Shown piece by piece: positions 1 through 64,000 of a stretch of DNA of 64,000 bases. The stretch covers positions 3,160-67,159 of the forward strand of contig FR897805.1 in NCBI GenBank assembly GCA_000437495.1, written 5' to 3'. Each line of letters opens with the position of its first letter. Positions within the stretch are counted from its first letter, which is position 1. This DNA comes from Prevotella sp. CAG:485 (GTDB lineage Bacteria; Bacteroidota; Bacteroidia; Bacteroidales; Muribaculaceae). Under the pieces are notes generated by a model. The model did no database searches. It was not told where the DNA came from and was given only the letters and a program-made list of their open reading frames with translations. A program made the position numbers and the translations under genes.

Positions 1-948
<948 letters not shown>

Positions 949-987
949 TTAAATGATAACACCAATGTAGAACTTTTGTTTGCGCTG

Positions 988-995
988 CAAAATTA
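988..995 (-). promoter_or_regulatory. Candidate Bacteroidetes sigma-A -7 box (TAnnTTTG on the minus strand) upstream of the PFOR gene.
   Basis: The plus strand reads CAAAATTA, so the minus strand reads TAATTTTG, about 120 nt upstream of the PFOR ATG. Confidence 0.3.
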
Positions 996-1083
996 TTGAA
1001 AATCGGCGAAATATGCAACCCTCGCGCTTATCAGGGGTGCCAGCAGCCGGTTATCAATAGAGATAACGAAGAGAGAGCATAAA

Positions 1084-2163
1084 TTATTTTGCGCCTTGCG
1101 TCAGCGTTCGCCAGCGGGCAAGCAGGTTGGAGAAGTCTTCGGGCAACGGAGCCTCAAAGTCCATTTCCTTGCCGGTGGCGGGATGGCGGAAACCGAGTGT
1201 GCGGGCATGAAGAGCCTGTCGAGGACAAGCCTCAAAACAATGTTGTATGAACTGGCGGTAAGCCCCGGAGGTGGTGCCGCGCAGAATCTTATCGCCGCCG
1301 TAACGGGCATCGTTGAACAACGGATGTCCGAGTGACGACAGATGCACACGTATCTGATGCGTGCGCCCCGTTTCTAGCTTACATTCAATCAGAGTGGTAT
1401 AACCGAAATGTTCCAGCGTGCGGTAATGCGTAACAGCATGCTTGCCCACAATCTCATCCGGCGCAATGGCCATGCGCAGCTTGTCGCGCGGGTCGCGGTA
1501 GATGGGAGCGTCAACAGTGCCGGTTTTCGTTTTAGGCTCGCCCCATACCAATGCGTTGTAGAGGCGGCGCGTGGTCTTGTTGAAAAACTGTATGCCCAAA
1601 TCGGTCTTTGCTTCCGGCGTCTTGGCTATCACCAGCAGGCCGCTGGTGTCTTTGTCGATGCGGTGCACCAGACCGAGACGCGGGTCGTTGACGTCGTAAC
1701 CGTCCGTGTCGCGGAAATAATAAGCCAAGGCATTCACCAGCGTCCCCGTCCAGTTGCCATGACCCGGATGCACCACCAGACCCGCAGGTTTGTTGACCAC
1801 CAACACCACATCATCTTCATAAACCACATCGAGGGGTATGTTCTCGGGCAGAATCTCGAAGTCGTAACGCGGCCTGTCCATGACGATGCTGATTTCGTCG
1901 GCCGGTTTTACCTGATAGCTTGATTTTGCGGGGCGACCGTTGACGAGAATGCAGCCGGCGTCGGCAGCCTGCTGAATACGGTTACGCGAGGTGCGTTCCA
2001 TGCGCGTAACCAGATATTTGTCAATGCGCAGCGGCTTCTGCCCCTTGTCGGCAGTAAAATGGAAATGCTCGTAGAGTTCCCTGCCGTCTGGCAGAGTTAT
2101 CAGCGTGTCGGGAGCCTCTTCCTCCCCTTCCGGGCAGGGCAATATGGGTTCGCGCTCTTCCAC
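1084..2163 (-). CDS. rluD: 23S rRNA pseudouridine synthase, RluD family.
   Basis: 359 aa with an N-terminal S4-like domain and the RluA-family catalytic core (HRIDKDTSGLLV, HQIRVH). Confidence 0.9.
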   Translation of the reverse strand: MEEREPILPCPEGEEEAPDTLITLPDGRELYEHFHFTADKGQKPLRIDKYLVTRMERTSRNRIQQAADAGCILVNGRPAKSSYQVKPADEISIVMDRPRYDFEILPENIPLDVVYEDDVVLVVNKPAGLVVHPGHGNWTGTLVNALAYYFRDTDGYDVNDPRLGLVHRIDKDTSGLLVIAKTPEAKTDLGIQFFNKTTRRLYNALVWGEPKTKTGTVDAPIYRDPRDKLRMAIAPDEIVGKHAVTHYRTLEHFGYTTLIECKLETGRTHQIRVHLSSLGHPLFNDARYGGDKILRGTTSGAYRQFIQHCFEACPRQALHARTLGFRHPATGKEMDFEAPLPEDFSNLLARWRTLTQGAK

Positions 2164-2165
2164 TC

Positions 2166-2975
2166 TTATAAGCCTATGGTCTCATTTTCACCCTCTTCCG
2201 AGCCGCCGCCTTCACCTTCGTAATGATAGGTGCCTTGACCTGATTCCTCCGTAGAAGGCTGCACCTGATAGGGAGATTCGCTTTCCTCTTCCTCAATCAA
2301 GGAGGGTTCTACAGGCGGATTGAACATCGGGTCACGCAGCATTTCAAGATTATATAATGAGTCGAAGAGCAGGTTCAGACCGTCGTTGTATACCTCAAGA
2401 ACAATCCGGGCCGTTACGGGCACAATCTGGCGTTTGCGCACCGGTCGCCCGTCGGCGAGCACACGAACCACCATATCCTTGTTGTCGCCAAGCACATATA
2501 CCACCTTTATGCTCTTGAAGCCAAGCTCCTGCAGATGCGCCAGGGCAGAGCGATAGGGCATACCGCGCATGGCGTTGAGACCCGGACGATCTTCCTCGTC
2601 AATCATCACCTGCTTGGGGTGTAAGGCGTTGATGTAGAGGAATACCTTGCGGCCTGGTTTGGCTATCTCGCCATATTTGGGGAATTGCTCAATGACGATG
2701 CCGGGACGCAGGTCGTCGCGGTAGAGCGAGTCGCGAATCTCCACGCGGAAACCGGCGTCATGCAGTTTCTGCGTGGCGTCGGAGTAGTTGAGATTCTCCA
2801 CATTCGGCACCTTTGTTGTCTGCCCGTGTTTGGTGAAGAGCGCGAGCGAGAAATAGGTGATGAACAGACCCAGCACAGCCAGGGCCACGATGAGCAGGAA
2901 ATTCACCCAGATAGGATGCTTTCCGCCGAAAATGCCTCTTTTAGGCTCCTTATTTTGGACGTCGTTAGTCTTCAA
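2166..2975 (-). CDS. PASTA domain-containing membrane protein.
   Basis: 269 aa with an N-terminal TM helix followed by a PASTA-like domain and an acidic C-terminal tail. It is separated from rluD by 2 bp, an arrangement conserved in Bacteroidales. Confidence 0.7.
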   Translation of the reverse strand: MKTNDVQNKEPKRGIFGGKHPIWVNFLLIVALAVLGLFITYFSLALFTKHGQTTKVPNVENLNYSDATQKLHDAGFRVEIRDSLYRDDLRPGIVIEQFPKYGEIAKPGRKVFLYINALHPKQVMIDEEDRPGLNAMRGMPYRSALAHLQELGFKSIKVVYVLGDNKDMVVRVLADGRPVRKRQIVPVTARIVLEVYNDGLNLLFDSLYNLEMLRDPMFNPPVEPSLIEEEESESPYQVQPSTEESGQGTYHYEGEGGGSEEGENETIGL

Positions 2976-3052
2976 ATTGAATCGATCTTGATTTCAAGCC
3001 ACAAAATTAGTGAAAAAATCAGAAACTATGGTCAAGAATCAAATTTTTTTAT

Positions 3053-3060
3053 TACCTTTG
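3053..3060 (+). promoter_or_regulatory. Candidate -7 box (TACCTTTG) for bamD.
   Basis: Matches the Bacteroidetes TAnnTTTG motif 10 nt upstream of the ATG at 3070. This argues against the longer ORF start at 3010. Confidence 0.4.
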
Positions 3061-3069
3061 CAGCCGATT

Positions 3070-3882
3070 ATGAGAAGGAAAATGCGTTGCACTTTCTTGC
3101 TTATGCTGTTACTGGCCATGCTTACAGGTTGTGGCGAGTATAATCGTGTGCTGAAAAGCAAGGATGTGGATGTAAGATATAACTACGCCAAGAAGGCGTA
3201 TGAACAAGGGAAATATCTTCAGGCTTCAACAATTCTTGACGGCCTGATAACACCATTGCGCGGAGGGCCGCGTGGCGAGGAGGCGCTCTATCTCCTTGCC
3301 ATGAGCTATTACAAGAATCAGGATTACCTGAATTCGGGCGTCTATTTCCGCACCTATTACGGGCGTTATCCCAAGGGCATTTATGCCGAGGATGCGCATT
3401 TCTATTCGGGCTACGGCTATTACAAGGAATCGCCCGACCCTCAGCTTGACCAGTCGCTGACGCTGAAGGCTACGCAGGAGTTGCAAAACTTCCTCGACCT
3501 CTACCCGAAAAGCGAACGTGCCGAAACGGCGCGCAACGCTCTTTTTGAACTGCAGGACAAGCTGACTATGAAGGAGCTGCAAAACGCAAATCTCTATTAT
3601 AACCTGGGCATGTATCTGGGCAATAACTACCAAAGCGCCGTTATTGTGGCTCAGAATGCCCTCAAGCTCTTCCCTTATTCCAAATATAAGGAGGACTTCG
3701 AGATGCTGATTCTCAAATCAAAGTATCAGATGGCCCGCCAGAGTGTTGAGGAGAAAAAGGAGGAACGTTTTCGCGATGTTATCGACGAGTATTACTCGTT
3801 CATCAACAACTACCCCGACGGTCCTAATCGCAAAGAGGCCGATAACATCTACAAGATAGCAAAATCACACACGGGAAAATAA
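3070..3882 (+). CDS. bamD: Outer membrane protein assembly factor BamD (YfiO-like TPR lipoprotein).
   Basis: The protein starts MRRKMRCTFLLMLLLAMLTGCGEY, giving a lipobox at LTGC, followed by TPR-like repeats. The ORF track start at 3010 lies upstream of the putative promoter, so I chose 3070. Confidence 0.8.
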   Translation: MRRKMRCTFLLMLLLAMLTGCGEYNRVLKSKDVDVRYNYAKKAYEQGKYLQASTILDGLITPLRGGPRGEEALYLLAMSYYKNQDYLNSGVYFRTYYGRYPKGIYAEDAHFYSGYGYYKESPDPQLDQSLTLKATQELQNFLDLYPKSERAETARNALFELQDKLTMKELQNANLYYNLGMYLGNNYQSAVIVAQNALKLFPYSKYKEDFEMLILKSKYQMARQSVEEKKEERFRDVIDEYYSFINNYPDGPNRKEADNIYKIAKSHTGK

Positions 3883-3931
3883 AGATATTGTTAAAGGCTG
3901 GCTCCGTGCCATGCCTGCAATAAGATAAAAT

Positions 3932-4267
3932 ATGGATTACAAGAGAACCAACGCGCCACTCAATACCGTTACCCGCGACCTGAACAAGATGGCCGAGCAG
4001 ACCGGCAACGTCTACGAATCGGTATGCATCATAGCCCGCCGGGCAAATGAAATTGCAGTGGAAATCAAAAAAGACCTCGAAAAGAAACTTCAGGAATTCG
4101 CTGCCAGCGACAACATGGAAGAGGTTACCGAAAACCGGGAACAGATTGAGATATCGAAGTTCTACGAGCGTCTGCCCAAACCTACGCTGATAGCAACGCA
4201 GGAATACATAGACCATAAGCTCTATTTCTCCAATCCTGCCAAACAGCGCGATCAGCTCGAAGACTGA
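3932..4267 (+). CDS. rpoZ: DNA-directed RNA polymerase subunit omega.
   Basis: 111 aa. The motif CIIARRANEIAVE matches the omega core (VLVAARRARQ in E. coli). It sits downstream of bamD, as in other Bacteroidales. Confidence 0.7.
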   Translation: MDYKRTNAPLNTVTRDLNKMAEQTGNVYESVCIIARRANEIAVEIKKDLEKKLQEFAASDNMEEVTENREQIEISKFYERLPKPTLIATQEYIDHKLYFSNPAKQRDQLED

Positions 4268-4293
4268 TACACAGTGCATTGCACAGATTTTTT

Positions 4294-4332
4294 AAGCCCG
4301 CCGCAACCCGGCAGGCTTATTTTTTTGTTTAT
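4294..4332 (+). terminator. Rho-independent terminator of rpoZ.
   Basis: A GC-rich hairpin, AAGCCCGCCGCAACCCGGCAGGCTT, is followed by ATTTTTTTGTTT. Confidence 0.6.
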
Positions 4333-4623
4333 ATGGCAGGGAAGGATAACTGTATATATCAGAGAAGGATAACTGTAATAAAAAACGAAAGGAGATAACC
4401 GTCTCGGTCGCTCCTTTCGATAAGTTCTACAGGTAAAAATCTTAAGGTAAAAAAGATTGCTTTAGGTTCGGTGCAAAGGTAATACATTTTCTGACAATCT
4501 GCCAAATAAATTGTCTTAAAAATGAACAAACATGTTGTAAAACATAAAAATTTGGCGGTTGAGAAGATTTTCAGTCCGAAAAATATGTTTTAAAACATAT
4601 TTTTCAGCTATGCCCTTATCAAA

Positions 4624-5409
4624 TTATTGGAGCTGAGAAGTGGTGTCTGCGCTCGGGTGAAAAGAGTGCAGCGACAGCGAGTGGCCGTCGAAAACGGCAT
4701 AGCTGAAATGCTTGAGCCAGTCGCCGAGCACAATCATCTCAGACTCTTTGCCGAGACTTCGTCGCGCCATAATGTGCAGATGCCCGAAGAGGAAATATCG
4801 CGTCAGCGGATGGTCTGCCAAATACCCTTTGCAGAAATTTTCAAGACGCAAAAGAGCTGCTGCGCTCCGTTCGTCATTGTCGCTAAGCTGCGGCTTTTGG
4901 CGCGATGAGGCACTCCAGCGCAAGGCAAAAGGAATTGTCCAGCGCGGATTCAGACTCGCATACAGACGCTGGCAGAATTTATTGCGAAATAACTTCTGCA
5001 TGATGCAGAACCAGCGCGAGTCGCACCCGGTCCGGTCGCCGTGAGCCAGATAGAAGTCGGAGCCATTGATGGTTACGGCCAGACTCGAATCTACCACCCT
5101 AATGCCCAATTCCGTGGGCAGATAATCGAATATCCAGATGTCGTGATTGCCGGTGAGCCACGTTATCTCCACCCCTTCGTCGCTCAGCTCGGCTAATTTG
5201 CCGAAAAGTCGCACGAAGCCGCGCGGCACCACATAGCGGTATTCATACCAGTAATCCAGGATATCGCCGAGCAGATATACGGCTTTGGCCTTATGCTTGA
5301 TGCTGTCGAGAAACGCCACGGCGCGGCGTTCGCGGTCGCGCGACCCCTTGTCGTAGGCCGCACCTAAATGCAAGTCGCTGAGAAAGTAAGTGTTGCAGGC
5401 GTTGCGCAT
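4624..5409 (-). CDS. lpxH: UDP-2,3-diacylglucosamine diphosphatase (LpxH-like metallophosphoesterase).
   Basis: Carries the motifs YFLSDLHLG, LLGDILD and GNHD. I placed the start at MRNAC (5409) so it does not overlap the upstream gene, which ends at 5418. Confidence 0.75.
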   Translation of the reverse strand: MRNACNTYFLSDLHLGAAYDKGSRDRERRAVAFLDSIKHKAKAVYLLGDILDYWYEYRYVVPRGFVRLFGKLAELSDEGVEITWLTGNHDIWIFDYLPTELGIRVVDSSLAVTINGSDFYLAHGDRTGCDSRWFCIMQKLFRNKFCQRLYASLNPRWTIPFALRWSASSRQKPQLSDNDERSAAALLRLENFCKGYLADHPLTRYFLFGHLHIMARRSLGKESEMIVLGDWLKHFSYAVFDGHSLSLHSFHPSADTTSQLQ

Positions 5410-5417
5410 ACCCCTGT

Positions 5418-5750
5418 TCAGAGGAAGCCGAGTTCCAGTTTTGCTTCCTCGCTCATCATATCCTTGTTCCATTCCGGCTCAAAGACAAGGCGCAAATCCA
5501 CACCTTTGGGGCCTTCAATCGACAGAAGTTTCTGCCTTACGTCTTCCATTATAAAATCGGCGGCAGGGCATGACGGCGCTGTAAGAGTCATGTCAACATG
5601 CAGCTTCTCGTCGTTGGGGTCGAAGTCGATTTTATATATAAGGCCCAAATCATATATGTTAACCGGTATTTCCGGGTCATACACAGTCTTCAAAACGTCG
5701 ATGGTTTTTACCGTTATTTCTTCGCCGGAAATATTGTTTGCATTCTCCAT
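5418..5750 (-). CDS. DUF59 / MIP18-family Fe-S cluster assembly protein (SufT-like).
   Basis: 110 aa with the conserved DPEIPVNIYDLGLIY...TLTAPSCP motif. Confidence 0.7.
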   Translation of the reverse strand: MENANNISGEEITVKTIDVLKTVYDPEIPVNIYDLGLIYKIDFDPNDEKLHVDMTLTAPSCPAADFIMEDVRQKLLSIEGPKGVDLRLVFEPEWNKDMMSEEAKLELGFL

Positions 5751-5827
5751 AGGTGCAAAATTACAAATTTCGTTTCTAATAACAAAAAAAATTTGTAACT
5801 TCGCAGTCTAAACCAAAACACGATAAG

Positions 5828-6445
5828 ATGAAGAATCTTTGCAGAGCCATGTTTGTGGCCATATTAGCGGCAGTTTGCGCGTTTGGTGCTTCTGCACAGT
5901 TCAGAGTAGGCGTTCGTGCCGGCATGAATATCAACAAGCTTCACCTTCAGGATGTAGGCAAGAATGTAGAGAGCGACAACCGCTGTGGCTTCACTGCCGG
6001 CGCCATGGCCGAATTCACCATTCCGGTCGTTGGCATCAGCTTCGATGTCAGCCTCATGTATACGCGCATGAACTCGAAAATGTATTACGATGGCTCTACA
6101 ACCGACGTGCCCGCAATGAAGAGCTCATCGAAGGATTTCTTCCAGATACCCGTGAATTTCAAATATAAAATCGGGCTGCCTATAGTGGGCAAAATCATCA
6201 CCCCGTATATCTATACCGGTCCTGATTTTGCCTTCCGTCTTGGCCACAGCGACGCCTTCAAGCATTTCCAGGCTGCATGGGACCTTGGCATAGGTGTGGA
6301 GCTGGTGCGTCATCTGCAGATTGGTGCCGGATATTCATGGGGCATCAACAACATAGCCAAGAAAGTAACCGGCTGGGAAAATATCGACGGCGATTTCAAG
6401 ACAAAAAACAACTATTGGACCATCACCGCCGCTTACCTTTTCTAA
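5828..6445 (+). CDS. Outer-membrane beta-barrel protein (porin / OmpW-like family), first paralog.
   Basis: Has a signal peptide, alternating amphipathic strands and the C-terminal motif ...TITAAYLF ending in phenylalanine. Confidence 0.7.
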   Translation: MKNLCRAMFVAILAAVCAFGASAQFRVGVRAGMNINKLHLQDVGKNVESDNRCGFTAGAMAEFTIPVVGISFDVSLMYTRMNSKMYYDGSTTDVPAMKSSSKDFFQIPVNFKYKIGLPIVGKIITPYIYTGPDFAFRLGHSDAFKHFQAAWDLGIGVELVRHLQIGAGYSWGINNIAKKVTGWENIDGDFKTKNNYWTITAAYLF

Positions 6446-6469
6446 TTAAGGTCTAAACAAGGCAAGGAT

Positions 6470-7075
6470 ATGAAAAAACGCATAACGGCTTTTGTAATGA
6501 TGGCCGTAATCTGCCTCACGGCCTCAGCGCAGTTCCGGTGGGGGCCCGTGGCCTCGGTAAACCTCTCAAACTATTACTTCAAACAGGATCTGCTGAAGAC
6601 CGGCAATGTGTTGGGCGGCGGCGTAGGCGTAATGGGCGAGCTGATGTTTACCAGCGTGGGTATAGGCATAGACATGAGTCTGCAGTGGAACATGCACGGC
6701 TCCAAACTCCATTTTGACGAGTATCCCGTGTTTGCTCCCACCAAAACCACCACGAGCTATCTCCATACGCTGCAGCTGCCCATCAACATACGATATAAAT
6801 ATACCCGTCTCAACGGCTTTGAGGAGAAGCTGGCGCCGTTCGTCTACGGCGGTCCCATGTTCTCCGTCACGGTAGGGCATAACAAAGTGGAGCCGCTGGA
6901 ATATCCGGGCGGATGCTTCGGGCTTCAGTGCGGCATAGGAGCGGAAATCTACCGTCATTGGCAAGTTTCGGCCGGCTATGTGTGGGGAATGACTTACGAG
7001 CTGCGTACTCGCAAACTTGACAATTACAGCGCCCGCTGTCAGTACTGGCAGCTCAAAGTGGCTTATCTTTTCTAA
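6470..7075 (+). CDS. Outer-membrane beta-barrel protein, second paralog of the upstream gene.
   Basis: Signal peptide ASAQF, the same architecture and the same C-terminus (...KVAYLF), 24 bp downstream of the first paralog. Confidence 0.7.
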   Translation: MKKRITAFVMMAVICLTASAQFRWGPVASVNLSNYYFKQDLLKTGNVLGGGVGVMGELMFTSVGIGIDMSLQWNMHGSKLHFDEYPVFAPTKTTTSYLHTLQLPINIRYKYTRLNGFEEKLAPFVYGGPMFSVTVGHNKVEPLEYPGGCFGLQCGIGAEIYRHWQVSAGYVWGMTYELRTRKLDNYSARCQYWQLKVAYLF

Positions 7076-7089
7076 AGCTCATTTCCACT

Positions 7090-9549
7090 ATGGCTGATTA
7101 TGCCGAGGTGATTTTACCGCTTGCGGTTCAAGGCACCTTTACCTATCTGGTGCCCGAAGAGATGCAGTGCGACATTTCACGCGGTTCGAGGGTCTATGTG
7201 CCTTTCGGACCGCGCAAGCTTTACACCGGCATAGTGGCTGATCTGCATACCAACACGCCGAAGTTTAAGGTAAAACCCATAGCGTCGCTTCTCGACGGAA
7301 CTTCTATCCTGCGGCACCCGCAGCTGAAGTTCTGGCAATGGATTGCCGATTACTATCTTTGCACCTTAGGAGAGGTGTACAGAGCGGCAGTGCCTACGGG
7401 GCTGAAGGTGGAAAGCGAAACAAACCTCAGCCTCAACAAAGCCATAGACCTTGAAGAGATAGGGCAGACCCTGACACCCGCCGAGACCGAGTTGCTCAAT
7501 GAGGTGATTGTGGCTGACCATGTGCGCATGAGCGATCTCGACCGCGAGCGCTCGCACGCCACAACGGCAAGGTATGTGAGCCGTATGCTGCAGAAAGGCA
7601 TCATAGTGGCCGACGAGAAAGCAACTTCATCATACAAGGCCAAGACCATAGCCATAGTGTCGGCTTGTAACGATGTCAAGAATCACGAATGGCTGCATCA
7701 GGCCTTCGACGCAGTAACTACGGCGACCAAGCAGGAGCGCCTGCTTATTTCCTTTCTCGAGCTGATAAAGAATCAGGCTGTCCCGGAAATAACGCGCGAA
7801 GAGCTGTTGACGAAAGCCAAAGTGTCGCCCGGCATTCTGAAAGCCATCTGCGACAAAGGGATATTAAAGGTTGAGAAGCGAAAGATAAACCGCTTTGACG
7901 CCAAACCCGGCAACAAACCCGTTGAGCTGCCCCCTTTAAGTCCCCTGCAACGCGAGGCACTGAGGCAGATTGACGAGCAATGGCGCGAAAAGAACGTTGT
8001 GCTCTTGCGCGGCATTACCGGCAGCGGCAAGACCGAGATTTACTGTCATGCTATACTGTCGGCCCTTGAGGCGGGTCATCAGGTACTTTATCTGGTGCCT
8101 GAGATAAGTCTCACCACACAGCTCACCGACCGTTTGCGGAAAGTCTTTGGCAACCGCCTGTTGGTGTATCATTCCAAGTTCTCCGATTCCGAGCGCGTGG
8201 ACATCTGGCGCAAGCTGCTGCACAGCCACGAGCCAATGGTGATTCTCGGCGTGCGGTCGTCTGTGTTCCTGCCCTTTGCCAAGATTGGCCTTGTGGTGGT
8301 TGACGAGGAGCATGAGGCCAGCTACAAGCAATATGACCCGGCGCCACGGTATAATGCCCGCGATGCCGCCATCATGCTGGCTCATCTGCATGGCGCCAAG
8401 ACCCTGTTGGGCAGTGCAACCCCGGCAATTGACACGTATTACAAAGCACAGACCGGGAAATTCGGACTGGTGGAATTGCTTGAACGTTACCAGGGCGCTC
8501 AGCTGCCCGACGTTACGGTGGTGGATATGCTCGACAGCCGTAAACGGCGCCTCACCGACGGCCTTCTGGCCAACCCGGTGGCCGAAAATCTGCGCCACAC
8601 AATAAAGAGAGGGCGGCAGGCAATCATGTTTCAGAACCGACGCGGCTTCGCGCCCCTGATTCAATGCACACAGTGCGGATGGCAGCCCAAATGCCAATAC
8701 TGCGACGTGTCGATGGTTTATCACAAGAGCATAGATGTGATGAGCTGTCATTACTGCGGCTATCAGATGCATTTGCCGCGCTTATGCCCGGCGTGCGGGC
8801 AGAATAGCGTGCGAATTGGCGGTTACGGCACAGAGCGTATCGCCGAGCATCTTCATTCACATTTCCCGGAGGCACGTGTGAGTCGCATGGACCTTGACAC
8901 CACACGCAATAAAGATGCCTATCAGGAGATAATTGAAGACTTTGCCGGCCATAACACCGATATCCTCATCGGCACCCAAATGGTGAGCAAAGGCCTGGAT
9001 TTTGCCAATGTCAGCATGGTGGGTGTGGTAAATGCCGATTCTCTGCTGCACTTTCCCGACTTCAGAGCCAACGAGCGCGCCTTCAACATGCTTGTGCAGG
9101 TGGCCGGCAGGGCCGGACGGCGCAACGAACAGGGACAAGTCTTCATACAGACCTCCGACGCCGCCAATCCGCTGCTTAAATTCATCAGCAGTCAGGATTA
9201 TTCCGGCTATTATGAATATGAGCTTGAACAGCGCCGCCGGTTCGGCTATCCTCCGTTCACCAAAATCATCATGCTCTACGTGAAGCACCGCGAAGAGGCG
9301 GAAGCCGCACGGCTGGCAACGCGTTATGCCGGCGAGTTGCAGAAAGTCTTCGGCACCCGCGTGCTCGGGCCGGCCAAGCCATCCGTGGCACGAATCTCCA
9401 ACTACTATATTCAGACCATCATGCTGAAGATAGAAGCCGTAGCGTCGATGATTAAGGTGAAAAAACTCCTGTTCGAGATTTATTCCCGAATGGCCGCCGA
9501 CCGCAGTTTCCGCAATGCTCAGGTTTACTATGATGTGGATCCGGTGTAA
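7090..9549 (+). CDS. priA: Primosomal protein N' (replication restart helicase PriA).
   Basis: 819 aa with Walker A GITGSGKTEIY, a DEEHE box and a Cys-rich zinc-binding region (CTQCGWQPKCQYCD...CHYCG). Confidence 0.9.
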   Translation: MADYAEVILPLAVQGTFTYLVPEEMQCDISRGSRVYVPFGPRKLYTGIVADLHTNTPKFKVKPIASLLDGTSILRHPQLKFWQWIADYYLCTLGEVYRAAVPTGLKVESETNLSLNKAIDLEEIGQTLTPAETELLNEVIVADHVRMSDLDRERSHATTARYVSRMLQKGIIVADEKATSSYKAKTIAIVSACNDVKNHEWLHQAFDAVTTATKQERLLISFLELIKNQAVPEITREELLTKAKVSPGILKAICDKGILKVEKRKINRFDAKPGNKPVELPPLSPLQREALRQIDEQWREKNVVLLRGITGSGKTEIYCHAILSALEAGHQVLYLVPEISLTTQLTDRLRKVFGNRLLVYHSKFSDSERVDIWRKLLHSHEPMVILGVRSSVFLPFAKIGLVVVDEEHEASYKQYDPAPRYNARDAAIMLAHLHGAKTLLGSATPAIDTYYKAQTGKFGLVELLERYQGAQLPDVTVVDMLDSRKRRLTDGLLANPVAENLRHTIKRGRQAIMFQNRRGFAPLIQCTQCGWQPKCQYCDVSMVYHKSIDVMSCHYCGYQMHLPRLCPACGQNSVRIGGYGTERIAEHLHSHFPEARVSRMDLDTTRNKDAYQEIIEDFAGHNTDILIGTQMVSKGLDFANVSMVGVVNADSLLHFPDFRANERAFNMLVQVAGRAGRRNEQGQVFIQTSDAANPLLKFISSQDYSGYYEYELEQRRRFGYPPFTKIIMLYVKHREEAEAARLATRYAGELQKVFGTRVLGPAKPSVARISNYYIQTIMLKIEAVASMIKVKKLLFEIYSRMAADRSFRNAQVYYDVDPV

Positions 9550-9580
9550 CATTTTGCAAAGCCGCGTGTTTTAAGAATAT

Positions 9581-10915
9581 ATGAGAGAAAAAGAATTTCT
9601 TCGGCAGGCGCTTGAGCGTATGAACATTGAAGAGCTCAACGCCATGCAGCGCAACATGCTCGATGCCGCCTCAGCCTCAGGCGATATACTGTTGCTGTCG
9701 CCCACAGGCAGCGGCAAGACACTTGCCTTCCTGCTCTATCTGCTGAAAATTCTCAAAGCGCCGTGCAACAGGGTTCAGGCGGTGATTATAGCGCCCACAC
9801 GCGAGCTTGTTCAGCAGATTTACGGCGTGGCCCGTACCATCATGACCGGATACAAGATAACGGCTCTGTATGGAGGTCATGACGTGGCCGACGAGAAGGC
9901 TTCGTTAGCCGTAACACCCGACGTGATTATTGCCACTCCCGGTCGCCTGCTCGACCATTCACAGCGCGCAAATATTGAGTTGCTCGACGTCAGCTACCTT
10001 GTGCTCGATGAGTTTGACAAGGCTCTGGAATTAGGCTTTGAAAAAGATATGGCGAAGATAATTTCGCGCATGAAAAATGTCAGTCGCCTGATTCTCACCT
10101 CCGCCACATCGCTCGAGGTTTACCCCGACTTCATCAAGCCTAAGAATCTGCGCGTTTTCAACTATCTGGCCGACAGCAAAGACCTGCGCCGCCGTCTGCG
10201 CATACATCGCATAGACAGTGATGCTCGCGACAAGCTCGACACGCTGCGTCGGCTGTTGATTGACATCATGCCCACAGGCAGCGAAAAGACCATCATCTTT
10301 GTCAATTACCGCCAGAGCGCCGAGCGGGTGGCTGAGAGTCTTCGCAAGCTGGGTGCCGACCCGGGTCTGTACACCGGAGCCCTCGACCAACATGACCGCG
10401 AAAAAGCGCTCGCTCTCTTCAACAACGGCACGCGGCCGCTGCTCGTTACCACCGACCTTGCCGCACGAGGGCTCGACATCTCGGAGGTGAAGAACATAAT
10501 CCATTATCATCAGCCGCTCACCGCCGAGAGCTATATTCACCGTAACGGCCGAACGGCGCGCGTGGATGCCTCCGGTGATGCTTACCTCATCATCGGTCCC
10601 GACGAGGATGTGCAGGAGTTTATCTCTTTTGATGACACCCGTTATCTTGGCGATAAACCTGAAAGCAGAATCCCTCCCTCGAAGGTATCCACCCTTTACA
10701 TCTCAGCCGGCCGGAAAGAGAAGATTTCGCGCGGAGATGTGGTGGGCTTTTTGGTGAATTCGGGCGGACTTGAGGCTCAGCAAATAGGGGCAATAAACGT
10801 CTATGACCATTACATACTCGTTGCCATTCCCCGGTCAGAGGCCAAGAGAGTCCTTCAGACCATAACGCCACTGAAGATTAAAGGCAAAAAGCCTCGGTAT
10901 TCGTTGGTGAAATAG
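9581..10915 (+). CDS. DEAD-box ATP-dependent RNA helicase with a C-terminal DbpA-type RNA-binding domain.
   Basis: Helicase motifs PTGSGKT, DEFD, SAT and HRNGRTAR are present. The C-terminal roughly 75 aa form a DbpA-like RRM. Confidence 0.85.
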   Translation: MREKEFLRQALERMNIEELNAMQRNMLDAASASGDILLLSPTGSGKTLAFLLYLLKILKAPCNRVQAVIIAPTRELVQQIYGVARTIMTGYKITALYGGHDVADEKASLAVTPDVIIATPGRLLDHSQRANIELLDVSYLVLDEFDKALELGFEKDMAKIISRMKNVSRLILTSATSLEVYPDFIKPKNLRVFNYLADSKDLRRRLRIHRIDSDARDKLDTLRRLLIDIMPTGSEKTIIFVNYRQSAERVAESLRKLGADPGLYTGALDQHDREKALALFNNGTRPLLVTTDLAARGLDISEVKNIIHYHQPLTAESYIHRNGRTARVDASGDAYLIIGPDEDVQEFISFDDTRYLGDKPESRIPPSKVSTLYISAGRKEKISRGDVVGFLVNSGGLEAQQIGAINVYDHYILVAIPRSEAKRVLQTITPLKIKGKKPRYSLVK

Positions 10916-10959
10916 CCTATTGAGCGTTAAAGCTGTGTAGAAATAGCAAAAGATGTAAC

Positions 10960-11976
10960 ATGAATAAAATTCTGTTGATATTGTTGGGTGTTGCTGTGTC
11001 GCTGACAGTCTCAGCCGCCGCTCCGGCATTGCAAAGTGCCGACAGGGGAGAGGTGCATCGTCATTATCTCTGGTCTCCGCAAATGGGCGACACCATAACT
11101 GTGGATGTCTGGACGCCCGAAGGATATAGTGCCAAGGGCAAACCTTATCCGGTAATCTATGCTCACGACGGACAGAATCTCTTTGATGCCAACACCACAT
11201 GGAATCATCAGGCCTGGGAGCTGGATTCCGTCTTATCGCTGCTGCAGGACCGCAACCTTATAGCACCTCCGGTGGTAGTGGGCATTCACTGTTTCCCTGA
11301 GAGCCGGGTGGGGGATTTGGCGCCGCAGAAAGCCATAGAATCCATCCCCGATTCTATTCTGAAGGGCTTTGCGCGGTTTACCTCGAAGCCTATGCGCGGC
11401 GACGCTTACGCTGCTTTCATGGTCAACACTCTGAAGCCTTTTATCGACAGCCGTTATAACGTCAGCAAGGACCCGGAGCAAACGGCTTTGCTCGGCTCCA
11501 GCATGGGCGGGTTGATGTCCATATATGCGCTCTGTGAATATCCCTCTACCTTCGGCACTGCTCTGTGCCTTTCCACTCACTGGATAGGCGATGCGCAGAG
11601 AAAGGAACCGGATTTCCAGAAGGCTATGGCGGCTTATCTGCAAAAGAATCTGCCGCCAAGGACTCCTGACTCCAAATCGGCAAAACAAATTCCGCACCGC
11701 ATCTATTTCGACAGAGGCACTTCCGGACTCGACGCTCTCTATGATGCCTGGGAAGCATATATGATAACTCTTCTCAACGAAAAGGGCTATAACACTGTGC
11801 CTATGTTCCCCTCTCTTGCAGTTGATTTACCCGCCTTAGCCGATGCTCGTCTTGCCGCTCAGCTTTCGGCTCCTTTCATGGCCTTTACGGCTCCCGATGC
11901 CGAACATCAGGAACGCTTCTGGAAACGCCGCGTGGCTCTGCCGCTCGCATTTTTCCTCTATCCGCTGCGGAAATAA
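10960..11976 (+). CDS. Secreted alpha/beta hydrolase (esterase family).
   Basis: Has a signal peptide, VIYAHDGQ, and the nucleophile elbow GSSMGG. Confidence 0.7.
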   Translation: MNKILLILLGVAVSLTVSAAAPALQSADRGEVHRHYLWSPQMGDTITVDVWTPEGYSAKGKPYPVIYAHDGQNLFDANTTWNHQAWELDSVLSLLQDRNLIAPPVVVGIHCFPESRVGDLAPQKAIESIPDSILKGFARFTSKPMRGDAYAAFMVNTLKPFIDSRYNVSKDPEQTALLGSSMGGLMSIYALCEYPSTFGTALCLSTHWIGDAQRKEPDFQKAMAAYLQKNLPPRTPDSKSAKQIPHRIYFDRGTSGLDALYDAWEAYMITLLNEKGYNTVPMFPSLAVDLPALADARLAAQLSAPFMAFTAPDAEHQERFWKRRVALPLAFFLYPLRK

Positions 11977-12006
11977 TCTGCGAATAGACCTTTAGTCCAA
12001 TATAAA

Positions 12007-12046
12007 AATCCGCGCCTCAGGCTTTCTGAAGCGCGGATTATGTTTA
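12007..12046. terminator. Bidirectional hairpin terminator between the convergent esterase and glyA genes.
   Basis: AATCCGCGCCTCAGGCTTTCTGAAGCGCGGATT has an A/T run on both sides. Confidence 0.6.
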
Positions 12047-12057
12047 TGACAGGTTGA

Positions 12058-13338
12058 TTACCAGGCAAACATCGGCATGTCGTTCATCATGTCGTTGACT
12101 TCCTGACGAACTTTGGCGATTTCCTCCTCATTGTCGGCGTTGGTGAGAACCCGGTCAATGAGTTCAACTATTGTCTCCATCATGTCCTCTTTGGCTCCGC
12201 GGGTGGTGATAGCGGCGGTGCCGAAGCGCAGACCGGAGGTCAGGAACGGTGAACGGCTGTCGTAGGGAACCATGTTCTTGTTGGCGGTGATGTCGGCCTC
12301 CACGAGAACGCGTTCAGCCTTTTTGCCGCTCATTTCGGGGAACTTCGGACGCAGGTCAACCAGCATGGAGTGGTTGTCTGTGCCGTCGCTGATAATCTTG
12401 TATCCGCGTTTCATCAGAGCCCCGGCCATGGCTTTGGCATTCTTCTGCACCTGGATGGCATATTCTTTCCATTCGGGCTGCAGAGCCTCGCCGAAGGCAA
12501 CAGCCTTAGCAGCGATTACATGCTCCAGCGGGCCGCCCTGTACGCCGGGGAAGACGGCTGAGTCGAGCAGTGCGCTCATCTTCTTGATTTCGCCCTTGGG
12601 AGTCTTCTTGCCCCAGGGATTGTCGAAGTCTTTGCCCATGAGAATCATGCCGCCACGCGGGCCACGAAGGGTCTTGTGAGTAGTTGTAGTTACGATATGG
12701 GCATGCTTCAGCGGGTTCTCAAGCAGACCTGCGGCGATGAGGCCGGCGGGGTGAGCCATATCCACCATGAAGATGGCGCCAATCTCATCGGCGAGTTTGC
12801 GGATGCGGGCGTAGTCCCATTCGCGGCTGTAAGCGCTGGCGCCGGCAATGATGAGCTTCGGCTTCTCGGCGCGTGCCTTTTCTTCCATCTCCTCGTAGTT
12901 GACGCGGCCGGTCTCCGGGTCTACCGTGTAGCTGATAGGCTGGAACATGAGGCCTGAGAAGTTTACGGGGCTGCCGTGGCTGAGGTGGCCGCCGTGGCTG
13001 AGGTCCATACCCATGAACTTATCGCCCGGCTGAAGCACTGCCATGAATACGGCCATATTGGCCTGTGCGCCCGAGTGAGGCTGCACGTTTACCCATTCGG
13101 CATCGAACAGACGCATGGCGCGTTCTTTGGCTATATTTTCGGTCTTATCTACCTCCTGGCAGCCGCCGTAGTAGCGCTTGGCAGGATATCCCTCGGCATA
13201 TTTGTTGGTCATGCATGAGCCCATGGCACGCATTACTTCGTCGCTGACAAAGTTCTCGCTGGCTATCAGCTCAATGCCTCTGCGCTGACGCAGATGCTCG
13301 CGGTCGATGATGTCAAAGATCTCGTTGTCTCTTTTCAT
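12058..13338 (-). CDS. glyA: Serine hydroxymethyltransferase.
   Basis: 426 aa with a canonical SHMT sequence. Confidence 0.95.
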
Positions 13339-13423
13339 GATTTAGATTTTTACTTTTTCAGGTGCCCGCCGCGCGGGACTTGAAAACCATTTTGATTATT
13401 TTGTTGATTTTTGTTTTTGTTGC

Positions 13424-14713
13424 TTATCCTCCGAAATTGTCGTAATGGACGGATTCCGGCTCAACGCCCAGGTTGTAGAGCATATTGTTAACGGCATTGC
13501 TCATCGGTCCGGGACCGCACATGTAGTACTCAATGTCTTCAGGTGCCGGATGGTCTTTGAGATATTTCTCAAACATGACCTGATGCACGAAGCCAGCCGT
13601 GTATTTCACGCCTGCGGCGTCGGCTGCCGGGTCAGGACGGTCAAGGGCCAGATAGAAATGGAAGTTCGGGAAGTCCTTCTCCAACTGCAGGAAATCGTCG
13701 AGATAGAACACCTCATTAAGCGCACGCGCGCCGTAGAAGTAGCTCATCTTTCTGTCGGTGGTGTGCAGAGTCTTGGTCATGTACATTATCTGGCTGCGCA
13801 GAGGTGCCATACCGGCGCCGCCGCCTACCCAAATCATCTCCGCTTTGGAGTCGAGAATGGGGTGGAAATCGCCGTAAGGACCGCTCATCAGCACCTTGTC
13901 GCCCGGTTTCAGGGTGAAGATATATGACGAGGCTATGCCCGGCGATACGTTCTGGAAGCCTACCTGAGGCTTCGGCTTGAAGGGTGGTGTGGCTATGCGC
14001 ACGGTGAGCATGATGCGGTCGCCTTCTGCCGGATAATTGGCCATTGAATAGGCACGCACGGTGGCCTCCGTGTTGCGGCATTTCAAATCGAACAGGCCGA
14101 ATTTCTGCCACGCAGGGAGATATTCGTCGCCTATGAGGCTTTTGTCTATGTCACCGTCATACGTCATCTCATATTCCGGAATACGTATCTGAGCGTAGGA
14201 GCCGGGGATGAAATTCATGTGCTCACCCTCGGGCAACTTCACAATGAATTCTTTGATAAAGGTGGCTACGTTGCGGTTGCTGATTACCTCACATTCCCAT
14301 TCTTTTACTTCCAGGGCAGCCGGGTCAACGGCCAGTTTCAGGTCTTGTTTCACTTTTACCTGGCAACCCAGGCGCCAGTGATCTTTTATCTGCTTGCGCG
14401 AGAAATGTACAGCCTCTGTGGGCAGCATATCGCCGCCCCCTTCCAGCACTCTCACCTTGCATTGGCCGCATGAGCCTTTGCCGCCGCATGCCGACGACAA
14501 ATGCACGCCGCCGTCGGCCAGCGTCGACAACAGTGAGCCTCCGGCAGGTGCATTGAAGCTCTTGGTGCCGTCGTTTATGTCAATGTGAACCTCGCCCGAG
14601 GCCACCAGGAAATGTTTGGCTACGAGCAACACCGCCGTCAATACCAATACTATGCAGGTGAATAACAGTGCGGCAGCCCATACTGACGACCAGATTATAT
14701 GCAGTAACATCAT
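13424..14713 (-). CDS. nqrF: Na+-translocating NADH:quinone oxidoreductase subunit F.
   Basis: TM anchor, a 2Fe-2S ferredoxin motif (CGGKGSCGQC) and an FAD/NAD-binding domain. Confidence 0.9.
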   Translation of the reverse strand: MMLLHIIWSSVWAAALLFTCIVLVLTAVLLVAKHFLVASGEVHIDINDGTKSFNAPAGGSLLSTLADGGVHLSSACGGKGSCGQCKVRVLEGGGDMLPTEAVHFSRKQIKDHWRLGCQVKVKQDLKLAVDPAALEVKEWECEVISNRNVATFIKEFIVKLPEGEHMNFIPGSYAQIRIPEYEMTYDGDIDKSLIGDEYLPAWQKFGLFDLKCRNTEATVRAYSMANYPAEGDRIMLTVRIATPPFKPKPQVGFQNVSPGIASSYIFTLKPGDKVLMSGPYGDFHPILDSKAEMIWVGGGAGMAPLRSQIMYMTKTLHTTDRKMSYFYGARALNEVFYLDDFLQLEKDFPNFHFYLALDRPDPAADAAGVKYTAGFVHQVMFEKYLKDHPAPEDIEYYMCGPGPMSNAVNNMLYNLGVEPESVHYDNFGG

Positions 14714-14722
14714 AGCTCTTGT

Positions 14723-15337
14723 TTACAGTTTAATGCCTAAGAACGACATAAAGGCTATGCCCATAAGTCCGGTGATGATAAACGAGATACCCACTCCGCG
14801 CAGGGGCGCCGGGATGTGCTTTACGCTCAGGCGTTCGCGTATGGCCGCAAGCGCTGTGATGGCAAGTAGCCAGCCTATGCCTGAGCCTGCGCCATAAACC
14901 GTGGCTGTCCATGCGTTGTCAAATTCCCGTTGCTGCATGAACAGCACAGCGCCAAGTATGGCACAGTTCACCGCTATCAGCGGCAGGAAGATGCCGAGAG
15001 AATTATACAGCGACGGTGAATATTTCTCTATCACCATTTCCAGTATCTGCACAAGGGCCGCTATGACGGCTATAAACATTATCAGCCCCAGAAAGCTGAG
15101 GTCTGTTTCAGCATACTCCTGACCCAACCAGCTCAAGGCTCCGGGCACGAGCAGATACTGATTTATGCACCACGTTATCGGCAATGCTATCATCAACACA
15201 AAGCTCACGGCTACTCCCAGGCCAAACGCCGTCTTGACATTCTTGCTGACTGCCAGAAACGAACACATGCCCAGGAAGTAGGCAAACACCATGTTGTCTA
15301 CAAATATCGACTTTATGAATAGATTCAGGTTGTCCAT
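14723..15337 (-). CDS. nqrE: Na+-NQR subunit E.
   Basis: 204-aa polytopic membrane protein in operon order. Confidence 0.9.
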
Positions 15338-15368
15338 ATCAATTCGTTGTTTAAGAATAAGATATCAG

Positions 15369-15998
15369 TTAATGCTCCTGAAGGTCCTTGTGTCTTGCTC
15401 TGTGAACCCAGATTATGCAAGCCACTACAATGAGGGCCATGGGGGGCAGAATCATCAGTCCGCAGTTTGAGTACCCGGCATCATACCACGATTGCGGCAC
15501 CACCTGGAAGCCGAACAGCGAGCCGCTGCCGAGCAATTCACGGAAGAAGGCCACTATCAGCAATATGGCGGCATAGCCAATGCCGTTGCCCACTCCGTCG
15601 AGAAACGACAGCCACGGGCGGTGTGTGAGCGCAAAGGCTTCCAGACGGCCCATGATGATGCAGTTGGTGATGATGAGCCCGATGAATACCGACAGCTGTA
15701 CGCTGACGTCGTAGGCAAATGCCTTGAGCACCTGGTCTACTATCACCACCAACGCCGCAACCACCACAAGCTGCACTATGATGCGTATGGAGGTGGGTAT
15801 GGTTTTGCGTATCAGCGACAGGATGACGTTGGAGAAGGCCAGCACACAGATTACGGATATGCCCATAACGAATGCCGGCTCCATTTTGGCGGTTACTGCC
15901 AAGGCTGAACAGATACCCAGTATCTGAACAATTACCGGATTATCCTTCGACAGCGGGTTGAGAAAGGCCTGCTTTACTTCTTTGCTTAGACTGCTCAT
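15369..15998 (-). CDS. nqrD: Na+-NQR subunit D.
   Basis: 209-aa membrane protein adjacent to nqrC and nqrE. Confidence 0.9.
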   Translation of the reverse strand: MSSLSKEVKQAFLNPLSKDNPVIVQILGICSALAVTAKMEPAFVMGISVICVLAFSNVILSLIRKTIPTSIRIIVQLVVVAALVVIVDQVLKAFAYDVSVQLSVFIGLIITNCIIMGRLEAFALTHRPWLSFLDGVGNGIGYAAILLIVAFFRELLGSGSLFGFQVVPQSWYDAGYSNCGLMILPPMALIVVACIIWVHRARHKDLQEH

Positions 15999-16717
15999 TA
16001 TTTACCCTGATTTTGAAGGTTCTTGAAAAATGCATTATAAGGGCGCATCGACTTTTCGAGCATTGTCTGCACACCCTGCGACGTTATGGTGCCGCCGCTA
16101 ATGGCATGCACATAACTGCCTGAGGCCGGTTCATGACCGCTCTTTACCACTTTGATAGGCTCGAAATTGCCGTCTTCGTAGAGCGTTTGGCCCTTGAACT
16201 GATTGCTGAAAGCCGGTTTGGCAATCTCGGCGCCAAGACCCGGCGTCTCGCCCTGATGAGCGAAATATGCGCCATAGATGCTTGTGCCGTCGCTGTTCAT
16301 GGCTATGTAGCCCCAGATGGGACCCCAAAGACCCATGCCATACACCGGCACTATATATTTCGTTTCATTGTCTTTCTGGCACACGAACACCGGCAGCATG
16401 CGCCTGTCGTCGGGTTTCTTCATCTCCATGGCCGGATTGATGTCGAAGGCTGCCGGGGCGCCAGCAACGTCCAGTCCGCGCGAATTGACAACCCGCGTGC
16501 TCACTATGTATTTCTGATACAGGTCTGCAACACTCTCACCGTCCTGCGGCACTATCAGCGCTGCTTCCAGAATCTGGCGCTTCTTGTCGTTGGCTATGTT
16601 TTCGGTCTGTTGGGGGCGCAAAGCCTGATATACGAGCGACAGGCCAACGCCTACCACCAGCACAAGCACTACAATGTAGACTACCGTATAGAGATTGCTG
16701 TTTTTATTTATCTTCAT
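15998..16717 (-). CDS. nqrC: Na+-NQR subunit C (FMN-binding).
   Basis: 239 aa with an N-terminal TM helix and FMN-binding domain. It overlaps nqrD by 1 bp. Confidence 0.9.
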   Translation of the reverse strand: MKINKNSNLYTVVYIVVLVLVVGVGLSLVYQALRPQQTENIANDKKRQILEAALIVPQDGESVADLYQKYIVSTRVVNSRGLDVAGAPAAFDINPAMEMKKPDDRRMLPVFVCQKDNETKYIVPVYGMGLWGPIWGYIAMNSDGTSIYGAYFAHQGETPGLGAEIAKPAFSNQFKGQTLYEDGNFEPIKVVKSGHEPASGSYVHAISGGTITSQGVQTMLEKSMRPYNAFFKNLQNQGK

Positions 16718-16724
16718 GGCTGCC

Positions 16725-17912
16725 TCAGGCTTTTACACGCGCCATGCGGCGACGTATGTTAACATTCACTATGCACCAGTCGATGAGAGGCGCGAAACAG
16801 TTCATCAGAAGCACTGCCAGCATGGCACCTTCCGGATAACCCGTGTTGTAACAGCGTATCAATATGGCTATTACGCCTATCAGAAAGCCGTAGATATATT
16901 TGCCCAGACGGGTTCGGCACGAGGTTACCGGGTCTGTGGCCATAAACACCACCGCAAAGGCGAATCCGCCCAGACAGAGCTGCCACCACGGACCGAGGAA
17001 TGCCACCGGATATGTGGGTGTGGCGGTTGCCTGTGCCAGAAGCGACATCAGGATGCCACCCACCGTGGCCGACAGCATTATGCGCCACGAGGCCATGCCG
17101 AAGAGTAGCAAAACGGCCGCTCCTATCAGTATACAGAAGGTTGAAGTCTCGCCCCACGAGCCCGGAATGAAGCCCCAGAAGGCGTCGCTGAGCGTGAGAT
17201 GCTCGCCTATGGCGTTCGTTACATCTGCCAGCGGGTTGGTGCCACCGGCCGAGGCTATCTGGCCAAGGGGTGTCGCTCCCGTAAAACCATCAACTGTTGG
17301 CTGGCCCCCAAGCGAGATAAAGACCTTGTCGCCGCTCATCTTTGCCGGATAGGCAAAGAAGAGGAAAGCACGCGCCACCAGGGCCGGGTTCATGAAGTTG
17401 TAACCCGTGCCACCGAACACCTCTTTGCAGAAAATCACAGAGAAGGCCGTGGCCACGGCCAGCATCCACAACGGCGTGTCGATGGGGCAAATCATCGGTA
17501 TCAGCATACCCGACACTAAAAAGCCCTCCTGTATCTCATGGCCGCGTATCTGAGCAAAGATAAACTCTATGCCCAGGCCCACAATGTAGGTTACAAACAT
17601 CATGGGCAGCGTCATCATAAAGCCATACCACCAACATTCAAGCACATTGCAACCGGCACCGGTGGCGAGTCCATGCTGATAACCCACGTTCCACATACCA
17701 AACAGGCAGCAGGGCAGCAAAGCCAGAATCACTATTATCATAGTGCGTTTGGAGTCGTTGCTGTCGTGAATCTGGACCCCGGTTTTTGATGTGGTGTTGG
17801 GCGTATATAAGAATGTGTAGAATCCGTCGAACACGGAATGCAGCTTAGCATACTTGCCACCCTTCTCAAACTGTGGCTTTATGCGGTCGAGCTGCTCTTT
17901 TAACCTACTCAT
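16725..17912 (-). CDS. nqrB: Na+-NQR subunit B.
   Basis: 395-aa polytopic membrane protein. Confidence 0.9.
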   Translation of the reverse strand: MSRLKEQLDRIKPQFEKGGKYAKLHSVFDGFYTFLYTPNTTSKTGVQIHDSNDSKRTMIIVILALLPCCLFGMWNVGYQHGLATGAGCNVLECWWYGFMMTLPMMFVTYIVGLGIEFIFAQIRGHEIQEGFLVSGMLIPMICPIDTPLWMLAVATAFSVIFCKEVFGGTGYNFMNPALVARAFLFFAYPAKMSGDKVFISLGGQPTVDGFTGATPLGQIASAGGTNPLADVTNAIGEHLTLSDAFWGFIPGSWGETSTFCILIGAAVLLLFGMASWRIMLSATVGGILMSLLAQATATPTYPVAFLGPWWQLCLGGFAFAVVFMATDPVTSCRTRLGKYIYGFLIGVIAILIRCYNTGYPEGAMLAVLLMNCFAPLIDWCIVNVNIRRRMARVKA

Positions 17913-17938
17913 TGTTATAACTTATTTAAGAGTTAATG

Positions 17939-19276
17939 TTATTCCATTTCCTTGCGCAGGCTGTCGAGGCTGTCGCGAACCATCTGCTGCAGCGGCAACT
18001 TTGAGGTATCTACAAACTCGGGCAGCGCAAAGTCTTCGGGAGCCACTTCATAGATGCCCAACTTCTCCATCTTGTCGATGTTGTTGTCGGCTATGGCACG
18101 TAGCAGAAATTCCGGATAAATGTCCATGGGGAATACGCTGTCGTACTCCTCGCTGAGTATGGGAGCGCGCCTGCCACCACGCAGCCTTGCGTCGAAGTCG
18201 AACTTGGCGCTGTGGCGGCGCAAGAATCCGGGGAATGAGCGTTTGACGCTGTATTTGCGCGGATTCAGACTTGCCCAGCCCATAAATTCGTCGGCATTGT
18301 CACCCTCGGCAATCACCGTAACCTGACGCCACGGACGCCTCAGATAACCCTCTGTGGCGCTTACGGCATGGCCGGTGAGCACATTGCCCGAAATGATGCG
18401 GTCTTTCTTCTCCGTTTTAATGGCAAAAGGCTTGAGCAGCGACGCTATGTCGCATCCTATCACCGTTTTCACCATGGCCGGATTCTCTACCATCGGTCCT
18501 GTTACAGCCACCTTGGCCTCTGCATCCAGCTCTCCGGTGAGTCTAAGCCTGCCCATACGCACCGCTGTGCGGGCGTCGAGAGTCCATACCGTCTCACCCT
18601 TGTTCACCGGTTTGATAGCAGCTATCTGCGTGCCGACGTTACCGGCCGGATGAGGCCCTTCAAACTCCGTCACCACAGCTCCCGTGGCATTGATGCCTGA
18701 GCCGAAACGCACGCCAAGATACACTTTGCCGTCGGTTAGTTGGCTCAACATCTCAATGCCGGCCTGCAGAGCGTCCTGGTCAGCGGCATCAATAAGTGCC
18801 GGAGCCAGAGGTGCGCTGTCGAACGCTGTGATAAAAATATCGCGGGGGCGGATGCCGGGAGTCGGTATAATGTCATACGGACGCTGGCTCATCATTGCCC
18901 ATAAGCCTGAGCGGCAGAGGGCGTCGGTAATGCCTTCTGCGTCTGAGCCGATGGTGAATTTCACAGTCTCAAGGCCCTCTTTGCCGCAGTCAATCACCAC
19001 CGACAATATGCGGCGGCGTTCTCCACGGTTGATTTCGGCTACTTCGCCGGCTGCCGGACTGGTAAGATAAAGGCCCTCATGCTCTTTGGCTTGAAGCACC
19101 GGAGTACCTTTGCCAACCTTATCGCCCGGCTTTACAAGTAACTTCCAGGTAAATCCGCCGAAGTCGGCCGGTACGATGCCGGCTTTTGACGGTGATATAG
19201 TTATTTCCCGCGACATATCTGCTTTCCCGGCCAAAGGTATGTCGAGGCCTTTCTTAATCTTGATGATTTCAGCCAT
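17939..19276 (-). CDS. nqrA: Na+-NQR subunit A.
   Basis: The start is placed at MAEIIKIKKGLDIPLAG (ATG at 19274-19276), which matches NqrA N-termini. The ORF track start at 19342 adds 22 unconserved residues. Confidence 0.85.
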   Translation of the reverse strand: MAEIIKIKKGLDIPLAGKADMSREITISPSKAGIVPADFGGFTWKLLVKPGDKVGKGTPVLQAKEHEGLYLTSPAAGEVAEINRGERRRILSVVIDCGKEGLETVKFTIGSDAEGITDALCRSGLWAMMSQRPYDIIPTPGIRPRDIFITAFDSAPLAPALIDAADQDALQAGIEMLSQLTDGKVYLGVRFGSGINATGAVVTEFEGPHPAGNVGTQIAAIKPVNKGETVWTLDARTAVRMGRLRLTGELDAEAKVAVTGPMVENPAMVKTVIGCDIASLLKPFAIKTEKKDRIISGNVLTGHAVSATEGYLRRPWRQVTVIAEGDNADEFMGWASLNPRKYSVKRSFPGFLRRHSAKFDFDARLRGGRRAPILSEEYDSVFPMDIYPEFLLRAIADNNIDKMEKLGIYEVAPEDFALPEFVDTSKLPLQQMVRDSLDSLRKEME

Positions 19277-19357
19277 TCGGATTATATTTAAACCGCACGC
19301 TCCGCAATGGAATGTGGTCATGCCGAAGCGTATGCGTTGCAAAGGTTAAATTCTCTG

Positions 19358-19365
19358 CAAAAATA
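19358..19365 (-). promoter_or_regulatory. Candidate -7 box (TATTTTTG on the minus strand) for the nqr operon.
   Basis: The plus strand reads CAAAAATA about 80 nt upstream of the nqrA ATG. Confidence 0.3.
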
Positions 19366-19390
19366 ATAAAAATTAACCACTCTTACAACT

Positions 19391-19575
19391 ATGGGGTGAT
19401 TTTATGGCTAAGGTGATTGGGAAGGGGAAGGGAGTTTAGGGAATTAAGGGCTTTAAGGAATTTAAGGAGCTTAAAGAGGTGAGGGAAAATAAGGATCTTA
19501 AGGAGTTTAAGGAATTTAAGGAGCTTAGGGAGATTTGGAAGGGTAAGGGGGAAGGGGAGAAGGCAAAGAAAAACT
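19391..19575 (+). repeat. Purine-rich (G+A) low-complexity intergenic tract A with internal degenerate tandem repeats of about 48 bp (TTAAGGARTTTAAGGAGCTTARRGAG).
   Basis: Read directly from the sequence. The plus strand has almost no C and is G/A/T-rich. It belongs to the same family as the tracts at 35671..36052 and 40236..40447. Confidence 0.6.
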
Positions 19576-19596
19576 GCGCCGGCAATGCTGGCGCAG
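19563..19596 (-). terminator. Rho-independent terminator of the TPR gene.
   Basis: Hairpin CTGCGCCGGCAATGCTGGCGCAG, with a T-run on the minus strand (AAAGAAAAA on plus). Confidence 0.6.
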
Positions 19597-19622
19597 TTGT
19601 ATTTGAGTGCTATTCTAATATC

Positions 19623-21272
19623 TTACTTCAGATTCTTCAGACCGTTGGTGGCGTCGGCGTTGCCGGGCTGCAGGGTCAGAATCTTGTTGTAATAGTTGGT
19701 GGCAAGCTGTTTGTTACCGGCTTTGGCTGCTGCCATGGCAAGATAGTTGTACATGGTGATGGCATTGTTGATGAACGGTTTGTTCTTGTCGGCGGGGAGC
19801 TGCTCAAACAGGCTTACACCCTTGTTGAAGTCATCTATGGCTATGCTGCTTACTGCTGAAACAGGGGCATTGAGAATCTTTTCGCGGCCCATGAAGAAGT
19901 AGGTTGCCGGGTCGTTGGGATAGAGAGTCTTGGCTTTGGCGATGTAGCTGTTCAGGTCAGCGCTATACTGCTTGAAGGCCTCGGGATTCTCCTCTTTCAT
20001 CTGCGATGCCATGGCATAATTCAGAATCATGGCTGTGCGCAGTTCGCCTGAGCTGGGATTTTCAACCATCTTCATATAGTCGTTATAAGCTGCGGTGGCT
20101 GCCTTGTTGTCCTCTTTGTCGAGGTACAGATAGGCGAGTGCCTGGCGATAACGCGACTCTTTAGGATGCCGGTTGATAGCCTCTTCAAGCACTGTCTTGG
20201 CTTTGTCAAACTCTTTGGCTTTGCTGAACTGGTCAGATACCAGAGTGTAGTCGATAAGAGCAAACGGGCGCATCTTCGGGTCTGCCTCGTGAGCTGCCCA
20301 GAGCTCCTGAGCCATAGCCGGCATCTGAGCTGCCAGTTCCGGAAGCTGAGCCGCATTCATGAAGCGGAAACGCATGGCTGAATAGTTGTTCGGGTTCTGA
20401 CGAAGCAGCTGGCTGGCATAGTCATAGCCTTTCTTGTAATCCTTGTTCCAGAAAAGGAGGAAGGAGTATTCAGCCTCATCCTCGTCGAAGTGGTTGGGGT
20501 TGTTGACGTATTTGCCGTACTGCTCCACAGCCTCGCGGAACATATTGTTGTTGTAATATGTGCGGGCGAGTTCGCGCTGGCCAAGAGCCGACTGCGGGTT
20601 GTGGTTGAGAAGCAGCTGAAGCACGCGGATAGACTCTTTCGGGTTACGTATCTTCAGAATGTCGGCATAGCGAACGTATGACTCGGCGGCTGTGGGGTCA
20701 TAGCCGTAAGCCAGCTCGAAGTTTTGGTTAGCCTCACCCCATTTGCGGGCGTCGGCTGCCTGGTCGGCAAGGAAAAGATAATATTCCGGGTTTTCGGCAT
20801 TCTTCTTGTATGCCTTCTGCATGTGTTTCTCTATCTCTTTGGCGAAACGGTCGGCGTCAACGTCGTAGTAAGCGCGGGCTATTGCCACTTCTACCGATGA
20901 TGCGTCTTTGCCGGCATTCTTGCCTGCGAGTTTGAATTGCTGTTCAGCCTCTTTGGAGTTGCCGTTCTGCAGGTCAACAAGACCTTTGCCCACGTAGTTG
21001 TAGGGGTATTTGGGGTTGGCGGCGATGCCGTTGGTGAAATCCTTTTCAGCGGCTGCCAGATCGGGTTTCTCCACCTGCATCTCTATCATGCCCAGATAAT
21101 AGTACGATGCGGCTTTGTCGGTGCCGGGTTTGTCGAGGTTGCGCTCCAGAAGAGTGCGAGCCTGAGTAAAGCGCTGAGCTTTGTAGAATTCCACGCCATC
21201 TTTATAACCCTGAGCGCTTATGCTCATGGTAATGGCGGCAAATAAAAATGCTACTATGTATTTCAGTCTCAT
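19623..21272 (-). CDS. Secreted tetratricopeptide-repeat protein.
   Basis: 549 aa with a signal peptide and multiple TPR-like repeats. Confidence 0.75.
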   Translation of the reverse strand: MRLKYIVAFLFAAITMSISAQGYKDGVEFYKAQRFTQARTLLERNLDKPGTDKAASYYYLGMIEMQVEKPDLAAAEKDFTNGIAANPKYPYNYVGKGLVDLQNGNSKEAEQQFKLAGKNAGKDASSVEVAIARAYYDVDADRFAKEIEKHMQKAYKKNAENPEYYLFLADQAADARKWGEANQNFELAYGYDPTAAESYVRYADILKIRNPKESIRVLQLLLNHNPQSALGQRELARTYYNNNMFREAVEQYGKYVNNPNHFDEDEAEYSFLLFWNKDYKKGYDYASQLLRQNPNNYSAMRFRFMNAAQLPELAAQMPAMAQELWAAHEADPKMRPFALIDYTLVSDQFSKAKEFDKAKTVLEEAINRHPKESRYRQALAYLYLDKEDNKAATAAYNDYMKMVENPSSGELRTAMILNYAMASQMKEENPEAFKQYSADLNSYIAKAKTLYPNDPATYFFMGREKILNAPVSAVSSIAIDDFNKGVSLFEQLPADKNKPFINNAITMYNYLAMAAAKAGNKQLATNYYNKILTLQPGNADATNGLKNLK

Positions 21273-21500
21273 AGGTATGATTGGTTTTCCGGGTTTGAGC
21301 CGTTGAGGTCTGTTTTTATTATAACGCGCGTCCGGAGTATTTAATTACCCCGGCGCACGTTTTAGATTGCAAATTTAACACTTTTTTTCAATCCGCGCAA
21401 ATCCGCTTGTGGTGGCCGATAAATCCTTTCGATACATTCTTTATCGGCCGGCGGAGAGCCTCTCCGGTTTTACTAAAATTGCTTTTCCGGTGGATGATGC

Positions 21501-22505
21501 CTACTTGCTCACCTTCACCACTCGGGGCTGTACGTTATAGGGCAGAATTCCCGTCTCGGAAATTATTTTCTGGCCTATAAAGCCCGTAAGGAAGGCATAG
21601 AAGCTGTGAGGCAGTGAGCCGTTGGGCGCTGTGCAGATTGCATATACTTTGCGGAACAGAGGATAGGAGCCGTTGAAAATATTGGCCTGATAGGGCTTCA
21701 CTGGTTTCAGAGCATCGGTGGCACGCACAGGCAGCACCTTCACCTTATCGGTGAATTCAACGTTGACGGTATCGGTGGTGTTCTCAAGTTGCTTAACACG
21801 CTGTGCCATAGGCTGTTTGCCGGCGGCCTGAAGGCTGTCGCCAAGCCAGCTGACAGACATGATGCCAAGCACGTTGCGATTTTTCTGCACCATCTCAAAC
21901 ACATCCTTGTTGTTCTTTTGAGCGAAGGCGTTGGGGTTTTGCGAAATCATCTGTCCCTTGGGCAGGAACTTGTCGCGCATATAATTTACTGTAGAACTGC
22001 CTTCGTTGTCAAAGACTATCTTTATGGCCGAAGTGTCTGTGCCGGCAAGCTGATTCCAGTGCGAAATCTCGCCGCGCATAATCTGGCCCACTTCCTCCTC
22101 GGTGATGAAGTCAACGGGGTTATCCTTGTTGACCACAATAGCCACCGCGTCAACGGCAATGCACTGTTGCCTTACGTTGCGTTCCTGCTCCTGATGAATG
22201 CGCTGACATTCATCCTTGGTGAGTTCGCGCGTAACAATTATCAGTCGGCATTTGCCGGCTTTCAGCGAGTCTATGCAGGCGTTTTCGTTGAGGTAGCTGG
22301 GCAGGATGAAGGCTTCGGGATACTGATACTCGAAAACCTCGATTTCCTCTTCAAGTATGCGCCGGAAGCCGTCTTCGCAGGCTATGAAATCAGAACCTTT
22401 GGCGTATTCTCCTTTTTTATAGTCGGAGCAGGAAGAGGTCAGTGCCGTAACCACCAGAATGGCTGCGGCAAAGATGCTTATAAGTTGCGGTCTGTGTTTT
22501 TTCAT
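21501..22505 (-). CDS. Lipoprotein with a PBP-like (PstS/phosphate-binding-like) substrate-binding domain.
   Basis: The start is at MKKHRPQLISIFAAAILVVTALTSSC, giving a lipobox. The fold is periplasmic-binding-protein-like. The first 18 residues of the ORF track lie upstream of the likely start. Confidence 0.55.
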   Translation of the reverse strand: MKKHRPQLISIFAAAILVVTALTSSCSDYKKGEYAKGSDFIACEDGFRRILEEEIEVFEYQYPEAFILPSYLNENACIDSLKAGKCRLIIVTRELTKDECQRIHQEQERNVRQQCIAVDAVAIVVNKDNPVDFITEEEVGQIMRGEISHWNQLAGTDTSAIKIVFDNEGSSTVNYMRDKFLPKGQMISQNPNAFAQKNNKDVFEMVQKNRNVLGIMSVSWLGDSLQAAGKQPMAQRVKQLENTTDTVNVEFTDKVKVLPVRATDALKPVKPYQANIFNGSYPLFRKVYAICTAPNGSLPHSFYAFLTGFIGQKIISETGILPYNVQPRVVKVSK

Positions 22506-22507
22506 TT

Positions 22508-22744
22508 TCAAGGTTTGTTTTTCCACAAACGATAGCCGCGCCAAACGCCGTATGCGCATAAGATGGCTCCGACTATTATTGCTATGGTAGGGGTGAAGAT
22601 TTCAAATGTCTTGTTGGCCACGATGAGCAGAATGCCTATGCCGATGTAGAATATCACCATGAAGATGCCGAACCAGATGCGCATGGGAGCTGCTCCTTTC
22701 ATGCTGTTGTTTCTGTTTCTCTCTTCTCTCTGATTGTTTTCCAT
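22508..22744 (-). CDS. Small hypothetical membrane protein (about 79 aa, two predicted TM helices).
   Basis: Starts MENNQREERNR...; hydrophobic core IWFGIFMVIFYIGIGILLIVA...IAIIVGAILCAYGVW. It lies 2 bp upstream of the PBP-like gene. Confidence 0.4.
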   Translation of the reverse strand: MENNQREERNRNNSMKGAAPMRIWFGIFMVIFYIGIGILLIVANKTFEIFTPTIAIIVGAILCAYGVWRGYRLWKNKP

Positions 22745-22995
22745 GTTGCAGTGTATTTTTTGTTTTATCTTTTTAACAACTCTGTTTAAGGTTCTGTTCG
22801 TTGGCAACGGCTTTGCAGCTCAAAAAATCGCGCGGCCGCATAACCGTCTGAAAAGAGCCTCCCGCAGGTGTCGTAAACAGGCAGCTGAAAAAATCCCGAC
22901 TGCTTAGACAGCTTAATCTGTCAGCTTAAGATTGAACGACGCGCATAGCCGTAACAGACTATGCGCGTCGGGTTTTCTTAGCTGAGCGCCGGGAA

Positions 22996-23541
22996 TTAAG
23001 CTTCTTCAGCAGGTTTCTCTTCGCTTTGAGCTGCTTCGGCTTCGAGAGCGGCTTTAGCGGCAGCTTCTTGCTCGGCAAGCTTCTCTGCTTTTTTCTTGGC
23101 TATGCTCTCTTCACGAGTCTTGTTGACGTCAGATTCGTGTTTTTTGCGAGCCTGAGCCTGCTCGGTAGCCTTAGCCTCTTCCTTAGCCTTGCGGCCGGCG
23201 AGAGCTTTCTCGCGGTCAGCTTTCCAGGCGTTGAAACGACGTTCGGCCTCTTCCTGGCTGAAAGCGCCTTTCTTTACACCGCCGCGGAGGTGCCACATCA
23301 GCAGCACGCCTTCGCGCGACAGAATGTTGCGGGCGGTATCGGTGGGCTGTGCGCCCTGCTCTATCCAATACAAAGCGCGGTCGAAGTCCAGACTTATTGT
23401 AGCAGGATTAGTGTTCGGATTATAGGAACCTATCCTTTCAATAAATCTGCCATCTCGTGGCGCCCTGCTATCGGCGATTACAATCGGGTAGAACGCGTAG
23501 CCTTTGCGGCCATGCAGTTGCAGTCTGATCTTCGTTGCCAT
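22996..23541 (-). CDS. rpsP: 30S ribosomal protein S16 with a Bacteroidetes-type A/E/K-rich C-terminal extension.
   Basis: N-terminus [35 protein letters not shown]. Confidence 0.9.
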
Positions 23542-23695
23542 AACTTACGGTCTGTTTTGAATTGAATTTTGGTTTTTGTTTTCTTTTTGCTTTCGCAGTT
23601 TTTGCCTCGCTGAGGCCTTCACTTGCTTTTGCGACTGCAAAGTTAATGCTTTTTCGCGAATTTTCATTAATTTCGCGCAGAAATTTTTAAAAATA

Positions 23696-24805
23696 ATGCC
23701 TACACCCTCTTTACTCGACCGTCTGTCGGTGCTTGAAGACCGTTATCGCGAGGTGTCGACGCTTATTGCCGACCCTGATGTTATTGCCGATCAGCAACGC
23801 TATGTGAGGCTCATGCGCGAATATCATGATTTGGGTAAACTCGCCGAAACAGGTGCCCGTTACCGTGCCCTCATCAATGGTCTCAATGAGGCCAGAGCCA
23901 TTATTGCCAACGAGTCTGACGAGGAGTTGCGCGAGATGGCCAGGCAGGAAGCTGACGAGAATGCACGCCGGATTCCCGAGCTGGAAGAGCAGATAAAACT
24001 GATGCTGATTCCGCCAGACCCTGACGATGCCAAAAACTGCATTGTGGAACTTCGCTCGGGTACCGGCGGCGATGAAGCGGCTCTCTTTGCCGGCGATTTG
24101 TTTCGCATGTACGAGAAATTTGCCGAACGCAAGGGCTGGACGCTGACTGTCTCTTCTGTCTCGCCGGGAACTGCCGGCGGCTTCAAGGAGATTGTCTTCA
24201 CCCTCAGCGGTAACAACACTTACGGGGTGATGAAATATGAAAGCGGTGTTCACCGTGTGCAGCGAGTGCCTGCCACGGAAACGCAGGGTCGCGTGCATAC
24301 GTCGGCGGCAACGGTGGCAGTACTCCCCGAAGCCGCGCCATTTGAGGTGGAGATTCACGAAGGTGAGATTAAATGGGACACTTTCCGAAGCAGCGGCGCC
24401 GGCGGTCAGAACGTCAATAAGGTGGAGAGCGGCGTGAGGTTACGCTATCCGTGGAAGAACCCGGAAACGGGTCAGACTGAGGAGATTCTGATTGAGTGTA
24501 CGGAAACGCGCGACCAGCCCAAGAATAAGGAAAGGGCGTTGGCAAGGTTGCGTACCTTTATCTATGACCGCGAGCATCAGAAATATGTTGACGACATAGC
24601 CTCGCGCCGCAAGTCTATGGTCAGTACAGGCGACAGGTCGGCAAAAATCCGCACATACAATTTCCCGCAGGGTCGAATCACCGACCACCGCATCAACTTT
24701 ACGGCTTATAACCTGCAGGCTTTCCTCGACGGCGATATACAGCAGCTAATCGACGCTCTGACGGTGGCCGAGAATGCCTCCAAACTGGCGGAAGCAGAGC
24801 TGTAA
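23696..24805 (+). CDS. prfA: Peptide chain release factor 1.
   Basis: Has the GGQ motif (SGAGGQNVNK) and a PxT-class RF1 body. I placed the start at MPTPSLLDRL (23696); the first 40 residues of the ORF track form an unlikely extension. Confidence 0.9.
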   Translation: MPTPSLLDRLSVLEDRYREVSTLIADPDVIADQQRYVRLMREYHDLGKLAETGARYRALINGLNEARAIIANESDEELREMARQEADENARRIPELEEQIKLMLIPPDPDDAKNCIVELRSGTGGDEAALFAGDLFRMYEKFAERKGWTLTVSSVSPGTAGGFKEIVFTLSGNNTYGVMKYESGVHRVQRVPATETQGRVHTSAATVAVLPEAAPFEVEIHEGEIKWDTFRSSGAGGQNVNKVESGVRLRYPWKNPETGQTEEILIECTETRDQPKNKERALARLRTFIYDREHQKYVDDIASRRKSMVSTGDRSAKIRTYNFPQGRITDHRINFTAYNLQAFLDGDIQQLIDALTVAENASKLAEAEL

Positions 24806-24847
24806 GTATCTGGTAATAAGGATAATACTTTTACACACACTAATATA

Positions 24848-25666
24848 ATGACAAGAAACGAACTGACAGCAGAGATAAAGCGCACAGGCAGCTTTTTGTG
24901 CGTGGGTCTCGACACTGACGTTGAAAAAATTCCGCAACATCTTCGGTCCAAAAAAGATGCCGTTTTGGAGTTCAACCGTGCCATCATCGACGCAACTGCG
25001 CCTTATTGCGTGGCTTACAAGCCCAACAGCGCCTTCTATGAATGTCGCGGCGCAGAGGGATGGGAGGAGTTGCGCCAAACGTGCCGTTACATCAAGGAGA
25101 AATATCCCAATAAACTGCTCATCATCGACTGCAAACGCGGCGATATAGGCAACACGGCAAAGATGTATGCCAAAGCAATGTTTGAAGACCTTCAGGCCGA
25201 CGCTGTTACGATAGCACCTTATATGGGCAGCGACAGTGTGATGCCTTTCCTGGCTTACGAAGGCAAATGGGTTATTCTGCTTGACCTCACCTCTAATCCC
25301 TCGGCAAGTGATTTCCAGCTCATCACCGATGCCGATAACACGCCTCTTTTTATTAATGTGTTGCGCCGCTCGCAAAAATGGGAAGGCGTGTCGGACTCAA
25401 ACATGATGTATGTGGTAGGTGCCACAAGGGCAGAGATGCTTGCCGAGATTCGCAAGGAAGTGCCTTCGAGCTTTCTGCTCGTTCCGGGCGTAGGCGCTCA
25501 GGGTGGTAGTCTCGAAGATGTCTGCCGTTATGGTCTGACAGCCGATTGCGGACTGTTGGTGAACTCATCGCGCGGCATCATCTATGCCTCCTCAGGTGAA
25601 GATTTTGCTCAGGCAGCTGCGGCAAAAGCTGAAGAAATGCGGAATCGGATGGTGGCTTTTGTGTGA
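24848..25666 (+). CDS. pyrF: Orotidine 5'-phosphate decarboxylase (type 2).
   Basis: 272 aa with the motifs LCVGLDTD and [12 protein letters not shown]. Confidence 0.9.
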
Positions 25667-25739
25667 AAATTTGCATGACTTTCGGATTTTATCCTTAAAT
25701 TTGCAGATTCAAACACGAAAGTACCATAAACTCAAACGC

Positions 25740-27749
25740 ATGAAACACAATTACCTGTTTGCAATGGCAGCATTGTTACTTTCGGGAGCAGCCCTGTTGC
25801 CATTGACCTCCAACGGCCAGATTGAGTATGTAGATCTCGGACTGCCGTCAGGCACTCTGTGGGCCAACATGAATGTGGGCGCCACTCAGGAAAGCGATTC
25901 CGGCTTCTACTACCAATGGGGCGATACCGTAACCCGCAAAGCCGATTTCTCCTGGAAAAACTACAAATGGTGTAACGGCACTCAGCAGCACATGACCAAA
26001 TACTGCACCGACAGCACTTATGGTGATGTGGACAACAAGCTGGTGCTTGACCTCCTGGATGACGCCGGCGCCCTCGCCGCCAACGTAGGCAGCCCCACAA
26101 AGGCTGAGTTCGATGAGCTGCTCGACAAGAAGCTCTGCAAATGGACCCTCGACACCGTAAACGACCGCAAGGGTGCCCGCGTAACCGGACCTAACGGCAA
26201 TTCCATTTTCCTGCCGGCTTACGGCTTCCGCACCGGAACGCGCGTGTCGTCAAACAACTTGGCAGGCTGCTACGCCACCAACACGCTCAAGGATGCCCCC
26301 GCGCGTTACAACTACAACTCTTATGTGGTTCGTTTTGGCGTGTCGCGTACGGGTGTCAGCATTGACTCCCGCGACCATAACGGCTCAGGATATGTGCCCC
26401 GCAACTACGGTTACAACATCCGTCCGGTAAAACGTTCGCAACCGGCCGGAACAACGTTCACGGTAGGCGATTACAAATACGTCATCCTTGACGATTCCCT
26501 CCGCACGGTGTCTCTGACCCCTGCCAACGACACGCTGGTGGATGTGGTGATTCCCGAAACGGTGAAGTTCGATGACTTTACCTATACCATTACAGAAACC
26601 ACGGAGCGCGCATTCAACAATATGAAGACGATGAAGAGCGTTGATGTGCCTCGCACACTGGTGAAGTTCGGAAAACAGTCGTTTAATGGATGCTCGAATC
26701 TGAAAAAGACCACTATCCACGACGTCAACGCCTGGATGAGAATTGACTTCTCAGGCTCCTCACTGTCAAATCCTACCTATCAGTCGAAGAACCTCTATCT
26801 CAACGACTCAGTTCTTGAGACGGCAATCATTACAGATACCATAAGCCAGGTAAATCCCCTCTGCTTCTACTATTGCCAGACTCTGAAGAAAGTCGTGCTG
26901 CCTCCCACGGTTAAGAAAATTGGCAAATGGGGCTTCTACAGATCAGGTGTTGAAGAGGTTTCACTGCCCGAAGTCCTCACCACTTCTGAAGATTATGCCT
27001 TCCAGTACAGCGGTCTGAAGACCCTGTCAATGCCCGCCAATTACACGGTGATGAAGAACGGCACATTCGCCCACTGCAAGAGCCTGCAGAAGGTGAAGAT
27101 AGCTGACAACATGATTACTCTGCCCATGAACACTTTCCAGGGTTGCAATGCTCTGACAGAAGTTGAGTTCAACAAGCGACTGAAGACCATTAAGAAAGGT
27201 GCTTTCGTAGCCACCGCTCTTAAAGATGTCGTCTTCCCCGATTCACTGGAGAAAATCGAGAATCAGTCGTTTGTAGACCCCATCTATTTGGAAACCATCA
27301 CCTTCGGTGAGAAAGTGAACTTCATCGGCTATATGTCATTCTACGTTAACGCCTCTACAATTCAGCAGTTTAACTGGAAAACGCCCATGAAGGCTGTGCT
27401 CTGCAAAGCTGTTGTGCCTCCCACAATCGAGTTCACCACGAACAAGGAGGGCCAGTCGTACGCCGAAGTATGGAACGAGGAAGTTTACACCAAAGCCACC
27501 CTTTATGTGCCGGCAAGCAGCATCGAGGCATATAAGAATGCTCCCGAATGGAAACGCTTTGTCAATGTCAAAGACATCAACGAATACAACGGCGTTGAGG
27601 GCATAGACGGCGATGCCGAAGTAGTTTATGTGAAATGGTTCACCATGGATGGCGTTCAGGTGTCGAACCCGGCTCCCAATAACCTTTATGTGAAAGTAAC
27701 CGGTTATTCCAACGGTCAGCGCCTGGTAAGCAAAGTGCTTTATCGCTGA
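25740..27749 (+). CDS. Secreted fusion protein with an N-terminal FISUMP (Fibrobacter succinogenes major paralogous) domain, BspA-type leucine-rich repeats, and a possible T9SS C-terminal sorting domain.
   Basis: Starts at MKHNYLFAMAALLLSGAAL (ATG at 25740; the upstream 52 residues of the ORF track are not credible). The FISUMP signature reads GLPSGTLWANMNVGA...YYQWGD...LPAYGFR...GYNIRPVKR. It is followed by FxGCxxLxxVxIP-type LRRs and a beta-rich tail, ...NLYVKVTGYSNGQRLVSKVLYR. Confidence 0.8.
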   Translation: MKHNYLFAMAALLLSGAALLPLTSNGQIEYVDLGLPSGTLWANMNVGATQESDSGFYYQWGDTVTRKADFSWKNYKWCNGTQQHMTKYCTDSTYGDVDNKLVLDLLDDAGALAANVGSPTKAEFDELLDKKLCKWTLDTVNDRKGARVTGPNGNSIFLPAYGFRTGTRVSSNNLAGCYATNTLKDAPARYNYNSYVVRFGVSRTGVSIDSRDHNGSGYVPRNYGYNIRPVKRSQPAGTTFTVGDYKYVILDDSLRTVSLTPANDTLVDVVIPETVKFDDFTYTITETTERAFNNMKTMKSVDVPRTLVKFGKQSFNGCSNLKKTTIHDVNAWMRIDFSGSSLSNPTYQSKNLYLNDSVLETAIITDTISQVNPLCFYYCQTLKKVVLPPTVKKIGKWGFYRSGVEEVSLPEVLTTSEDYAFQYSGLKTLSMPANYTVMKNGTFAHCKSLQKVKIADNMITLPMNTFQGCNALTEVEFNKRLKTIKKGAFVATALKDVVFPDSLEKIENQSFVDPIYLETITFGEKVNFIGYMSFYVNASTIQQFNWKTPMKAVLCKAVVPPTIEFTTNKEGQSYAEVWNEEVYTKATLYVPASSIEAYKNAPEWKRFVNVKDINEYNGVEGIDGDAEVVYVKWFTMDGVQVSNPAPNNLYVKVTGYSNGQRLVSKVLYR

Positions 27750-27768
27750 TAGTTTAGTCTAAAGATTA

Positions 27769-27826
27769 AGAGGCTGCGGAAAGTTGCATTAGCAATGTTT
27801 TCGCAGCCTCTTTTCCTGTTTTTGAG
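27769..27826 (+). terminator. Rho-independent terminator of the FISUMP-LRR gene.
   Basis: Hairpin AAGAGGCTGCGGAAAGTTGCATTAGCAATGTTTTCGCAGCCTCTT followed by TTCCTGTTTTTG. Confidence 0.6.
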
Positions 27827-27895
27827 TCGGAGAGAAAAACCTTACTTTGGGCCGAGTGTTATAGTATAAGAGAATGAAAAAGAGATAAGAACAAT

Positions 27896-28129
27896 TTGAC
27901 AGTTACAACAATGAAGACAATTTCTATTTTAGCCTATTTCCTTGGATCAATATTGCTGATAGCCTCCTGCTTCACTTCCTCACTGGCTCTGACTTGGTGC
28001 TTTGGAGCCGCCGCAGTGGTTTTCCTTATAGTAGGATGTGTATTTCAGTTTAACAGCAAACAGTCGGTTGCGCATACCTACGTTCACACGTCGCACACGC
28101 ACAACGACCATTTCAACCAAGCTCGCTGA
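27896..28129 (+). CDS. Possible small membrane protein with a His-rich tail; its status as a gene is uncertain.
   Basis: 77 aa with two hydrophobic helices and a C-terminal HTYVHTSHTHNDH tail. Its 3' end overlaps the convergent murU by 17 bp. There is no homology signal I can recognise. Confidence 0.25.
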   Translation: MTVTTMKTISILAYFLGSILLIASCFTSSLALTWCFGAAAVVFLIVGCVFQFNSKQSVAHTYVHTSHTHNDHFNQAR

Positions 28130-28847
28130 CAAAGGCCTCAGCCTTTGCCAGAGCATCCGGCTTGCCGATGTCGAGCAAGCGCAGATTCTCCATATAGAAT
28201 CTGCTGAAAGTCATTTCAGCGCAGGCAGTTAAGAAGAAATCCATGATGGGAAAGACAGGTTTGTCCATGTCTTTTCTCATTTTTATTATAGCCCCCTTGC
28301 CCATAATATATATACCGCTGAAAGCCTCCTCACACTCCGAGTCAGGGGCGTAAGATGCCGGTTTTACAGCTCCCGATTTCAGGTCATGCCAGCCGCATAA
28401 AGCCCCATTTTTGTCGAAGGCTAATTTGCGCGAAGACACACGCCCCGAAGTGAGCAGAGTGGCATGAGCCTGCGTGGCAATATGCTGTTGCATTATCATT
28501 TGCAACGGCGCATTGCTGAGAATATCCACATTATGTACTAACAGAGGCTCGTTGCCGCCTAAAACCTCGTCTGCCTGCAAAATGCCGCCGCCCGTGTCGA
28601 GCAGCTGGTCCCTTTCATCGCTGATGCAGATTTCAGCCTTGTTATCACGGCTGCTCAGAAAGCTGATTATCTGGTCGCCGAAGTGATGCACATTGACCAC
28701 TATGCGGCCGAAACCCTCATTTTCCAGCTTCGTCAGAACCCGCTCAAGCATCGGCACGCCGGCAACCGGCACCAATGCCTTCGGATGCTCTAAAGTCCAT
28801 GGCTTAAGCCGGGTACCCAAACCCGCTGCAAGAACCAACGCCCTCAT
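28113..28847 (-). CDS. murU: Sugar-1-phosphate nucleotidyltransferase, MurU-like (N-acetylmuramate alpha-1-phosphate uridylyltransferase family).
   Basis: N-terminus MRALVLAAGLGTRLKPWTLEHPKALVPVAG is an NTP-transferase signature. It is in an operon with an AmgK-like kinase. Confidence 0.75.
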   Translation of the reverse strand: MRALVLAAGLGTRLKPWTLEHPKALVPVAGVPMLERVLTKLENEGFGRIVVNVHHFGDQIISFLSSRDNKAEICISDERDQLLDTGGGILQADEVLGGNEPLLVHNVDILSNAPLQMIMQQHIATQAHATLLTSGRVSSRKLAFDKNGALCGWHDLKSGAVKPASYAPDSECEEAFSGIYIMGKGAIIKMRKDMDKPVFPIMDFFLTACAEMTFSRFYMENLRLLDIGKPDALAKAEAFVSELG

Positions 28848-29275
28848 AGCTCCTCATGAATATTCTGTTCGCGGTGGCAGAGCGATACGACCACCTGAGG
28901 AAATTTTTCCTTGATGTGCCGGGCAAGATGTTCGGCACTGTATACAGACCGGTGTTGGCCGCCTGTGCAGCCGAAACCCACTGATAAATCGGTAAATCCG
29001 CGTTTCAGATACTTCTCTACAGCCCGGTCGGTGAGAGCGAAGACATTCTGCAGGAAAGGCTGTATCTCACCCTTCTCTTCCAAAAAACGCTGCACAGGCT
29101 CATCGCGCCCTGTCAGCATCTTGTATTCATCGTAACGGCCCGGATTATGCAGACAGCGACAGTCAAAAATAAATCCGCCTCCGTTGCCGGCTGTCTCCAC
29201 GGGATAGCCGCGCCGATAAGAAAAACTTTCTATATGAAGCCTCAGAGGCTTTTTCTCATTTTCCGGTTGACACAT
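28844..29275 (-). CDS. Standalone RapZ C-terminal-domain protein. The N-terminal P-loop domain of RapZ/YvcJ is absent.
   Basis: Motif SVGFGCTGGQHRSVYSAEHLARHI matches E. coli RapZ [23 protein letters not shown], and the upstream FDCRCLHNPGRYDEYKMLTGRDEPV aligns with RapZ [25 protein letters not shown]. It is only about 144 aa. The start codon is ambiguous between 29275 and 29293, and either choice overlaps the amgK 3' end. Confidence 0.7.
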   Translation of the reverse strand: MCQPENEKKPLRLHIESFSYRRGYPVETAGNGGGFIFDCRCLHNPGRYDEYKMLTGRDEPVQRFLEEKGEIQPFLQNVFALTDRAVEKYLKRGFTDLSVGFGCTGGQHRSVYSAEHLARHIKEKFPQVVVSLCHREQNIHEEL

Positions 29276-30272
29276 ATATCTCAGGTTTATCACATATATA
29301 CTGTGAAATTCGTTTTAGCTCGGGGTAAGGCTCAAAAGTGCCGTTATCAATAAGACCGCGCAGAGAACGCAGAGCCAAAGGAATGCTTTTCAGAAAATGT
29401 TCCTTGCGCTGAGTGAGACCCCTCATGCCGTATGCCCCCAAAGTCTGCAAAACCCGCAGCGGAACCATTTCATAGACAGCCTGCGTTACCTCTTCCTCAG
29501 AAACGGGGCGCAAAGAGGCCAGTTCACGGGCGTAAACATTGATGAATCGGCGCTGAGTGGCATCATTAAGCGCAAGACGAGCCTGCCAAAGCATCGACAC
29601 CACATCATAGACAATCGGTCCCGGGCGTCCACCCTGAAAATCTATCCAATAGAGGTCTCCGTTGTGGGCCATGATATTGCGGCTCTGGCAGTCGCGATAC
29701 ATGAAACCCCATAACTCAGGTTTGCACGAAGAGAGCCTCTTAGCCATGAGCTGAAAATCATCTTCAAGCAGATTCTCGTCCATGGCAATGTCCTTGGGCT
29801 TGAGGAAACAATATTTGAAATAGTTGAGGTCCCACAAAATGAGCCGGCTTCCGAAAGGGGGACGCACAAGCGCCGCTGTGCCCACAGTCCTCGCTCCCGT
29901 CTGCAGATGCGGCAAAGTACGCATTGCCTCCTCAAACATCTTGCCAAGCACAAATGAGGCAAAGTCGGGGGCCTTGGCCCTGTCAAACAGCGATATATTG
30001 CCAAGATCCTGCTGCAGATATACCATACGGTCGGCACTTACAGCATAAACATCCGGCACCTTAATGCCGTCGGCCTTTAAGGCGCCCTGCAAGGCGAAAA
30101 AATCCTCATTCTCAGCCGCGTCAGTGCCCACGGTGGCTATAACCGAGCGGTTCTTCCCCGCGATACGGTAATACCGCCTACCCGAACCCGAAGCGGCTAT
30201 CGCTTTCATGGCCTCAGGCTGCCCGAAATGTTCCCTGAAGAGCTCCAAGGCCCTCTTCTCAACCTCTTTCAT
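29256..30272 (-). CDS. amgK: Aminoglycoside-phosphotransferase-fold kinase, AmgK-like (anomeric MurNAc/GlcNAc kinase family).
   Basis: 338 aa with a kinase-like fold (Brenner-type motif ...DCQSRNIM...IDFQ). It is operonic with murU. Confidence 0.7.
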   Translation of the reverse strand: MKEVEKRALELFREHFGQPEAMKAIAASGSGRRYYRIAGKNRSVIATVGTDAAENEDFFALQGALKADGIKVPDVYAVSADRMVYLQQDLGNISLFDRAKAPDFASFVLGKMFEEAMRTLPHLQTGARTVGTAALVRPPFGSRLILWDLNYFKYCFLKPKDIAMDENLLEDDFQLMAKRLSSCKPELWGFMYRDCQSRNIMAHNGDLYWIDFQGGRPGPIVYDVVSMLWQARLALNDATQRRFINVYARELASLRPVSEEEVTQAVYEMVPLRVLQTLGAYGMRGLTQRKEHFLKSIPLALRSLRGLIDNGTFEPYPELKRISQYICDKPEIYVSTGK

Positions 30273-30408
30273 ACTGCAAAATTACGAAATTTCTCTCTAC
30301 ACACATTACATTATATTATTTTTAGTTAATTTTGCAGCGGCATTGAACACCACTTACCATTATCGGTGTTTATACAAAAGGTAAATGTCAGAAAACACAC
30401 AAGTAAAA

Positions 30409-31668
30409 ATGGCAAACATTAAAGACTTTAACTTCGAAGGCAAGCGTGCCATAGTACGCGTAGATTTCAATGTGCCCCTCGATGAGAATGGCCATATCAC
30501 CGACGATACCCGCATCCGCGGTGCCCTTCCCACCCTCAAAAAGATACTCGACGACGGCGGCAGCCTTATCCTGATGTCGCACATGGGCAAACCCAAAGGC
30601 AAAGTCAATCCCAAACTCTCGCTGCTGCAAATTCGCGACGCTGTGGCGAAAGCCCTCGGCCGCGACGTTCAGTTCGCCCCCGACTGCATGAAGGCTAAAG
30701 AGGCAGCCGAAAACCTCAAACCCGGTCAGGTGCTTCTGCTTGAAAACCTCCGTTTCTATCCCGAAGAGGAAGGCAAGCCTGTGGGCATAGACAAAGCTGA
30801 CCCCGGCTATAAAGCTGCTGCCGAGGAGATGAAAAAACGTCAGAAAGAATTTGCCAAGACCCTGGCTTCTTACTCCGACGTTTATGTAAACGACGCCTTC
30901 GGCACAGCTCACCGCAAACACGCTTCAACAGCCGTGATTGCCGACTACTTCAAACCTGAAGACAAGATGCTCGGCTTCCTGATGGAAAAAGAGGTAAGCG
31001 CCGTTGACAAGATTCTGAAAAACATTCAGCGTCCCTTCACCGCCATCATGGGCGGCAGCAAAGTCAGCACCAAGATTGGCATCATTGAAAACCTGATGGA
31101 CAAGGTTGACAACCTGATACTCTGCGGCGGCATGACTTACACCTTCGCCAAGGCTCAGGGCGGCAAGATTGGCGATTCGCTCTGCGAAGACGATAAGCTG
31201 CAGCTTGCCCTCGACATCATTGCCAAGGCAAAAGAAAAAGGTGTGAACCTGGTGCTCGGCACCGATTGCGTGGCAGCCGATTCATTCAGCAACGACGCAA
31301 AGACGCAAATCTGCCCGGTGAACAATATCCCTGACGGATGGATGGGTCTGGACGCCGGTCCTGACAGCATTCTGGCCTTCCGCAACGTCATTCTGCCCGC
31401 CAAGACCATACTGTGGAACGGCCCGGCCGGAGTCTTTGAGTTCGACAATTTCTCAAAAGGCTCGTGCGCAATAGCCGAATCCATAGCTGAGGCAACCTCC
31501 AACGGCGCCTTCTCGCTGGTTGGCGGCGGCGATTCCGTGGCCTGCGTCAACAAATTCGGCCTTGCCGACTCCGTTTCCTACGTCAGCACAGGCGGCGGCG
31601 CTCTGCTCGAAGCTATTGAGGGCAAAACCCTTCCCGGCGTGGCCGCTGTAGAAGGCAACAAAGAATAA
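30409..31668 (+). CDS. pgk: Phosphoglycerate kinase.
   Basis: Start at [23 protein letters not shown], with a canonical PGK body. Confidence 0.95.
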
Positions 31669-31703
31669 GCGGATAACACTTCGCCCCAAAAGTTACTGAA
31701 CTA

Positions 31704-31746
31704 CCGGGAATGACGCAGCAGACGCCATTCCCGGTTTTGTTTTTGA
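31704..31746 (+). terminator. Rho-independent terminator of pgk.
   Basis: Hairpin CCGGGAATGACGCAGCAGACGCCATTCCCGG followed by TTTTGTTTTTG. Confidence 0.65.
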
Positions 31747-31865
31747 AGCGAGGAAAGGGTAAGTGAGGAGGAGAAAACTAAAAAAATAAAAAATAAGAGT
31801 GTAAGGGGCGAAAGCGGCTTGAGTAACACAATAAACCGGGCTGATAACCGATTTAAGAATAAAAG

Positions 31866-31913
31866 CCCGTTAAAAATGGAGCGAAAACATGTTTTATAAC
31901 ATATTTTTAACGG
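31866..31913. promoter_or_regulatory. Large perfect palindrome (12-bp arms, CCCGTTAAAAAT...ATTTTTAACGGG) enclosing the motif ACATGTTTTATAACAT. It sits about 50 bp upstream of the exbB-operon promoter and is a candidate operator.
   Basis: Read directly from the sequence. It shares the core ATGTTTTAWAACAT with 4578..4605. Confidence 0.45.
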
Positions 31914-31963
31914 GCATTAAATTTTTTTCAATTCAAAGGCATTGTAATGCGAAAGAATTTTAG

Positions 31964-31971
31964 TAACTTTG
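31964..31971 (+). promoter_or_regulatory. Candidate -7 box (TAACTTTG) for the exbB-exbD-exbD-tonB operon.
   Basis: Exact match to TAnnTTTG. It implies a 5' leader of about 190 nt before the exbB ATG at 32168. Confidence 0.45.
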
Positions 31972-32167
31972 CAATGTTAACGCACAACGGTCTGACCGAG
32001 GTTCTACAGACATACCAACCCATCTTAGCGGCGAGGTAAAATGAGCAGAACAGCGAGGTCAACGCATGGCGCTCAAAAACACACACACAATCAACGGGCG
32101 ACGAGTCCGTAAAACCGGAACTGAACAAAAAAACTAATAAACACAACAACAGTTTTTCAAATTAATT

Positions 32168-33088
32168 ATGGAAGCTCAGAATCCAAAAGCTCAGCCCCAG
32201 GCAAACGCCACCAAACCGGCAGCCCCTGCTGCTCGTCCGGCAGCTCCCGCTGCACGCCCCACTGCAAAGGGACCGGCAGCTAATCCCAAGTCAGCCATCC
32301 AGCAGGCTGAAAAAATCAGCAACATCCGCGGCATCCGCAACGCCTTTTTGGTAATTCTGGCGTGCGCCGTAGTAGCAGTATGCGTCTTCCTGTTCGTGAT
32401 GGGCGCAGACAGCAACTTTGAAGAGGGTCATCCCAAGAACCTGCTTGGCACCGTTTACAAAGGCGGCTTCATCGTTCCTATCCTGATTACCCTTCTTCTC
32501 ACGGTAATCGTGATTTCAATCGAACGTACCATCGCTATCATGTCGGCCAGCGGTCGTGGACACACCACCCGTTTCGTAGCTGACATCAAGGCTCTCCTTG
32601 CCAAGAACGACATCAAGGGTGCCATGCAGCGCTGCCGCACTCAGAAAGGTTCTGTAGCCTCCGTAGTATACAACACTCTGGTGAAGTATGAGGAGATGGA
32701 CAAGAACACCGTCCTGAGCAAAGAACAGAAACTGACCACCCTGCGTGACGCAGTAGAGGAATCAACCGCCCTCGAAATGCCGTCGCTGAGCCAGAACCTC
32801 CCCATCGTGGCTACGCTTACCACTCTCGGTACTCTGGTAGGTCTGCTCGGTACTGTAATGGGTATGATCAAATCGTTCCAGGCTCTGGCACAGAGCGGCT
32901 CGCCTGACTCCACCGAGCTGTCAACCGGTATCTCCGAGGCCCTTGTGAACACCGCCTTCGGTATCGCCACAGGTGCTTGCGCAGTTATCTCCTATAACTT
33001 CTTCACCAACAAAATCGACAACCTCACCTACGCTATAGACGAGATCGGTTTTTCAATCGTAGCAACCTTCGCTGCCACTCACAAATAA
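32168..33088 (+). CDS. exbB: MotA/TolQ/ExbB proton-channel family protein.
   Basis: 306 aa with a Pro/Ala-rich N-terminal segment and ExbB-type TM helices. It is the first gene of the TonB-system operon. Confidence 0.85.
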   Translation: MEAQNPKAQPQANATKPAAPAARPAAPAARPTAKGPAANPKSAIQQAEKISNIRGIRNAFLVILACAVVAVCVFLFVMGADSNFEEGHPKNLLGTVYKGGFIVPILITLLLTVIVISIERTIAIMSASGRGHTTRFVADIKALLAKNDIKGAMQRCRTQKGSVASVVYNTLVKYEEMDKNTVLSKEQKLTTLRDAVEESTALEMPSLSQNLPIVATLTTLGTLVGLLGTVMGMIKSFQALAQSGSPDSTELSTGISEALVNTAFGIATGACAVISYNFFTNKIDNLTYAIDEIGFSIVATFAATHK

Positions 33089-33135
33089 TTAAAGGCAGAG
33101 AAAAGCAAGTACAAACCGATTAATCCATAGATTAA

Positions 33136-33888
33136 ATGGGAAGAGTAAAAATAGCAAAAAAGAGCACGTTCATCGACATGACTGCGATGAGTGATGTTAC
33201 TGTACTGCTGCTTACCTTCTTCATGTTGACCTCTACCTTCCTTAACAAGGAGCCTGCCACCGTTATAACGCCTCCGTCAGTATCGGAGCTGAAGGTGCAG
33301 GAGACGAACTACCTGCAGGTACTCGTCAATCCGCAAGGCAAGGTATGGATAACGATGCACAACGACACATCGCAGGCATATTCCAATGAGGCGATGCGCG
33401 CCAAGCTGATAAGCCAGGCGGCCGTGCTCTACAACGAGCAGCATCCATCGAACAAGGTAAACTTCAGTCAGGAACAGATCGCAGCCTTTGCCAAACTCAA
33501 CACCTTTGGCGTGCCGATGAAGAATATGGGAGAGTTCCTGGATCTGGCCAAGGAAGGTCCCTCAGGCGTATCCAAAATGGATAAGTGGCTTGAAGGCAAA
33601 TTCCCCAACCCGAAACGCCCGGGACAAATGATGCCCACCGGCATACCCATTGAAATGCAGTCAGATAAGGAACATCTCGACGAGTTCCAGATCTGGATGA
33701 AAGCAGCCCGTATGGTAGCCAACGACGAGGGTTCACCTCTGGCCGAAAAAATCAAGGAAGGCACCGGCGTAGCCATCAAGGCTGACCAGAACACCTCTTT
33801 CGAGGTAGTACACATGGTTATGGATAACCTCCAGACCATCAATCTCAACAAGTTCACATTATTGACCGCTCTCAAAGAAGGAGAATAA
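33136..33888 (+). CDS. exbD: Biopolymer transport protein ExbD/TolR, with a long C-terminal extension.
   Basis: N-terminal ExbD TM region IDMTAMSDVTVLLLTFFMLTS. Confidence 0.8.
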   Translation: MGRVKIAKKSTFIDMTAMSDVTVLLLTFFMLTSTFLNKEPATVITPPSVSELKVQETNYLQVLVNPQGKVWITMHNDTSQAYSNEAMRAKLISQAAVLYNEQHPSNKVNFSQEQIAAFAKLNTFGVPMKNMGEFLDLAKEGPSGVSKMDKWLEGKFPNPKRPGQMMPTGIPIEMQSDKEHLDEFQIWMKAARMVANDEGSPLAEKIKEGTGVAIKADQNTSFEVVHMVMDNLQTINLNKFTLLTALKEGE

Positions 33889-33891
33889 CCG

Positions 33892-34668
33892 ATGGCAGAA
33901 GTACAACAAAATGATTCTGGCGGCAAGAAGAAAAAAGGCGCCCAGAAAAAAATGACTATCCGCGTCGACTTTACTCCTATGGTCGACATGAATATGCTTC
34001 TGATAACCTTCTTCATGCTGTGTACCACGATGATTAAGTCGCAGACTCTGAACATCAACTTGCCCAGTAACGAGAAGGTGGACAATCCGGAGCAGATGAA
34101 CCAGGCATCGGAGACTGATGCTGTAACCATCATCATCGATGCAAAGCGCAAACCGGGCACGGACGAAGTCGATTCCGTTAACCACCACGTAGTAAACGAA
34201 ATCTACTATTACTTCGGACAGGCAGGTGGCGAAGCAGGTATTGAAGGCCCCAACGGCACTATTCTGTCGCAGAACAACAATCTGCAGCTCACAGAACTTC
34301 TCAGCACCGAGACTTCGGCATCAGGCGCTAAGACCTATCGCGGAATACGTAAGATAATACGTGAACGCAATAAGCAAGTAATAGAGCAAATTGAAGCCTT
34401 AAGAGAAAAATACATACAGCAAGGCAACGGCAAGATGCGCGACCAAGACAGAGCCAAGTTTGAGGCAGAAGCCACGGCTATCCGCCGCAACGACAAGCTC
34501 ACTCGTCCGGTTATCATCATCAAGTCGACCCCGCAAGCCTCTTATGGCGCTCTTGTAAGCGTTCTTGACGAGATGCAGATCAACAACATAGCAAGGTATC
34601 AGATTGATAACATGACCCATGCTGACACGCTGTTGCTGCAGGATTACTGGCGTACTCACAGTAAATAA
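33892..34668 (+). CDS. exbD: Biopolymer transport protein ExbD/TolR, second copy.
   Basis: VDFTPMVDMNMLLITFFML. Confidence 0.8.
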   Translation: MAEVQQNDSGGKKKKGAQKKMTIRVDFTPMVDMNMLLITFFMLCTTMIKSQTLNINLPSNEKVDNPEQMNQASETDAVTIIIDAKRKPGTDEVDSVNHHVVNEIYYYFGQAGGEAGIEGPNGTILSQNNNLQLTELLSTETSASGAKTYRGIRKIIRERNKQVIEQIEALREKYIQQGNGKMRDQDRAKFEAEATAIRRNDKLTRPVIIIKSTPQASYGALVSVLDEMQINNIARYQIDNMTHADTLLLQDYWRTHSK

Positions 34669-34708
34669 TGTGATGTTGGATTAATAAACAACTTAAAAGC
34701 TTAAGAAA

Positions 34709-35566
34709 ATGGCAGATCTGACATCAAAAGAATGGCGCGACCTTGTTTTTGAAGGTAAAAACAAAGAATTCGGCGCATACCAGCTTCGCAAGGCAAGTGA
34801 CAAACGTCACAATCTTGCAGTGCTGTTTACTCTGATTGGCTTAGTAATTATCGCCCTGTTAGTATGGGGCTGGTCAACTTACTCAGCTTACCGCGCTCGC
34901 GTGGCAGCCGAAGAAGCTCTTGCAGCAGAACGTATGCAGGCAGCTCAGTTTGAGGCTGAAGCAGAGCAGGAAGAAGAGGAAGAAGAACAGAAATACGAAG
35001 AGGAGAAGAAACCTGAAATGCCTAAGGAAGAGGTTGTAGCCACTGTGCAGCAGACAGCTATCGCCATCGTGCCCCCCGATAAGGTGAAGAACGAGGTGAA
35101 AGACGTTGTTGAACAGCAGGAAAACAAAGAAACCGTAGGTACTATAAACCAGGAAGGTACCGGTGATATTGACCGTGCCAAGATTCTTACCTCAGAGGTT
35201 AAGATAGCACCCGCTCCTGTGGTAGAAGAGAAACCGCAGCCTAAGAATGAACCGGAGAAAGTGTTTGAGGCCGTAGAACAGCCGGCAGCTTTCAAGGGCA
35301 ATGTAAACAAATGGCTGTCATCTCACATCAACTACCCGCCGGCAGCAGCTGACGCCGGTGTTCAGGGCAAGGTTCTGGTTCGTTTCATCGTCAATAAGGA
35401 CGGCTCTGTTTCTGACGTAACCGTGCTTAAAGGTGTAGACCGCGACCTCGACAAAGAGGCAGTGAGAGCCGTAAGATCGATGCCGAAATGGCAGCCCGGC
35501 AAGAACAATGGTGTAGCCGTTCGCTCTTACTTCACACTCCCCGTAGTATTCCGTCTTGGTAACTAA
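34709..35566 (+). CDS. tonB: Energy transducer TonB.
   Basis: A TM anchor is followed by an acidic Glu-rich and Pro-rich linker and a C-terminal TonB domain (GKVLVRFIVNKDGSVSDVTVLKGVD). Confidence 0.8.
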   Translation: MADLTSKEWRDLVFEGKNKEFGAYQLRKASDKRHNLAVLFTLIGLVIIALLVWGWSTYSAYRARVAAEEALAAERMQAAQFEAEAEQEEEEEEQKYEEEKKPEMPKEEVVATVQQTAIAIVPPDKVKNEVKDVVEQQENKETVGTINQEGTGDIDRAKILTSEVKIAPAPVVEEKPQPKNEPEKVFEAVEQPAAFKGNVNKWLSSHINYPPAAADAGVQGKVLVRFIVNKDGSVSDVTVLKGVDRDLDKEAVRAVRSMPKWQPGKNNGVAVRSYFTLPVVFRLGN

Positions 35567-35629
35567 TCTTTGAAAGCATAGAGCTTCAGTGATGAGGCTT
35601 ATGTGAGAAAAGATTTAAGTTTGATAAAA

Positions 35630-35666
35630 AGGAGTCCGGCAAAGAGTTGCCGGACTCCTTTTTTGC
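35630..35666 (+). terminator. Rho-independent terminator of the tonB operon.
   Basis: Hairpin GGAGTCCGGCAAAGAGTTGCCGGACTCC followed by TTTTTTG. Confidence 0.65.
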
Positions 35667-35670
35667 TGAC

Positions 35671-36052
35671 GAGGCTATGTGAGGCATGGGAATTTTGGGA
35701 ATTTTGGGAGGCATGGGAGTTTTGGGAATGATGGGAATTATGGGAGCTATGGGAATAGACGACAGTTTAAGGAAGAAAAGGCTTATTGGTGAATGTGGCT
35801 GAGGCTTTAAAGGGAAGGGGGCAAGGGGCTTTAAAAGGAAGGAGGTAGAGCCTTTTTGGGGAAGGTAATAGAGGGCGTTTGAGAGCATAGAGGCTTTAGA
35901 GGATAGGAGGCAGAGACTTAAAAGAGAGGGGATAGAAGATGAAGATGTAAGGAAGGGGAAGGTTGGGTGAAGTGAGAGAGGAGGGAGGAATAGGAAGGGA
36001 GGGGTGTGGTAAAGAGGAGAGAAAAAGGGGAGGATGAAGGGGGAGGAATTTG
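35671..36052 (+). repeat. Purine-rich (G+A) low-complexity tract B.
   Basis: It begins with about 10 tandem 9-mers of the form GGGARNNNT (35671..35759), followed by degenerate GGCTTTAAAGGGAAGG-type units. The only ORF here, 35586..35888(-), is a proline-rich translation of the CT-rich strand and is judged spurious. Confidence 0.6.
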
Positions 36053-36351
36053 CGGTTATCAGAGTTTTGCATTAAATTTGCATATTATAATGCCTCAGAA
36101 AGTAGGATATAGGTTTTTTATGTTATTGTGGCAACGATAATGGTGTCGTTGCTGTCGGCTTCTTTGCAGGCAGCACCGCCTTTGCCTGGAGCAAGTGCGC
36201 TTGCGCGGTCATACGCCGATGAATATACTGATTTGCACGGTCTGCCGGCTGATGTGTTGCTGAAGAAGGGCGCCTATTATCACGATATCCGGCACAGGCT
36301 CGACTCGGCAATGGCCTGCTTCTCGATAGTGGCTATGCGCACACGCCTAAT

Positions 36352-37008
36352 ATGGGTCAGAAAGATGCTGAGGAGTGTCTGGGAGGCTACTATGGCCGCT
36401 GGCAGACGCAGTTCTTCAACACAGCCAATTTCCTCGGCTCGTTGGAGGATTTGCAGATGGCTGAGGAGATTATAAATCGCCATAATCTCTCAAAGACGCT
36501 GCTTTATTACTGTTATGGCTGTGTGTATATGACCTTGGCTGTTAGCACTGATGACGACGAATATGACCATAAATCGTCGATTATGTTGCGGGCGTCGTAT
36601 CAGCAGGCATATAAGGAGAAAGATTATCGCACAATGCACCGGGCTTTCGACAATCTTGTGTCGGTGTACAGGGTGCGTGAGAGCATTGACAGTTTAGCTC
36701 CTGAGGCGGCGATAATGTACAGGCTGAAAGAACCGGAGATGTGGCGTCGCAAAGTGTCGCTGCTGATTTATGAGGGTGCTTTGGCGCAGGAAAAAGAGGA
36801 CTATGACAAGGCGCTGGCCAAATACAATGAATTGATACAGACCATTCCGCAGGATTTGGAGAACGGCAGGTATATGGCTTCGGCATACCTCAAACGCAGT
36901 CGTGTGGAACGTTTGATGCAGAAGCCCGAAGTAGCGCTGGAAACGCTCAAAGAGGCACTACGCCTGACTTACCGGTATGAGATAGCGGATGTGCGGTCGA
37001 GCGTGTAG
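36352..37008 (+). CDS. N-terminal TPR-like fragment of a disrupted TPR/TM/AraC-type regulator. The locus is a likely pseudogene (see findings).
   Basis: It ends at a TAG at 37009 that is in frame with the next ORF. ORF 36128..36475, in a different frame, encodes a plausible further-upstream N-terminus, which suggests an additional frameshift near 36300-36350. Confidence 0.4.
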   Translation: MGQKDAEECLGGYYGRWQTQFFNTANFLGSLEDLQMAEEIINRHNLSKTLLYYCYGCVYMTLAVSTDDDEYDHKSSIMLRASYQQAYKEKDYRTMHRAFDNLVSVYRVRESIDSLAPEAAIMYRLKEPEMWRRKVSLLIYEGALAQEKEDYDKALAKYNELIQTIPQDLENGRYMASAYLKRSRVERLMQKPEVALETLKEALRLTYRYEIADVRSSV

Positions 37009-37014
37009 GCGGCC

Positions 37015-37791
37015 ATGACGGATGTGCTGCGTACTTTGGGCCGCGAACAGGAGGCCGATAAGACCAATATGCATTATATGGAGCTCAAGGACTCCATTAT
37101 GAACAGCCGCTATGTTATTAACTGCGAGCAGATAGGCTTCAACAATGAGCGCAATAAGCTTCAGCAGGCACTTGGCAAAGCCGAGAGTCAGCGCACTTTT
37201 CAGACGTGGCTTTTAGTGTTGTGTGTTATAGTGATACTGACCGTTACGGTATCTCTGCTGGCCATACGGCGCAAGAACAGGCGGCTGCGCGACCAGTCGG
37301 AGGTGCTTTACCGCCAGTTGCAGGAGAGTCTTCGACAGGAAGATGAGCGCAATGAAGCGGAAACGCCCAAACCTGAAGAGACCGGCGTGCGTTATCAGAA
37401 CTCGAACCTTGACCAGGAACAGAAACTGGCTCTTGCCGACAAGATTCGGTTGGCAAGTCGCAGCGAGGAGTTTCTCAATCCCGACTTTAACCTTACACGT
37501 CTGGCGGATATGATTGACACCTTGCCGAGGTATGTGTCACAGACTGTCAATGAAATCTTCAGGTGTAATTTCTCCACATACGTCAATCAGGTTCGCATCA
37601 GAGAGGCAATGAGGCGACTGGGCAATAACCCTAAATATGCATATTATTCCATAGAAGGCATAGCCGAGTCGGTGGTCTTCAAGAGCCGCAGCGGCTTTAC
37701 TGCATGGTTCAAACGCATAGCCGGCCTGTCGCCGTCGGAATACAGGCGCATGGCTCAGAAAGATCAGAAAGATTCCGACAAGAAGTCTTAA
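37015..37791 (+). CDS. C-terminal fragment of the same regulator, with a TM helix, a coiled-coil and an AraC-type HTH domain.
   Basis: It is in the same frame as 36352..37008, separated only by a TAG and two codons. The C-terminus (...YVNQVRIREAMRRLGNNPKYAYYSIEGIAESVVFKSRSGFTAWFKRIAGLSPSEYRR) is an AraC/XylS HTH. Confidence 0.6.
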   Translation: MTDVLRTLGREQEADKTNMHYMELKDSIMNSRYVINCEQIGFNNERNKLQQALGKAESQRTFQTWLLVLCVIVILTVTVSLLAIRRKNRRLRDQSEVLYRQLQESLRQEDERNEAETPKPEETGVRYQNSNLDQEQKLALADKIRLASRSEEFLNPDFNLTRLADMIDTLPRYVSQTVNEIFRCNFSTYVNQVRIREAMRRLGNNPKYAYYSIEGIAESVVFKSRSGFTAWFKRIAGLSPSEYRRMAQKDQKDSDKKS

Positions 37792-37842
37792 GTTCTGATA
37801 TTCAGGTAGTTACAAATATTTCAAGCGTGCTGATTCATGAAT

Positions 37843-37890
37843 TTGCACCCACATTTGGTGGAGTGATATGTGCAAATACATGAATGTGCC
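37843..37890. promoter_or_regulatory. Nested palindromes (AATTTGCAC-N21-GTGCAAAT enclosing CCACATTTGGTGG), flanked by CATGAAT(T)TGC repeats, upstream of the LRR gene.
   Basis: Read directly from the sequence. They lie about 30-70 bp upstream of the candidate -7 box at 37914. Confidence 0.4.
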
Positions 37891-37913
37891 AAGGCTTGTT
37901 GTGCGTTTGCCGA

Positions 37914-37921
37914 TAATTTTG
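37914..37921 (+). promoter_or_regulatory. Candidate -7 box (TAATTTTG) for the BspA-type LRR gene.
   Basis: Matches TAnnTTTG about 80 nt upstream of the ATG at 38002. Confidence 0.4.
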
Positions 37922-38001
37922 CAACGTAAATAATCGCCCGACAATGAATCCATCATCCAAGGGCCATCAGTACAGCGACAACAAATTCTAATACAATAAT
38001 T

Positions 38002-40129
38002 ATGAGAAAATTTCTACTCACACTCAGCCTGGTCCTTGCCATGACAACACTGGGCAAACCGGTGCAAGTCGGGAACATCTTCTATGAGATAACCGGCGCC
38101 AACACAGTGAAGGTAATGCCCGACCGCAGCAGCAGTCCTACTTCCAACAGCTACAAAGGCGACATCGAGATACCGTCGACCGTAACCATCGACGGCAAAA
38201 CCTACACCGTGAATGAAATCGGCACACGCGCCTTCAGCAGCTGCTATAACCTCACAAGCCTGAAAATGCCGAACACGATTGTCCGTATCGACAGCTCGGC
38301 CATCAATTCATGCTACAAACTGACTACTCTGGAATTGTCCGGTTCAGTACGCGTCATCGAGAATATGGGCATCAGCAGCCTTCCGTTGACCAAACTCACC
38401 CTGAACGAGGGTCTCGACTCCCTTGGCTATCAGGCCATTGCGATGCTTAACTCACTTCCCGACACCCTTAATCTGCCGGCCTCGTTGCGTGCCATGGCTC
38501 CCGGCGGTGTTGGTTTCTGCCACAAGCTGACGGCATACTCCATTCCCGAAAGTAACAAGAACTTCAAAACGGTGGATGGCGTAATCTTCAGCAAAGACGG
38601 CAAGACCCTGTGGGCCTTCCCGTGCTACATAGAGTGTCCCGATGGCTACACTCTGCCCTCAGGAGAAACCGCATTGAGTCTTACGGCATGTCGAATCTTG
38701 ACCGCCTGCACAGTTCACCTTCAGCTATACCACCTGCGACGTAGCACCTTACGCCTTCTACAGCAGCGCAAAGCTGTATAACATTGAGCGAGCCACTTCC
38801 GTACGCACCATCGGCACCGCCGGTTTCGGCAGCTGTATCCGTCTTACCAAAATTGAGTTTGGCTACAATCTGCAGCGCATAGACTCCGCAGGCCTTGCCA
38901 GCGTAGGTTCCTCGCTTATCAAAAACAGCGACGGTCTGCCCGAACACGCAGTAATCAGTCTGAGCGGCTGCCGCGCACTGAAATATATAGGCAAACGTGC
39001 ATTTACCAGCGGCTCCGTTGAACAACTGGATATTCCGGCAGCTGTAGACACCATAGAGAATGACGCCTTTGTGTTTGCCTCTTATCTGAAACGCATTGAC
39101 GTGGCCAGCGCCAACCCAAGGTTCGTTTCCATAAACGGTGTGCTTTATGACCGCGACATGACCACGTTGCTCTGTGTGCCTGCCAACTACGAGAATCAGC
39201 TGTTTGAATTCCCCAAAGGAGTTAAGCACATTGGTGCCAACGCCTTCTTCAACTGCCGCAACATGCGCGAAGTTGTGCTTCCCGACGACCTGGAAAGCAT
39301 GGGCGATGAGGCTTTCTACTACTGCGGAATCTTCCGTGTCATCTTCCCCGCAACGCTCACCCATCTTCCCATCAACTGCTTTGCCTATACAGCTCTCACA
39401 GATGTAGTTGTTCCTTCAACCGTAACAAGCATGGATGGCGGCGTATTCAGCAACTGCCAGAGCCTTGTCAGCGCTCAGCTTCCCGACGAGCTTCCATACG
39501 TGGCTCCCAGCACATTCTTCAACTGCGTAAATCTTGAAAAGGTGAATATTCCCCATGATGCTGAAGTAGTTGGCTACAACTCGTTCAATAACTGCTACAA
39601 GCTCACCAAAGTGGTTATTCCCAACAAAGTTCGCGAAATAGAATACCGTGCTTACGGCTGCAACTTCAACCCTTACAACCACGGCACTCTCGACACCCTT
39701 ATCTTAGGCAAAAGCCTGACTACCATTGGCAGCAATGCTTTTGTAGGACAGAACATGATTAACTACATCAAGAGCTACAATACAGTTCCGCCGGTAGTAG
39801 ACGAAGAAGGCGCCTGGACCTCAACCGCACACAATAAAGCCATGGTATGCGTTCCTCAGCAGTCGCTTCAGACCTATAAGAGTGCTTCTATCTGGAGCCT
39901 GTTCAAGAATTGGAGCGATTTCATCTTAGATGTAAACGGAGTTTCCGAAGATAACCTGCAATATCGCACCAGTGAAGGCGCAATTGAATTCCAGGGCGAA
40001 GGCTTAATTGAGGTCTACAGCATTTCCGGAACGTGCATCTACCGTGGCCAGGCCACTCGCTTAGAGGTGCCTGCCAAGGGTGTTTACATTATCCGCGCCG
40101 GAGGTCAGACCGCCAAGGTTATTCTGTAA
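38002..40129 (+). pseudogene. BspA-type leucine-rich-repeat surface protein with a T9SS C-terminal sorting domain. It is split by at least one frameshift near 38660-38705 (or carries a sequencing error there).
   Basis: ORF 38002..38781 carries a signal peptide and LRRs but degenerates into non-LRR sequence after about residue 225. A different frame is open from 38702 and reads continuous LRR sequence (PPAQFTFSYTTCDVAPYAFYSSAKLYNIE...) into ORF 39071..40129. That ORF has no ATG, only a GTG, and ends in a classic T9SS CTD (...KGVYIIRAGGQTAKVIL). ORF 38681..39364(-) is an antisense artefact. Confidence 0.6.
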
Positions 40130-40235
40130 AAGAGATCAATCGTTATATAGCATAAGCATTTTTTTCAGCCCTTTGGCTGAGCCCTAAGTGAATGAGGGTG
40201 CGTCGTAGGTATACGGTGCATCCTTTTTTTGCGGC

Positions 40236-40447
40236 GAAAGTTAATGAGGGAGGCCGGCAATATGGCTGACGGAAGGGGCGCTGAAGCGCTGAGCCGAAAC
40301 AAATTTTTGGCGGGAAAGGAGAGTGGAAGGCTGGGAGAGAAGGGGGCGCTGAAGCGCTGAGGCGAAACAAATTTTTGACGGGAAAGGGATTATTGGTGAG
40401 GGAAATTGGGTTGGTGTGGGTTTGAGGGAAGAGAAAGGAAGCCGCGC
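40236..40447 (+). repeat. Purine-rich (G+A) tract C, containing two copies of a roughly 46-bp direct repeat (GGGGCGCTGAAGCGCTGAGSCGAAACAAATTTTTGRCGGGAAAGGA).
   Basis: Read directly from the sequence: the copies are at 40275..40320 and 40343..40392, giving a period of 68 bp. The tract lies between the convergent LRR and M6 protease genes. Confidence 0.6.
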
Positions 40448-40496
40448 CTATTCGTTAGACGCAGCTTCGCTCAGATTATGGGAGCTATTAAGTGGC

Positions 40497-42779
40497 TTAG
40501 TAAGCTATCTTGATGGTTTGTTTGCCGTTGGTAACAATGTAGATGCCCTTGGAGGGGAGGGTCATTGTGGCATATCCGTCGGTGGCGACGGCGTTGCCTA
40601 TTTTGCGGCCGGTGTAGTCATAGACAGAGATGATGGCGTTCTCTGAGAGCACTGTGAGGATGCCGTCGGCAGAGATATAAGCGTTGAGCGAGGCAGCCTC
40701 ATCGGTGAATATGCCATTTACGGCCGAGTTGATGCCGCGCATGTGTACGTCGTCAACATAAACGCGTTTTGAGTCGGAGCCGGTAACGACTTTGAGCTGA
40801 ATGCAGAGGCTGTCGCGGGCTGATTCGGGAATGTTGAAGCGCAGAGTGACGGCGCTGTTGGCTTCGAGCGTTGTACCCATCTGACCGTGAGTGTCTTCAA
40901 GCACTACCCAGCCGCCTACTTCTTTGTCGTAATACTGCACACGGACGTTTGAGGTGCGGTCGGCAGAGTTGAAGAGACGCATGCTCATGTTGCTGGCGTC
41001 CTTAACAGCCGAAGTGGTGAGCGTGCCACCCTTGAGCAGACCGGCAGCCTTGGTGCCGTTACAGAGCGTTGAACCGGGCGAATATACGCCGCCTTTGGTG
41101 AATGACCAGTTGCAATATTTGCCGGCAACGTTCTTTGCCGAAGTGCCGCTTGTGGTCATATTCTCGAAGTCTTCGCAGTCGTTGCCTCCGGCGGCTTTGG
41201 TGGCTTTGAAAGTGATGACGCCGTTGCTGTCTTCGTTGATTTCCTCAAGCTGCAGATTAACGTTGAAGCGGTCGTTCCAGCTTATGAGAGCCGGTTCGGT
41301 GAAAGGACCTACCTCATGCACATTGCCGGAACCGGGGAAGGGGTCGCCGTCGCTGTCTTTTATTGCCAGTCCGGTGCCATTGGGTTTGGCACGAACCATC
41401 TCATAGTAGTTGTGTGAGGGGTCGGCATTGATGGTATTGTTTGACCACTGCTGAACGTCGGTGGAGTCCACGCGATATATCAGCATGCCTTCGCCGGGGA
41501 GATATGTGTTCCACTTGGTGCCCGTTTTGCGGCGGTTTTCAAGCAGGAAATATTCGCGGGAGTTGGAAGTGTTGATGATGAAACCCTCGCCGTTGAGGTC
41601 GATGTTATGGAGCGTGAAGCTGCCGGGGTTGGTGATGCGTTTCGGCACGGTGAAGTTGCTCTGATAGCGTTGCAGCAAGGAGTACCCAACAGGAGTGCGC
41701 GAGTAGTTGTTGTAGCTGCCGCCGGCCATGATTGACCAGGCACCCGGGTCGACGCTCTGGCCGCCGCTGCCGGAGTAGTCGGTGTCATACTCGTCCATGA
41801 GACCGAGCACATGGCTGAACTCGTGGCAGATGGTGCCGATGCCGTCGATGCAGTTGTAGAGGGTAGTGCCGTAAAGCTCTGTTGAGCAGGCATAACGGCC
41901 CAGTTTAACGCCGTCGTATACATGCTGCGGCATGGAAGAGGCGTGCGGCCAAACCAGACGCGAGTCGTTGCCGGTGTTGTTGGAGCCTAAGCCGGCAAAG
42001 ATTACGTAGAACATATCAACAACGCCGTCGCCGTCGGTGTCATACTTCGAGAAGTCAATCTGGGAGTCGAGTTTGTCGAGAGCCGCTTTGATAACGGTGC
42101 GGGTATTGGTTGTACGCTGAATGTAATATTGCGAATAATCGACAGATACGGGTCCATAGACATCAAAATTCGGACTGAATTTCTGATAGCTGTTGTCGTA
42201 GAAATAGTCGCGGACACTGCCCGTGTAAACCTGCTTGGAAGAGGCACCAGACGGAGTGAAGCCCGTGTAGTTCTCCTTGTTCATGATGTCGTTGAACAGC
42301 GAGTTGGTGCTCGGCTGAGTGAAACTGCGGTCGTTGAAGGAGATGAGAATGACAAGACCTTTGAACTTCTTATAGTTATAATTGCCGCGCAGGAGACCGT
42401 TTGTCACATTGGCCTGAGCGGCTTGGCGCATCTGTTTTTGTTCCGAAGAGAGGTCTTGCGTCAGACCTTTTGGTATAGAGGCGAGGAAAGCGTTTTCAGC
42501 GGGAGAGCGGAGTTCTGCATCAGTGGCCGCGAAGGCGCTGGGCTGCAGCGAGCCGTTGTCGGCTGCAATGGCATAGCGCCATACACCCTGAGCATCCTGA
42601 AGCACGGTATAGCCGTCGATTGTGGTGAGGAAGCTGTGGAATTCGTCGCCATGAAGGCGCCCGGTGAAGAAAGAGCCGTCGGGCTGCTTCACCTGTCCCG
42701 GTGCCGGATTGGCCTGAACTGCCATCGATACTCCTGTTCCAAGGAGTGCCAGAAGCAAGGATAGGATAAATTTCTTCAT
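40497..42779 (-). CDS. M6-family (immune inhibitor A / InhA-like) zinc metalloprotease with a T9SS C-terminal sorting domain.
   Basis: Has a signal peptide and the zinc-binding motif HEFSHVLGLMDEYD (HExxHxxGxxDEY). The C-terminus ...KGIYIVTNGKQTIKIAY is a type-A CTD. Confidence 0.85.
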   Translation of the reverse strand: MKKFILSLLLALLGTGVSMAVQANPAPGQVKQPDGSFFTGRLHGDEFHSFLTTIDGYTVLQDAQGVWRYAIAADNGSLQPSAFAATDAELRSPAENAFLASIPKGLTQDLSSEQKQMRQAAQANVTNGLLRGNYNYKKFKGLVILISFNDRSFTQPSTNSLFNDIMNKENYTGFTPSGASSKQVYTGSVRDYFYDNSYQKFSPNFDVYGPVSVDYSQYYIQRTTNTRTVIKAALDKLDSQIDFSKYDTDGDGVVDMFYVIFAGLGSNNTGNDSRLVWPHASSMPQHVYDGVKLGRYACSTELYGTTLYNCIDGIGTICHEFSHVLGLMDEYDTDYSGSGGQSVDPGAWSIMAGGSYNNYSRTPVGYSLLQRYQSNFTVPKRITNPGSFTLHNIDLNGEGFIINTSNSREYFLLENRRKTGTKWNTYLPGEGMLIYRVDSTDVQQWSNNTINADPSHNYYEMVRAKPNGTGLAIKDSDGDPFPGSGNVHEVGPFTEPALISWNDRFNVNLQLEEINEDSNGVITFKATKAAGGNDCEDFENMTTSGTSAKNVAGKYCNWSFTKGGVYSPGSTLCNGTKAAGLLKGGTLTTSAVKDASNMSMRLFNSADRTSNVRVQYYDKEVGGWVVLEDTHGQMGTTLEANSAVTLRFNIPESARDSLCIQLKVVTGSDSKRVYVDDVHMRGINSAVNGIFTDEAASLNAYISADGILTVLSENAIISVYDYTGRKIGNAVATDGYATMTLPSKGIYIVTNGKQTIKIAY

Positions 42780-43573
42780 TTGAAGTGATTGATTGAGGTT
42801 AGTTAGTTTGTTCCAACTTTGGAATGTGAGTTTTTTCTATGCCACGAAATTAATATAATTTTTATGAAATTACAAACTACGTTCGGCAGGAGGCACAATT
42901 TTTATGCATATACATTCCGTATTTTTAAATAGGAACCATGTAATCAGGCGTAAATTCCATGGAATCATAGATTATGTAAACAACGGCAAGGTAAAGGGTT
43001 TTGAAAGAGGTTATATGCGCAATGAATGGCCAGATTTTACATCAAAATAACAGGATACGAAGACTGCTGAATTTAACTAATCTACATATATATAAATATA
43101 TATATAGCCTGAAAGCGCCCTAAAAACTCCTTAAATGGGGTTGAAAGTATCAGAGTAAAGGAATAAAAGGAAAAATTATTTAAGATTAATTAACATTTGG
43201 GATTGTTGTATTTTATAAAAATATTATTAATTTTGGGCGAATTTTTTTCGGAAAGCACCGGACGGATTCAAAAGCTTTTTCGGTTAAACAGTATAAAAAG
43301 ACTCACTTTTTAAAAAGCGAAGGAACAAATCCATTACTTAATAAGGGTCAGACGGAAAAGGCGAAGATAGTTGCACTAAGCTATAGCACATCCTTGCGCG
43401 GAACGAATAAGTCGCATTAAAAACAAGAGCAACTTCATTTTCCGTATGAGTCACACTAAAGGTCGCTGATTAAAAAAAGACGAAATTAGACTGTTAACTA
43501 TATCACTAATCTTCTGTTTCGGAGTAAAAGGATTCAACTCCGGAATTACATCAAACGAATCCAACAGAACAAA

Positions 43574-46500
43574 ATGCGAAAACCTATTCTTGGACTTATG
43601 GCAGCCTCATTGGCAATAGCCATAGCCGCGCCCATCGGGGTGAAACAGGTGCTCACAGTGAAGACCCAGCGGACGGAGAAAGCCGTTGAGCAGGGTACAG
43701 CTGCCGAGACTCTCACCACTCCGACGCTGCAACAGCCATCATTCGAGGGTCGCAGCGACATCAAGAGCGCTCCCAACGACGATGCACAGAAGGAGTCGAC
43801 CGTACAGCTGGCTCCCACGCGCAACGCAAACGGACTCTTCCTGGAAGATTTCCAACAGAACGGAACTGTAAAGTTTATTGACGTAGAAAACGATGGAAAA
43901 TGCTGGTATTGGGGTAGTTCCTCCAAATGCCTCATCCACTCGTACGACGGCGAACACAACAAAGATGACTGGGCTATCCTCCGCAAACAGGTGCAGTTGG
44001 AAGCCGGCAAAGTCTACAGCCTCAGCCTCGACACTCGAGTATATTCTGCAGGCACCAAAGAGAAATTTGCAGTAATGTTGGGCAATGACTCAACAATCAG
44101 CGCCATGACCAATGTGGCAATGAGTACTGTAACAGTCGACAACGGCAGTTACGAAAACATCCACTCGGTATTCACAGTGCCTACCACCGGAAAATACTTC
44201 ATCGGTATTCATTCCGAGACACCGAAGGGCGGCACATACGTCTATGTGGATAACGTGGCTATTTCCAACGCCATGAATCCCGGCATCCCGTGCGAAATCA
44301 CCGACCTGCTGGTTACAGCACCCGGCACCGACGGCAAAGCTAACGTAAGCTGCACGGCTCCGAGCAAGGACATCAGTGGCGCAAATCTGTCGAGCATCAC
44401 CAAGATAGAATTCTGGCGCGACGCAACTCCGATTAAGACTATCGACAATCCGACACCCGGCCAGAAGATTTCCTTCGTTGATGAATGTGGCGCAGGCACT
44501 TATACCTGGTCAGTTTCAGTTACCAACGCCAGCGGAACATCGTTTGTAGCTTCTTTCAAAGAGACCGTTATCGGCCCGCGTGGTATTCCTTTCCTCAAGA
44601 CCTTCCCCACGGCTGACTCAATGAAAGAAATGACCATTCTTGACGCCAATAATGACTCCAAGACATGGTATTGGGACCAGTATCAGAAATATGCAGCTCT
44701 GAGTGCGCCTGAGACGGGCGACGACGACTGGTTGTTCACACCCCCGTTGATGCTAAAAGCCGGCAAAGTTTATGAATGGTCTTCACTTATCAGCGCAGGT
44801 AACCCCAATGCCTTCCCGCCCATTGTAGCCGCTTCTATAGGTAATGCTCCTACGGCTGAGGCTATGACCATTGAACTTGCTCCCAAAACTACCATCACCA
44901 AATATGACACCTATTTCTCAAAAGAATTCAGTGTTCCTGCCGACGGTCTTTACTATCTTGGCATACATGGTTGCTCAGAGCAATGGCTGGCCCTTATCAA
45001 GTTGATGAATATCAATGTTGTTGGTGGCGCCGAACTGGAAGGCCCCGCCAAGGTTAATGATGCAATTATTGAAGCTGACTGGAGCGGTCGCACCAAGGAT
45101 GTAAATATCTCTTTCAAGGCTCCGACCAAGACGGGCAGCGACAAGCCGCTTAACTCAATTACCAAGATTGAGATTATGCGTCAGGGCATTGTACAGAAAA
45201 CTTTCAATAACCCCACTCCCGGTGCTGAACTGACATACGTTGACAAGCCGGATGCTGCCGGTGAATACATCTACCGCATTGTGCCTTATAACAGTGCAGG
45301 TCAGGGTGGCGTTGTAGAAGCTACCGTTAACGTAGGCGCACCCGGCAAGAGCGTGCCTTATGTTGAGGACTTCTCTTCAGCTGACAGATGGGAAAATGAA
45401 CTGGTATTCATTGACGCTAACAACGACGGTACTTGCTTCTGGCATGCTACTTCCACTACTCCTCCCTATGCATGGGTTCACAATAACGGAAAAGATGGAA
45501 CTACATTCGACGATTACCTGATTACTCCGGGCATCGAACTCAAAGAGGGCGACACTTATAAGATTTCTGCCGACGCTTACGGTTATGGCCACAATATGAG
45601 CATCCTGATTGGTTCTGCTCCGAAGATTGCTGACCTTACCAATAACGTTAAGACTGAAACCCTTGGTGAAGACTGGGTTAACTACAGCGGCGAATTTGTA
45701 GCTCCTTACACCGGCAAATTCTATATCGGCATCCGCGACTTTGCTGAAGCAGGCAAGGCCCTCTCCGATTTCCATGTTGCCAATATCCGTCTCGACCGCA
45801 TTGGCGGCCCCGGCACTCCGGCAGCTATCACCAATCTCGTAATCACTCCTGACGCCACCGGCGCTCCGAAGATGACGTTCAAGTTCAACGCTCCTAACAA
45901 GACGTACGACAACAAGACTCTGGAAAGCCTGACGAAGGTTACCATCAAACGCGACGGTGCCGAAGTCAAGAGCTTTGAAAACCCGGCTCCCGGCGCAGCT
46001 CTGGAATACACAGACGCTCCCGGTGCTGACGGCGAATATTCATACACCTTCATGGCCTTCAACGACAAGGGCGATGGCTCTCCCACGGAATATTTAGGCT
46101 TCGCAGGCGTTGACCTGCCCGCTCTGCCCACTAATATCGTTGCTACCGATATGGGCAATGGCAAGGTTAAGATTACATGGGACCCCGTGACCAAGACTCT
46201 GCACGGCGCTGAAATTCCCGCTCCTCCCATCTATGTAGTGCTTGAATCAGGCGACACTGACGAAACTCAGCTTGGCCAGACAACGAAGTGCGAATACATC
46301 TACGACGCTTACGATGTCAACGAGCAGAAACATTTCTGGTATGCTATCTTCCCGTTCAACTCAAAGAACGAACATGGCAGCTATGGCAAATCAAACGACA
46401 TCTTCGTAGGCAAGGCTTATACTCTGAGCTTCCTGGAATCATTCGAGAATGGTTCGCCGAAATCACCGCTGGCAATCCAGCATCTCGTATTCTCACCGGC

Positions 46501-48304
46501 ATGGAGCCTCTGCACCGATGCCACCTTCAGCGACCTCAATTCATGCGACGGCGACAATGGTTTCCTCGCTCAGAAAGGTTACATCAATAACAAGAGTGTT
46601 GCTTCTACGGGCAAAATCAGCCTCAAAGACGCCATTTCTCCCACATTCTCCTTCTACATTGATAACATCAACCCGGAAGACTACCAGAACGAAATAGCAG
46701 TTGTTGTTAGAGAGGTAGGCAACCCCGAATGGCATGAAATTTATCACAAGAAGATTCGCGAAGTCGTTCCTAACAAGGGCTGGGGCCGTATCTCGGTTGA
46801 CCTGAAAGCTTGGAAGGGCAAAGACATTCACGTTGGTCTGATTCCTACTGTAAACTACACAGACGACACTCACGCTTCTTATTACAGCTGGACCCTCATG
46901 GACGCTCTGCGTGTTCATAACCTCACCAACAAAGACCTCGGCGGCAATATGATTATTTCGTCGGAAAGCGTTGACGCAGGTCAGGACGTTGACATCAACG
47001 TTACCGTTACCAACAACGGCGAGCAGCCTTCAGGCGCTTATCGTGTTGACCTCTACAAGAACAATAAGGTTGTTGACAGCCTCAACGGCGCAAGCCTCGC
47101 ATCAGGCAAATCGCAGGTTATCACCTTCTCGCAGGGCACAAACGTAGCAGACAAGGATCAGGTTGAATTCTTTGCTAAGGTTGTTCTTGCAGGCGATGAG
47201 AATGAGAAAGACAACACCACATCTGTTGGTACCATTAAGGTTAACAAACCTATCTACCCGGCAGTTAACGGCCTCGCAGCTGAAGAAATGGCCGAAGCCA
47301 AAGGCTCGATAGCAGTAACCTGGACCGCTCCTTCAATGGACCAAGTTCCTCCCACGCCGTTCACCGAAACGTTTGAAACCGCTCCGAGCTACAGCCTCAC
47401 AGACGCTTGCGGCTGGACCCTGGTTGACGTTGACAAGACTCCGGTTGCCGGCTTCCAGCAGTTCAACTTCCCCGGTATCACCATCGGTACCACTCTGGCT
47501 TCCTTCTTCGTTGTTGACAACACAGCTTCCGAGCTGGGTCAGTTTGCCAGCATCTTCGGCGGCAACAACGGCTCAAAGAAGAGCCTCGGCTCACTGCTCG
47601 CTTACAGCGGCACTCCCGACGACTGGGCTATCTCACCCGAACTCTACGGCGGCGCTCAGGTTGTTAGCTTCTACGGCAAGAACCTCCAGGACAATATGCC
47701 TGAAAAGGTTGAACTCTGGTACTCCACCGGTTCACTCGACCCCAACGACTTCATATTCGTGAAGAAGTGGGATCTCACCAACAGCGCTTATACCAAGTAC
47801 AGTGCATACATCCCCGAAGGCGCAAAACGCGTTGCTATCCGTCATAACTTCGAAGGTGGTATCCTTCAGGTCGACGACATCAACTTCCGTCGCGCCGGCG
47901 ATACCAAAGAGACCGTTACCCTCAAGGGTTACAACGTATACCGCGATGGCGAACTCCTGAATGAGAACCCCATCACCGCCATGCGTTATGTTGACACCAA
48001 CGTTGAGGAAGGTGACCACGAATATGCAGTAAACGCTATCTACGACAAGGGCGAGAGCAACAGCCGCACTGTTACTGTTCACTCCTCTTCAGTAGGCGAC
48101 GTTCTTGAAGGCAAGACTGCTGTTTATGGCAGCTACGGCACCATCGAGATTCTCAATGCATGCGGCCAGGCTGTAACGCTCGTAAGCGTCGACGGCACCG
48201 TGCTTTACAACGGCATCGGTCAGGACAACATGACCATCCGCGCTGCTGCCGGTATCTATCTGGTGAAAGTTGCTGACAAAGCTTATAAGGTAACTGTGAA
48301 ATAA
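43574..48304 (+). CDS. Giant (1576 aa) T9SS-secreted multi-domain adhesin-like protein.
   Basis: It has a signal peptide. Three roughly 130-aa beta-sandwich modules (F-D-x-NDG-x-W-W ... G-K-Y-Y/F-I-G-I-H ... V-D-N-V) resemble cleaved-adhesin / choice-of-anchor-J domains, and each is followed by an Fn3-like module (consensus ...PxKxxSxLxSxTKxxIxRxG...NPxPG...Y). A CARDB-like domain (DVDINVTVTNNGEQPSGAYRVDLYKNNKVV) and a further choice-of-anchor-J-like module follow. It ends in a classic type-A CTD (...AAGIYLVKVADKAYKVTVK). Confidence 0.85.
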   Translation: MRKPILGLMAASLAIAIAAPIGVKQVLTVKTQRTEKAVEQGTAAETLTTPTLQQPSFEGRSDIKSAPNDDAQKESTVQLAPTRNANGLFLEDFQQNGTVKFIDVENDGKCWYWGSSSKCLIHSYDGEHNKDDWAILRKQVQLEAGKVYSLSLDTRVYSAGTKEKFAVMLGNDSTISAMTNVAMSTVTVDNGSYENIHSVFTVPTTGKYFIGIHSETPKGGTYVYVDNVAISNAMNPGIPCEITDLLVTAPGTDGKANVSCTAPSKDISGANLSSITKIEFWRDATPIKTIDNPTPGQKISFVDECGAGTYTWSVSVTNASGTSFVASFKETVIGPRGIPFLKTFPTADSMKEMTILDANNDSKTWYWDQYQKYAALSAPETGDDDWLFTPPLMLKAGKVYEWSSLISAGNPNAFPPIVAASIGNAPTAEAMTIELAPKTTITKYDTYFSKEFSVPADGLYYLGIHGCSEQWLALIKLMNINVVGGAELEGPAKVNDAIIEADWSGRTKDVNISFKAPTKTGSDKPLNSITKIEIMRQGIVQKTFNNPTPGAELTYVDKPDAAGEYIYRIVPYNSAGQGGVVEATVNVGAPGKSVPYVEDFSSADRWENELVFIDANNDGTCFWHATSTTPPYAWVHNNGKDGTTFDDYLITPGIELKEGDTYKISADAYGYGHNMSILIGSAPKIADLTNNVKTETLGEDWVNYSGEFVAPYTGKFYIGIRDFAEAGKALSDFHVANIRLDRIGGPGTPAAITNLVITPDATGAPKMTFKFNAPNKTYDNKTLESLTKVTIKRDGAEVKSFENPAPGAALEYTDAPGADGEYSYTFMAFNDKGDGSPTEYLGFAGVDLPALPTNIVATDMGNGKVKITWDPVTKTLHGAEIPAPPIYVVLESGDTDETQLGQTTKCEYIYDAYDVNEQKHFWYAIFPFNSKNEHGSYGKSNDIFVGKAYTLSFLESFENGSPKSPLAIQHLVFSPAWSLCTDATFSDLNSCDGDNGFLAQKGYINNKSVASTGKISLKDAISPTFSFYIDNINPEDYQNEIAVVVREVGNPEWHEIYHKKIREVVPNKGWGRISVDLKAWKGKDIHVGLIPTVNYTDDTHASYYSWTLMDALRVHNLTNKDLGGNMIISSESVDAGQDVDINVTVTNNGEQPSGAYRVDLYKNNKVVDSLNGASLASGKSQVITFSQGTNVADKDQVEFFAKVVLAGDENEKDNTTSVGTIKVNKPIYPAVNGLAAEEMAEAKGSIAVTWTAPSMDQVPPTPFTETFETAPSYSLTDACGWTLVDVDKTPVAGFQQFNFPGITIGTTLASFFVVDNTASELGQFASIFGGNNGSKKSLGSLLAYSGTPDDWAISPELYGGAQVVSFYGKNLQDNMPEKVELWYSTGSLDPNDFIFVKKWDLTNSAYTKYSAYIPEGAKRVAIRHNFEGGILQVDDINFRRAGDTKETVTLKGYNVYRDGELLNENPITAMRYVDTNVEEGDHEYAVNAIYDKGESNSRTVTVHSSSVGDVLEGKTAVYGSYGTIEILNACGQAVTLVSVDGTVLYNGIGQDNMTIRAAAGIYLVKVADKAYKVTVK

Positions 48305-48350
48305 ATTCTCCCATTGCCGGCGTTGATTTGAGGCCGGTAACCAAAAGTTT

Positions 48351-48390
48351 AGGGTGTGCAGGAATTACGGCACACCCTAATTCTATTTTG
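48351..48390. terminator. Hairpin terminator shared by the convergent adhesin and pepC genes.
   Basis: AGGGTGTGCAGGAATTACGGCACACCCT followed by AATTCTATTTTG. Confidence 0.5.
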
Positions 48391-48401
48391 AGTAAACAAT
48401 C

Positions 48402-49796
48402 TTAGTCTTCGGGAGCGAACATCGGGTCCCAGGCAGGCAGGGTAGTGGGTTTCTGTTTCAGCACGTTGAGAATTTCTTCTGAAGCATATTTTTTATTTAC
48501 CACCAGGCGGAACATATACTCGTCGAACCATTTGTCGGTCATGATGAGGTGCCCGTTGTTCGGGCCTTGTCCCCACGAGTTTTCAACCATCCATTTGGTG
48601 GGTTTGCCATCCTTGTCAAGGTCAACAGCCATCAGCGTCATGGCGTGTGAGGAGGCGCTGCCGTAAGTGCGGATACGGTCGGCTTTGTTCATGCCGAAGT
48701 TGATGCCGAGCAGCGATTCATAGTCGTAGTTGGCCGGGTCCATGACGCCGCGCTGGCGGTCGAGAAACTTGCCTACATCGCATGAGAAATACATCATTGT
48801 GGAGTCTTTGATAGAGGCTATGGCCATCTCCTTGATGTTCTCTATGGGCAGATTGATGTATGTCCAGTTCTCACCATCGTAGGTGTGGCGGTCGTAGTCA
48901 ATCTGATAGAGCTTCCAGTAGGGACGCGTGGGGTCATTCATCACCATGATGTAGTCGTTCTTCAGGTCATTGCCGGCAAATTCCTTATAGAACTGCTGAG
49001 GAGTATAGGTGCGAGTGTCCACCACTTTACCCTTGGAGTTCTTGCGTGTCCAGGTAAACTCTGTGGGAGGGTTGCCAATGGTGCGGGCGAGTACCTGATA
49101 TACTCCCTGCATCATCTGCTCTTTGCGTTGCTGAATAGCTGCCGGTTTGGCGTTTTTCTTCTTCATCTCGCGCAGCTCAAGGGCATCTTCGCGCAGCTTG
49201 AGGCTCAGCAGGCGGTTGACTTTTGAGGTATGGTTGGCGGTCCAAGTCTCGGGCATAGCCTCAGCGGGTACCACGCCATATTTGCTGATGTTGTCGCTCA
49301 GACCGGTGTATTGGCCGCCGTCGCTGAGCGGGTTGCGGAAGAGCCAGTCAACGGTACGGTCATCCATGGGCTTGTCGCTCGTATCTATGATGGCCTGCAG
49401 GAAGAGGTTCGATTTCTCGAGCTGGTCGTAGAAGAAATTGTAGGCCTGGCTCAGGTGGAGTTCGTCGAGGTCGTTTTGCAGCATCATCTGCGAACGGAGC
49501 ACGTTAAGGCCCGTGAAGAGCCAGCAGCGACCCGACGATTTCTGGTCGGTGATGCCGCGTGAGGGCACTTTGTTAGAGAAGTTATCGTCAACAAGCACAG
49601 CTTCCGAGTTGAGTGCCAGTTTGTCGAGGTCAGTGCTGTTAAGCGCATTGCGGATGGCCTTGTCGGCGGCTGTAGGTTTGTAGTTGTTGCGCATACGTTG
49701 CAGCATGGCCGCATCGATGCCGCCGCCCGGTGTTGCGCCTAAAGCGCCCAGGAAGGCTGTTGCCGTGAGGGCGAAAGTGAAAAGATATTTTTTCAT
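48402..49796 (-). CDS. pepC: C1-family aminopeptidase C (bleomycin-hydrolase-like) with a signal peptide.
   Basis: Has the catalytic Cys motif QKSSGRCWLF and a C-terminal His/Asn region, preceded by a signal peptide MKKYLFTFALTATAFLGALGA. Confidence 0.85.
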   Translation of the reverse strand: MKKYLFTFALTATAFLGALGATPGGGIDAAMLQRMRNNYKPTAADKAIRNALNSTDLDKLALNSEAVLVDDNFSNKVPSRGITDQKSSGRCWLFTGLNVLRSQMMLQNDLDELHLSQAYNFFYDQLEKSNLFLQAIIDTSDKPMDDRTVDWLFRNPLSDGGQYTGLSDNISKYGVVPAEAMPETWTANHTSKVNRLLSLKLREDALELREMKKKNAKPAAIQQRKEQMMQGVYQVLARTIGNPPTEFTWTRKNSKGKVVDTRTYTPQQFYKEFAGNDLKNDYIMVMNDPTRPYWKLYQIDYDRHTYDGENWTYINLPIENIKEMAIASIKDSTMMYFSCDVGKFLDRQRGVMDPANYDYESLLGINFGMNKADRIRTYGSASSHAMTLMAVDLDKDGKPTKWMVENSWGQGPNNGHLIMTDKWFDEYMFRLVVNKKYASEEILNVLKQKPTTLPAWDPMFAPED

Positions 49797-49895
49797 GTTG
49801 TGGGTTTAGGTTGTCTGTTATGTTGGTTAGTATGTGCAAAGTTAGAGGATAAATTTCATTTATCCAAGAAATTGAGCCGAGCAGGTGTTGTTGGC

Positions 49896-51158
49896 TTACG
49901 GAATGTATTCCGGCAGGGGAGTAGATGCCGTTTTAGCCGACTTGAGTGTAAAGACCGTGATTTCGGGCGTTGCTCCAATGCGGAAAGGAAGACCCACTTC
50001 GCCGGCACCGATGTTGACATACAGGTATGAGGGACGCTGTTGGCGGATAGGTTCCGAGGCATATAAACCACCCCAAACCATGTATCGCCATGCTGCCGGC
50101 GACCACCGGAAGTCGCCTCGTTTTATTTGCGTCTGCATGGCGTGAGTATGGCCGCTGAGGGTGAGGTCGGTGTTCGACTCATGCCTTACGTGCTGACGCC
50201 AGTGCTCGGGATTATGGCTGAGCAGAATTTTAAATTCCGGGCCGTAAGGCTGCAGCGGCGCACCACTGTCAACGCTTTGAGTCAGAGCTTTGTGCAAATC
50301 ACCTATTGCCGAGAAGGGAGGCTCTCCCCAGTTCTCAACGCCCAGAATGATTATTGAATCGTTGGCACGACACAGAGCCAAGTGGCTGTTCTCAAGCATT
50401 CTCCAACCCATTTCGCGCTGCAACGACCGCACCAACTGCTCGTTGGCTGCTTCTGCCTTCTTTGATGGCCAATGGCCGTAAGTGGCATAGTCGTGATTGC
50501 CCATTATGGTGATGACGCCGCAGGGTGCGCTGAGGCGCTTCAACACCGGTATAAAGGGCTTCAGTTCAGCGGCATCGCGGTTCACTATATCGCCTGTAAA
50601 GACTATAAGGTCAGGTTTCTGAGCGTTTACACTGTCAACCAGGTTATGGATGAAAGAAGTGTCTTTGCCCCATGTGCCCAGATGCAGGTCGCTGATTTGA
50701 GCTATCCTGAAGTTGTTGAAGTTTTGCGGTAACTGCGGTGAGGCAATCTCCACATTCACCGTTTCGATTTCGCGTCGACCCTCGGTGGCACCCCACCACA
50801 TTATGGCAAAGCCCACAAGGCCTAACGGAAGTCCCACATACATCCCCAGCGGAATACGTTTCTTTTTCCACAGCGTGGGAATTAACCCTATCAGCCCCCA
50901 TATCACCATGCTCAACTTCACTGCATAGATGCTCAGCCAGGTAAACAGAAGCCACATTTTCGGTGTCAGGGAAGATGAAATATTCTTCCATGGCAAAGCA
51001 ATGGCCACAATGAGCAATACCCAGCATAACGCTGCGAAGGTGAAGTATGGAATACGCCATTTGGGCCTCGCTGCCTTCGGGTGCAAAAGCCACAAAGAAC
51101 AGTCGATGGCAAAGGCGAATATGATGTACGACAGAATTATTATTACATCGAAACGCAT
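49896..51158 (-). CDS. Membrane-anchored metallophosphoesterase.
   Basis: Four or five N-terminal TM helices are followed by a calcineurin-like phosphoesterase domain (ISDLHLG, GDIVNRD, GNHD, GHTH). Confidence 0.75.
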   Translation of the reverse strand: MRFDVIIILSYIIFAFAIDCSLWLLHPKAARPKWRIPYFTFAALCWVLLIVAIALPWKNISSSLTPKMWLLFTWLSIYAVKLSMVIWGLIGLIPTLWKKKRIPLGMYVGLPLGLVGFAIMWWGATEGRREIETVNVEIASPQLPQNFNNFRIAQISDLHLGTWGKDTSFIHNLVDSVNAQKPDLIVFTGDIVNRDAAELKPFIPVLKRLSAPCGVITIMGNHDYATYGHWPSKKAEAANEQLVRSLQREMGWRMLENSHLALCRANDSIIILGVENWGEPPFSAIGDLHKALTQSVDSGAPLQPYGPEFKILLSHNPEHWRQHVRHESNTDLTLSGHTHAMQTQIKRGDFRWSPAAWRYMVWGGLYASEPIRQQRPSYLYVNIGAGEVGLPFRIGATPEITVFTLKSAKTASTPLPEYIP

Positions 51159-51169
51159 ATATCTTGAGG

Positions 51170-52336
51170 TCAGGCTCCGAGAATTGTCCGGAGCTTATTT
51201 TTCAGAGGGTTGGAGTACATTATCAGCAGCAGCTCTTCCATATATGCGTGTTCCTCGGCCGTAATGTCGGGTTCATTGATTTTGGCAATCTGGCCGTTTA
51301 GGTAATCAAGGAAGGCTTTTTTCTGCTCCTGCGTGTAATGACGTGCGAAACGTTCGGTGTGGTTGAGCATATCGAAGGCTACATAGTTGATTGGGTAAAT
51401 CATGTAGCTTCTGTGAATGGCCTGGTCAATGATATGGCAAATGTTGCGAGCCGATTCGTTTTTGTCCTTGAAATCGCCAATCTGGTCAATCTTAGCGTTG
51501 ATGCGCGGCGTGAGCTGGAAGTGCAGTTTGCCTTTGAATTGCAGCAGACCCGTCTCCATGCTGAACAGGTCGTCGCGCTGACTCTTCTTGAAGTTCGGGT
51601 CGCGGCGTTTGAGCAGGAACTCGCGCACTTTCAGATAGTCGTTGGGGTCATACTCATAGCTGATGCTCACGGGCAGAATGTTTATCTCCTTGAGGCTTTC
51701 CATGAAAGAGCCTTCCCCGCCCAAAGCAAGCATTTTCACCAGTGATTCCTGAGTGTGGTCGCTGGCATCCTTGGCTCTTCCCTCGCGCTGGGCTATCCAC
51801 ACACTCTGCTTTTTGTTCAGGATGGAATCATGAATATAGGCAGAAAGCACTTTTGCGTTCTCCAGACCTTCGCGCAACGATGAATTGCGTTTCACCACAA
51901 AACAGTTGTTCAGTTTCACCAGGTCGGTAATCCAGGGATAGATAAGCAGATTGTTGCCTATTGCCACCTGCGTTGTTGACCAACCGTGGCGCAGGAAGGC
52001 CAGGTTCAGGAACGAGGCATCGAGGACGATGTCGCGGTGGTTGGTGATGAAAGTGTAGTTAAGAGCCGGATTGATGTATTTGGCGCCCCCGAGAGTGATG
52101 CCTGACGTTGTGGCCTTTGCCAGCATCTCCATGAAAGGAAACATGATTTGATGCTGGAAGTCATATTTGGTTTTTATTTTTTTCAGTTCCTCAATAAGAG
52201 GCGGCATTTCCTCGCGCGGCATGGTGTAAGAAATTGCGTGCAGAAACCCCGGTTCCTGCACCAAATTCGCCATTTTCTGCTGGAATATGGAGTCGTCGTA
52301 AGGCCCTATCTCTTTAAGTTTTTCCTCTTCGATCAT
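51170..52336 (-). CDS. Acyltransferase of the PlsC/GPAT-like (lysophospholipid acyltransferase) family.
   Basis: 388 aa with acyltransferase-type motifs (FITNHRD ... region). The family assignment is made by eye. Confidence 0.6.
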   Translation of the reverse strand: MIEEEKLKEIGPYDDSIFQQKMANLVQEPGFLHAISYTMPREEMPPLIEELKKIKTKYDFQHQIMFPFMEMLAKATTSGITLGGAKYINPALNYTFITNHRDIVLDASFLNLAFLRHGWSTTQVAIGNNLLIYPWITDLVKLNNCFVVKRNSSLREGLENAKVLSAYIHDSILNKKQSVWIAQREGRAKDASDHTQESLVKMLALGGEGSFMESLKEINILPVSISYEYDPNDYLKVREFLLKRRDPNFKKSQRDDLFSMETGLLQFKGKLHFQLTPRINAKIDQIGDFKDKNESARNICHIIDQAIHRSYMIYPINYVAFDMLNHTERFARHYTQEQKKAFLDYLNGQIAKINEPDITAEEHAYMEELLLIMYSNPLKNKLRTILGA

Positions 52337-52439
52337 AAGGGTCGGTGTATGTTTTTCACGCCCGCAGGCATAAGGTGGTGCAAAGATAGCAATTTTATGG
52401 CGTAAAAAGTCATAATCTGTGGAATTATTTTTTCAACTG

Positions 52440-53687
52440 TCAGCGGGCGGCACGGTAATACAGCACTATGCCTATGGCCAGATAGACTATGTTTGGAATC
52501 CACATGGCTACCCGCGCACTTGTGGCTCCGGATATGGCAAACGAGCTTGTTACGGTGGAGAAGAGAATATAGCTGAAACTGAGAGCCAGACCTATGCCAA
52601 TGTTCAGCCCCATACCCCCTTTCACCTTGCGCGAGCTCAACGCCATGCCGATTAGCGTGAGGATAAAGGCGGCCGCCGTCATGGCATAGCGTTTCTCCTT
52701 TTCTATTTCAAACGCCACAACATTGGCCGAGCCACGGTTTTTCTGTTTGGCAATGTAGGTTGTCAGCTCAGGCGTGGTATACGTTTCCTGGTCGTGAGTG
52801 GAGACGAGGAAATCCTGCGGCTCCATATCAATCACCGTATCGAGCGAGGCGCCACGTATTATCTTCTCGCGCTGGCCGTTGAGAGTACGAATCATGTAAT
52901 CGTGCAGAATCCAGTGATGCTGGCGCAGAGAGTCGTATTGCACAGTCTGGGCAGTGAGACGGCTCATCAGCTTCTTGCCCTGGAATTTGTCGAGCGAGAA
53001 CCCGAAGCCGCGGCTGTGAGCCGTTTCATAACGCCCCATGAAAGCTATCACACCCGGTTGCACCTGCAGCTGCACATTTGAGGCTGACGTCTCCTTCTTG
53101 TTCTTCACGTACTTATTGGTGTAAGCCAACCGCTTCACATTGCTTGGTGGAATGGCGTAGTTGGAGAGCCAGAAGGTGAGTCCGGCTATCACGGCGGCTC
53201 CTATCATATAGGGCACAAGCAGACGCCGGTAGCTGACTCCTGACGAGAGTATGGCTATGATTTCGCTGTTGCCGGCCATCTTGGAGGTGAAGAAAATCAC
53301 CGCAATGAAGACAAACAGCGGCGACAGCTGTACGGCGAAGTAGGGGAGGAAGGAGGAGAAATAATCTAAGATCGTCTCCTTCACCGGCGCTGTGAGAAAA
53401 GCATCGAGCTTCTCCGTAACGTCGAACATGGCAATGACGGCCAGCACCAGTAAGGTGGCTACAAAATAGGTGCCGAGAAATTTTTTGAGAATGTAGCGGT
53501 CAAGAATCTTCAGCCTCCACAGATGCGGCCTAAAGCGCATTTTACGCGGCAGATGACGGCGCTTTGCATGCTTACGGCGCTGCTCAGCACTTTTCGGCTG
53601 CTCCGCAGGCATCGGCTCCTGACCGAGGGGTTCGGCATGCTGCTCTGCAACCACATTTATGATGTCTTTCTCGGCTTCTTCCATCAT
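52440..53687 (-). CDS. LptF/LptG-family permease (YjgP/YjgQ).
   Basis: Has a six-TM permease body with a periplasmic beta-jellyroll insert. Its start overlaps the tgt stop in an ATGA arrangement at 53684-53687. An alternative start is possible at 53540. Confidence 0.75.
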   Translation of the reverse strand: MMEEAEKDIINVVAEQHAEPLGQEPMPAEQPKSAEQRRKHAKRRHLPRKMRFRPHLWRLKILDRYILKKFLGTYFVATLLVLAVIAMFDVTEKLDAFLTAPVKETILDYFSSFLPYFAVQLSPLFVFIAVIFFTSKMAGNSEIIAILSSGVSYRRLLVPYMIGAAVIAGLTFWLSNYAIPPSNVKRLAYTNKYVKNKKETSASNVQLQVQPGVIAFMGRYETAHSRGFGFSLDKFQGKKLMSRLTAQTVQYDSLRQHHWILHDYMIRTLNGQREKIIRGASLDTVIDMEPQDFLVSTHDQETYTTPELTTYIAKQKNRGSANVVAFEIEKEKRYAMTAAAFILTLIGMALSSRKVKGGMGLNIGIGLALSFSYILFSTVTSSFAISGATSARVAMWIPNIVYLAIGIVLYYRAAR

Positions 53688-54814
53688 AAACGGCGTGTGA
53701 GGTCGGGGAGAATGCCTTTTTTCCAGGCTGCGAAGCCCCCCTCGATTATATGTTTACGGGCCTCGCCAACCAGCCACAGATAAAAGGCAAGATTGTGTAT
53801 GGAACATATTTGCAGGCCAAGCAACTCACCCGTCGTAACCAGGTGCCTCACGTAAGCGCGCGAGTAATCCTTGTCTACAAAACAGGTGCCGTCGGGGTCC
53901 AGAGGCGAGAAATCGTCGGCCCATTTCCGGTTGCGCATGTTCATCACCCCGTTGCGGGTAAAAATCATGCCGTTGCGGCCGTTGCGGGTGGGCATCACAC
54001 AGTCCATCATATCCACACCCCTGTCAATGGCTTCGAGAATATTTGCAGGCGTGCCGACGCCCATCAGATAGCGCGGTTTGTTGGCCGGCAGAATCTCGTT
54101 CACCACCTCAATCATCTCATACATCACCTCGGCCGGCTCACCCACTGCCAGTCCGCCAATGGCATTGCCGTCGGCATCCAACTCGGCTATACGGCTGGCG
54201 GCCTCACGGCGCAAATCCTTGTATGTGCAGCCTTGCACAATCGGGAACCAACTCTGGTAATAGTCGTATACCGGCTCCGTTTCCTTGTAGCGCTTCCAAC
54301 CCCTCTCAAGCCATTGCGTGGTGAGGTCGAGCGACCGGCGTGCATAGGCGTAATCGCTCGAGCCCGGGGCACATTCATCCAAAGCCATCATTATGTCGGC
54401 ACCGATGATGCGCTGCGTGTCCACCACATTCTCGGGAGTGAAGAAATGCTTACTGCCGTCAATGTGCGAACGGAAGCTCACACCCTCGTCAGAGAGTTTG
54501 CGTATGCCGGTGAGGGAGAACACCTGAAAGCCGCCGCTGTCGGTGAGTATGGGCTTGTGCCAGCCGTTGAAACGGTGCAGACCGCCGGCGCGTTGCAGTA
54601 TGTCGAGCCCCGGACGCAGATACAGATGATAGGTGTTGCCAAGAATAATCTGCGCCTTGATGTCATTCAGCAATTCACGCTGATGCACCGCTTTGACGCT
54701 GCCCACCGTCCCCACGGGCATAAAAATAGGCGTCTGCACAGCACCGTGTGCCGTGGTGAAGACGCCGGCGCGGGCTGAACTGCCGGCAGTTGTGGCTTCT
54801 ATTCTAAATTCCAT
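53684..54814 (-). CDS. tgt: Queuine tRNA-ribosyltransferase.
   Basis: The start is at MEFRIEATTAGSSARAGVFTTAHGAVQTPIFMPVGT, which aligns with Tgt N-termini. The ORF track start at 54826 is a TTG four codons upstream. Confidence 0.9.
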   Translation of the reverse strand: MEFRIEATTAGSSARAGVFTTAHGAVQTPIFMPVGTVGSVKAVHQRELLNDIKAQIILGNTYHLYLRPGLDILQRAGGLHRFNGWHKPILTDSGGFQVFSLTGIRKLSDEGVSFRSHIDGSKHFFTPENVVDTQRIIGADIMMALDECAPGSSDYAYARRSLDLTTQWLERGWKRYKETEPVYDYYQSWFPIVQGCTYKDLRREAASRIAELDADGNAIGGLAVGEPAEVMYEMIEVVNEILPANKPRYLMGVGTPANILEAIDRGVDMMDCVMPTRNGRNGMIFTRNGVMNMRNRKWADDFSPLDPDGTCFVDKDYSRAYVRHLVTTGELLGLQICSIHNLAFYLWLVGEARKHIIEGGFAAWKKGILPDLTRRL

Positions 54815-54869
54815 TCCAAGGCGCAAAGTTACGAAAAAATTTTGTAACCCGGCTTACGTTATTCCGTTT

Positions 54870-56357
54870 TCAGAACTTATACGCCGCCATTATGCGCAAC
54901 GCCATGGTCGACGACAGCACATGCGGAAAGTCGCGGTAGTGGGTCGAACGGACGTAATTGGTGAATTCGGCCGCGGCATACAGATGTTTGTGAATCTGCA
55001 CATCGAGCCTTATGTCAGTAACATTGAAGAAGGCGGTGGAATGGTCGCCCTGCACATTGAGCAGCCGGTAGTCGGAGGTCGCAGGGTCAACGCCGTAACG
55101 ATAGCCTGCCCACGAAAAGAGCCGGTAATATTCGTTGGAGGCCGAGAGTGCCCAGTATTTGCCGCTGACAAGGTTTATGCCTGCCTTTATGGCAAATCCG
55201 CTGGCCCAGTTGTAGTTGCGCTCGTCGGCATGATAATGGTCGGAAAGCACCGAGCCCAACAATATGCCGTTTACGTGCAGAAAAGCGTCGAAGAGATAAC
55301 GCCTGTCAGGGCGGTCGCGGAACATAAGTCCCACACCCACAGAGGCCGGAATACCCAGCTTGAAAGGCACCTTTTTCAGCGATTTTATGGTGTCGGAGTC
55401 ATAGAAATTGAAATCCTGATACAGACCTATCGACGCCCAGCTTTTATGCTCTTCCAGAAATTCGCGTGCCAACAGTCGACCCTGAATCGACAGCTGATTA
55501 AGCATTGGCTGCCCTTTCAAGACCTGCAATTCGCCGCGCAAGGTGAAATAGTCGTAAGGCTTGGTAGACTTCACCTCAAACCGGTCGCCATATTCCAGGT
55601 CAATCTGCACACAGCCGCCATAGCCCATGTGCCGCATCCTGCCTTGAAACGCCATCATCTTGTATCCGGCCGACAGACGTATGCCTATGTTTGGCGTTCC
55701 GAAGAGCCTTCCCGGCGTTGCGCTGTGCCGCCATGCCGCACCGGTGAAAATGCGGTTCAGACCGCGCATTGGAGAAATTATGAAGCATGCCAGCTCGCGT
55801 TCAAAGCGCTCATGCCCTGTTGTGCGGTCATCCAGGCAGGCATCTGAGGCACGAAACAGCATCTCGCCTATGGCTGCGCCGCCAATCGGTGTGGCAATGA
55901 CATCGTTCGTGCTGGGATATTCCCTTTCCATAAACAGCTCCCACATGGCTGAGCCGCCTATGGCGAACAGCTCCGAGCCCCAGAAGCTGTATCCGTTTGA
56001 GCGGGCGGCATTGAAATAGAGATTGCCGGTGTATGGATGCAGGAAAGTGTTGGTGCCGAGCTTGTCGTTGTCCCATTTGAAGCCGACTTCAAAATTCTTC
56101 TTGATGCTCTTGAACGAGATATACGCAAAATCGCCCTTCTGCACATACCTGTCGAATGCCCACAGCCCCATATTGAAGCCGAAAACCTCGCCTGATGCCC
56201 TCCAGAAGTGCTTCTTTGCCCCTTCGGCCACGTCGATGGAATCCGGCATTATAGGCTCAATAGCCGATTGTTTTATAGCTATCTGAGCCTCCGTTGCAGG
56301 CAGGCTTAGAGCAACGATACAGGCTGTGAGAAAAAGGCGGAGCAAATTCTTAAACAT
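54870..56357 (-). CDS. Hypothetical secreted / outer-membrane protein, possibly DUF3943-like.
   Basis: 495 aa with a signal peptide and a C-terminal ...RIMAAYKF aromatic terminus typical of outer-membrane beta-barrels. The family name is my recollection and is not verified. Confidence 0.55.
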   Translation of the reverse strand: MFKNLLRLFLTACIVALSLPATEAQIAIKQSAIEPIMPDSIDVAEGAKKHFWRASGEVFGFNMGLWAFDRYVQKGDFAYISFKSIKKNFEVGFKWDNDKLGTNTFLHPYTGNLYFNAARSNGYSFWGSELFAIGGSAMWELFMEREYPSTNDVIATPIGGAAIGEMLFRASDACLDDRTTGHERFERELACFIISPMRGLNRIFTGAAWRHSATPGRLFGTPNIGIRLSAGYKMMAFQGRMRHMGYGGCVQIDLEYGDRFEVKSTKPYDYFTLRGELQVLKGQPMLNQLSIQGRLLAREFLEEHKSWASIGLYQDFNFYDSDTIKSLKKVPFKLGIPASVGVGLMFRDRPDRRYLFDAFLHVNGILLGSVLSDHYHADERNYNWASGFAIKAGINLVSGKYWALSASNEYYRLFSWAGYRYGVDPATSDYRLLNVQGDHSTAFFNVTDIRLDVQIHKHLYAAAEFTNYVRSTHYRDFPHVLSSTMALRIMAAYKF

Positions 56358-56395
56358 AGCCGCTGACTTTGAGGTTTATTGTGGGTCAAGGCATC

Positions 56396-56575
56396 TCAGC
56401 GAAACTGATTCACCTCCGGCAGATAGTCGAAACCGGCGTCTTTCAGGGTTTTTACCAGATTGTCGCGGTCTATGTCGAGGCTCTTGCACAGTTCATCAAG
56501 GCTCATACCGTCGTCGCGCAGGTGCATATTGATGAAGCTGAGAAGCATAAAGGGGTCTTTGGGTATTGTGCTCAT
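56396..56575 (-). CDS. Small conserved hypothetical protein, DUF4250-like.
   Basis: About 60 aa from MSTIPKDPFMLLSFINMHLRDDGMSLDELCKSLDIDRDNLVKTLKDAGFDYLPEVNQFR. The start is chosen at 56575; the ORF track extends to 56608. Confidence 0.5.
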   Translation of the reverse strand: MSTIPKDPFMLLSFINMHLRDDGMSLDELCKSLDIDRDNLVKTLKDAGFDYLPEVNQFR

Positions 56576-56737
56576 GATTTGTTTCCGTAAAAGGTTAGGG
56601 TAAGACAAAATCTATCCTTTAAACAATCGAACTCCGAAAAAGTTATCGGGCCGACCCATTGTCAAGGCGCATCTGAGGCCTCGGAGTGCCGCAGATGCGC
56701 CTTTATGACGTCTTTGATTGCCGAATCTATTGCCTGA

Positions 56738-57778
56738 TTACTGAAGCATCGGCACCAGATACTTGGCCATCACCCAGCCGCCGGCAATCAGCCATAAGTC
56801 GAGGCAGAAAGCCAGGACGAAAGGCTTGGCGCCGGCCTTCTTGAACTTGTCGAAACTCGTTTCGGCGCCGAGAGCCGCCATAGCCATCGTCAGCACGAAG
56901 GTGTCGGCGTAGTTGATTGAGTCAATCATCACCTGAGGCAGGTGAATGAAGGAGTTGAAGACAATTACCAGCAGGAACAGTACGGCAAACCAGGGTATGG
57001 CAATCTTGCCTTTCTCGCCCGTTGCGGTGCCGTTTTTGCGGTTGCTTATGCCAATCCATACGCTGAGTACAAGAAGCACAGCCACCAGCAGCATCACACG
57101 TATCATCTTCACTATTATGGCGCTGTTGGCCACATCCTCGCCCATGGCATTGCCGGCGCCCACGGCATGAGCCACCTCATGCAGCGTTGAGCCGCTGTAG
57201 ATGCCCATTTGCTGCGGATCGAGGTCGAGAAGGCCGGCATTGTAGAGCGCGGGATAAAGGAACATGCTTATGGTGCCGAAGATGACCACCGTAGCCACTG
57301 CCACAGCCGTCTTGTACGGTTGCGAGCGGATGGTGGCTTCGGCGCCCAGGACAGCTGCCGCGCCGCAGATGCCGCTGCCTATGCTGGTGAGCAGTGCCGT
57401 GTCGCGGTCCATACGCAGCAGCTTGCCTATGAGCACGCCGCCGAGTATGGTCACTACAACCACTATTATGTCGATTACAACACCCGGAAGGCCTACCACC
57501 ACAATGTCTTGCAGCGTCAGTCGGAAGCCGTAAAAGATAATGCCTATGCGCAGCAGTCGTTTGGAACAAAACTGTATGCCCGGCACCCACGTCTCAGGCA
57601 GATGATTGCGCAGCGAATTGGCGTAAATCATACCCAAGATGATGCCTATAATCATAGGACTTATGGAGAGGTCTTTGAGAAATTGCACCTCGCCTATGTA
57701 AAACGAAGCGCATGCAAAAAGCGCAATGAGCAGAATGCCGTGAATCATGCTCGCGCGTTGATTTGATAAGTTTGCCAT
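56738..57778 (-). CDS. yeiH: YeiH/UPF0324-family membrane protein (putative sulfate exporter).
   Basis: 346 aa with about 10 TM helices and Gly-rich re-entrant-like segments. Confidence 0.75.
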   Translation of the reverse strand: MANLSNQRASMIHGILLIALFACASFYIGEVQFLKDLSISPMIIGIILGMIYANSLRNHLPETWVPGIQFCSKRLLRIGIIFYGFRLTLQDIVVVGLPGVVIDIIVVVVTILGGVLIGKLLRMDRDTALLTSIGSGICGAAAVLGAEATIRSQPYKTAVAVATVVIFGTISMFLYPALYNAGLLDLDPQQMGIYSGSTLHEVAHAVGAGNAMGEDVANSAIIVKMIRVMLLVAVLLVLSVWIGISNRKNGTATGEKGKIAIPWFAVLFLLVIVFNSFIHLPQVMIDSINYADTFVLTMAMAALGAETSFDKFKKAGAKPFVLAFCLDLWLIAGGWVMAKYLVPMLQ

Positions 57779-57874
57779 ATTAAAGGTTTCGGTTTCAGAT
57801 GCAAAGTTAATTCAAGATGGGAAAAATGCAAACGTTAGACTCTTAAAAAGACAAAAATTAATTACCTTTGCACC

Positions 57875-58303
57875 ATGGCTGAGAACGACAACCCGGAGAT
57901 AATTTTGCAGCAGCACAACGTGAAGCCTACCGCTGTGAGGCTGCTTGTGCTCAGAGAGCTGGAGAAGATTAAGTATGCTTTTTCGCTTGCCGACGTCTGC
58001 GACCGACTCCCGACCGTCGACCGCTCAACCATTTTCCGCACCCTCACTGTCTTTGCCGACGCTCATCTGCTTCACACCATTGTCAACGGCAACGGGGAGC
58101 ATGAATATTGCCTCTGTCATAACAGCCACACTTGCCGCCCTGATGAGCTGCATTGCCATTTCCACTGCACAAGGTGCGGACATACCTTCTGCCTTACCAA
58201 CGTAACAATTCCGTCGGTGGCTTTGCCTTTGGGTTATGCCGTTGAAAATGCCGAATATGTGATGCAGGGCCTCTGCCCGCGTTGCAGAGGAATCAGGAAG
58301 TAA
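57875..58303 (+). CDS. fur: Fur-family transcriptional regulator (Fur/Zur/PerR).
   Basis: 142 aa with a winged-helix N-terminus (PTAVRLLVLRELE) and C-terminal metal-binding cysteines and histidines (HEYCLCH...CHFHCTRCG...CPRC). Confidence 0.75.
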   Translation: MAENDNPEIILQQHNVKPTAVRLLVLRELEKIKYAFSLADVCDRLPTVDRSTIFRTLTVFADAHLLHTIVNGNGEHEYCLCHNSHTCRPDELHCHFHCTRCGHTFCLTNVTIPSVALPLGYAVENAEYVMQGLCPRCRGIRK

Positions 58304-58329
58304 GAACCCGGGACACAAATATGTTAGCT

Positions 58330-59010
58330 TCAGGGCCTGAAGTTATCTGAGAGGCTTTCGCGCGAGGCAATGGCTATTATATCGCTGCTATATTTGATTA
58401 CCTTCTGCCTCTGCATCTCGGCTAAATCGGCGATCAGACTCTCCTCGCTTTGGTTGGTATATTTCATCAGGGTTAACTTGTCGGCCTGCAAAGTGATGTT
58501 CCGCGCGGTGCTTGGCGTAATCGTGGTTATCCAGGTTGTGAGAAAGTCGCGCAGCCGGCACGAATCAATCTGCGCCAACAGCTCCATCGGCCTCTGCGCC
58601 CGCAACGACAGATAATTGATGAAGTTGAGCATATAGATGGACTGTGTCCCTAACAGCGACAGATATTGGCTCTTGTCAATGCTCAGCAGCGACACATCCG
58701 TCTGAGCCGTGTAAGTGTATGGGTTCTTGCGCTGCATGCCAAACAGGTGCGAGGCGTCGAGCAACGTGCGCCCCTTTTCCGAAAATGTTATCACAATATC
58801 ATCGGCGTGGTTGCGCCATTCGGCCTCTACCGAGCCGCTGATGACGTACATCAGGGCGTTATCCTCATCACCGGCTCTGCGCAGCACATCGCCTGCGTTA
58901 GCCTTACTGAACTCAATATGTGTCTTTTCAAGCAATGCCGATACATGCTCGCGGCTTATGCCCTGAAGCAGCGGCAAATCCATCAACATATCATACATTG
59001 TTATAGCCAT
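58330..59010 (-). CDS. Crp/Fnr-family transcriptional regulator.
   Basis: 226 aa with an N-terminal cNMP-binding-like beta-roll and a C-terminal HTH. Confidence 0.7.
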   Translation of the reverse strand: MAITMYDMLMDLPLLQGISREHVSALLEKTHIEFSKANAGDVLRRAGDEDNALMYVISGSVEAEWRNHADDIVITFSEKGRTLLDASHLFGMQRKNPYTYTAQTDVSLLSIDKSQYLSLLGTQSIYMLNFINYLSLRAQRPMELLAQIDSCRLRDFLTTWITTITPSTARNITLQADKLTLMKYTNQSEESLIADLAEMQRQKVIKYSSDIIAIASRESLSDNFRP

Positions 59011-59271
59011 ATCCCGAATTCAGTGTTATGAAGAATTATCCGATATTTGTTAACAAAATAACTTCATTAGGGGTTCTGTGGAGCCGATTAAATTGATTAT
59101 GCGTCATGGGGTCTTGGTGGGTCTTGGTCTGTCATACTTGGCGATACAAAGGTAATATAATTTTTTTAAATAGGAGTTTCTGAGGGGCTTTCCGAGCCTT
59201 AAAAAGAGGGGCGCTGAGACTAAAATGAAAAAAAAGTTGGCGAAAAATTTTGTGGATTCAAAAAGTTGTCG

Positions 59272-59279
59272 TAACTTTG
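59272..59279 (+). promoter_or_regulatory. Candidate -7 box (TAACTTTG) for tRNA-Cys.
   Basis: Exact match to TAnnTTTG, 18 nt upstream of the mature tRNA 5' end. Confidence 0.45.
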
Positions 59280-59296
59280 CAGCGCAAAAAGGAAAC

Positions 59297-59367
59297 GGTG
59301 CCATGTCCGAGTGGTTAGGTAAAGGTCTGCAAAACCTTCTACACCAGTTCGAATCTGGTTGGCACCT
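59297..59367 (+). tRNA. tRNA-Cys (anticodon GCA).
   Basis: The acceptor stem GGTGCCA/TGGCACC is 7 bp and perfect. The anticodon arm AAGGT-CTGCAAA-ACCTT places a T before and an A after the GCA anticodon. The T arm is ACCAG-TTCGAAT-CTGGT. The discriminator is U, which is an identity element for CysRS. CCA is not encoded. The D-stem has only two Watson-Crick pairs plus a G13/A21-type mismatch, an irregularity also seen in bacterial tRNA-Cys. Confidence 0.75.
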
Positions 59368-59376
59368 CCCGAAAAA

Positions 59377-59420
59377 GATTGCGTCAGATTGCGTCGTCAA
59401 CGGCGCAATCTTTTTTTTTG
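59377..59420 (+). terminator. Rho-independent terminator of tRNA-Cys.
   Basis: Stem GATTGCG...CGCAATC followed by a run of 9 T. Confidence 0.6.
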
Positions 59421-59543
59421 CACATAATTTCCGGCGCACAATTTACGGCACAGAATTTTGGGCGCAGAATTTTAGTCGCAGTGTTTTTCACCGCAGCCTG
59501 TTTTGCTAAGCTTATAAGGCCTCTGAAAGGGGAGAAGTGGATG

Positions 59544-60419
59544 CTATTTCTTGCCGAGCCTGTTATTCAGCAGGTTCACAAACTGATAATTCTTCAGTCC
59601 CCATTTGGGCGAAATCACCAGTTCGGGCGGTGCCTGTGCCACAAAGCGTTCTATGACGATATGCTCCGGCACGCGTTGCACTATTTCGGCGCATAACGTC
59701 AAATATTTCTCTATTGTCAGCTCTGGCACCTGTATCTCTCCTTTCTTCACCAAATGGGCAAGCTGTGTGCCGCGAAGCACCTGCAGATGATGGAGCTTTA
59801 ACGAGCCAATGGGGAGTGCGCACGCTTTGTCCACACTTTCTATCAGGTCTGCGTCCGTCTCTCCGGGCAGTCCGGCTATCAGATGCAGCCCTACGTGCAA
59901 ACCGACTGCGGCACAGCGGCTTACGGCATCTGCCGTCTTTTCTGCCGTATGGCGGCGGTTGAGCAGCTCAAGGGTCTTGTTGTGGAAACTCTCGGCTCCT
60001 ATCTCCACTATTACCGACTTGGTCAACCGGGCAAGCATTTCTATCACCGGCTGCGGCAGTGTGTCGGGACGGGTGCTCACCACCAAACCGGCCACATCAG
60101 CCGGATTGAGGACAGAGGCGTAATCTTCACGCAGTCTCTCGAGGTCGGCATTCGTGGAGGTGTAGGTCTGAAAGTATGGAAGCCATTTTTTGTCTTTATA
60201 CTTCCTGCTGAAGAATTGTCGACCTGCCTCCAGTTGCTCGGCTAAGGTGAGATGACCGTGACAATATGCCGGTGAAAATGCCTCATTCGAGCAATATATG
60301 CAGCCGCCATAGCCTAATGTGCCGTTGCGGTTCGGACAGTCGTGCCCGGCGTTCAGCGTCAGTTTCTGATATTTGCCGGGCCCGAAAATTTCCTCAAGAT
60401 ACTGAGGGTAAGTCTTCAT
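59544..60419 (-). CDS. TIGR01212-family radical SAM protein.
   Basis: Has the motif AGHDCPNRNGTLGYGGCIYC. It overlaps the aroC 3' end by 4 bp. Confidence 0.8.
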   Translation of the reverse strand: MKTYPQYLEEIFGPGKYQKLTLNAGHDCPNRNGTLGYGGCIYCSNEAFSPAYCHGHLTLAEQLEAGRQFFSRKYKDKKWLPYFQTYTSTNADLERLREDYASVLNPADVAGLVVSTRPDTLPQPVIEMLARLTKSVIVEIGAESFHNKTLELLNRRHTAEKTADAVSRCAAVGLHVGLHLIAGLPGETDADLIESVDKACALPIGSLKLHHLQVLRGTQLAHLVKKGEIQVPELTIEKYLTLCAEIVQRVPEHIVIERFVAQAPPELVISPKWGLKNYQFVNLLNNRLGKK

Positions 60420-61507
60420 AAGCGAACGGTGCGGGCTATCAACAGTTCATCGGCAATCACCAAGGCTGCCATCGCCTCTGCCACGGGCACTGCCCTCACT
60501 GCCACACACGGGTCATGGCGTCCGCCCGGATTTATCACACACGGCTCTCCGGCGTCGTTGATGCTGTTCACCTTATAAGGCCGTGTAGGAGTGGGTTTGA
60601 AAGCCACAGAGAGGCATATGTCCTCACCCGTTGAAATTCCCCCTTCAATGCCGCCGCTGCGATTCTCTTTCGTGTGAAGGTGTTTCCCGGCGGCATCTTC
60701 TGTTATGCCAGAGTACTCATCTATGGCCTCGGCTCCCGTGCATCGGGCCGATTCCATGCCCAGGCCGAACTCCACGCCTCTTGCAGCATTGATGCTCATC
60801 ATCGCCATTGCCAACCGGGCTGTCAGCTTGTCATAAACCGGACTCCCGATACCTGCTGCCAAGCCCCGGATGATGACGCTTAAGCGGCCTCCCACACTGT
60901 CTTTCCCCTGAAGTGCCGTCAGCACTTCCGTAAAGGCTTTCTCGGCTTCTGCCGTGGGGGCGAAAAGTGGTGATTCCTGAATCTGTTCGGGGGTCGGTAC
61001 TACTGAATAAGGACAGGCCATCTGTTGCCTGCCAACGCCGCTCAGAAAGGCCGAAACCGTTATGTCGTAATGCTTCAGCAGCAACTCGGCCACGGCGCCA
61101 CCCACGACTCTGCAAAGGGTCTGGCGTGCAGAGGCACGACCGCCGCCGCGATGTTCGCGCAGACCATATTTGGCATCGCTCACGAAGTCGGCGTGTCCCG
61201 GCCTGTAGATATGGCGCAATTGCTCGTAATCGTCGCTCCTCGCATCGGTGTTCCTTATCAGGAAGCCTATCGGTGAGCCTAAGGTAAGACCCTCTTCACT
61301 GATGCCCGAGAGCCATTCCACCGTGTCGGCTTCTTGGCGAGGTGAGGTGAATTTCCTTGTCCCGGGTCGGCGAAGCATTACTTTCTCGGCCACATACTCC
61401 TTGTCGAGCCACAGTCCTGCCGGGCAGCCGTCTATGATGCCGCCCATGGCTGCTCCGTGGCTCTCTCCGTAATCGGTGAGGCGGAATATGCGTCCGAAGG
61501 TATTCAT
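60416..61507 (-). CDS. aroC: Chorismate synthase.
   Basis: N-terminus [31 protein letters not shown]. Confidence 0.95.
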   Translation of the reverse strand: MNTFGRIFRLTDYGESHGAAMGGIIDGCPAGLWLDKEYVAEKVMLRRPGTRKFTSPRQEADTVEWLSGISEEGLTLGSPIGFLIRNTDARSDDYEQLRHIYRPGHADFVSDAKYGLREHRGGGRASARQTLCRVVGGAVAELLLKHYDITVSAFLSGVGRQQMACPYSVVPTPEQIQESPLFAPTAEAEKAFTEVLTALQGKDSVGGRLSVIIRGLAAGIGSPVYDKLTARLAMAMMSINAARGVEFGLGMESARCTGAEAIDEYSGITEDAAGKHLHTKENRSGGIEGGISTGEDICLSVAFKPTPTRPYKVNSINDAGEPCVINPGGRHDPCVAVRAVPVAEAMAALVIADELLIARTVRL

Positions 61508-62007
61508 TTTTCGTCTGAAGAGGGGGTCTTAATCAGGTCGCACACGGTGGCGTGAATGAAGTCTATGAGGTCTTGCGGCTTCATTTCCAGCTGCAGGCCA
61601 CGCTGTCCGGCCGACACATATATCACCTCTTTGTCAAGGCAGGTGCTGTGGAAGAATGTGGGTAACGCCTGCTTCATACCCACAGGCGAACAGCCGCCGC
61701 GGATATAGCCGGTGAGGGGTAGCAGCTCTTTTACATGAATCATCTCCACCTTCTTGGCGCCCATGGCCTTGGCTGCCTTTTTCAAATCCACCTCTTCGGC
61801 GCCCGGTATCACACAGACAAACAGCTCTTTGCCGGCACGCAGCACAAGGGTCTTGTAGACAAGGCTGATGTCCTCGCCCAACGATTCGGCAACATGGGTG
61901 GCTTCCAGATGATTTTCATCCACCGGATAAGCCACCAACTTATATGCTTTTCCGGCGTGGTCAAGCAGTCGCGCGGCGTTAGTCTTCTGGAGCTGCTTCT
62001 TAGCCAT
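61504..62007 (-). CDS. ybaK: Cys-tRNA(Pro)/Cys-tRNA(Cys) deacylase YbaK.
   Basis: 167 aa with a YbaK/ProX fold (…[12 protein letters not shown]…). Confidence 0.8.
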
Positions 62008-64000
62008 TCATGTTGTGGAGAATCTCCAGATTGTTCCGGGTGGTCTCCATCTGCTTCTTGATGAATTCCAGAGCTTCTATAGAGTTCATGTCGCTGATGT
62101 AGTTGCGCAGCAGCCACATACGGTTCAGAATCTCGGGATTGGTGAGCAAGTCTTCGCGGCGTGTCGACGAGGCTATGATGTCCACGGCCGGGAAGAGTCG
62201 CTTATTGCTCAGCTTGCGGTCGAGCTGAAGTTCCATATTGCCTGTTCCTTTGAACTCCTCGAAAATCACCTCGTCCATTTTCGACGACGTCTCGGTGAGA
62301 GCCGTGGCTATAATGGTCAGTGAACCGCCGTTCTCTATGTTACGGGCAGCGCCGAAGAAGCGTTTCGGCTTCTGGAGGGCATTGGCGTCAACACCGCCCG
62401 ACAGTATCTTGCCGCTGGCGGGAGCCACCGTGTTATACGCACGGGCAAGACGCGTTATCGAGTCGAGCATTATCACCACATCATGACCGCTTTCCACCAG
62501 GCGCTTGGCCTTTTCAAGCACAATGCCGGCAATCTTGACGTGTCGGTCGGCCGGTTCGTCGAACGTTGACGCTATCACCTCGGCGTTGACGCTGCGGGCC
62601 ATATCGGTTACCTCTTCCGGACGTTCGTCAATCAGCAGCATAATGATGTAAGTGTCCGGATGATTGGAGGCTATGGCATTGGCAATATCTTTCAGCAGAA
62701 TGGTCTTACCGGTCTTTGGCGGAGCCACAATCAGGGCGCGCTGCCCTTTGCCTATGGGGGCGAACATATCCACAATGCGCGTGGAAATATTTCCCATCGG
62801 GCCCGACGTGATGTCGAATTTCTCCTCAGGGAAGAGGGGAGTGAGATGCTCAAAGGGAATCCTGTCGCGCACTGTTACGGGGTTTTGGCCGTTTACGCGC
62901 AGTACTTTGCCCAGAGGGAAGTATTTCTCTCCGTCGCGGGGCGGATTCACCGAACATTCCACCACATCGCCGGGCTTCAGGGCATACTGCTTTATGAAGT
63001 TCTGAGCCACATAGATGTCATCGGGACTTGCCAGATAATTGTAATCGCTTGAGCGCAGGAATCCGAAGCCTTCGGGCATAATCTCCAATACGCCGGTGGC
63101 GCTGACTATATTCTCAAAGGAATATGACTCAGCCTGCCGGGCAAAGTTTTGCTGACGCTGCACGCGACCGGTTTTCTGCTGCCTTGTTTTCTGCTGCGGC
63201 TGAGCCTTGGGCTCCTCTATCATTACGGGCGTTACTACTTGCTCTTCGGCCTGACGCTGCGAGCGAGGGGTGAATTTGCGAGTGCTTGCCACGGGGAAGA
63301 AGGAGTCGAGCGACGTGTCTTTTACAGATGCATTGCGGAAGCTCTTCTTGCCTGTTACGGCTTGCTGCGGAGCCTGACGGGGTGTCTCAGCTTCATTCAC
63401 AGGAGCTTCCTGAGGCTGCGTCTCGGCATTTGCAACTTCTGCCTGAGGCTGTTGCGCCGGAACTGCCTCTTCGGTTATATAAAGGCCTTCGTTGCCTGCC
63501 TCGGGTGCTTCTGCATTTTTCACCTCTTCATCCGGTGTCTTCTCTTTGGCTTCTCGGCCACGACGTTTGGGCTGTGATATTATTGGCAGGTCATCGGTGG
63601 TAATCACCTTGACCTGTTCATCTGTCTTTGCTTCGGGAGTGTCGGCGTTCGTCTCCTTTTCGGGCTGCTCGGCGGCAGTCTGGTCATCGAACAGTGTGGG
63701 TTGCTCCACGTTCTTCTGTTTCGGCTTGCGGCCGCGCTTCTTGGGCTGCTGCTCAGCTGCCGTAGCCTCCTGACCATCCGTAGCCGTTTCTTCAGCTGCA
63801 GCCACCGGAGTAGCTGCCGGTTGCTGTTTCTTGGGCTTCCGGCCGCGCTTTTTAGGCTGCGCAACACTCTTTTCGGCTATTTCTTTAGCCGAAGTTATAG
63901 CTTGATTATCAAGAATGAAATATTCGGCTTCCTGGCGGTCGGCCGATTCAGCTTTCTTCATACCCATCTCGGCGGCGATGCTGCGCACCCGGTCCGCTTC
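62000..64000 (-). CDS. rho: Transcription termination factor Rho. It is partial; the N-terminus lies beyond the window end.
   Basis: The C-terminal RecA-like ATPase has [19 protein letters not shown], a CSD-like RNA-binding domain and a long Bacteroidetes-type low-complexity N-terminal extension. The apparent M at 63988 is an internal GTG, and the frame continues open to 64000 (…[16 protein letters not shown]…). Confidence 0.9.

What the first reader, a model, noticed from the sequence alone, without database searches (positions are those of the whole stretch)
35671..36052. Strand-biased purine-rich (G+A) intergenic tract B with a 9-bp tandem array
About 380 bp are almost devoid of C on the plus strand. 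The tract opens with about 10 tandem 9-mers of the form GGGARNNNT and continues as degenerate GGCTTTAAAGGGAAGG-like units. It is one of at least three such tracts in this window, with A at 19391..19575 and C at 40236..40447, plus a short relative at about 59190..59215. All are in the same orientation and share motifs such as GGTGAKKGGGAA and GGGCTTTAAGG. Homopurine-homopyrimidine DNA of this length can form H-DNA triplexes, and such tracts are unusual in bacterial genomes. They may be a species-specific repeat family, recombination or replication-slippage hotspots, or polypyrimidine-binding-protein sites on the transcribed strand. I cannot assign them to any known repeat or ncRNA family.
Basis: seen in the sequence. 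Interest (0 to 1): 0.55.

Follow-up and report, generated by a model that had tools for sequence, protein, structure and literature searches.

The report
Cytosine-poor low-complexity spacer after tonB
A real, species-specific stretch of about 480 bp of G+A-rich, almost cytosine-free, low-complexity DNA fills the apparently untranscribed gap between the tonB terminator and the next promoter in a human-gut Muribaculaceae bacterium; it most likely grew by local duplication and replication slippage and shows no sign of being a gene, a known RNA, a mobile element or a triplex-forming site.

Summary
Window 35671-36052 has 18 C in 382 nt (4.7% against 25.6% background). It starts with eight 9-bp units and ends in a 135-nt C-free run, the longest in the window. 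It is not an assembly artefact: 15 other assemblies carry it almost unchanged, and two of them differ by exactly one 9-bp unit.

The DNA is not homopurine (20% T; longest purine run 24 nt; mirror arms of 9 nt or less), so H-DNA is unlikely. Tracts A, B and C share composition but not sequence. G-quadruplex motifs occur about as often as the composition predicts. Rfam finds nothing, and neither strand folds better than shuffled sequence. The ORFs in the tract are by-products of composition.

Tracts A and B each lie between an intrinsic terminator and the next Bacteroidetes-type promoter; C lies between two convergent terminators. Sister species lack A and B. B sits exactly at a synteny breakpoint, upstream of a broken regulator gene.

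Best reading (about 0.6): lineage-specific filler built by slippage and local duplication.

One thing is unexplained. Unrelated 9-bp-period arrays recur after tonB and in other spacers across Muribaculaceae.

The parts
34709..35566 (+). tonB, the last gene of an exbB-exbD-exbD-tonB operon (context, left flank)
   Evidence: Pfam TonB_C, ExbD x2 and MotA_ExbB. The identical protein occurs in more than 1300 assembly blocks.
35567..35625 (+). Purine-rich segment between the tonB stop codon and the terminator. It is a diverged copy of tract segment 35878-35911.
   Evidence: Local alignment score 28 against shuffles at 17.8 +/- 2.6; 3 of 500 shuffles reach it. Repeat family D4.
35626..35663 (.). tonB intrinsic terminator: a 17-bp perfect stem with a 4-nt loop, an A-run on one side and a T-run on the other
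   Evidence: Inverted repeat I1. Fold -32.1 kcal/mol, z = -6.5. The loop is inverted in L003.
35677..35757 (+). 9-bp tandem array (WTGGGARNN x 8, with a 27-bp super-period). It is the only length-polymorphic part.
   Evidence: TRF. 8 units in 14 assemblies, 7 in L003 and 9 in L006. Repetitive far beyond composition.
35758..35917 (+). Middle part: a few degenerate 23-31-nt units (GGCTTTAAAGG...). It holds 13 of the 18 C residues.
   Evidence: Repeat families D2 and D3. Not more repetitive than shuffles.
35918..36052 (+). 135-nt C-free, G/A-rich run with no detectable repeat unit. It abuts the -33 element of the next promoter.
   Evidence: Longest C-free run in the window. Repetitiveness equals that of shuffles. 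Contigs of three other assemblies end inside it.
36048..36080 (+). Bacteroidetes-type promoter of the downstream gene: TTTG at 36048-36051, 21 nt, then TAAATTTG at 36073-36080
   Evidence: Motif scan for TAnnTTTG and direct reading of the sequence. The consensus itself is from my own knowledge of Bacteroides promoters.
36140..37791 (+). Broken TPR-TM-HTH_18 (AraC-type, DUF6377-like) regulator gene with one frameshift and one in-frame stop (right flank)
   Evidence: Pfam. Translations. Gene calls differ between strains.
19391..19575 (+). Tract A: C-poor, with a (TTTAAGGAR) 9-bp array. It lies between the terminator of the TPR gene and the nqrA promoter, both on the minus strand.
   Evidence: Absent from the syntenic spacer of a related species. 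Invariant in 9 other assemblies.
40236..40447 (+). Tract C: G-rich, with a 68-bp unit repeated twice and a 62-nt C-free run. It lies between two convergent terminators.
   Evidence: Invariant in 2 other assemblies.

Best explanation
Tract B is lineage-specific, non-coding filler DNA.

**What it is.** It occupies the whole untranscribed gap between the tonB intrinsic terminator and the -33 element of the next promoter. It arose after this species split from its sister, at a junction where gene order changed.

**How it grew.** It was built by repeated local duplication and replication slippage of short seeds that lacked C. Three layers are visible: the 9-mer array, a few 23-31-nt units, and microsatellite-like G / GA / GGA / GGGA runs. 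Because every new piece copies a neighbouring piece, the strand asymmetry (G 43%, A 32%, T 20%, C 5%) propagates itself.

**What it does.** The tract probably has no sequence-specific function. At most it acts passively as a spacer between two transcription units.

**What is shown.** The anatomy, the position, the species-specificity, ongoing slippage by one unit, and an internal segmental duplication.

**What is inferred.** That slippage and duplication built the whole tract, and that it is selectively neutral.
For: - **Position.** A, B and C all lie outside predicted transcription units. A and B lie between a terminator and a promoter; C lies between two convergent terminators.
- **No conservation.** Sister species (TonB 87-89% identical) lose all similarity 2 nt after the tonB stop codon and continue with other genes. 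The syntenic TPR-nqrA spacer of a relative has a terminator and a promoter but no tract A.
- **Slippage and duplication seen directly.** Two of 16 assemblies differ by one 9-bp unit. The stretch before the terminator is a diverged copy of 35878-35911. Repeat families D1-D4 are present.
- **No homology between A, B and C**, so each arose locally.
- **Analogous tracts elsewhere.** Unrelated C-poor or G-poor tracts and simple repeats occur in intergenic DNA of other Muribaculaceae in either orientation. Examples are L019 (375 bp, G-poor, after tonB), L015, L011, L044, L057, L058 and L088. Their orientation relative to flanking transcription is mixed.
- **Nothing functional detected.**
  - No Rfam match.
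  - No fold better than shuffles (z = -1.28 and +0.34).
  - No Pfam hit for any ORF in the tract that reaches significance or the family cut-off.
  - The 100-aa minus-strand ORF is frameshifted by a 1-nt indel in 4 of 11 assemblies.
  - G4 motifs occur about as often as composition predicts.
- **Relaxed constraint nearby.** The gene served by the adjacent promoter is a pseudogene.
Against: - The last 295 bp show no repeat structure beyond composition, yet 135 nt contain no C at all. Decayed repeats under an unbiased mutation spectrum should have acquired C. This needs very short-unit slippage, a mutational bias, or selection against C.
- The tract is nearly invariant within the species (pi = 0.0014; 3 SNP columns), which is no more variable than the flanking genes. 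However, species-wide diversity is too low (0.1-0.5%) to test constraint.
- Period-9 arrays recur at about the same offset after tonB in several species, with unrelated units. Period 9 accounts for half of the strong non-coding arrays in 1.33 Mb. Pure chance slippage does not predict this.
- All three tracts in the window carry one canonical G4 motif each. The joint expectation from composition is about 0.02.
Confidence: 0.6

Rival explanations
1. The tract is a DNA-level functional element. It could be a G-rich spacer that works as a barrier or insulator through G-quadruplex or R-loop formation. Alternatively, it could be a 9-bp-register binding array for a nucleoid or regulatory protein placed upstream of a promoter.
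For: - The only three canonical (G3+N1-7)x4 motifs in the 64 kb lie one each in A, B and C, all on the plus strand; shuffles of the whole window give 0.78.
- The tracts sit exactly in terminator-promoter gaps.
- Period-9 arrays recur after tonB in other species.
- The C-free run is kept without any repeat structure.
Against: - Given the composition, G4 motifs are expected in 29%, 56% and 15% of shuffles of A, B and C. Only 5 of 21 tracts in the family have one, against 3.0 expected.
- The array has 6-nt loops, and a G4-aware fold does not choose a quadruplex.
- Orientation differs between species at the same position.
- There is no sequence conservation at all.
- The promoter downstream of B drives a pseudogene.
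Confidence: 0.14
2. The tract acts at the RNA level on read-through transcripts. Its C-rich, G-poor strand would be a Rho-loading (rut-like) site. Its G-rich, C-poor strand would be Rho-resistant or prone to R-loops.
For: - The minus-strand RNA of B would be almost unstructured (-11 kcal/mol over 394 nt), as rut sites are.
- Several tracts place the C-rich strand in the read-through direction right after a terminator: A, the peptidase side of C, L019, L011 and L027.
Against: - B itself has the opposite polarity relative to tonB, as do L015, L061 and L032. About 7 tracts fit and 8 do not (my reading).
- Strong intrinsic terminators precede the tracts.
Confidence: 0.07
3. The tract encodes a non-coding RNA, for example a GGA-rich protein-sponge RNA of the CsrB/RsmZ type.
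For: - The tract is about 380 nt, with a GGA or GGGA motif every 9 nt in the array and many more downstream.
- Tract A carries AAGGAG every 9 nt.
Against: - There is no Rfam match even at E <= 10 apart from noise over the terminator hairpin.
- The fold is not better than shuffles.
- No promoter motif is placed to drive it. The only TAnnTTTG upstream, at 35616, would start transcription inside the terminator hairpin.
- No terminator lies at the 3' end of the tract.
- It is not conserved in the sister species.
- With no C, the hairpins that present GGA in CsrB cannot form.
- CsrA is not known in Bacteroidota (my own knowledge; not tested here).
Confidence: 0.06
4. The tract is an H-DNA or triplex-forming sequence that acts as a recombination hotspot.
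For: - The tract is purine-rich.
- B lies exactly at a synteny breakpoint with the sister species.
- Intrastrand triplex motifs are linked to rearranged intergenic loci in E. coli (PMC4666352).
Against: - T interrupts the purines everywhere (20% T). The longest purine run is 24 nt, and the best purine mirror repeat has 9-nt arms with a 5-nt spacer and one mismatch.
- There is no pyrimidine domain on the same strand, which intrastrand triplexes require.
- Tract A sits in a syntenic spacer that has not been rearranged.
- The 3' flank of tonB also differs between species that have no tract.
Confidence: 0.05
5. The tract is coding. One candidate is a 38-aa hydrophobic small protein encoded by the 9-mer array (35686-35802, MGILGILGGMGVLGMMGIMGAMGIDDSLRKKRLIGECG). 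The other is a Pro/Ser-rich protein on the minus strand.
For: - The ORFs exist.
- The 9-bp indels keep the reading frame.
- A gene caller called a 161-aa minus-strand ORF in one short contig.
- L015 has a similar hydrophobic repeat followed by a basic tail.
Against: - All three frames of the array are open, which is expected for a stop-free 9-mer.
- No gene was called there in 10 long contigs.
- No Pfam match reaches significance or the family cut-off.
- The minus-strand ORF crosses the tonB terminator and is frameshifted in 4 of 11 assemblies.
- A C/T-rich strand lacks stop codons simply by composition.
- No consistent ORF appears across the species that have arrays.
- The ORFs are absent from the sister species.
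Confidence: 0.03
6. The tract is the remnant or end of a mobile element, such as a MITE or IS with an internal minisatellite.
For: - It lies at the edge of a 12.8-kb segment that is absent from the sister locus.
- A weak 13-nt inverted repeat (85% match) brackets the tract.
- A MITE with an internal minisatellite is known in Porphyromonas gingivalis (PMC4596501; title and abstract only).
Against: - No second copy exists in the window or in 1.33 Mb of related loci.
- There is no transposase or integrase among the 17 window ORFs scanned against Pfam.
- One arm of the inverted repeat overlaps the start of an ORF and is at chance level.
- There is no target-site duplication.
Confidence: 0.03

Closest known systems
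Bacterial VNTR / minisatellite and 'cryptically simple' low-complexity intergenic DNA produced by replication slippage
   Same: - Head-to-tail 9-bp units whose copy number differs between strains (7, 8 or 9 units).
- Degenerate longer units and an internal segmental duplication.
- Intergenic and species-specific.
   Different: - Most of the tract (295 bp) has no detectable unit, yet it keeps an extreme strand bias, including a 135-nt C-free run.
- Polymorphism is low.
- It is not coupled to promoter spacing or to an ORF, as contingency loci are.
H-DNA-forming polypurine-polypyrimidine mirror repeats, and the intrastrand triplex motifs of Enterobacteria (Holder et al. 2015, PMC4666352)
   Same: - Purine-rich strand.
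- Intergenic.
- Sits at a locus that is rearranged between close relatives.
   Different: - There is no long uninterrupted homopurine mirror repeat (arms of 9 nt or less).
- There is no pyrimidine or Hoogsteen domain on the same strand.
- It is not a conserved multi-copy motif.
Potential G-quadruplex sequences, such as the pilE-associated G4 of Neisseria (my own knowledge)
   Same: - (G3N6)8 fits the canonical G3+N1-7 pattern.
- One such motif occurs in each of the three tracts, always on the G-rich strand.
   Different: - The motifs are largely explained by composition.
- The loops are long.
- The motif is absent from most analogous tracts in relatives.
- It is not linked to a recombination or regulatory system.
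CsrB/RsmZ-type GGA-repeat sponge RNAs
   Same: - About 380 nt.
- Many regularly spaced GGA-containing motifs.
   Different: - No promoter or terminator delimits a transcript.
- There are no hairpins to present GGA.
- There is no Rfam match.
- No partner protein is known in this phylum.
Rho utilisation (rut) regions: C-rich, G-poor, unstructured RNA
   Same: The complementary strand of B, and the sense strand of A, L019 and L011, would give long C-rich, G-poor, unstructured RNA just past a terminator.
   Different: - Polarity relative to the upstream gene is inconsistent, and it is wrong for B itself.
- The tracts are far longer than typical rut sites.

Membership tests
VNTR / slippage-derived simple-sequence DNA | Head-to-tail repeat units above chance | tested here: met
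   TRF finds period 9 x 7.9 copies and period 27 x 3. In the array, 42% of positions fall in repeated 8-mers against 2% in shuffles.
VNTR / slippage-derived simple-sequence DNA | Copy number varies between strains by whole units | tested here: met
   8 units in 14 assemblies, 7 in L003 and 9 in L006. There is no other length change inside the tract.
VNTR / slippage-derived simple-sequence DNA | The whole tract can be decomposed into repeats | tested here: not met
   Segments 35758-35940 and 35941-36052 are no more repetitive than dinucleotide shuffles; 49-110 of 300 shuffles reach the observed value.
H-DNA (intramolecular triplex) sequence | Uninterrupted homopurine-homopyrimidine run with mirror symmetry, typically with arms of about 15 nt or more | tested here: not met
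   The longest purine run is 24 nt. The best purine mirror repeat has 9-nt arms, a 5-nt spacer and one mismatch. T makes up 20% of the tract.
H-DNA (intramolecular triplex) sequence | Single-strand nuclease or chemical reactivity under negative supercoiling | not testable with these tools
   Needs S1 or permanganate probing.
G-quadruplex-forming element | Four or more G3+ runs separated by loops of 1-7 nt | tested here: met
   Motif at 35688-35753, plus one each in A and C.
G-quadruplex-forming element | Motif frequency above what composition predicts, and the motif recurs in analogous tracts | tested here: not met
   56% of shuffles of B contain a motif. Five of 21 tracts in the family have one, against 3.0 expected. 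A G4-aware fold of the array picks no quadruplex.
Known non-coding RNA family (Rfam 15) | Covariance-model match at the gathering score | tested here: not met
   The only hit in the window is tRNA-Cys. At E <= 10 there are only sub-threshold hits over the terminator hairpin; the highest-scoring is 21 bits (E = 1) against a 56-bit cut-off, and the lowest E-value is 0.16 (18.6 bits against 50).
Known non-coding RNA family (Rfam 15) | Thermodynamic structure better than shuffled sequence | tested here: not met
   z = -1.28 on the plus strand and +0.34 on the minus strand.
MITE / IS end | Several homologous copies, terminal inverted repeats and a target-site duplication | tested here: not met
   nhmmer with B finds only itself in 1.33 Mb. 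The tracts are not homologous to each other. There is only a 13-nt inverted repeat at 85% match. Limit: no complete genome was available.
Dispersed species-specific repeat family (A, B, C and the site at 59190) | Sequence similarity between members beyond shared composition | tested here: not met
   Smith-Waterman scores fall within the shuffle distributions. The motif tests are marginal.
Protein-coding gene | An ORF kept intact across strains, with homologues or a domain match | tested here: not met
   The minus-strand ORF is frameshifted in 4 of 11 assemblies. No Pfam hit reaches significance or the family cut-off. No gene was called there in 10 long contigs.

The most novel reading that the evidence does not exclude
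Muribaculaceae may repeatedly generate or maintain strand-asymmetric (C-free or G-free) spacers carrying tandem arrays of exactly 9-bp period in untranscribed terminator-promoter gaps, notably about 110-120 nt after the tonB stop codon.

The unit sequence turns over, but the period and the position persist. That pattern would point to a lineage-specific DNA-level mechanism that has not been described. One possibility is a protein that binds in 9-bp register, such as an insulator or nucleoid-organising protein. Another is a dedicated duplication process with a 9-bp footprint.

Tract B would be the largest example seen here.
Probability: 0.12. Interest if true: 0.6.

Novelty: new member of a known kind. 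Interest (0 to 1): 0.25.

Why it matters
On the likely reading, the tract matters mainly in practical ways.
- It is a fast-evolving strain and species marker for an abundant human-gut Muribaculaceae lineage.
- It is a place where metagenome assemblies break. Contigs end inside tracts A, B and C in several assemblies.
- It is a source of spurious ORF calls on the pyrimidine-rich strand.

It also shows that extreme local strand asymmetry can arise in bacterial intergenic DNA without any H-DNA-grade homopurine run.

If the period-9 regularity across species reflects a real mechanism, these spacers would offer an entry point to an unknown aspect of Bacteroidota chromosome or transcription-unit organisation.

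Tried and rejected
- **Whole-window Rfam at gathering threshold, and the tract at E <= 10.** Nothing apart from tRNA-Cys.
- **RNA folding of both strands.** No signal.
- **Pfam on the four ORFs inside the tract.** Only weak, sub-threshold hits, including a 'Collagen' hit at E = 0.0065 (16.6 bits against a 27.2-bit cut-off) caused by the Gly-X-Y periodicity.
- **Within-species test of constraint.** Diversity is too low (pi 0.1-0.5%) to tell.
- **Inferring the replication strand from GC3 skew, to test whether the G-rich strand is the leading strand.** Eight of 10 informative loci were concordant. However, per-gene GC3 skew varies from -0.49 to +0.35 within this window, so the estimator is unreliable and the result is inconclusive.
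- **Rho/rut polarity.** Mixed.
- **Pattern scans of viral contigs for 9-periodic TTAAGG and GGGA arrays.** They returned 98 stretches and at least 120 stretches. The patterns are non-specific and probably match Gly-X-Y coding repeats. They were not followed up, and for the same reason no pattern scan of metagenomes was run.
- **Aggregate autocorrelation of 'intergenic' DNA.** Contaminated by coding 3-periodicity.
- **Shared-motif tests.** Marginal.
- **A possible homologue of tract A in L062.** The Smith-Waterman score was 56 against shuffles at 22 +/- 3.6. nhmmer gave only E = 0.004 in one direction and 0.85 in the other. It was left as a lead.
- **Similarity of tract C to the region upstream of tRNA-Cys.** Not significant.
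- **A conserved small ORF after tonB across species.** No consistent ORF.
- **Literature searches for purine-rich, G4 or repeat elements in Bacteroidetes and Muribaculaceae.** Nothing describes such tracts.
Full report
**Organism and setting**

The window (51.5% G+C) comes from a very common human-gut member of the Muribaculaceae.
- The TonB protein encoded at 34709-35566 is found, residue for residue, in more than 1300 assembly blocks.
- NCBI labels it 'Prevotella sp.'.
- All 80 related genomic loci are Muribaculaceae-type MAGs.
- Tract B follows the last gene of an exbB-exbD-exbD-tonB operon.

**Check of the observation**

Composition:
- Window 35671-36052 contains G165, A123, T76 and C18. 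C is therefore 4.7%, against a background of 25.6 +/- 5.7 per 100 nt.
- The binomial probability is 1e-27.
- The longest C-free run in the whole window is 35918-36052 (135 nt). The longest G-free run is 38 nt.

The array:
- TRF reports a 9-bp array at 35686-35756 with 7.9 copies, also seen as 27 bp x 3.
- Read out, it is eight units: ATGGGAATT TTGGGAATT TTGGGAGGC ATGGGAGTT TTGGGAATG ATGGGAATT ATGGGAGCT ATGGGAAT.
- So there are eight units rather than about ten.

The other tracts:
- Tracts A (19391-19575, 7 C) and C (40236-40447, 25 C, with a 62-nt C-free run) are real and G-rich on the same strand.
- The 26-nt 'relative' near 59190 is not C-poor.

The tract is not an artefact:
- Ten long contigs from independent assemblies carry it with 97% mean column identity across the aligned 560-bp spacer region; inside the tract only three SNP columns differ.
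- Five further assemblies carry it as well.
- The only length variation inside the tract is one 9-bp unit less (L003) or one more (L006).
- Several short contigs end inside tracts A, B or C, so these tracts break assemblies.

**Anatomy**
- Tract-like, purine-rich sequence begins right after the tonB stop codon. Segment 35569-35598 is a diverged copy of 35878-35911 (score 28 against shuffles at 17.8 +/- 2.6; 3 of 500 shuffles reach it).
- A perfect 17-bp hairpin flanked by an A-run and a T-run (35626-35663) is the tonB terminator (z = -6.5).
- Next come the 9-mer array, about 160 bp with a few degenerate 23-31-nt units, and the 135-nt C-free run.
- That run ends at the TTTG of a Bacteroidetes-type promoter: TTTG, 21 nt, then TAAATTTG at 36073.
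- The gene behind that promoter is a TPR-TM-HTH_18 regulator broken by a frameshift and an in-frame stop. Its gene calls differ between strains.
- Tract A lies in the same way between the terminator of a minus-strand TPR gene (z = -3.5) and the nqrA promoter.
- Tract C lies between two convergent terminator-like hairpins.
- All three tracts therefore occupy gaps that are predicted not to be transcribed.

**What the tract is not**

*Not homopurine, so H-DNA is unlikely.* T makes up 20% of the tract. The longest purine run is 24 nt. The best purine mirror repeat has 9-nt arms. The H-DNA reading is therefore weak. The intrastrand triplex motifs described in Enterobacteria need a pyrimidine domain on the same strand, which is absent here.

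*Not a G4 element beyond composition.*
- The only three canonical G4 motifs in the 64 kb fall one in each tract.
- However, composition-matched shuffles of A, B and C contain a motif in 29%, 56% and 15% of cases.
- Only 5 of 21 analogous tracts in the family have one, against 3.0 expected.
- A G4-aware fold does not choose a quadruplex for the array, whose loops are 6 nt long.

*Not a known or structured RNA.* Rfam finds nothing. Neither strand folds better than shuffles.

*Not coding.*
- The ORFs in the tract are artefacts of composition. All three frames of the array are open, and the C/T-rich strand lacks stop codons.
- No ORF has a Pfam match that reaches significance or the family cut-off.
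- The 100-aa minus-strand ORF crosses the terminator and is frameshifted in 4 of 11 assemblies.

*Not a repeat family or a mobile element.*
- A, B and C are not homologous: 60, 87 and 164 of 300 composition-matched shuffles score as high.
- nhmmer with B finds only itself in 1.33 Mb of related DNA.
- No transposase or meaningful terminal repeat is present.

**Evolution**

Tract B is absent from the sister species:
- In the sister species (TonB 87-89% identical; L084 and L091), similarity to the window stops 2 nt after the tonB stop codon.
- It resumes with genes that lie inverted at 59.0 to 50.1 kb in the window.
- Window 35.6-48.4 kb is absent from the sister locus.
- Those species have a different terminator, a small ORF and a crp-like gene after tonB.
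- Tract B therefore lies at an evolutionary junction and is species-specific.

Tract A is species-specific too:
- A relative with 70% identical TPR protein has a syntenic 210-bp TPR-nqrA spacer.
- That spacer has a terminator and a conserved promoter but no tract.

Within the species, diversity is too low to test constraint. Pi is 0.0014 in the tract and 0.0002-0.0047 in the flanks.

**Family-wide context**

A scan of 1.24 Mb from 80 other Muribaculaceae loci found about two dozen C-poor or G-poor intergenic stretches of 100 bp or more, in either orientation. Examples:
- a 375-bp G-poor tract right after the tonB terminator in L019;
- a C/T-rich tract followed by an AAGGC-periodic tract in L011;
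- a (GAGTA)n array in L088.

Polarity relative to the neighbouring genes is mixed, at roughly 7 against 8, which speaks against a general Rho-loading or anti-Rho role. An attempt to relate polarity to the replication strand through GC3 skew was inconclusive, because per-gene skew is too variable.

**An unexplained regularity**
- Among strong short-period arrays in 1.33 Mb, six of the twelve non-coding ones have period 9 or 18.
- In the 450 bp after tonB in 83 loci, the five strongest periodicities are all 9 bp.
- Three of them start 108-123 nt after the stop codon: L015, L044 and the window.
- Their units are unrelated and the strand bias differs.
- No common small ORF explains this.
- TRF period counts point the same way, more weakly.
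- Tract A also resembles a (YTTTARGGN)9 array upstream of a tRNA promoter in L062. The Smith-Waterman score is 56 against shuffles at 22 +/- 3.6, but nhmmer gives only E = 0.004 and 0.85.

**Verdict**

The feature is real and unusual in composition. The best-supported explanation (about 0.6) is lineage-specific filler, built by slippage and local duplication of C-free seeds in an untranscribed gap, next to a decaying gene and at a rearrangement junction.

Two points keep a functional, DNA-level reading alive at roughly 0.1-0.15:
- the repeat-free 135-nt C-free run;
- the cross-species preference for 9-bp periods.

The literature searched describes nothing like this for Bacteroidota.

Noticed in passing
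window 36140-37791: The gene downstream of tract B is a TPR-TM-HTH_18 (AraC-type, DUF6377-like) regulator split into three ORFs by one frameshift (near 36340) and one in-frame TAG (37006-37008). Gene calls differ between strains (218; 183; 125+58; 124; 90+84 aa), which suggests a decaying pseudogene.
   Followed up: partly
window 35568-59001, compared with L084 and L091: Relative to the sister species, window 50.1-59.0 kb is inverted. Window 35.6-48.4 kb (broken regulator, two BspA-type LRR proteins, an M6 peptidase and a 1576-aa surface protein) is absent from the sister locus. One breakpoint lies 2 nt after the tonB stop codon.
   Followed up: partly
L015 7831-7947; L044 10951-11029; L051 about 10915; L091 1957-2030; L028 2750-2813; L062 12347-12415: Non-coding tandem arrays with a period of exactly 9 bp and unrelated units recur in other Muribaculaceae. 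Three of them start 108-123 nt after the tonB stop codon, as in the window. Six of the twelve strong non-coding short-period arrays in 1.33 Mb have period 9 or 18.
   Followed up: partly
L062 12345-12450 and window 19491-19549: A G-rich (YTTTARGGN)x9 array upstream of a tRNA-Asn promoter in a distant Muribaculaceae MAG aligns with tract A over 59 nt at about 78% identity. The score is far above shuffles, but nhmmer support is only marginal. This may be convergence, or a real shared element.
   Followed up: partly
window 35643-35646 (L003): The 4-nt loop of the tonB terminator hairpin is inverted (AGAG to CTCT) in one assembly. This is a hairpin-loop inversion polymorphism.
   Followed up: no
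L329-L331 (tract B), L105 (tract A), L108 (tract C): Contigs from several independent metagenome assemblies end inside the tracts: 384-437 nt after the tonB stop, at about window 19550, and at about window 40278. The tracts seem to break short-read assemblies.
   Followed up: partly
window 40275-40410: Tract C contains a 68-bp unit repeated twice (GGGGCGCTGAAGCGCTGAG..AAATTTTTG.CGGGAAAGG). Each copy carries a small GCGC-TGAA-GCGC hairpin.
   Followed up: no
window 59240-59296 and L062 12474-12527: The promoter region of tRNA-Cys (TTGGCGAAAAATTTTG...TAACTTTGCAGCGCAAAA) is strongly conserved with that of a tRNA-Asn gene in a distant family member (score 56 against shuffles at 17.7 +/- 2.6). G-rich sequence lies upstream in both.
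   Followed up: partly
window 59426-59481 and 59109-59128: There is a 14-bp tandem repeat (AATTTACGGCGCAG x 3.4) downstream of tRNA-Cys. There is also a 10-bp repeat (GGGTCTTGGT x 2) in the leader region of the crp-like gene.
   Followed up: no
window 38002-48304: The LRR, M6-peptidase and 1576-aa surface-protein genes have much more negative GC3 skew (-0.35 to -0.49) than most neighbouring genes. This fits a distinct codon usage or a distinct origin for the segment that is absent from the sister locus.
   Followed up: no
L084 10998-11171 and L091 1769-1948: A small ORF of 57-59 aa (M.RKII..L...K.LFWLRHE...DERRF..DI) is conserved between the two sister-species loci just after tonB. It is absent from the window species.
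   Followed up: no
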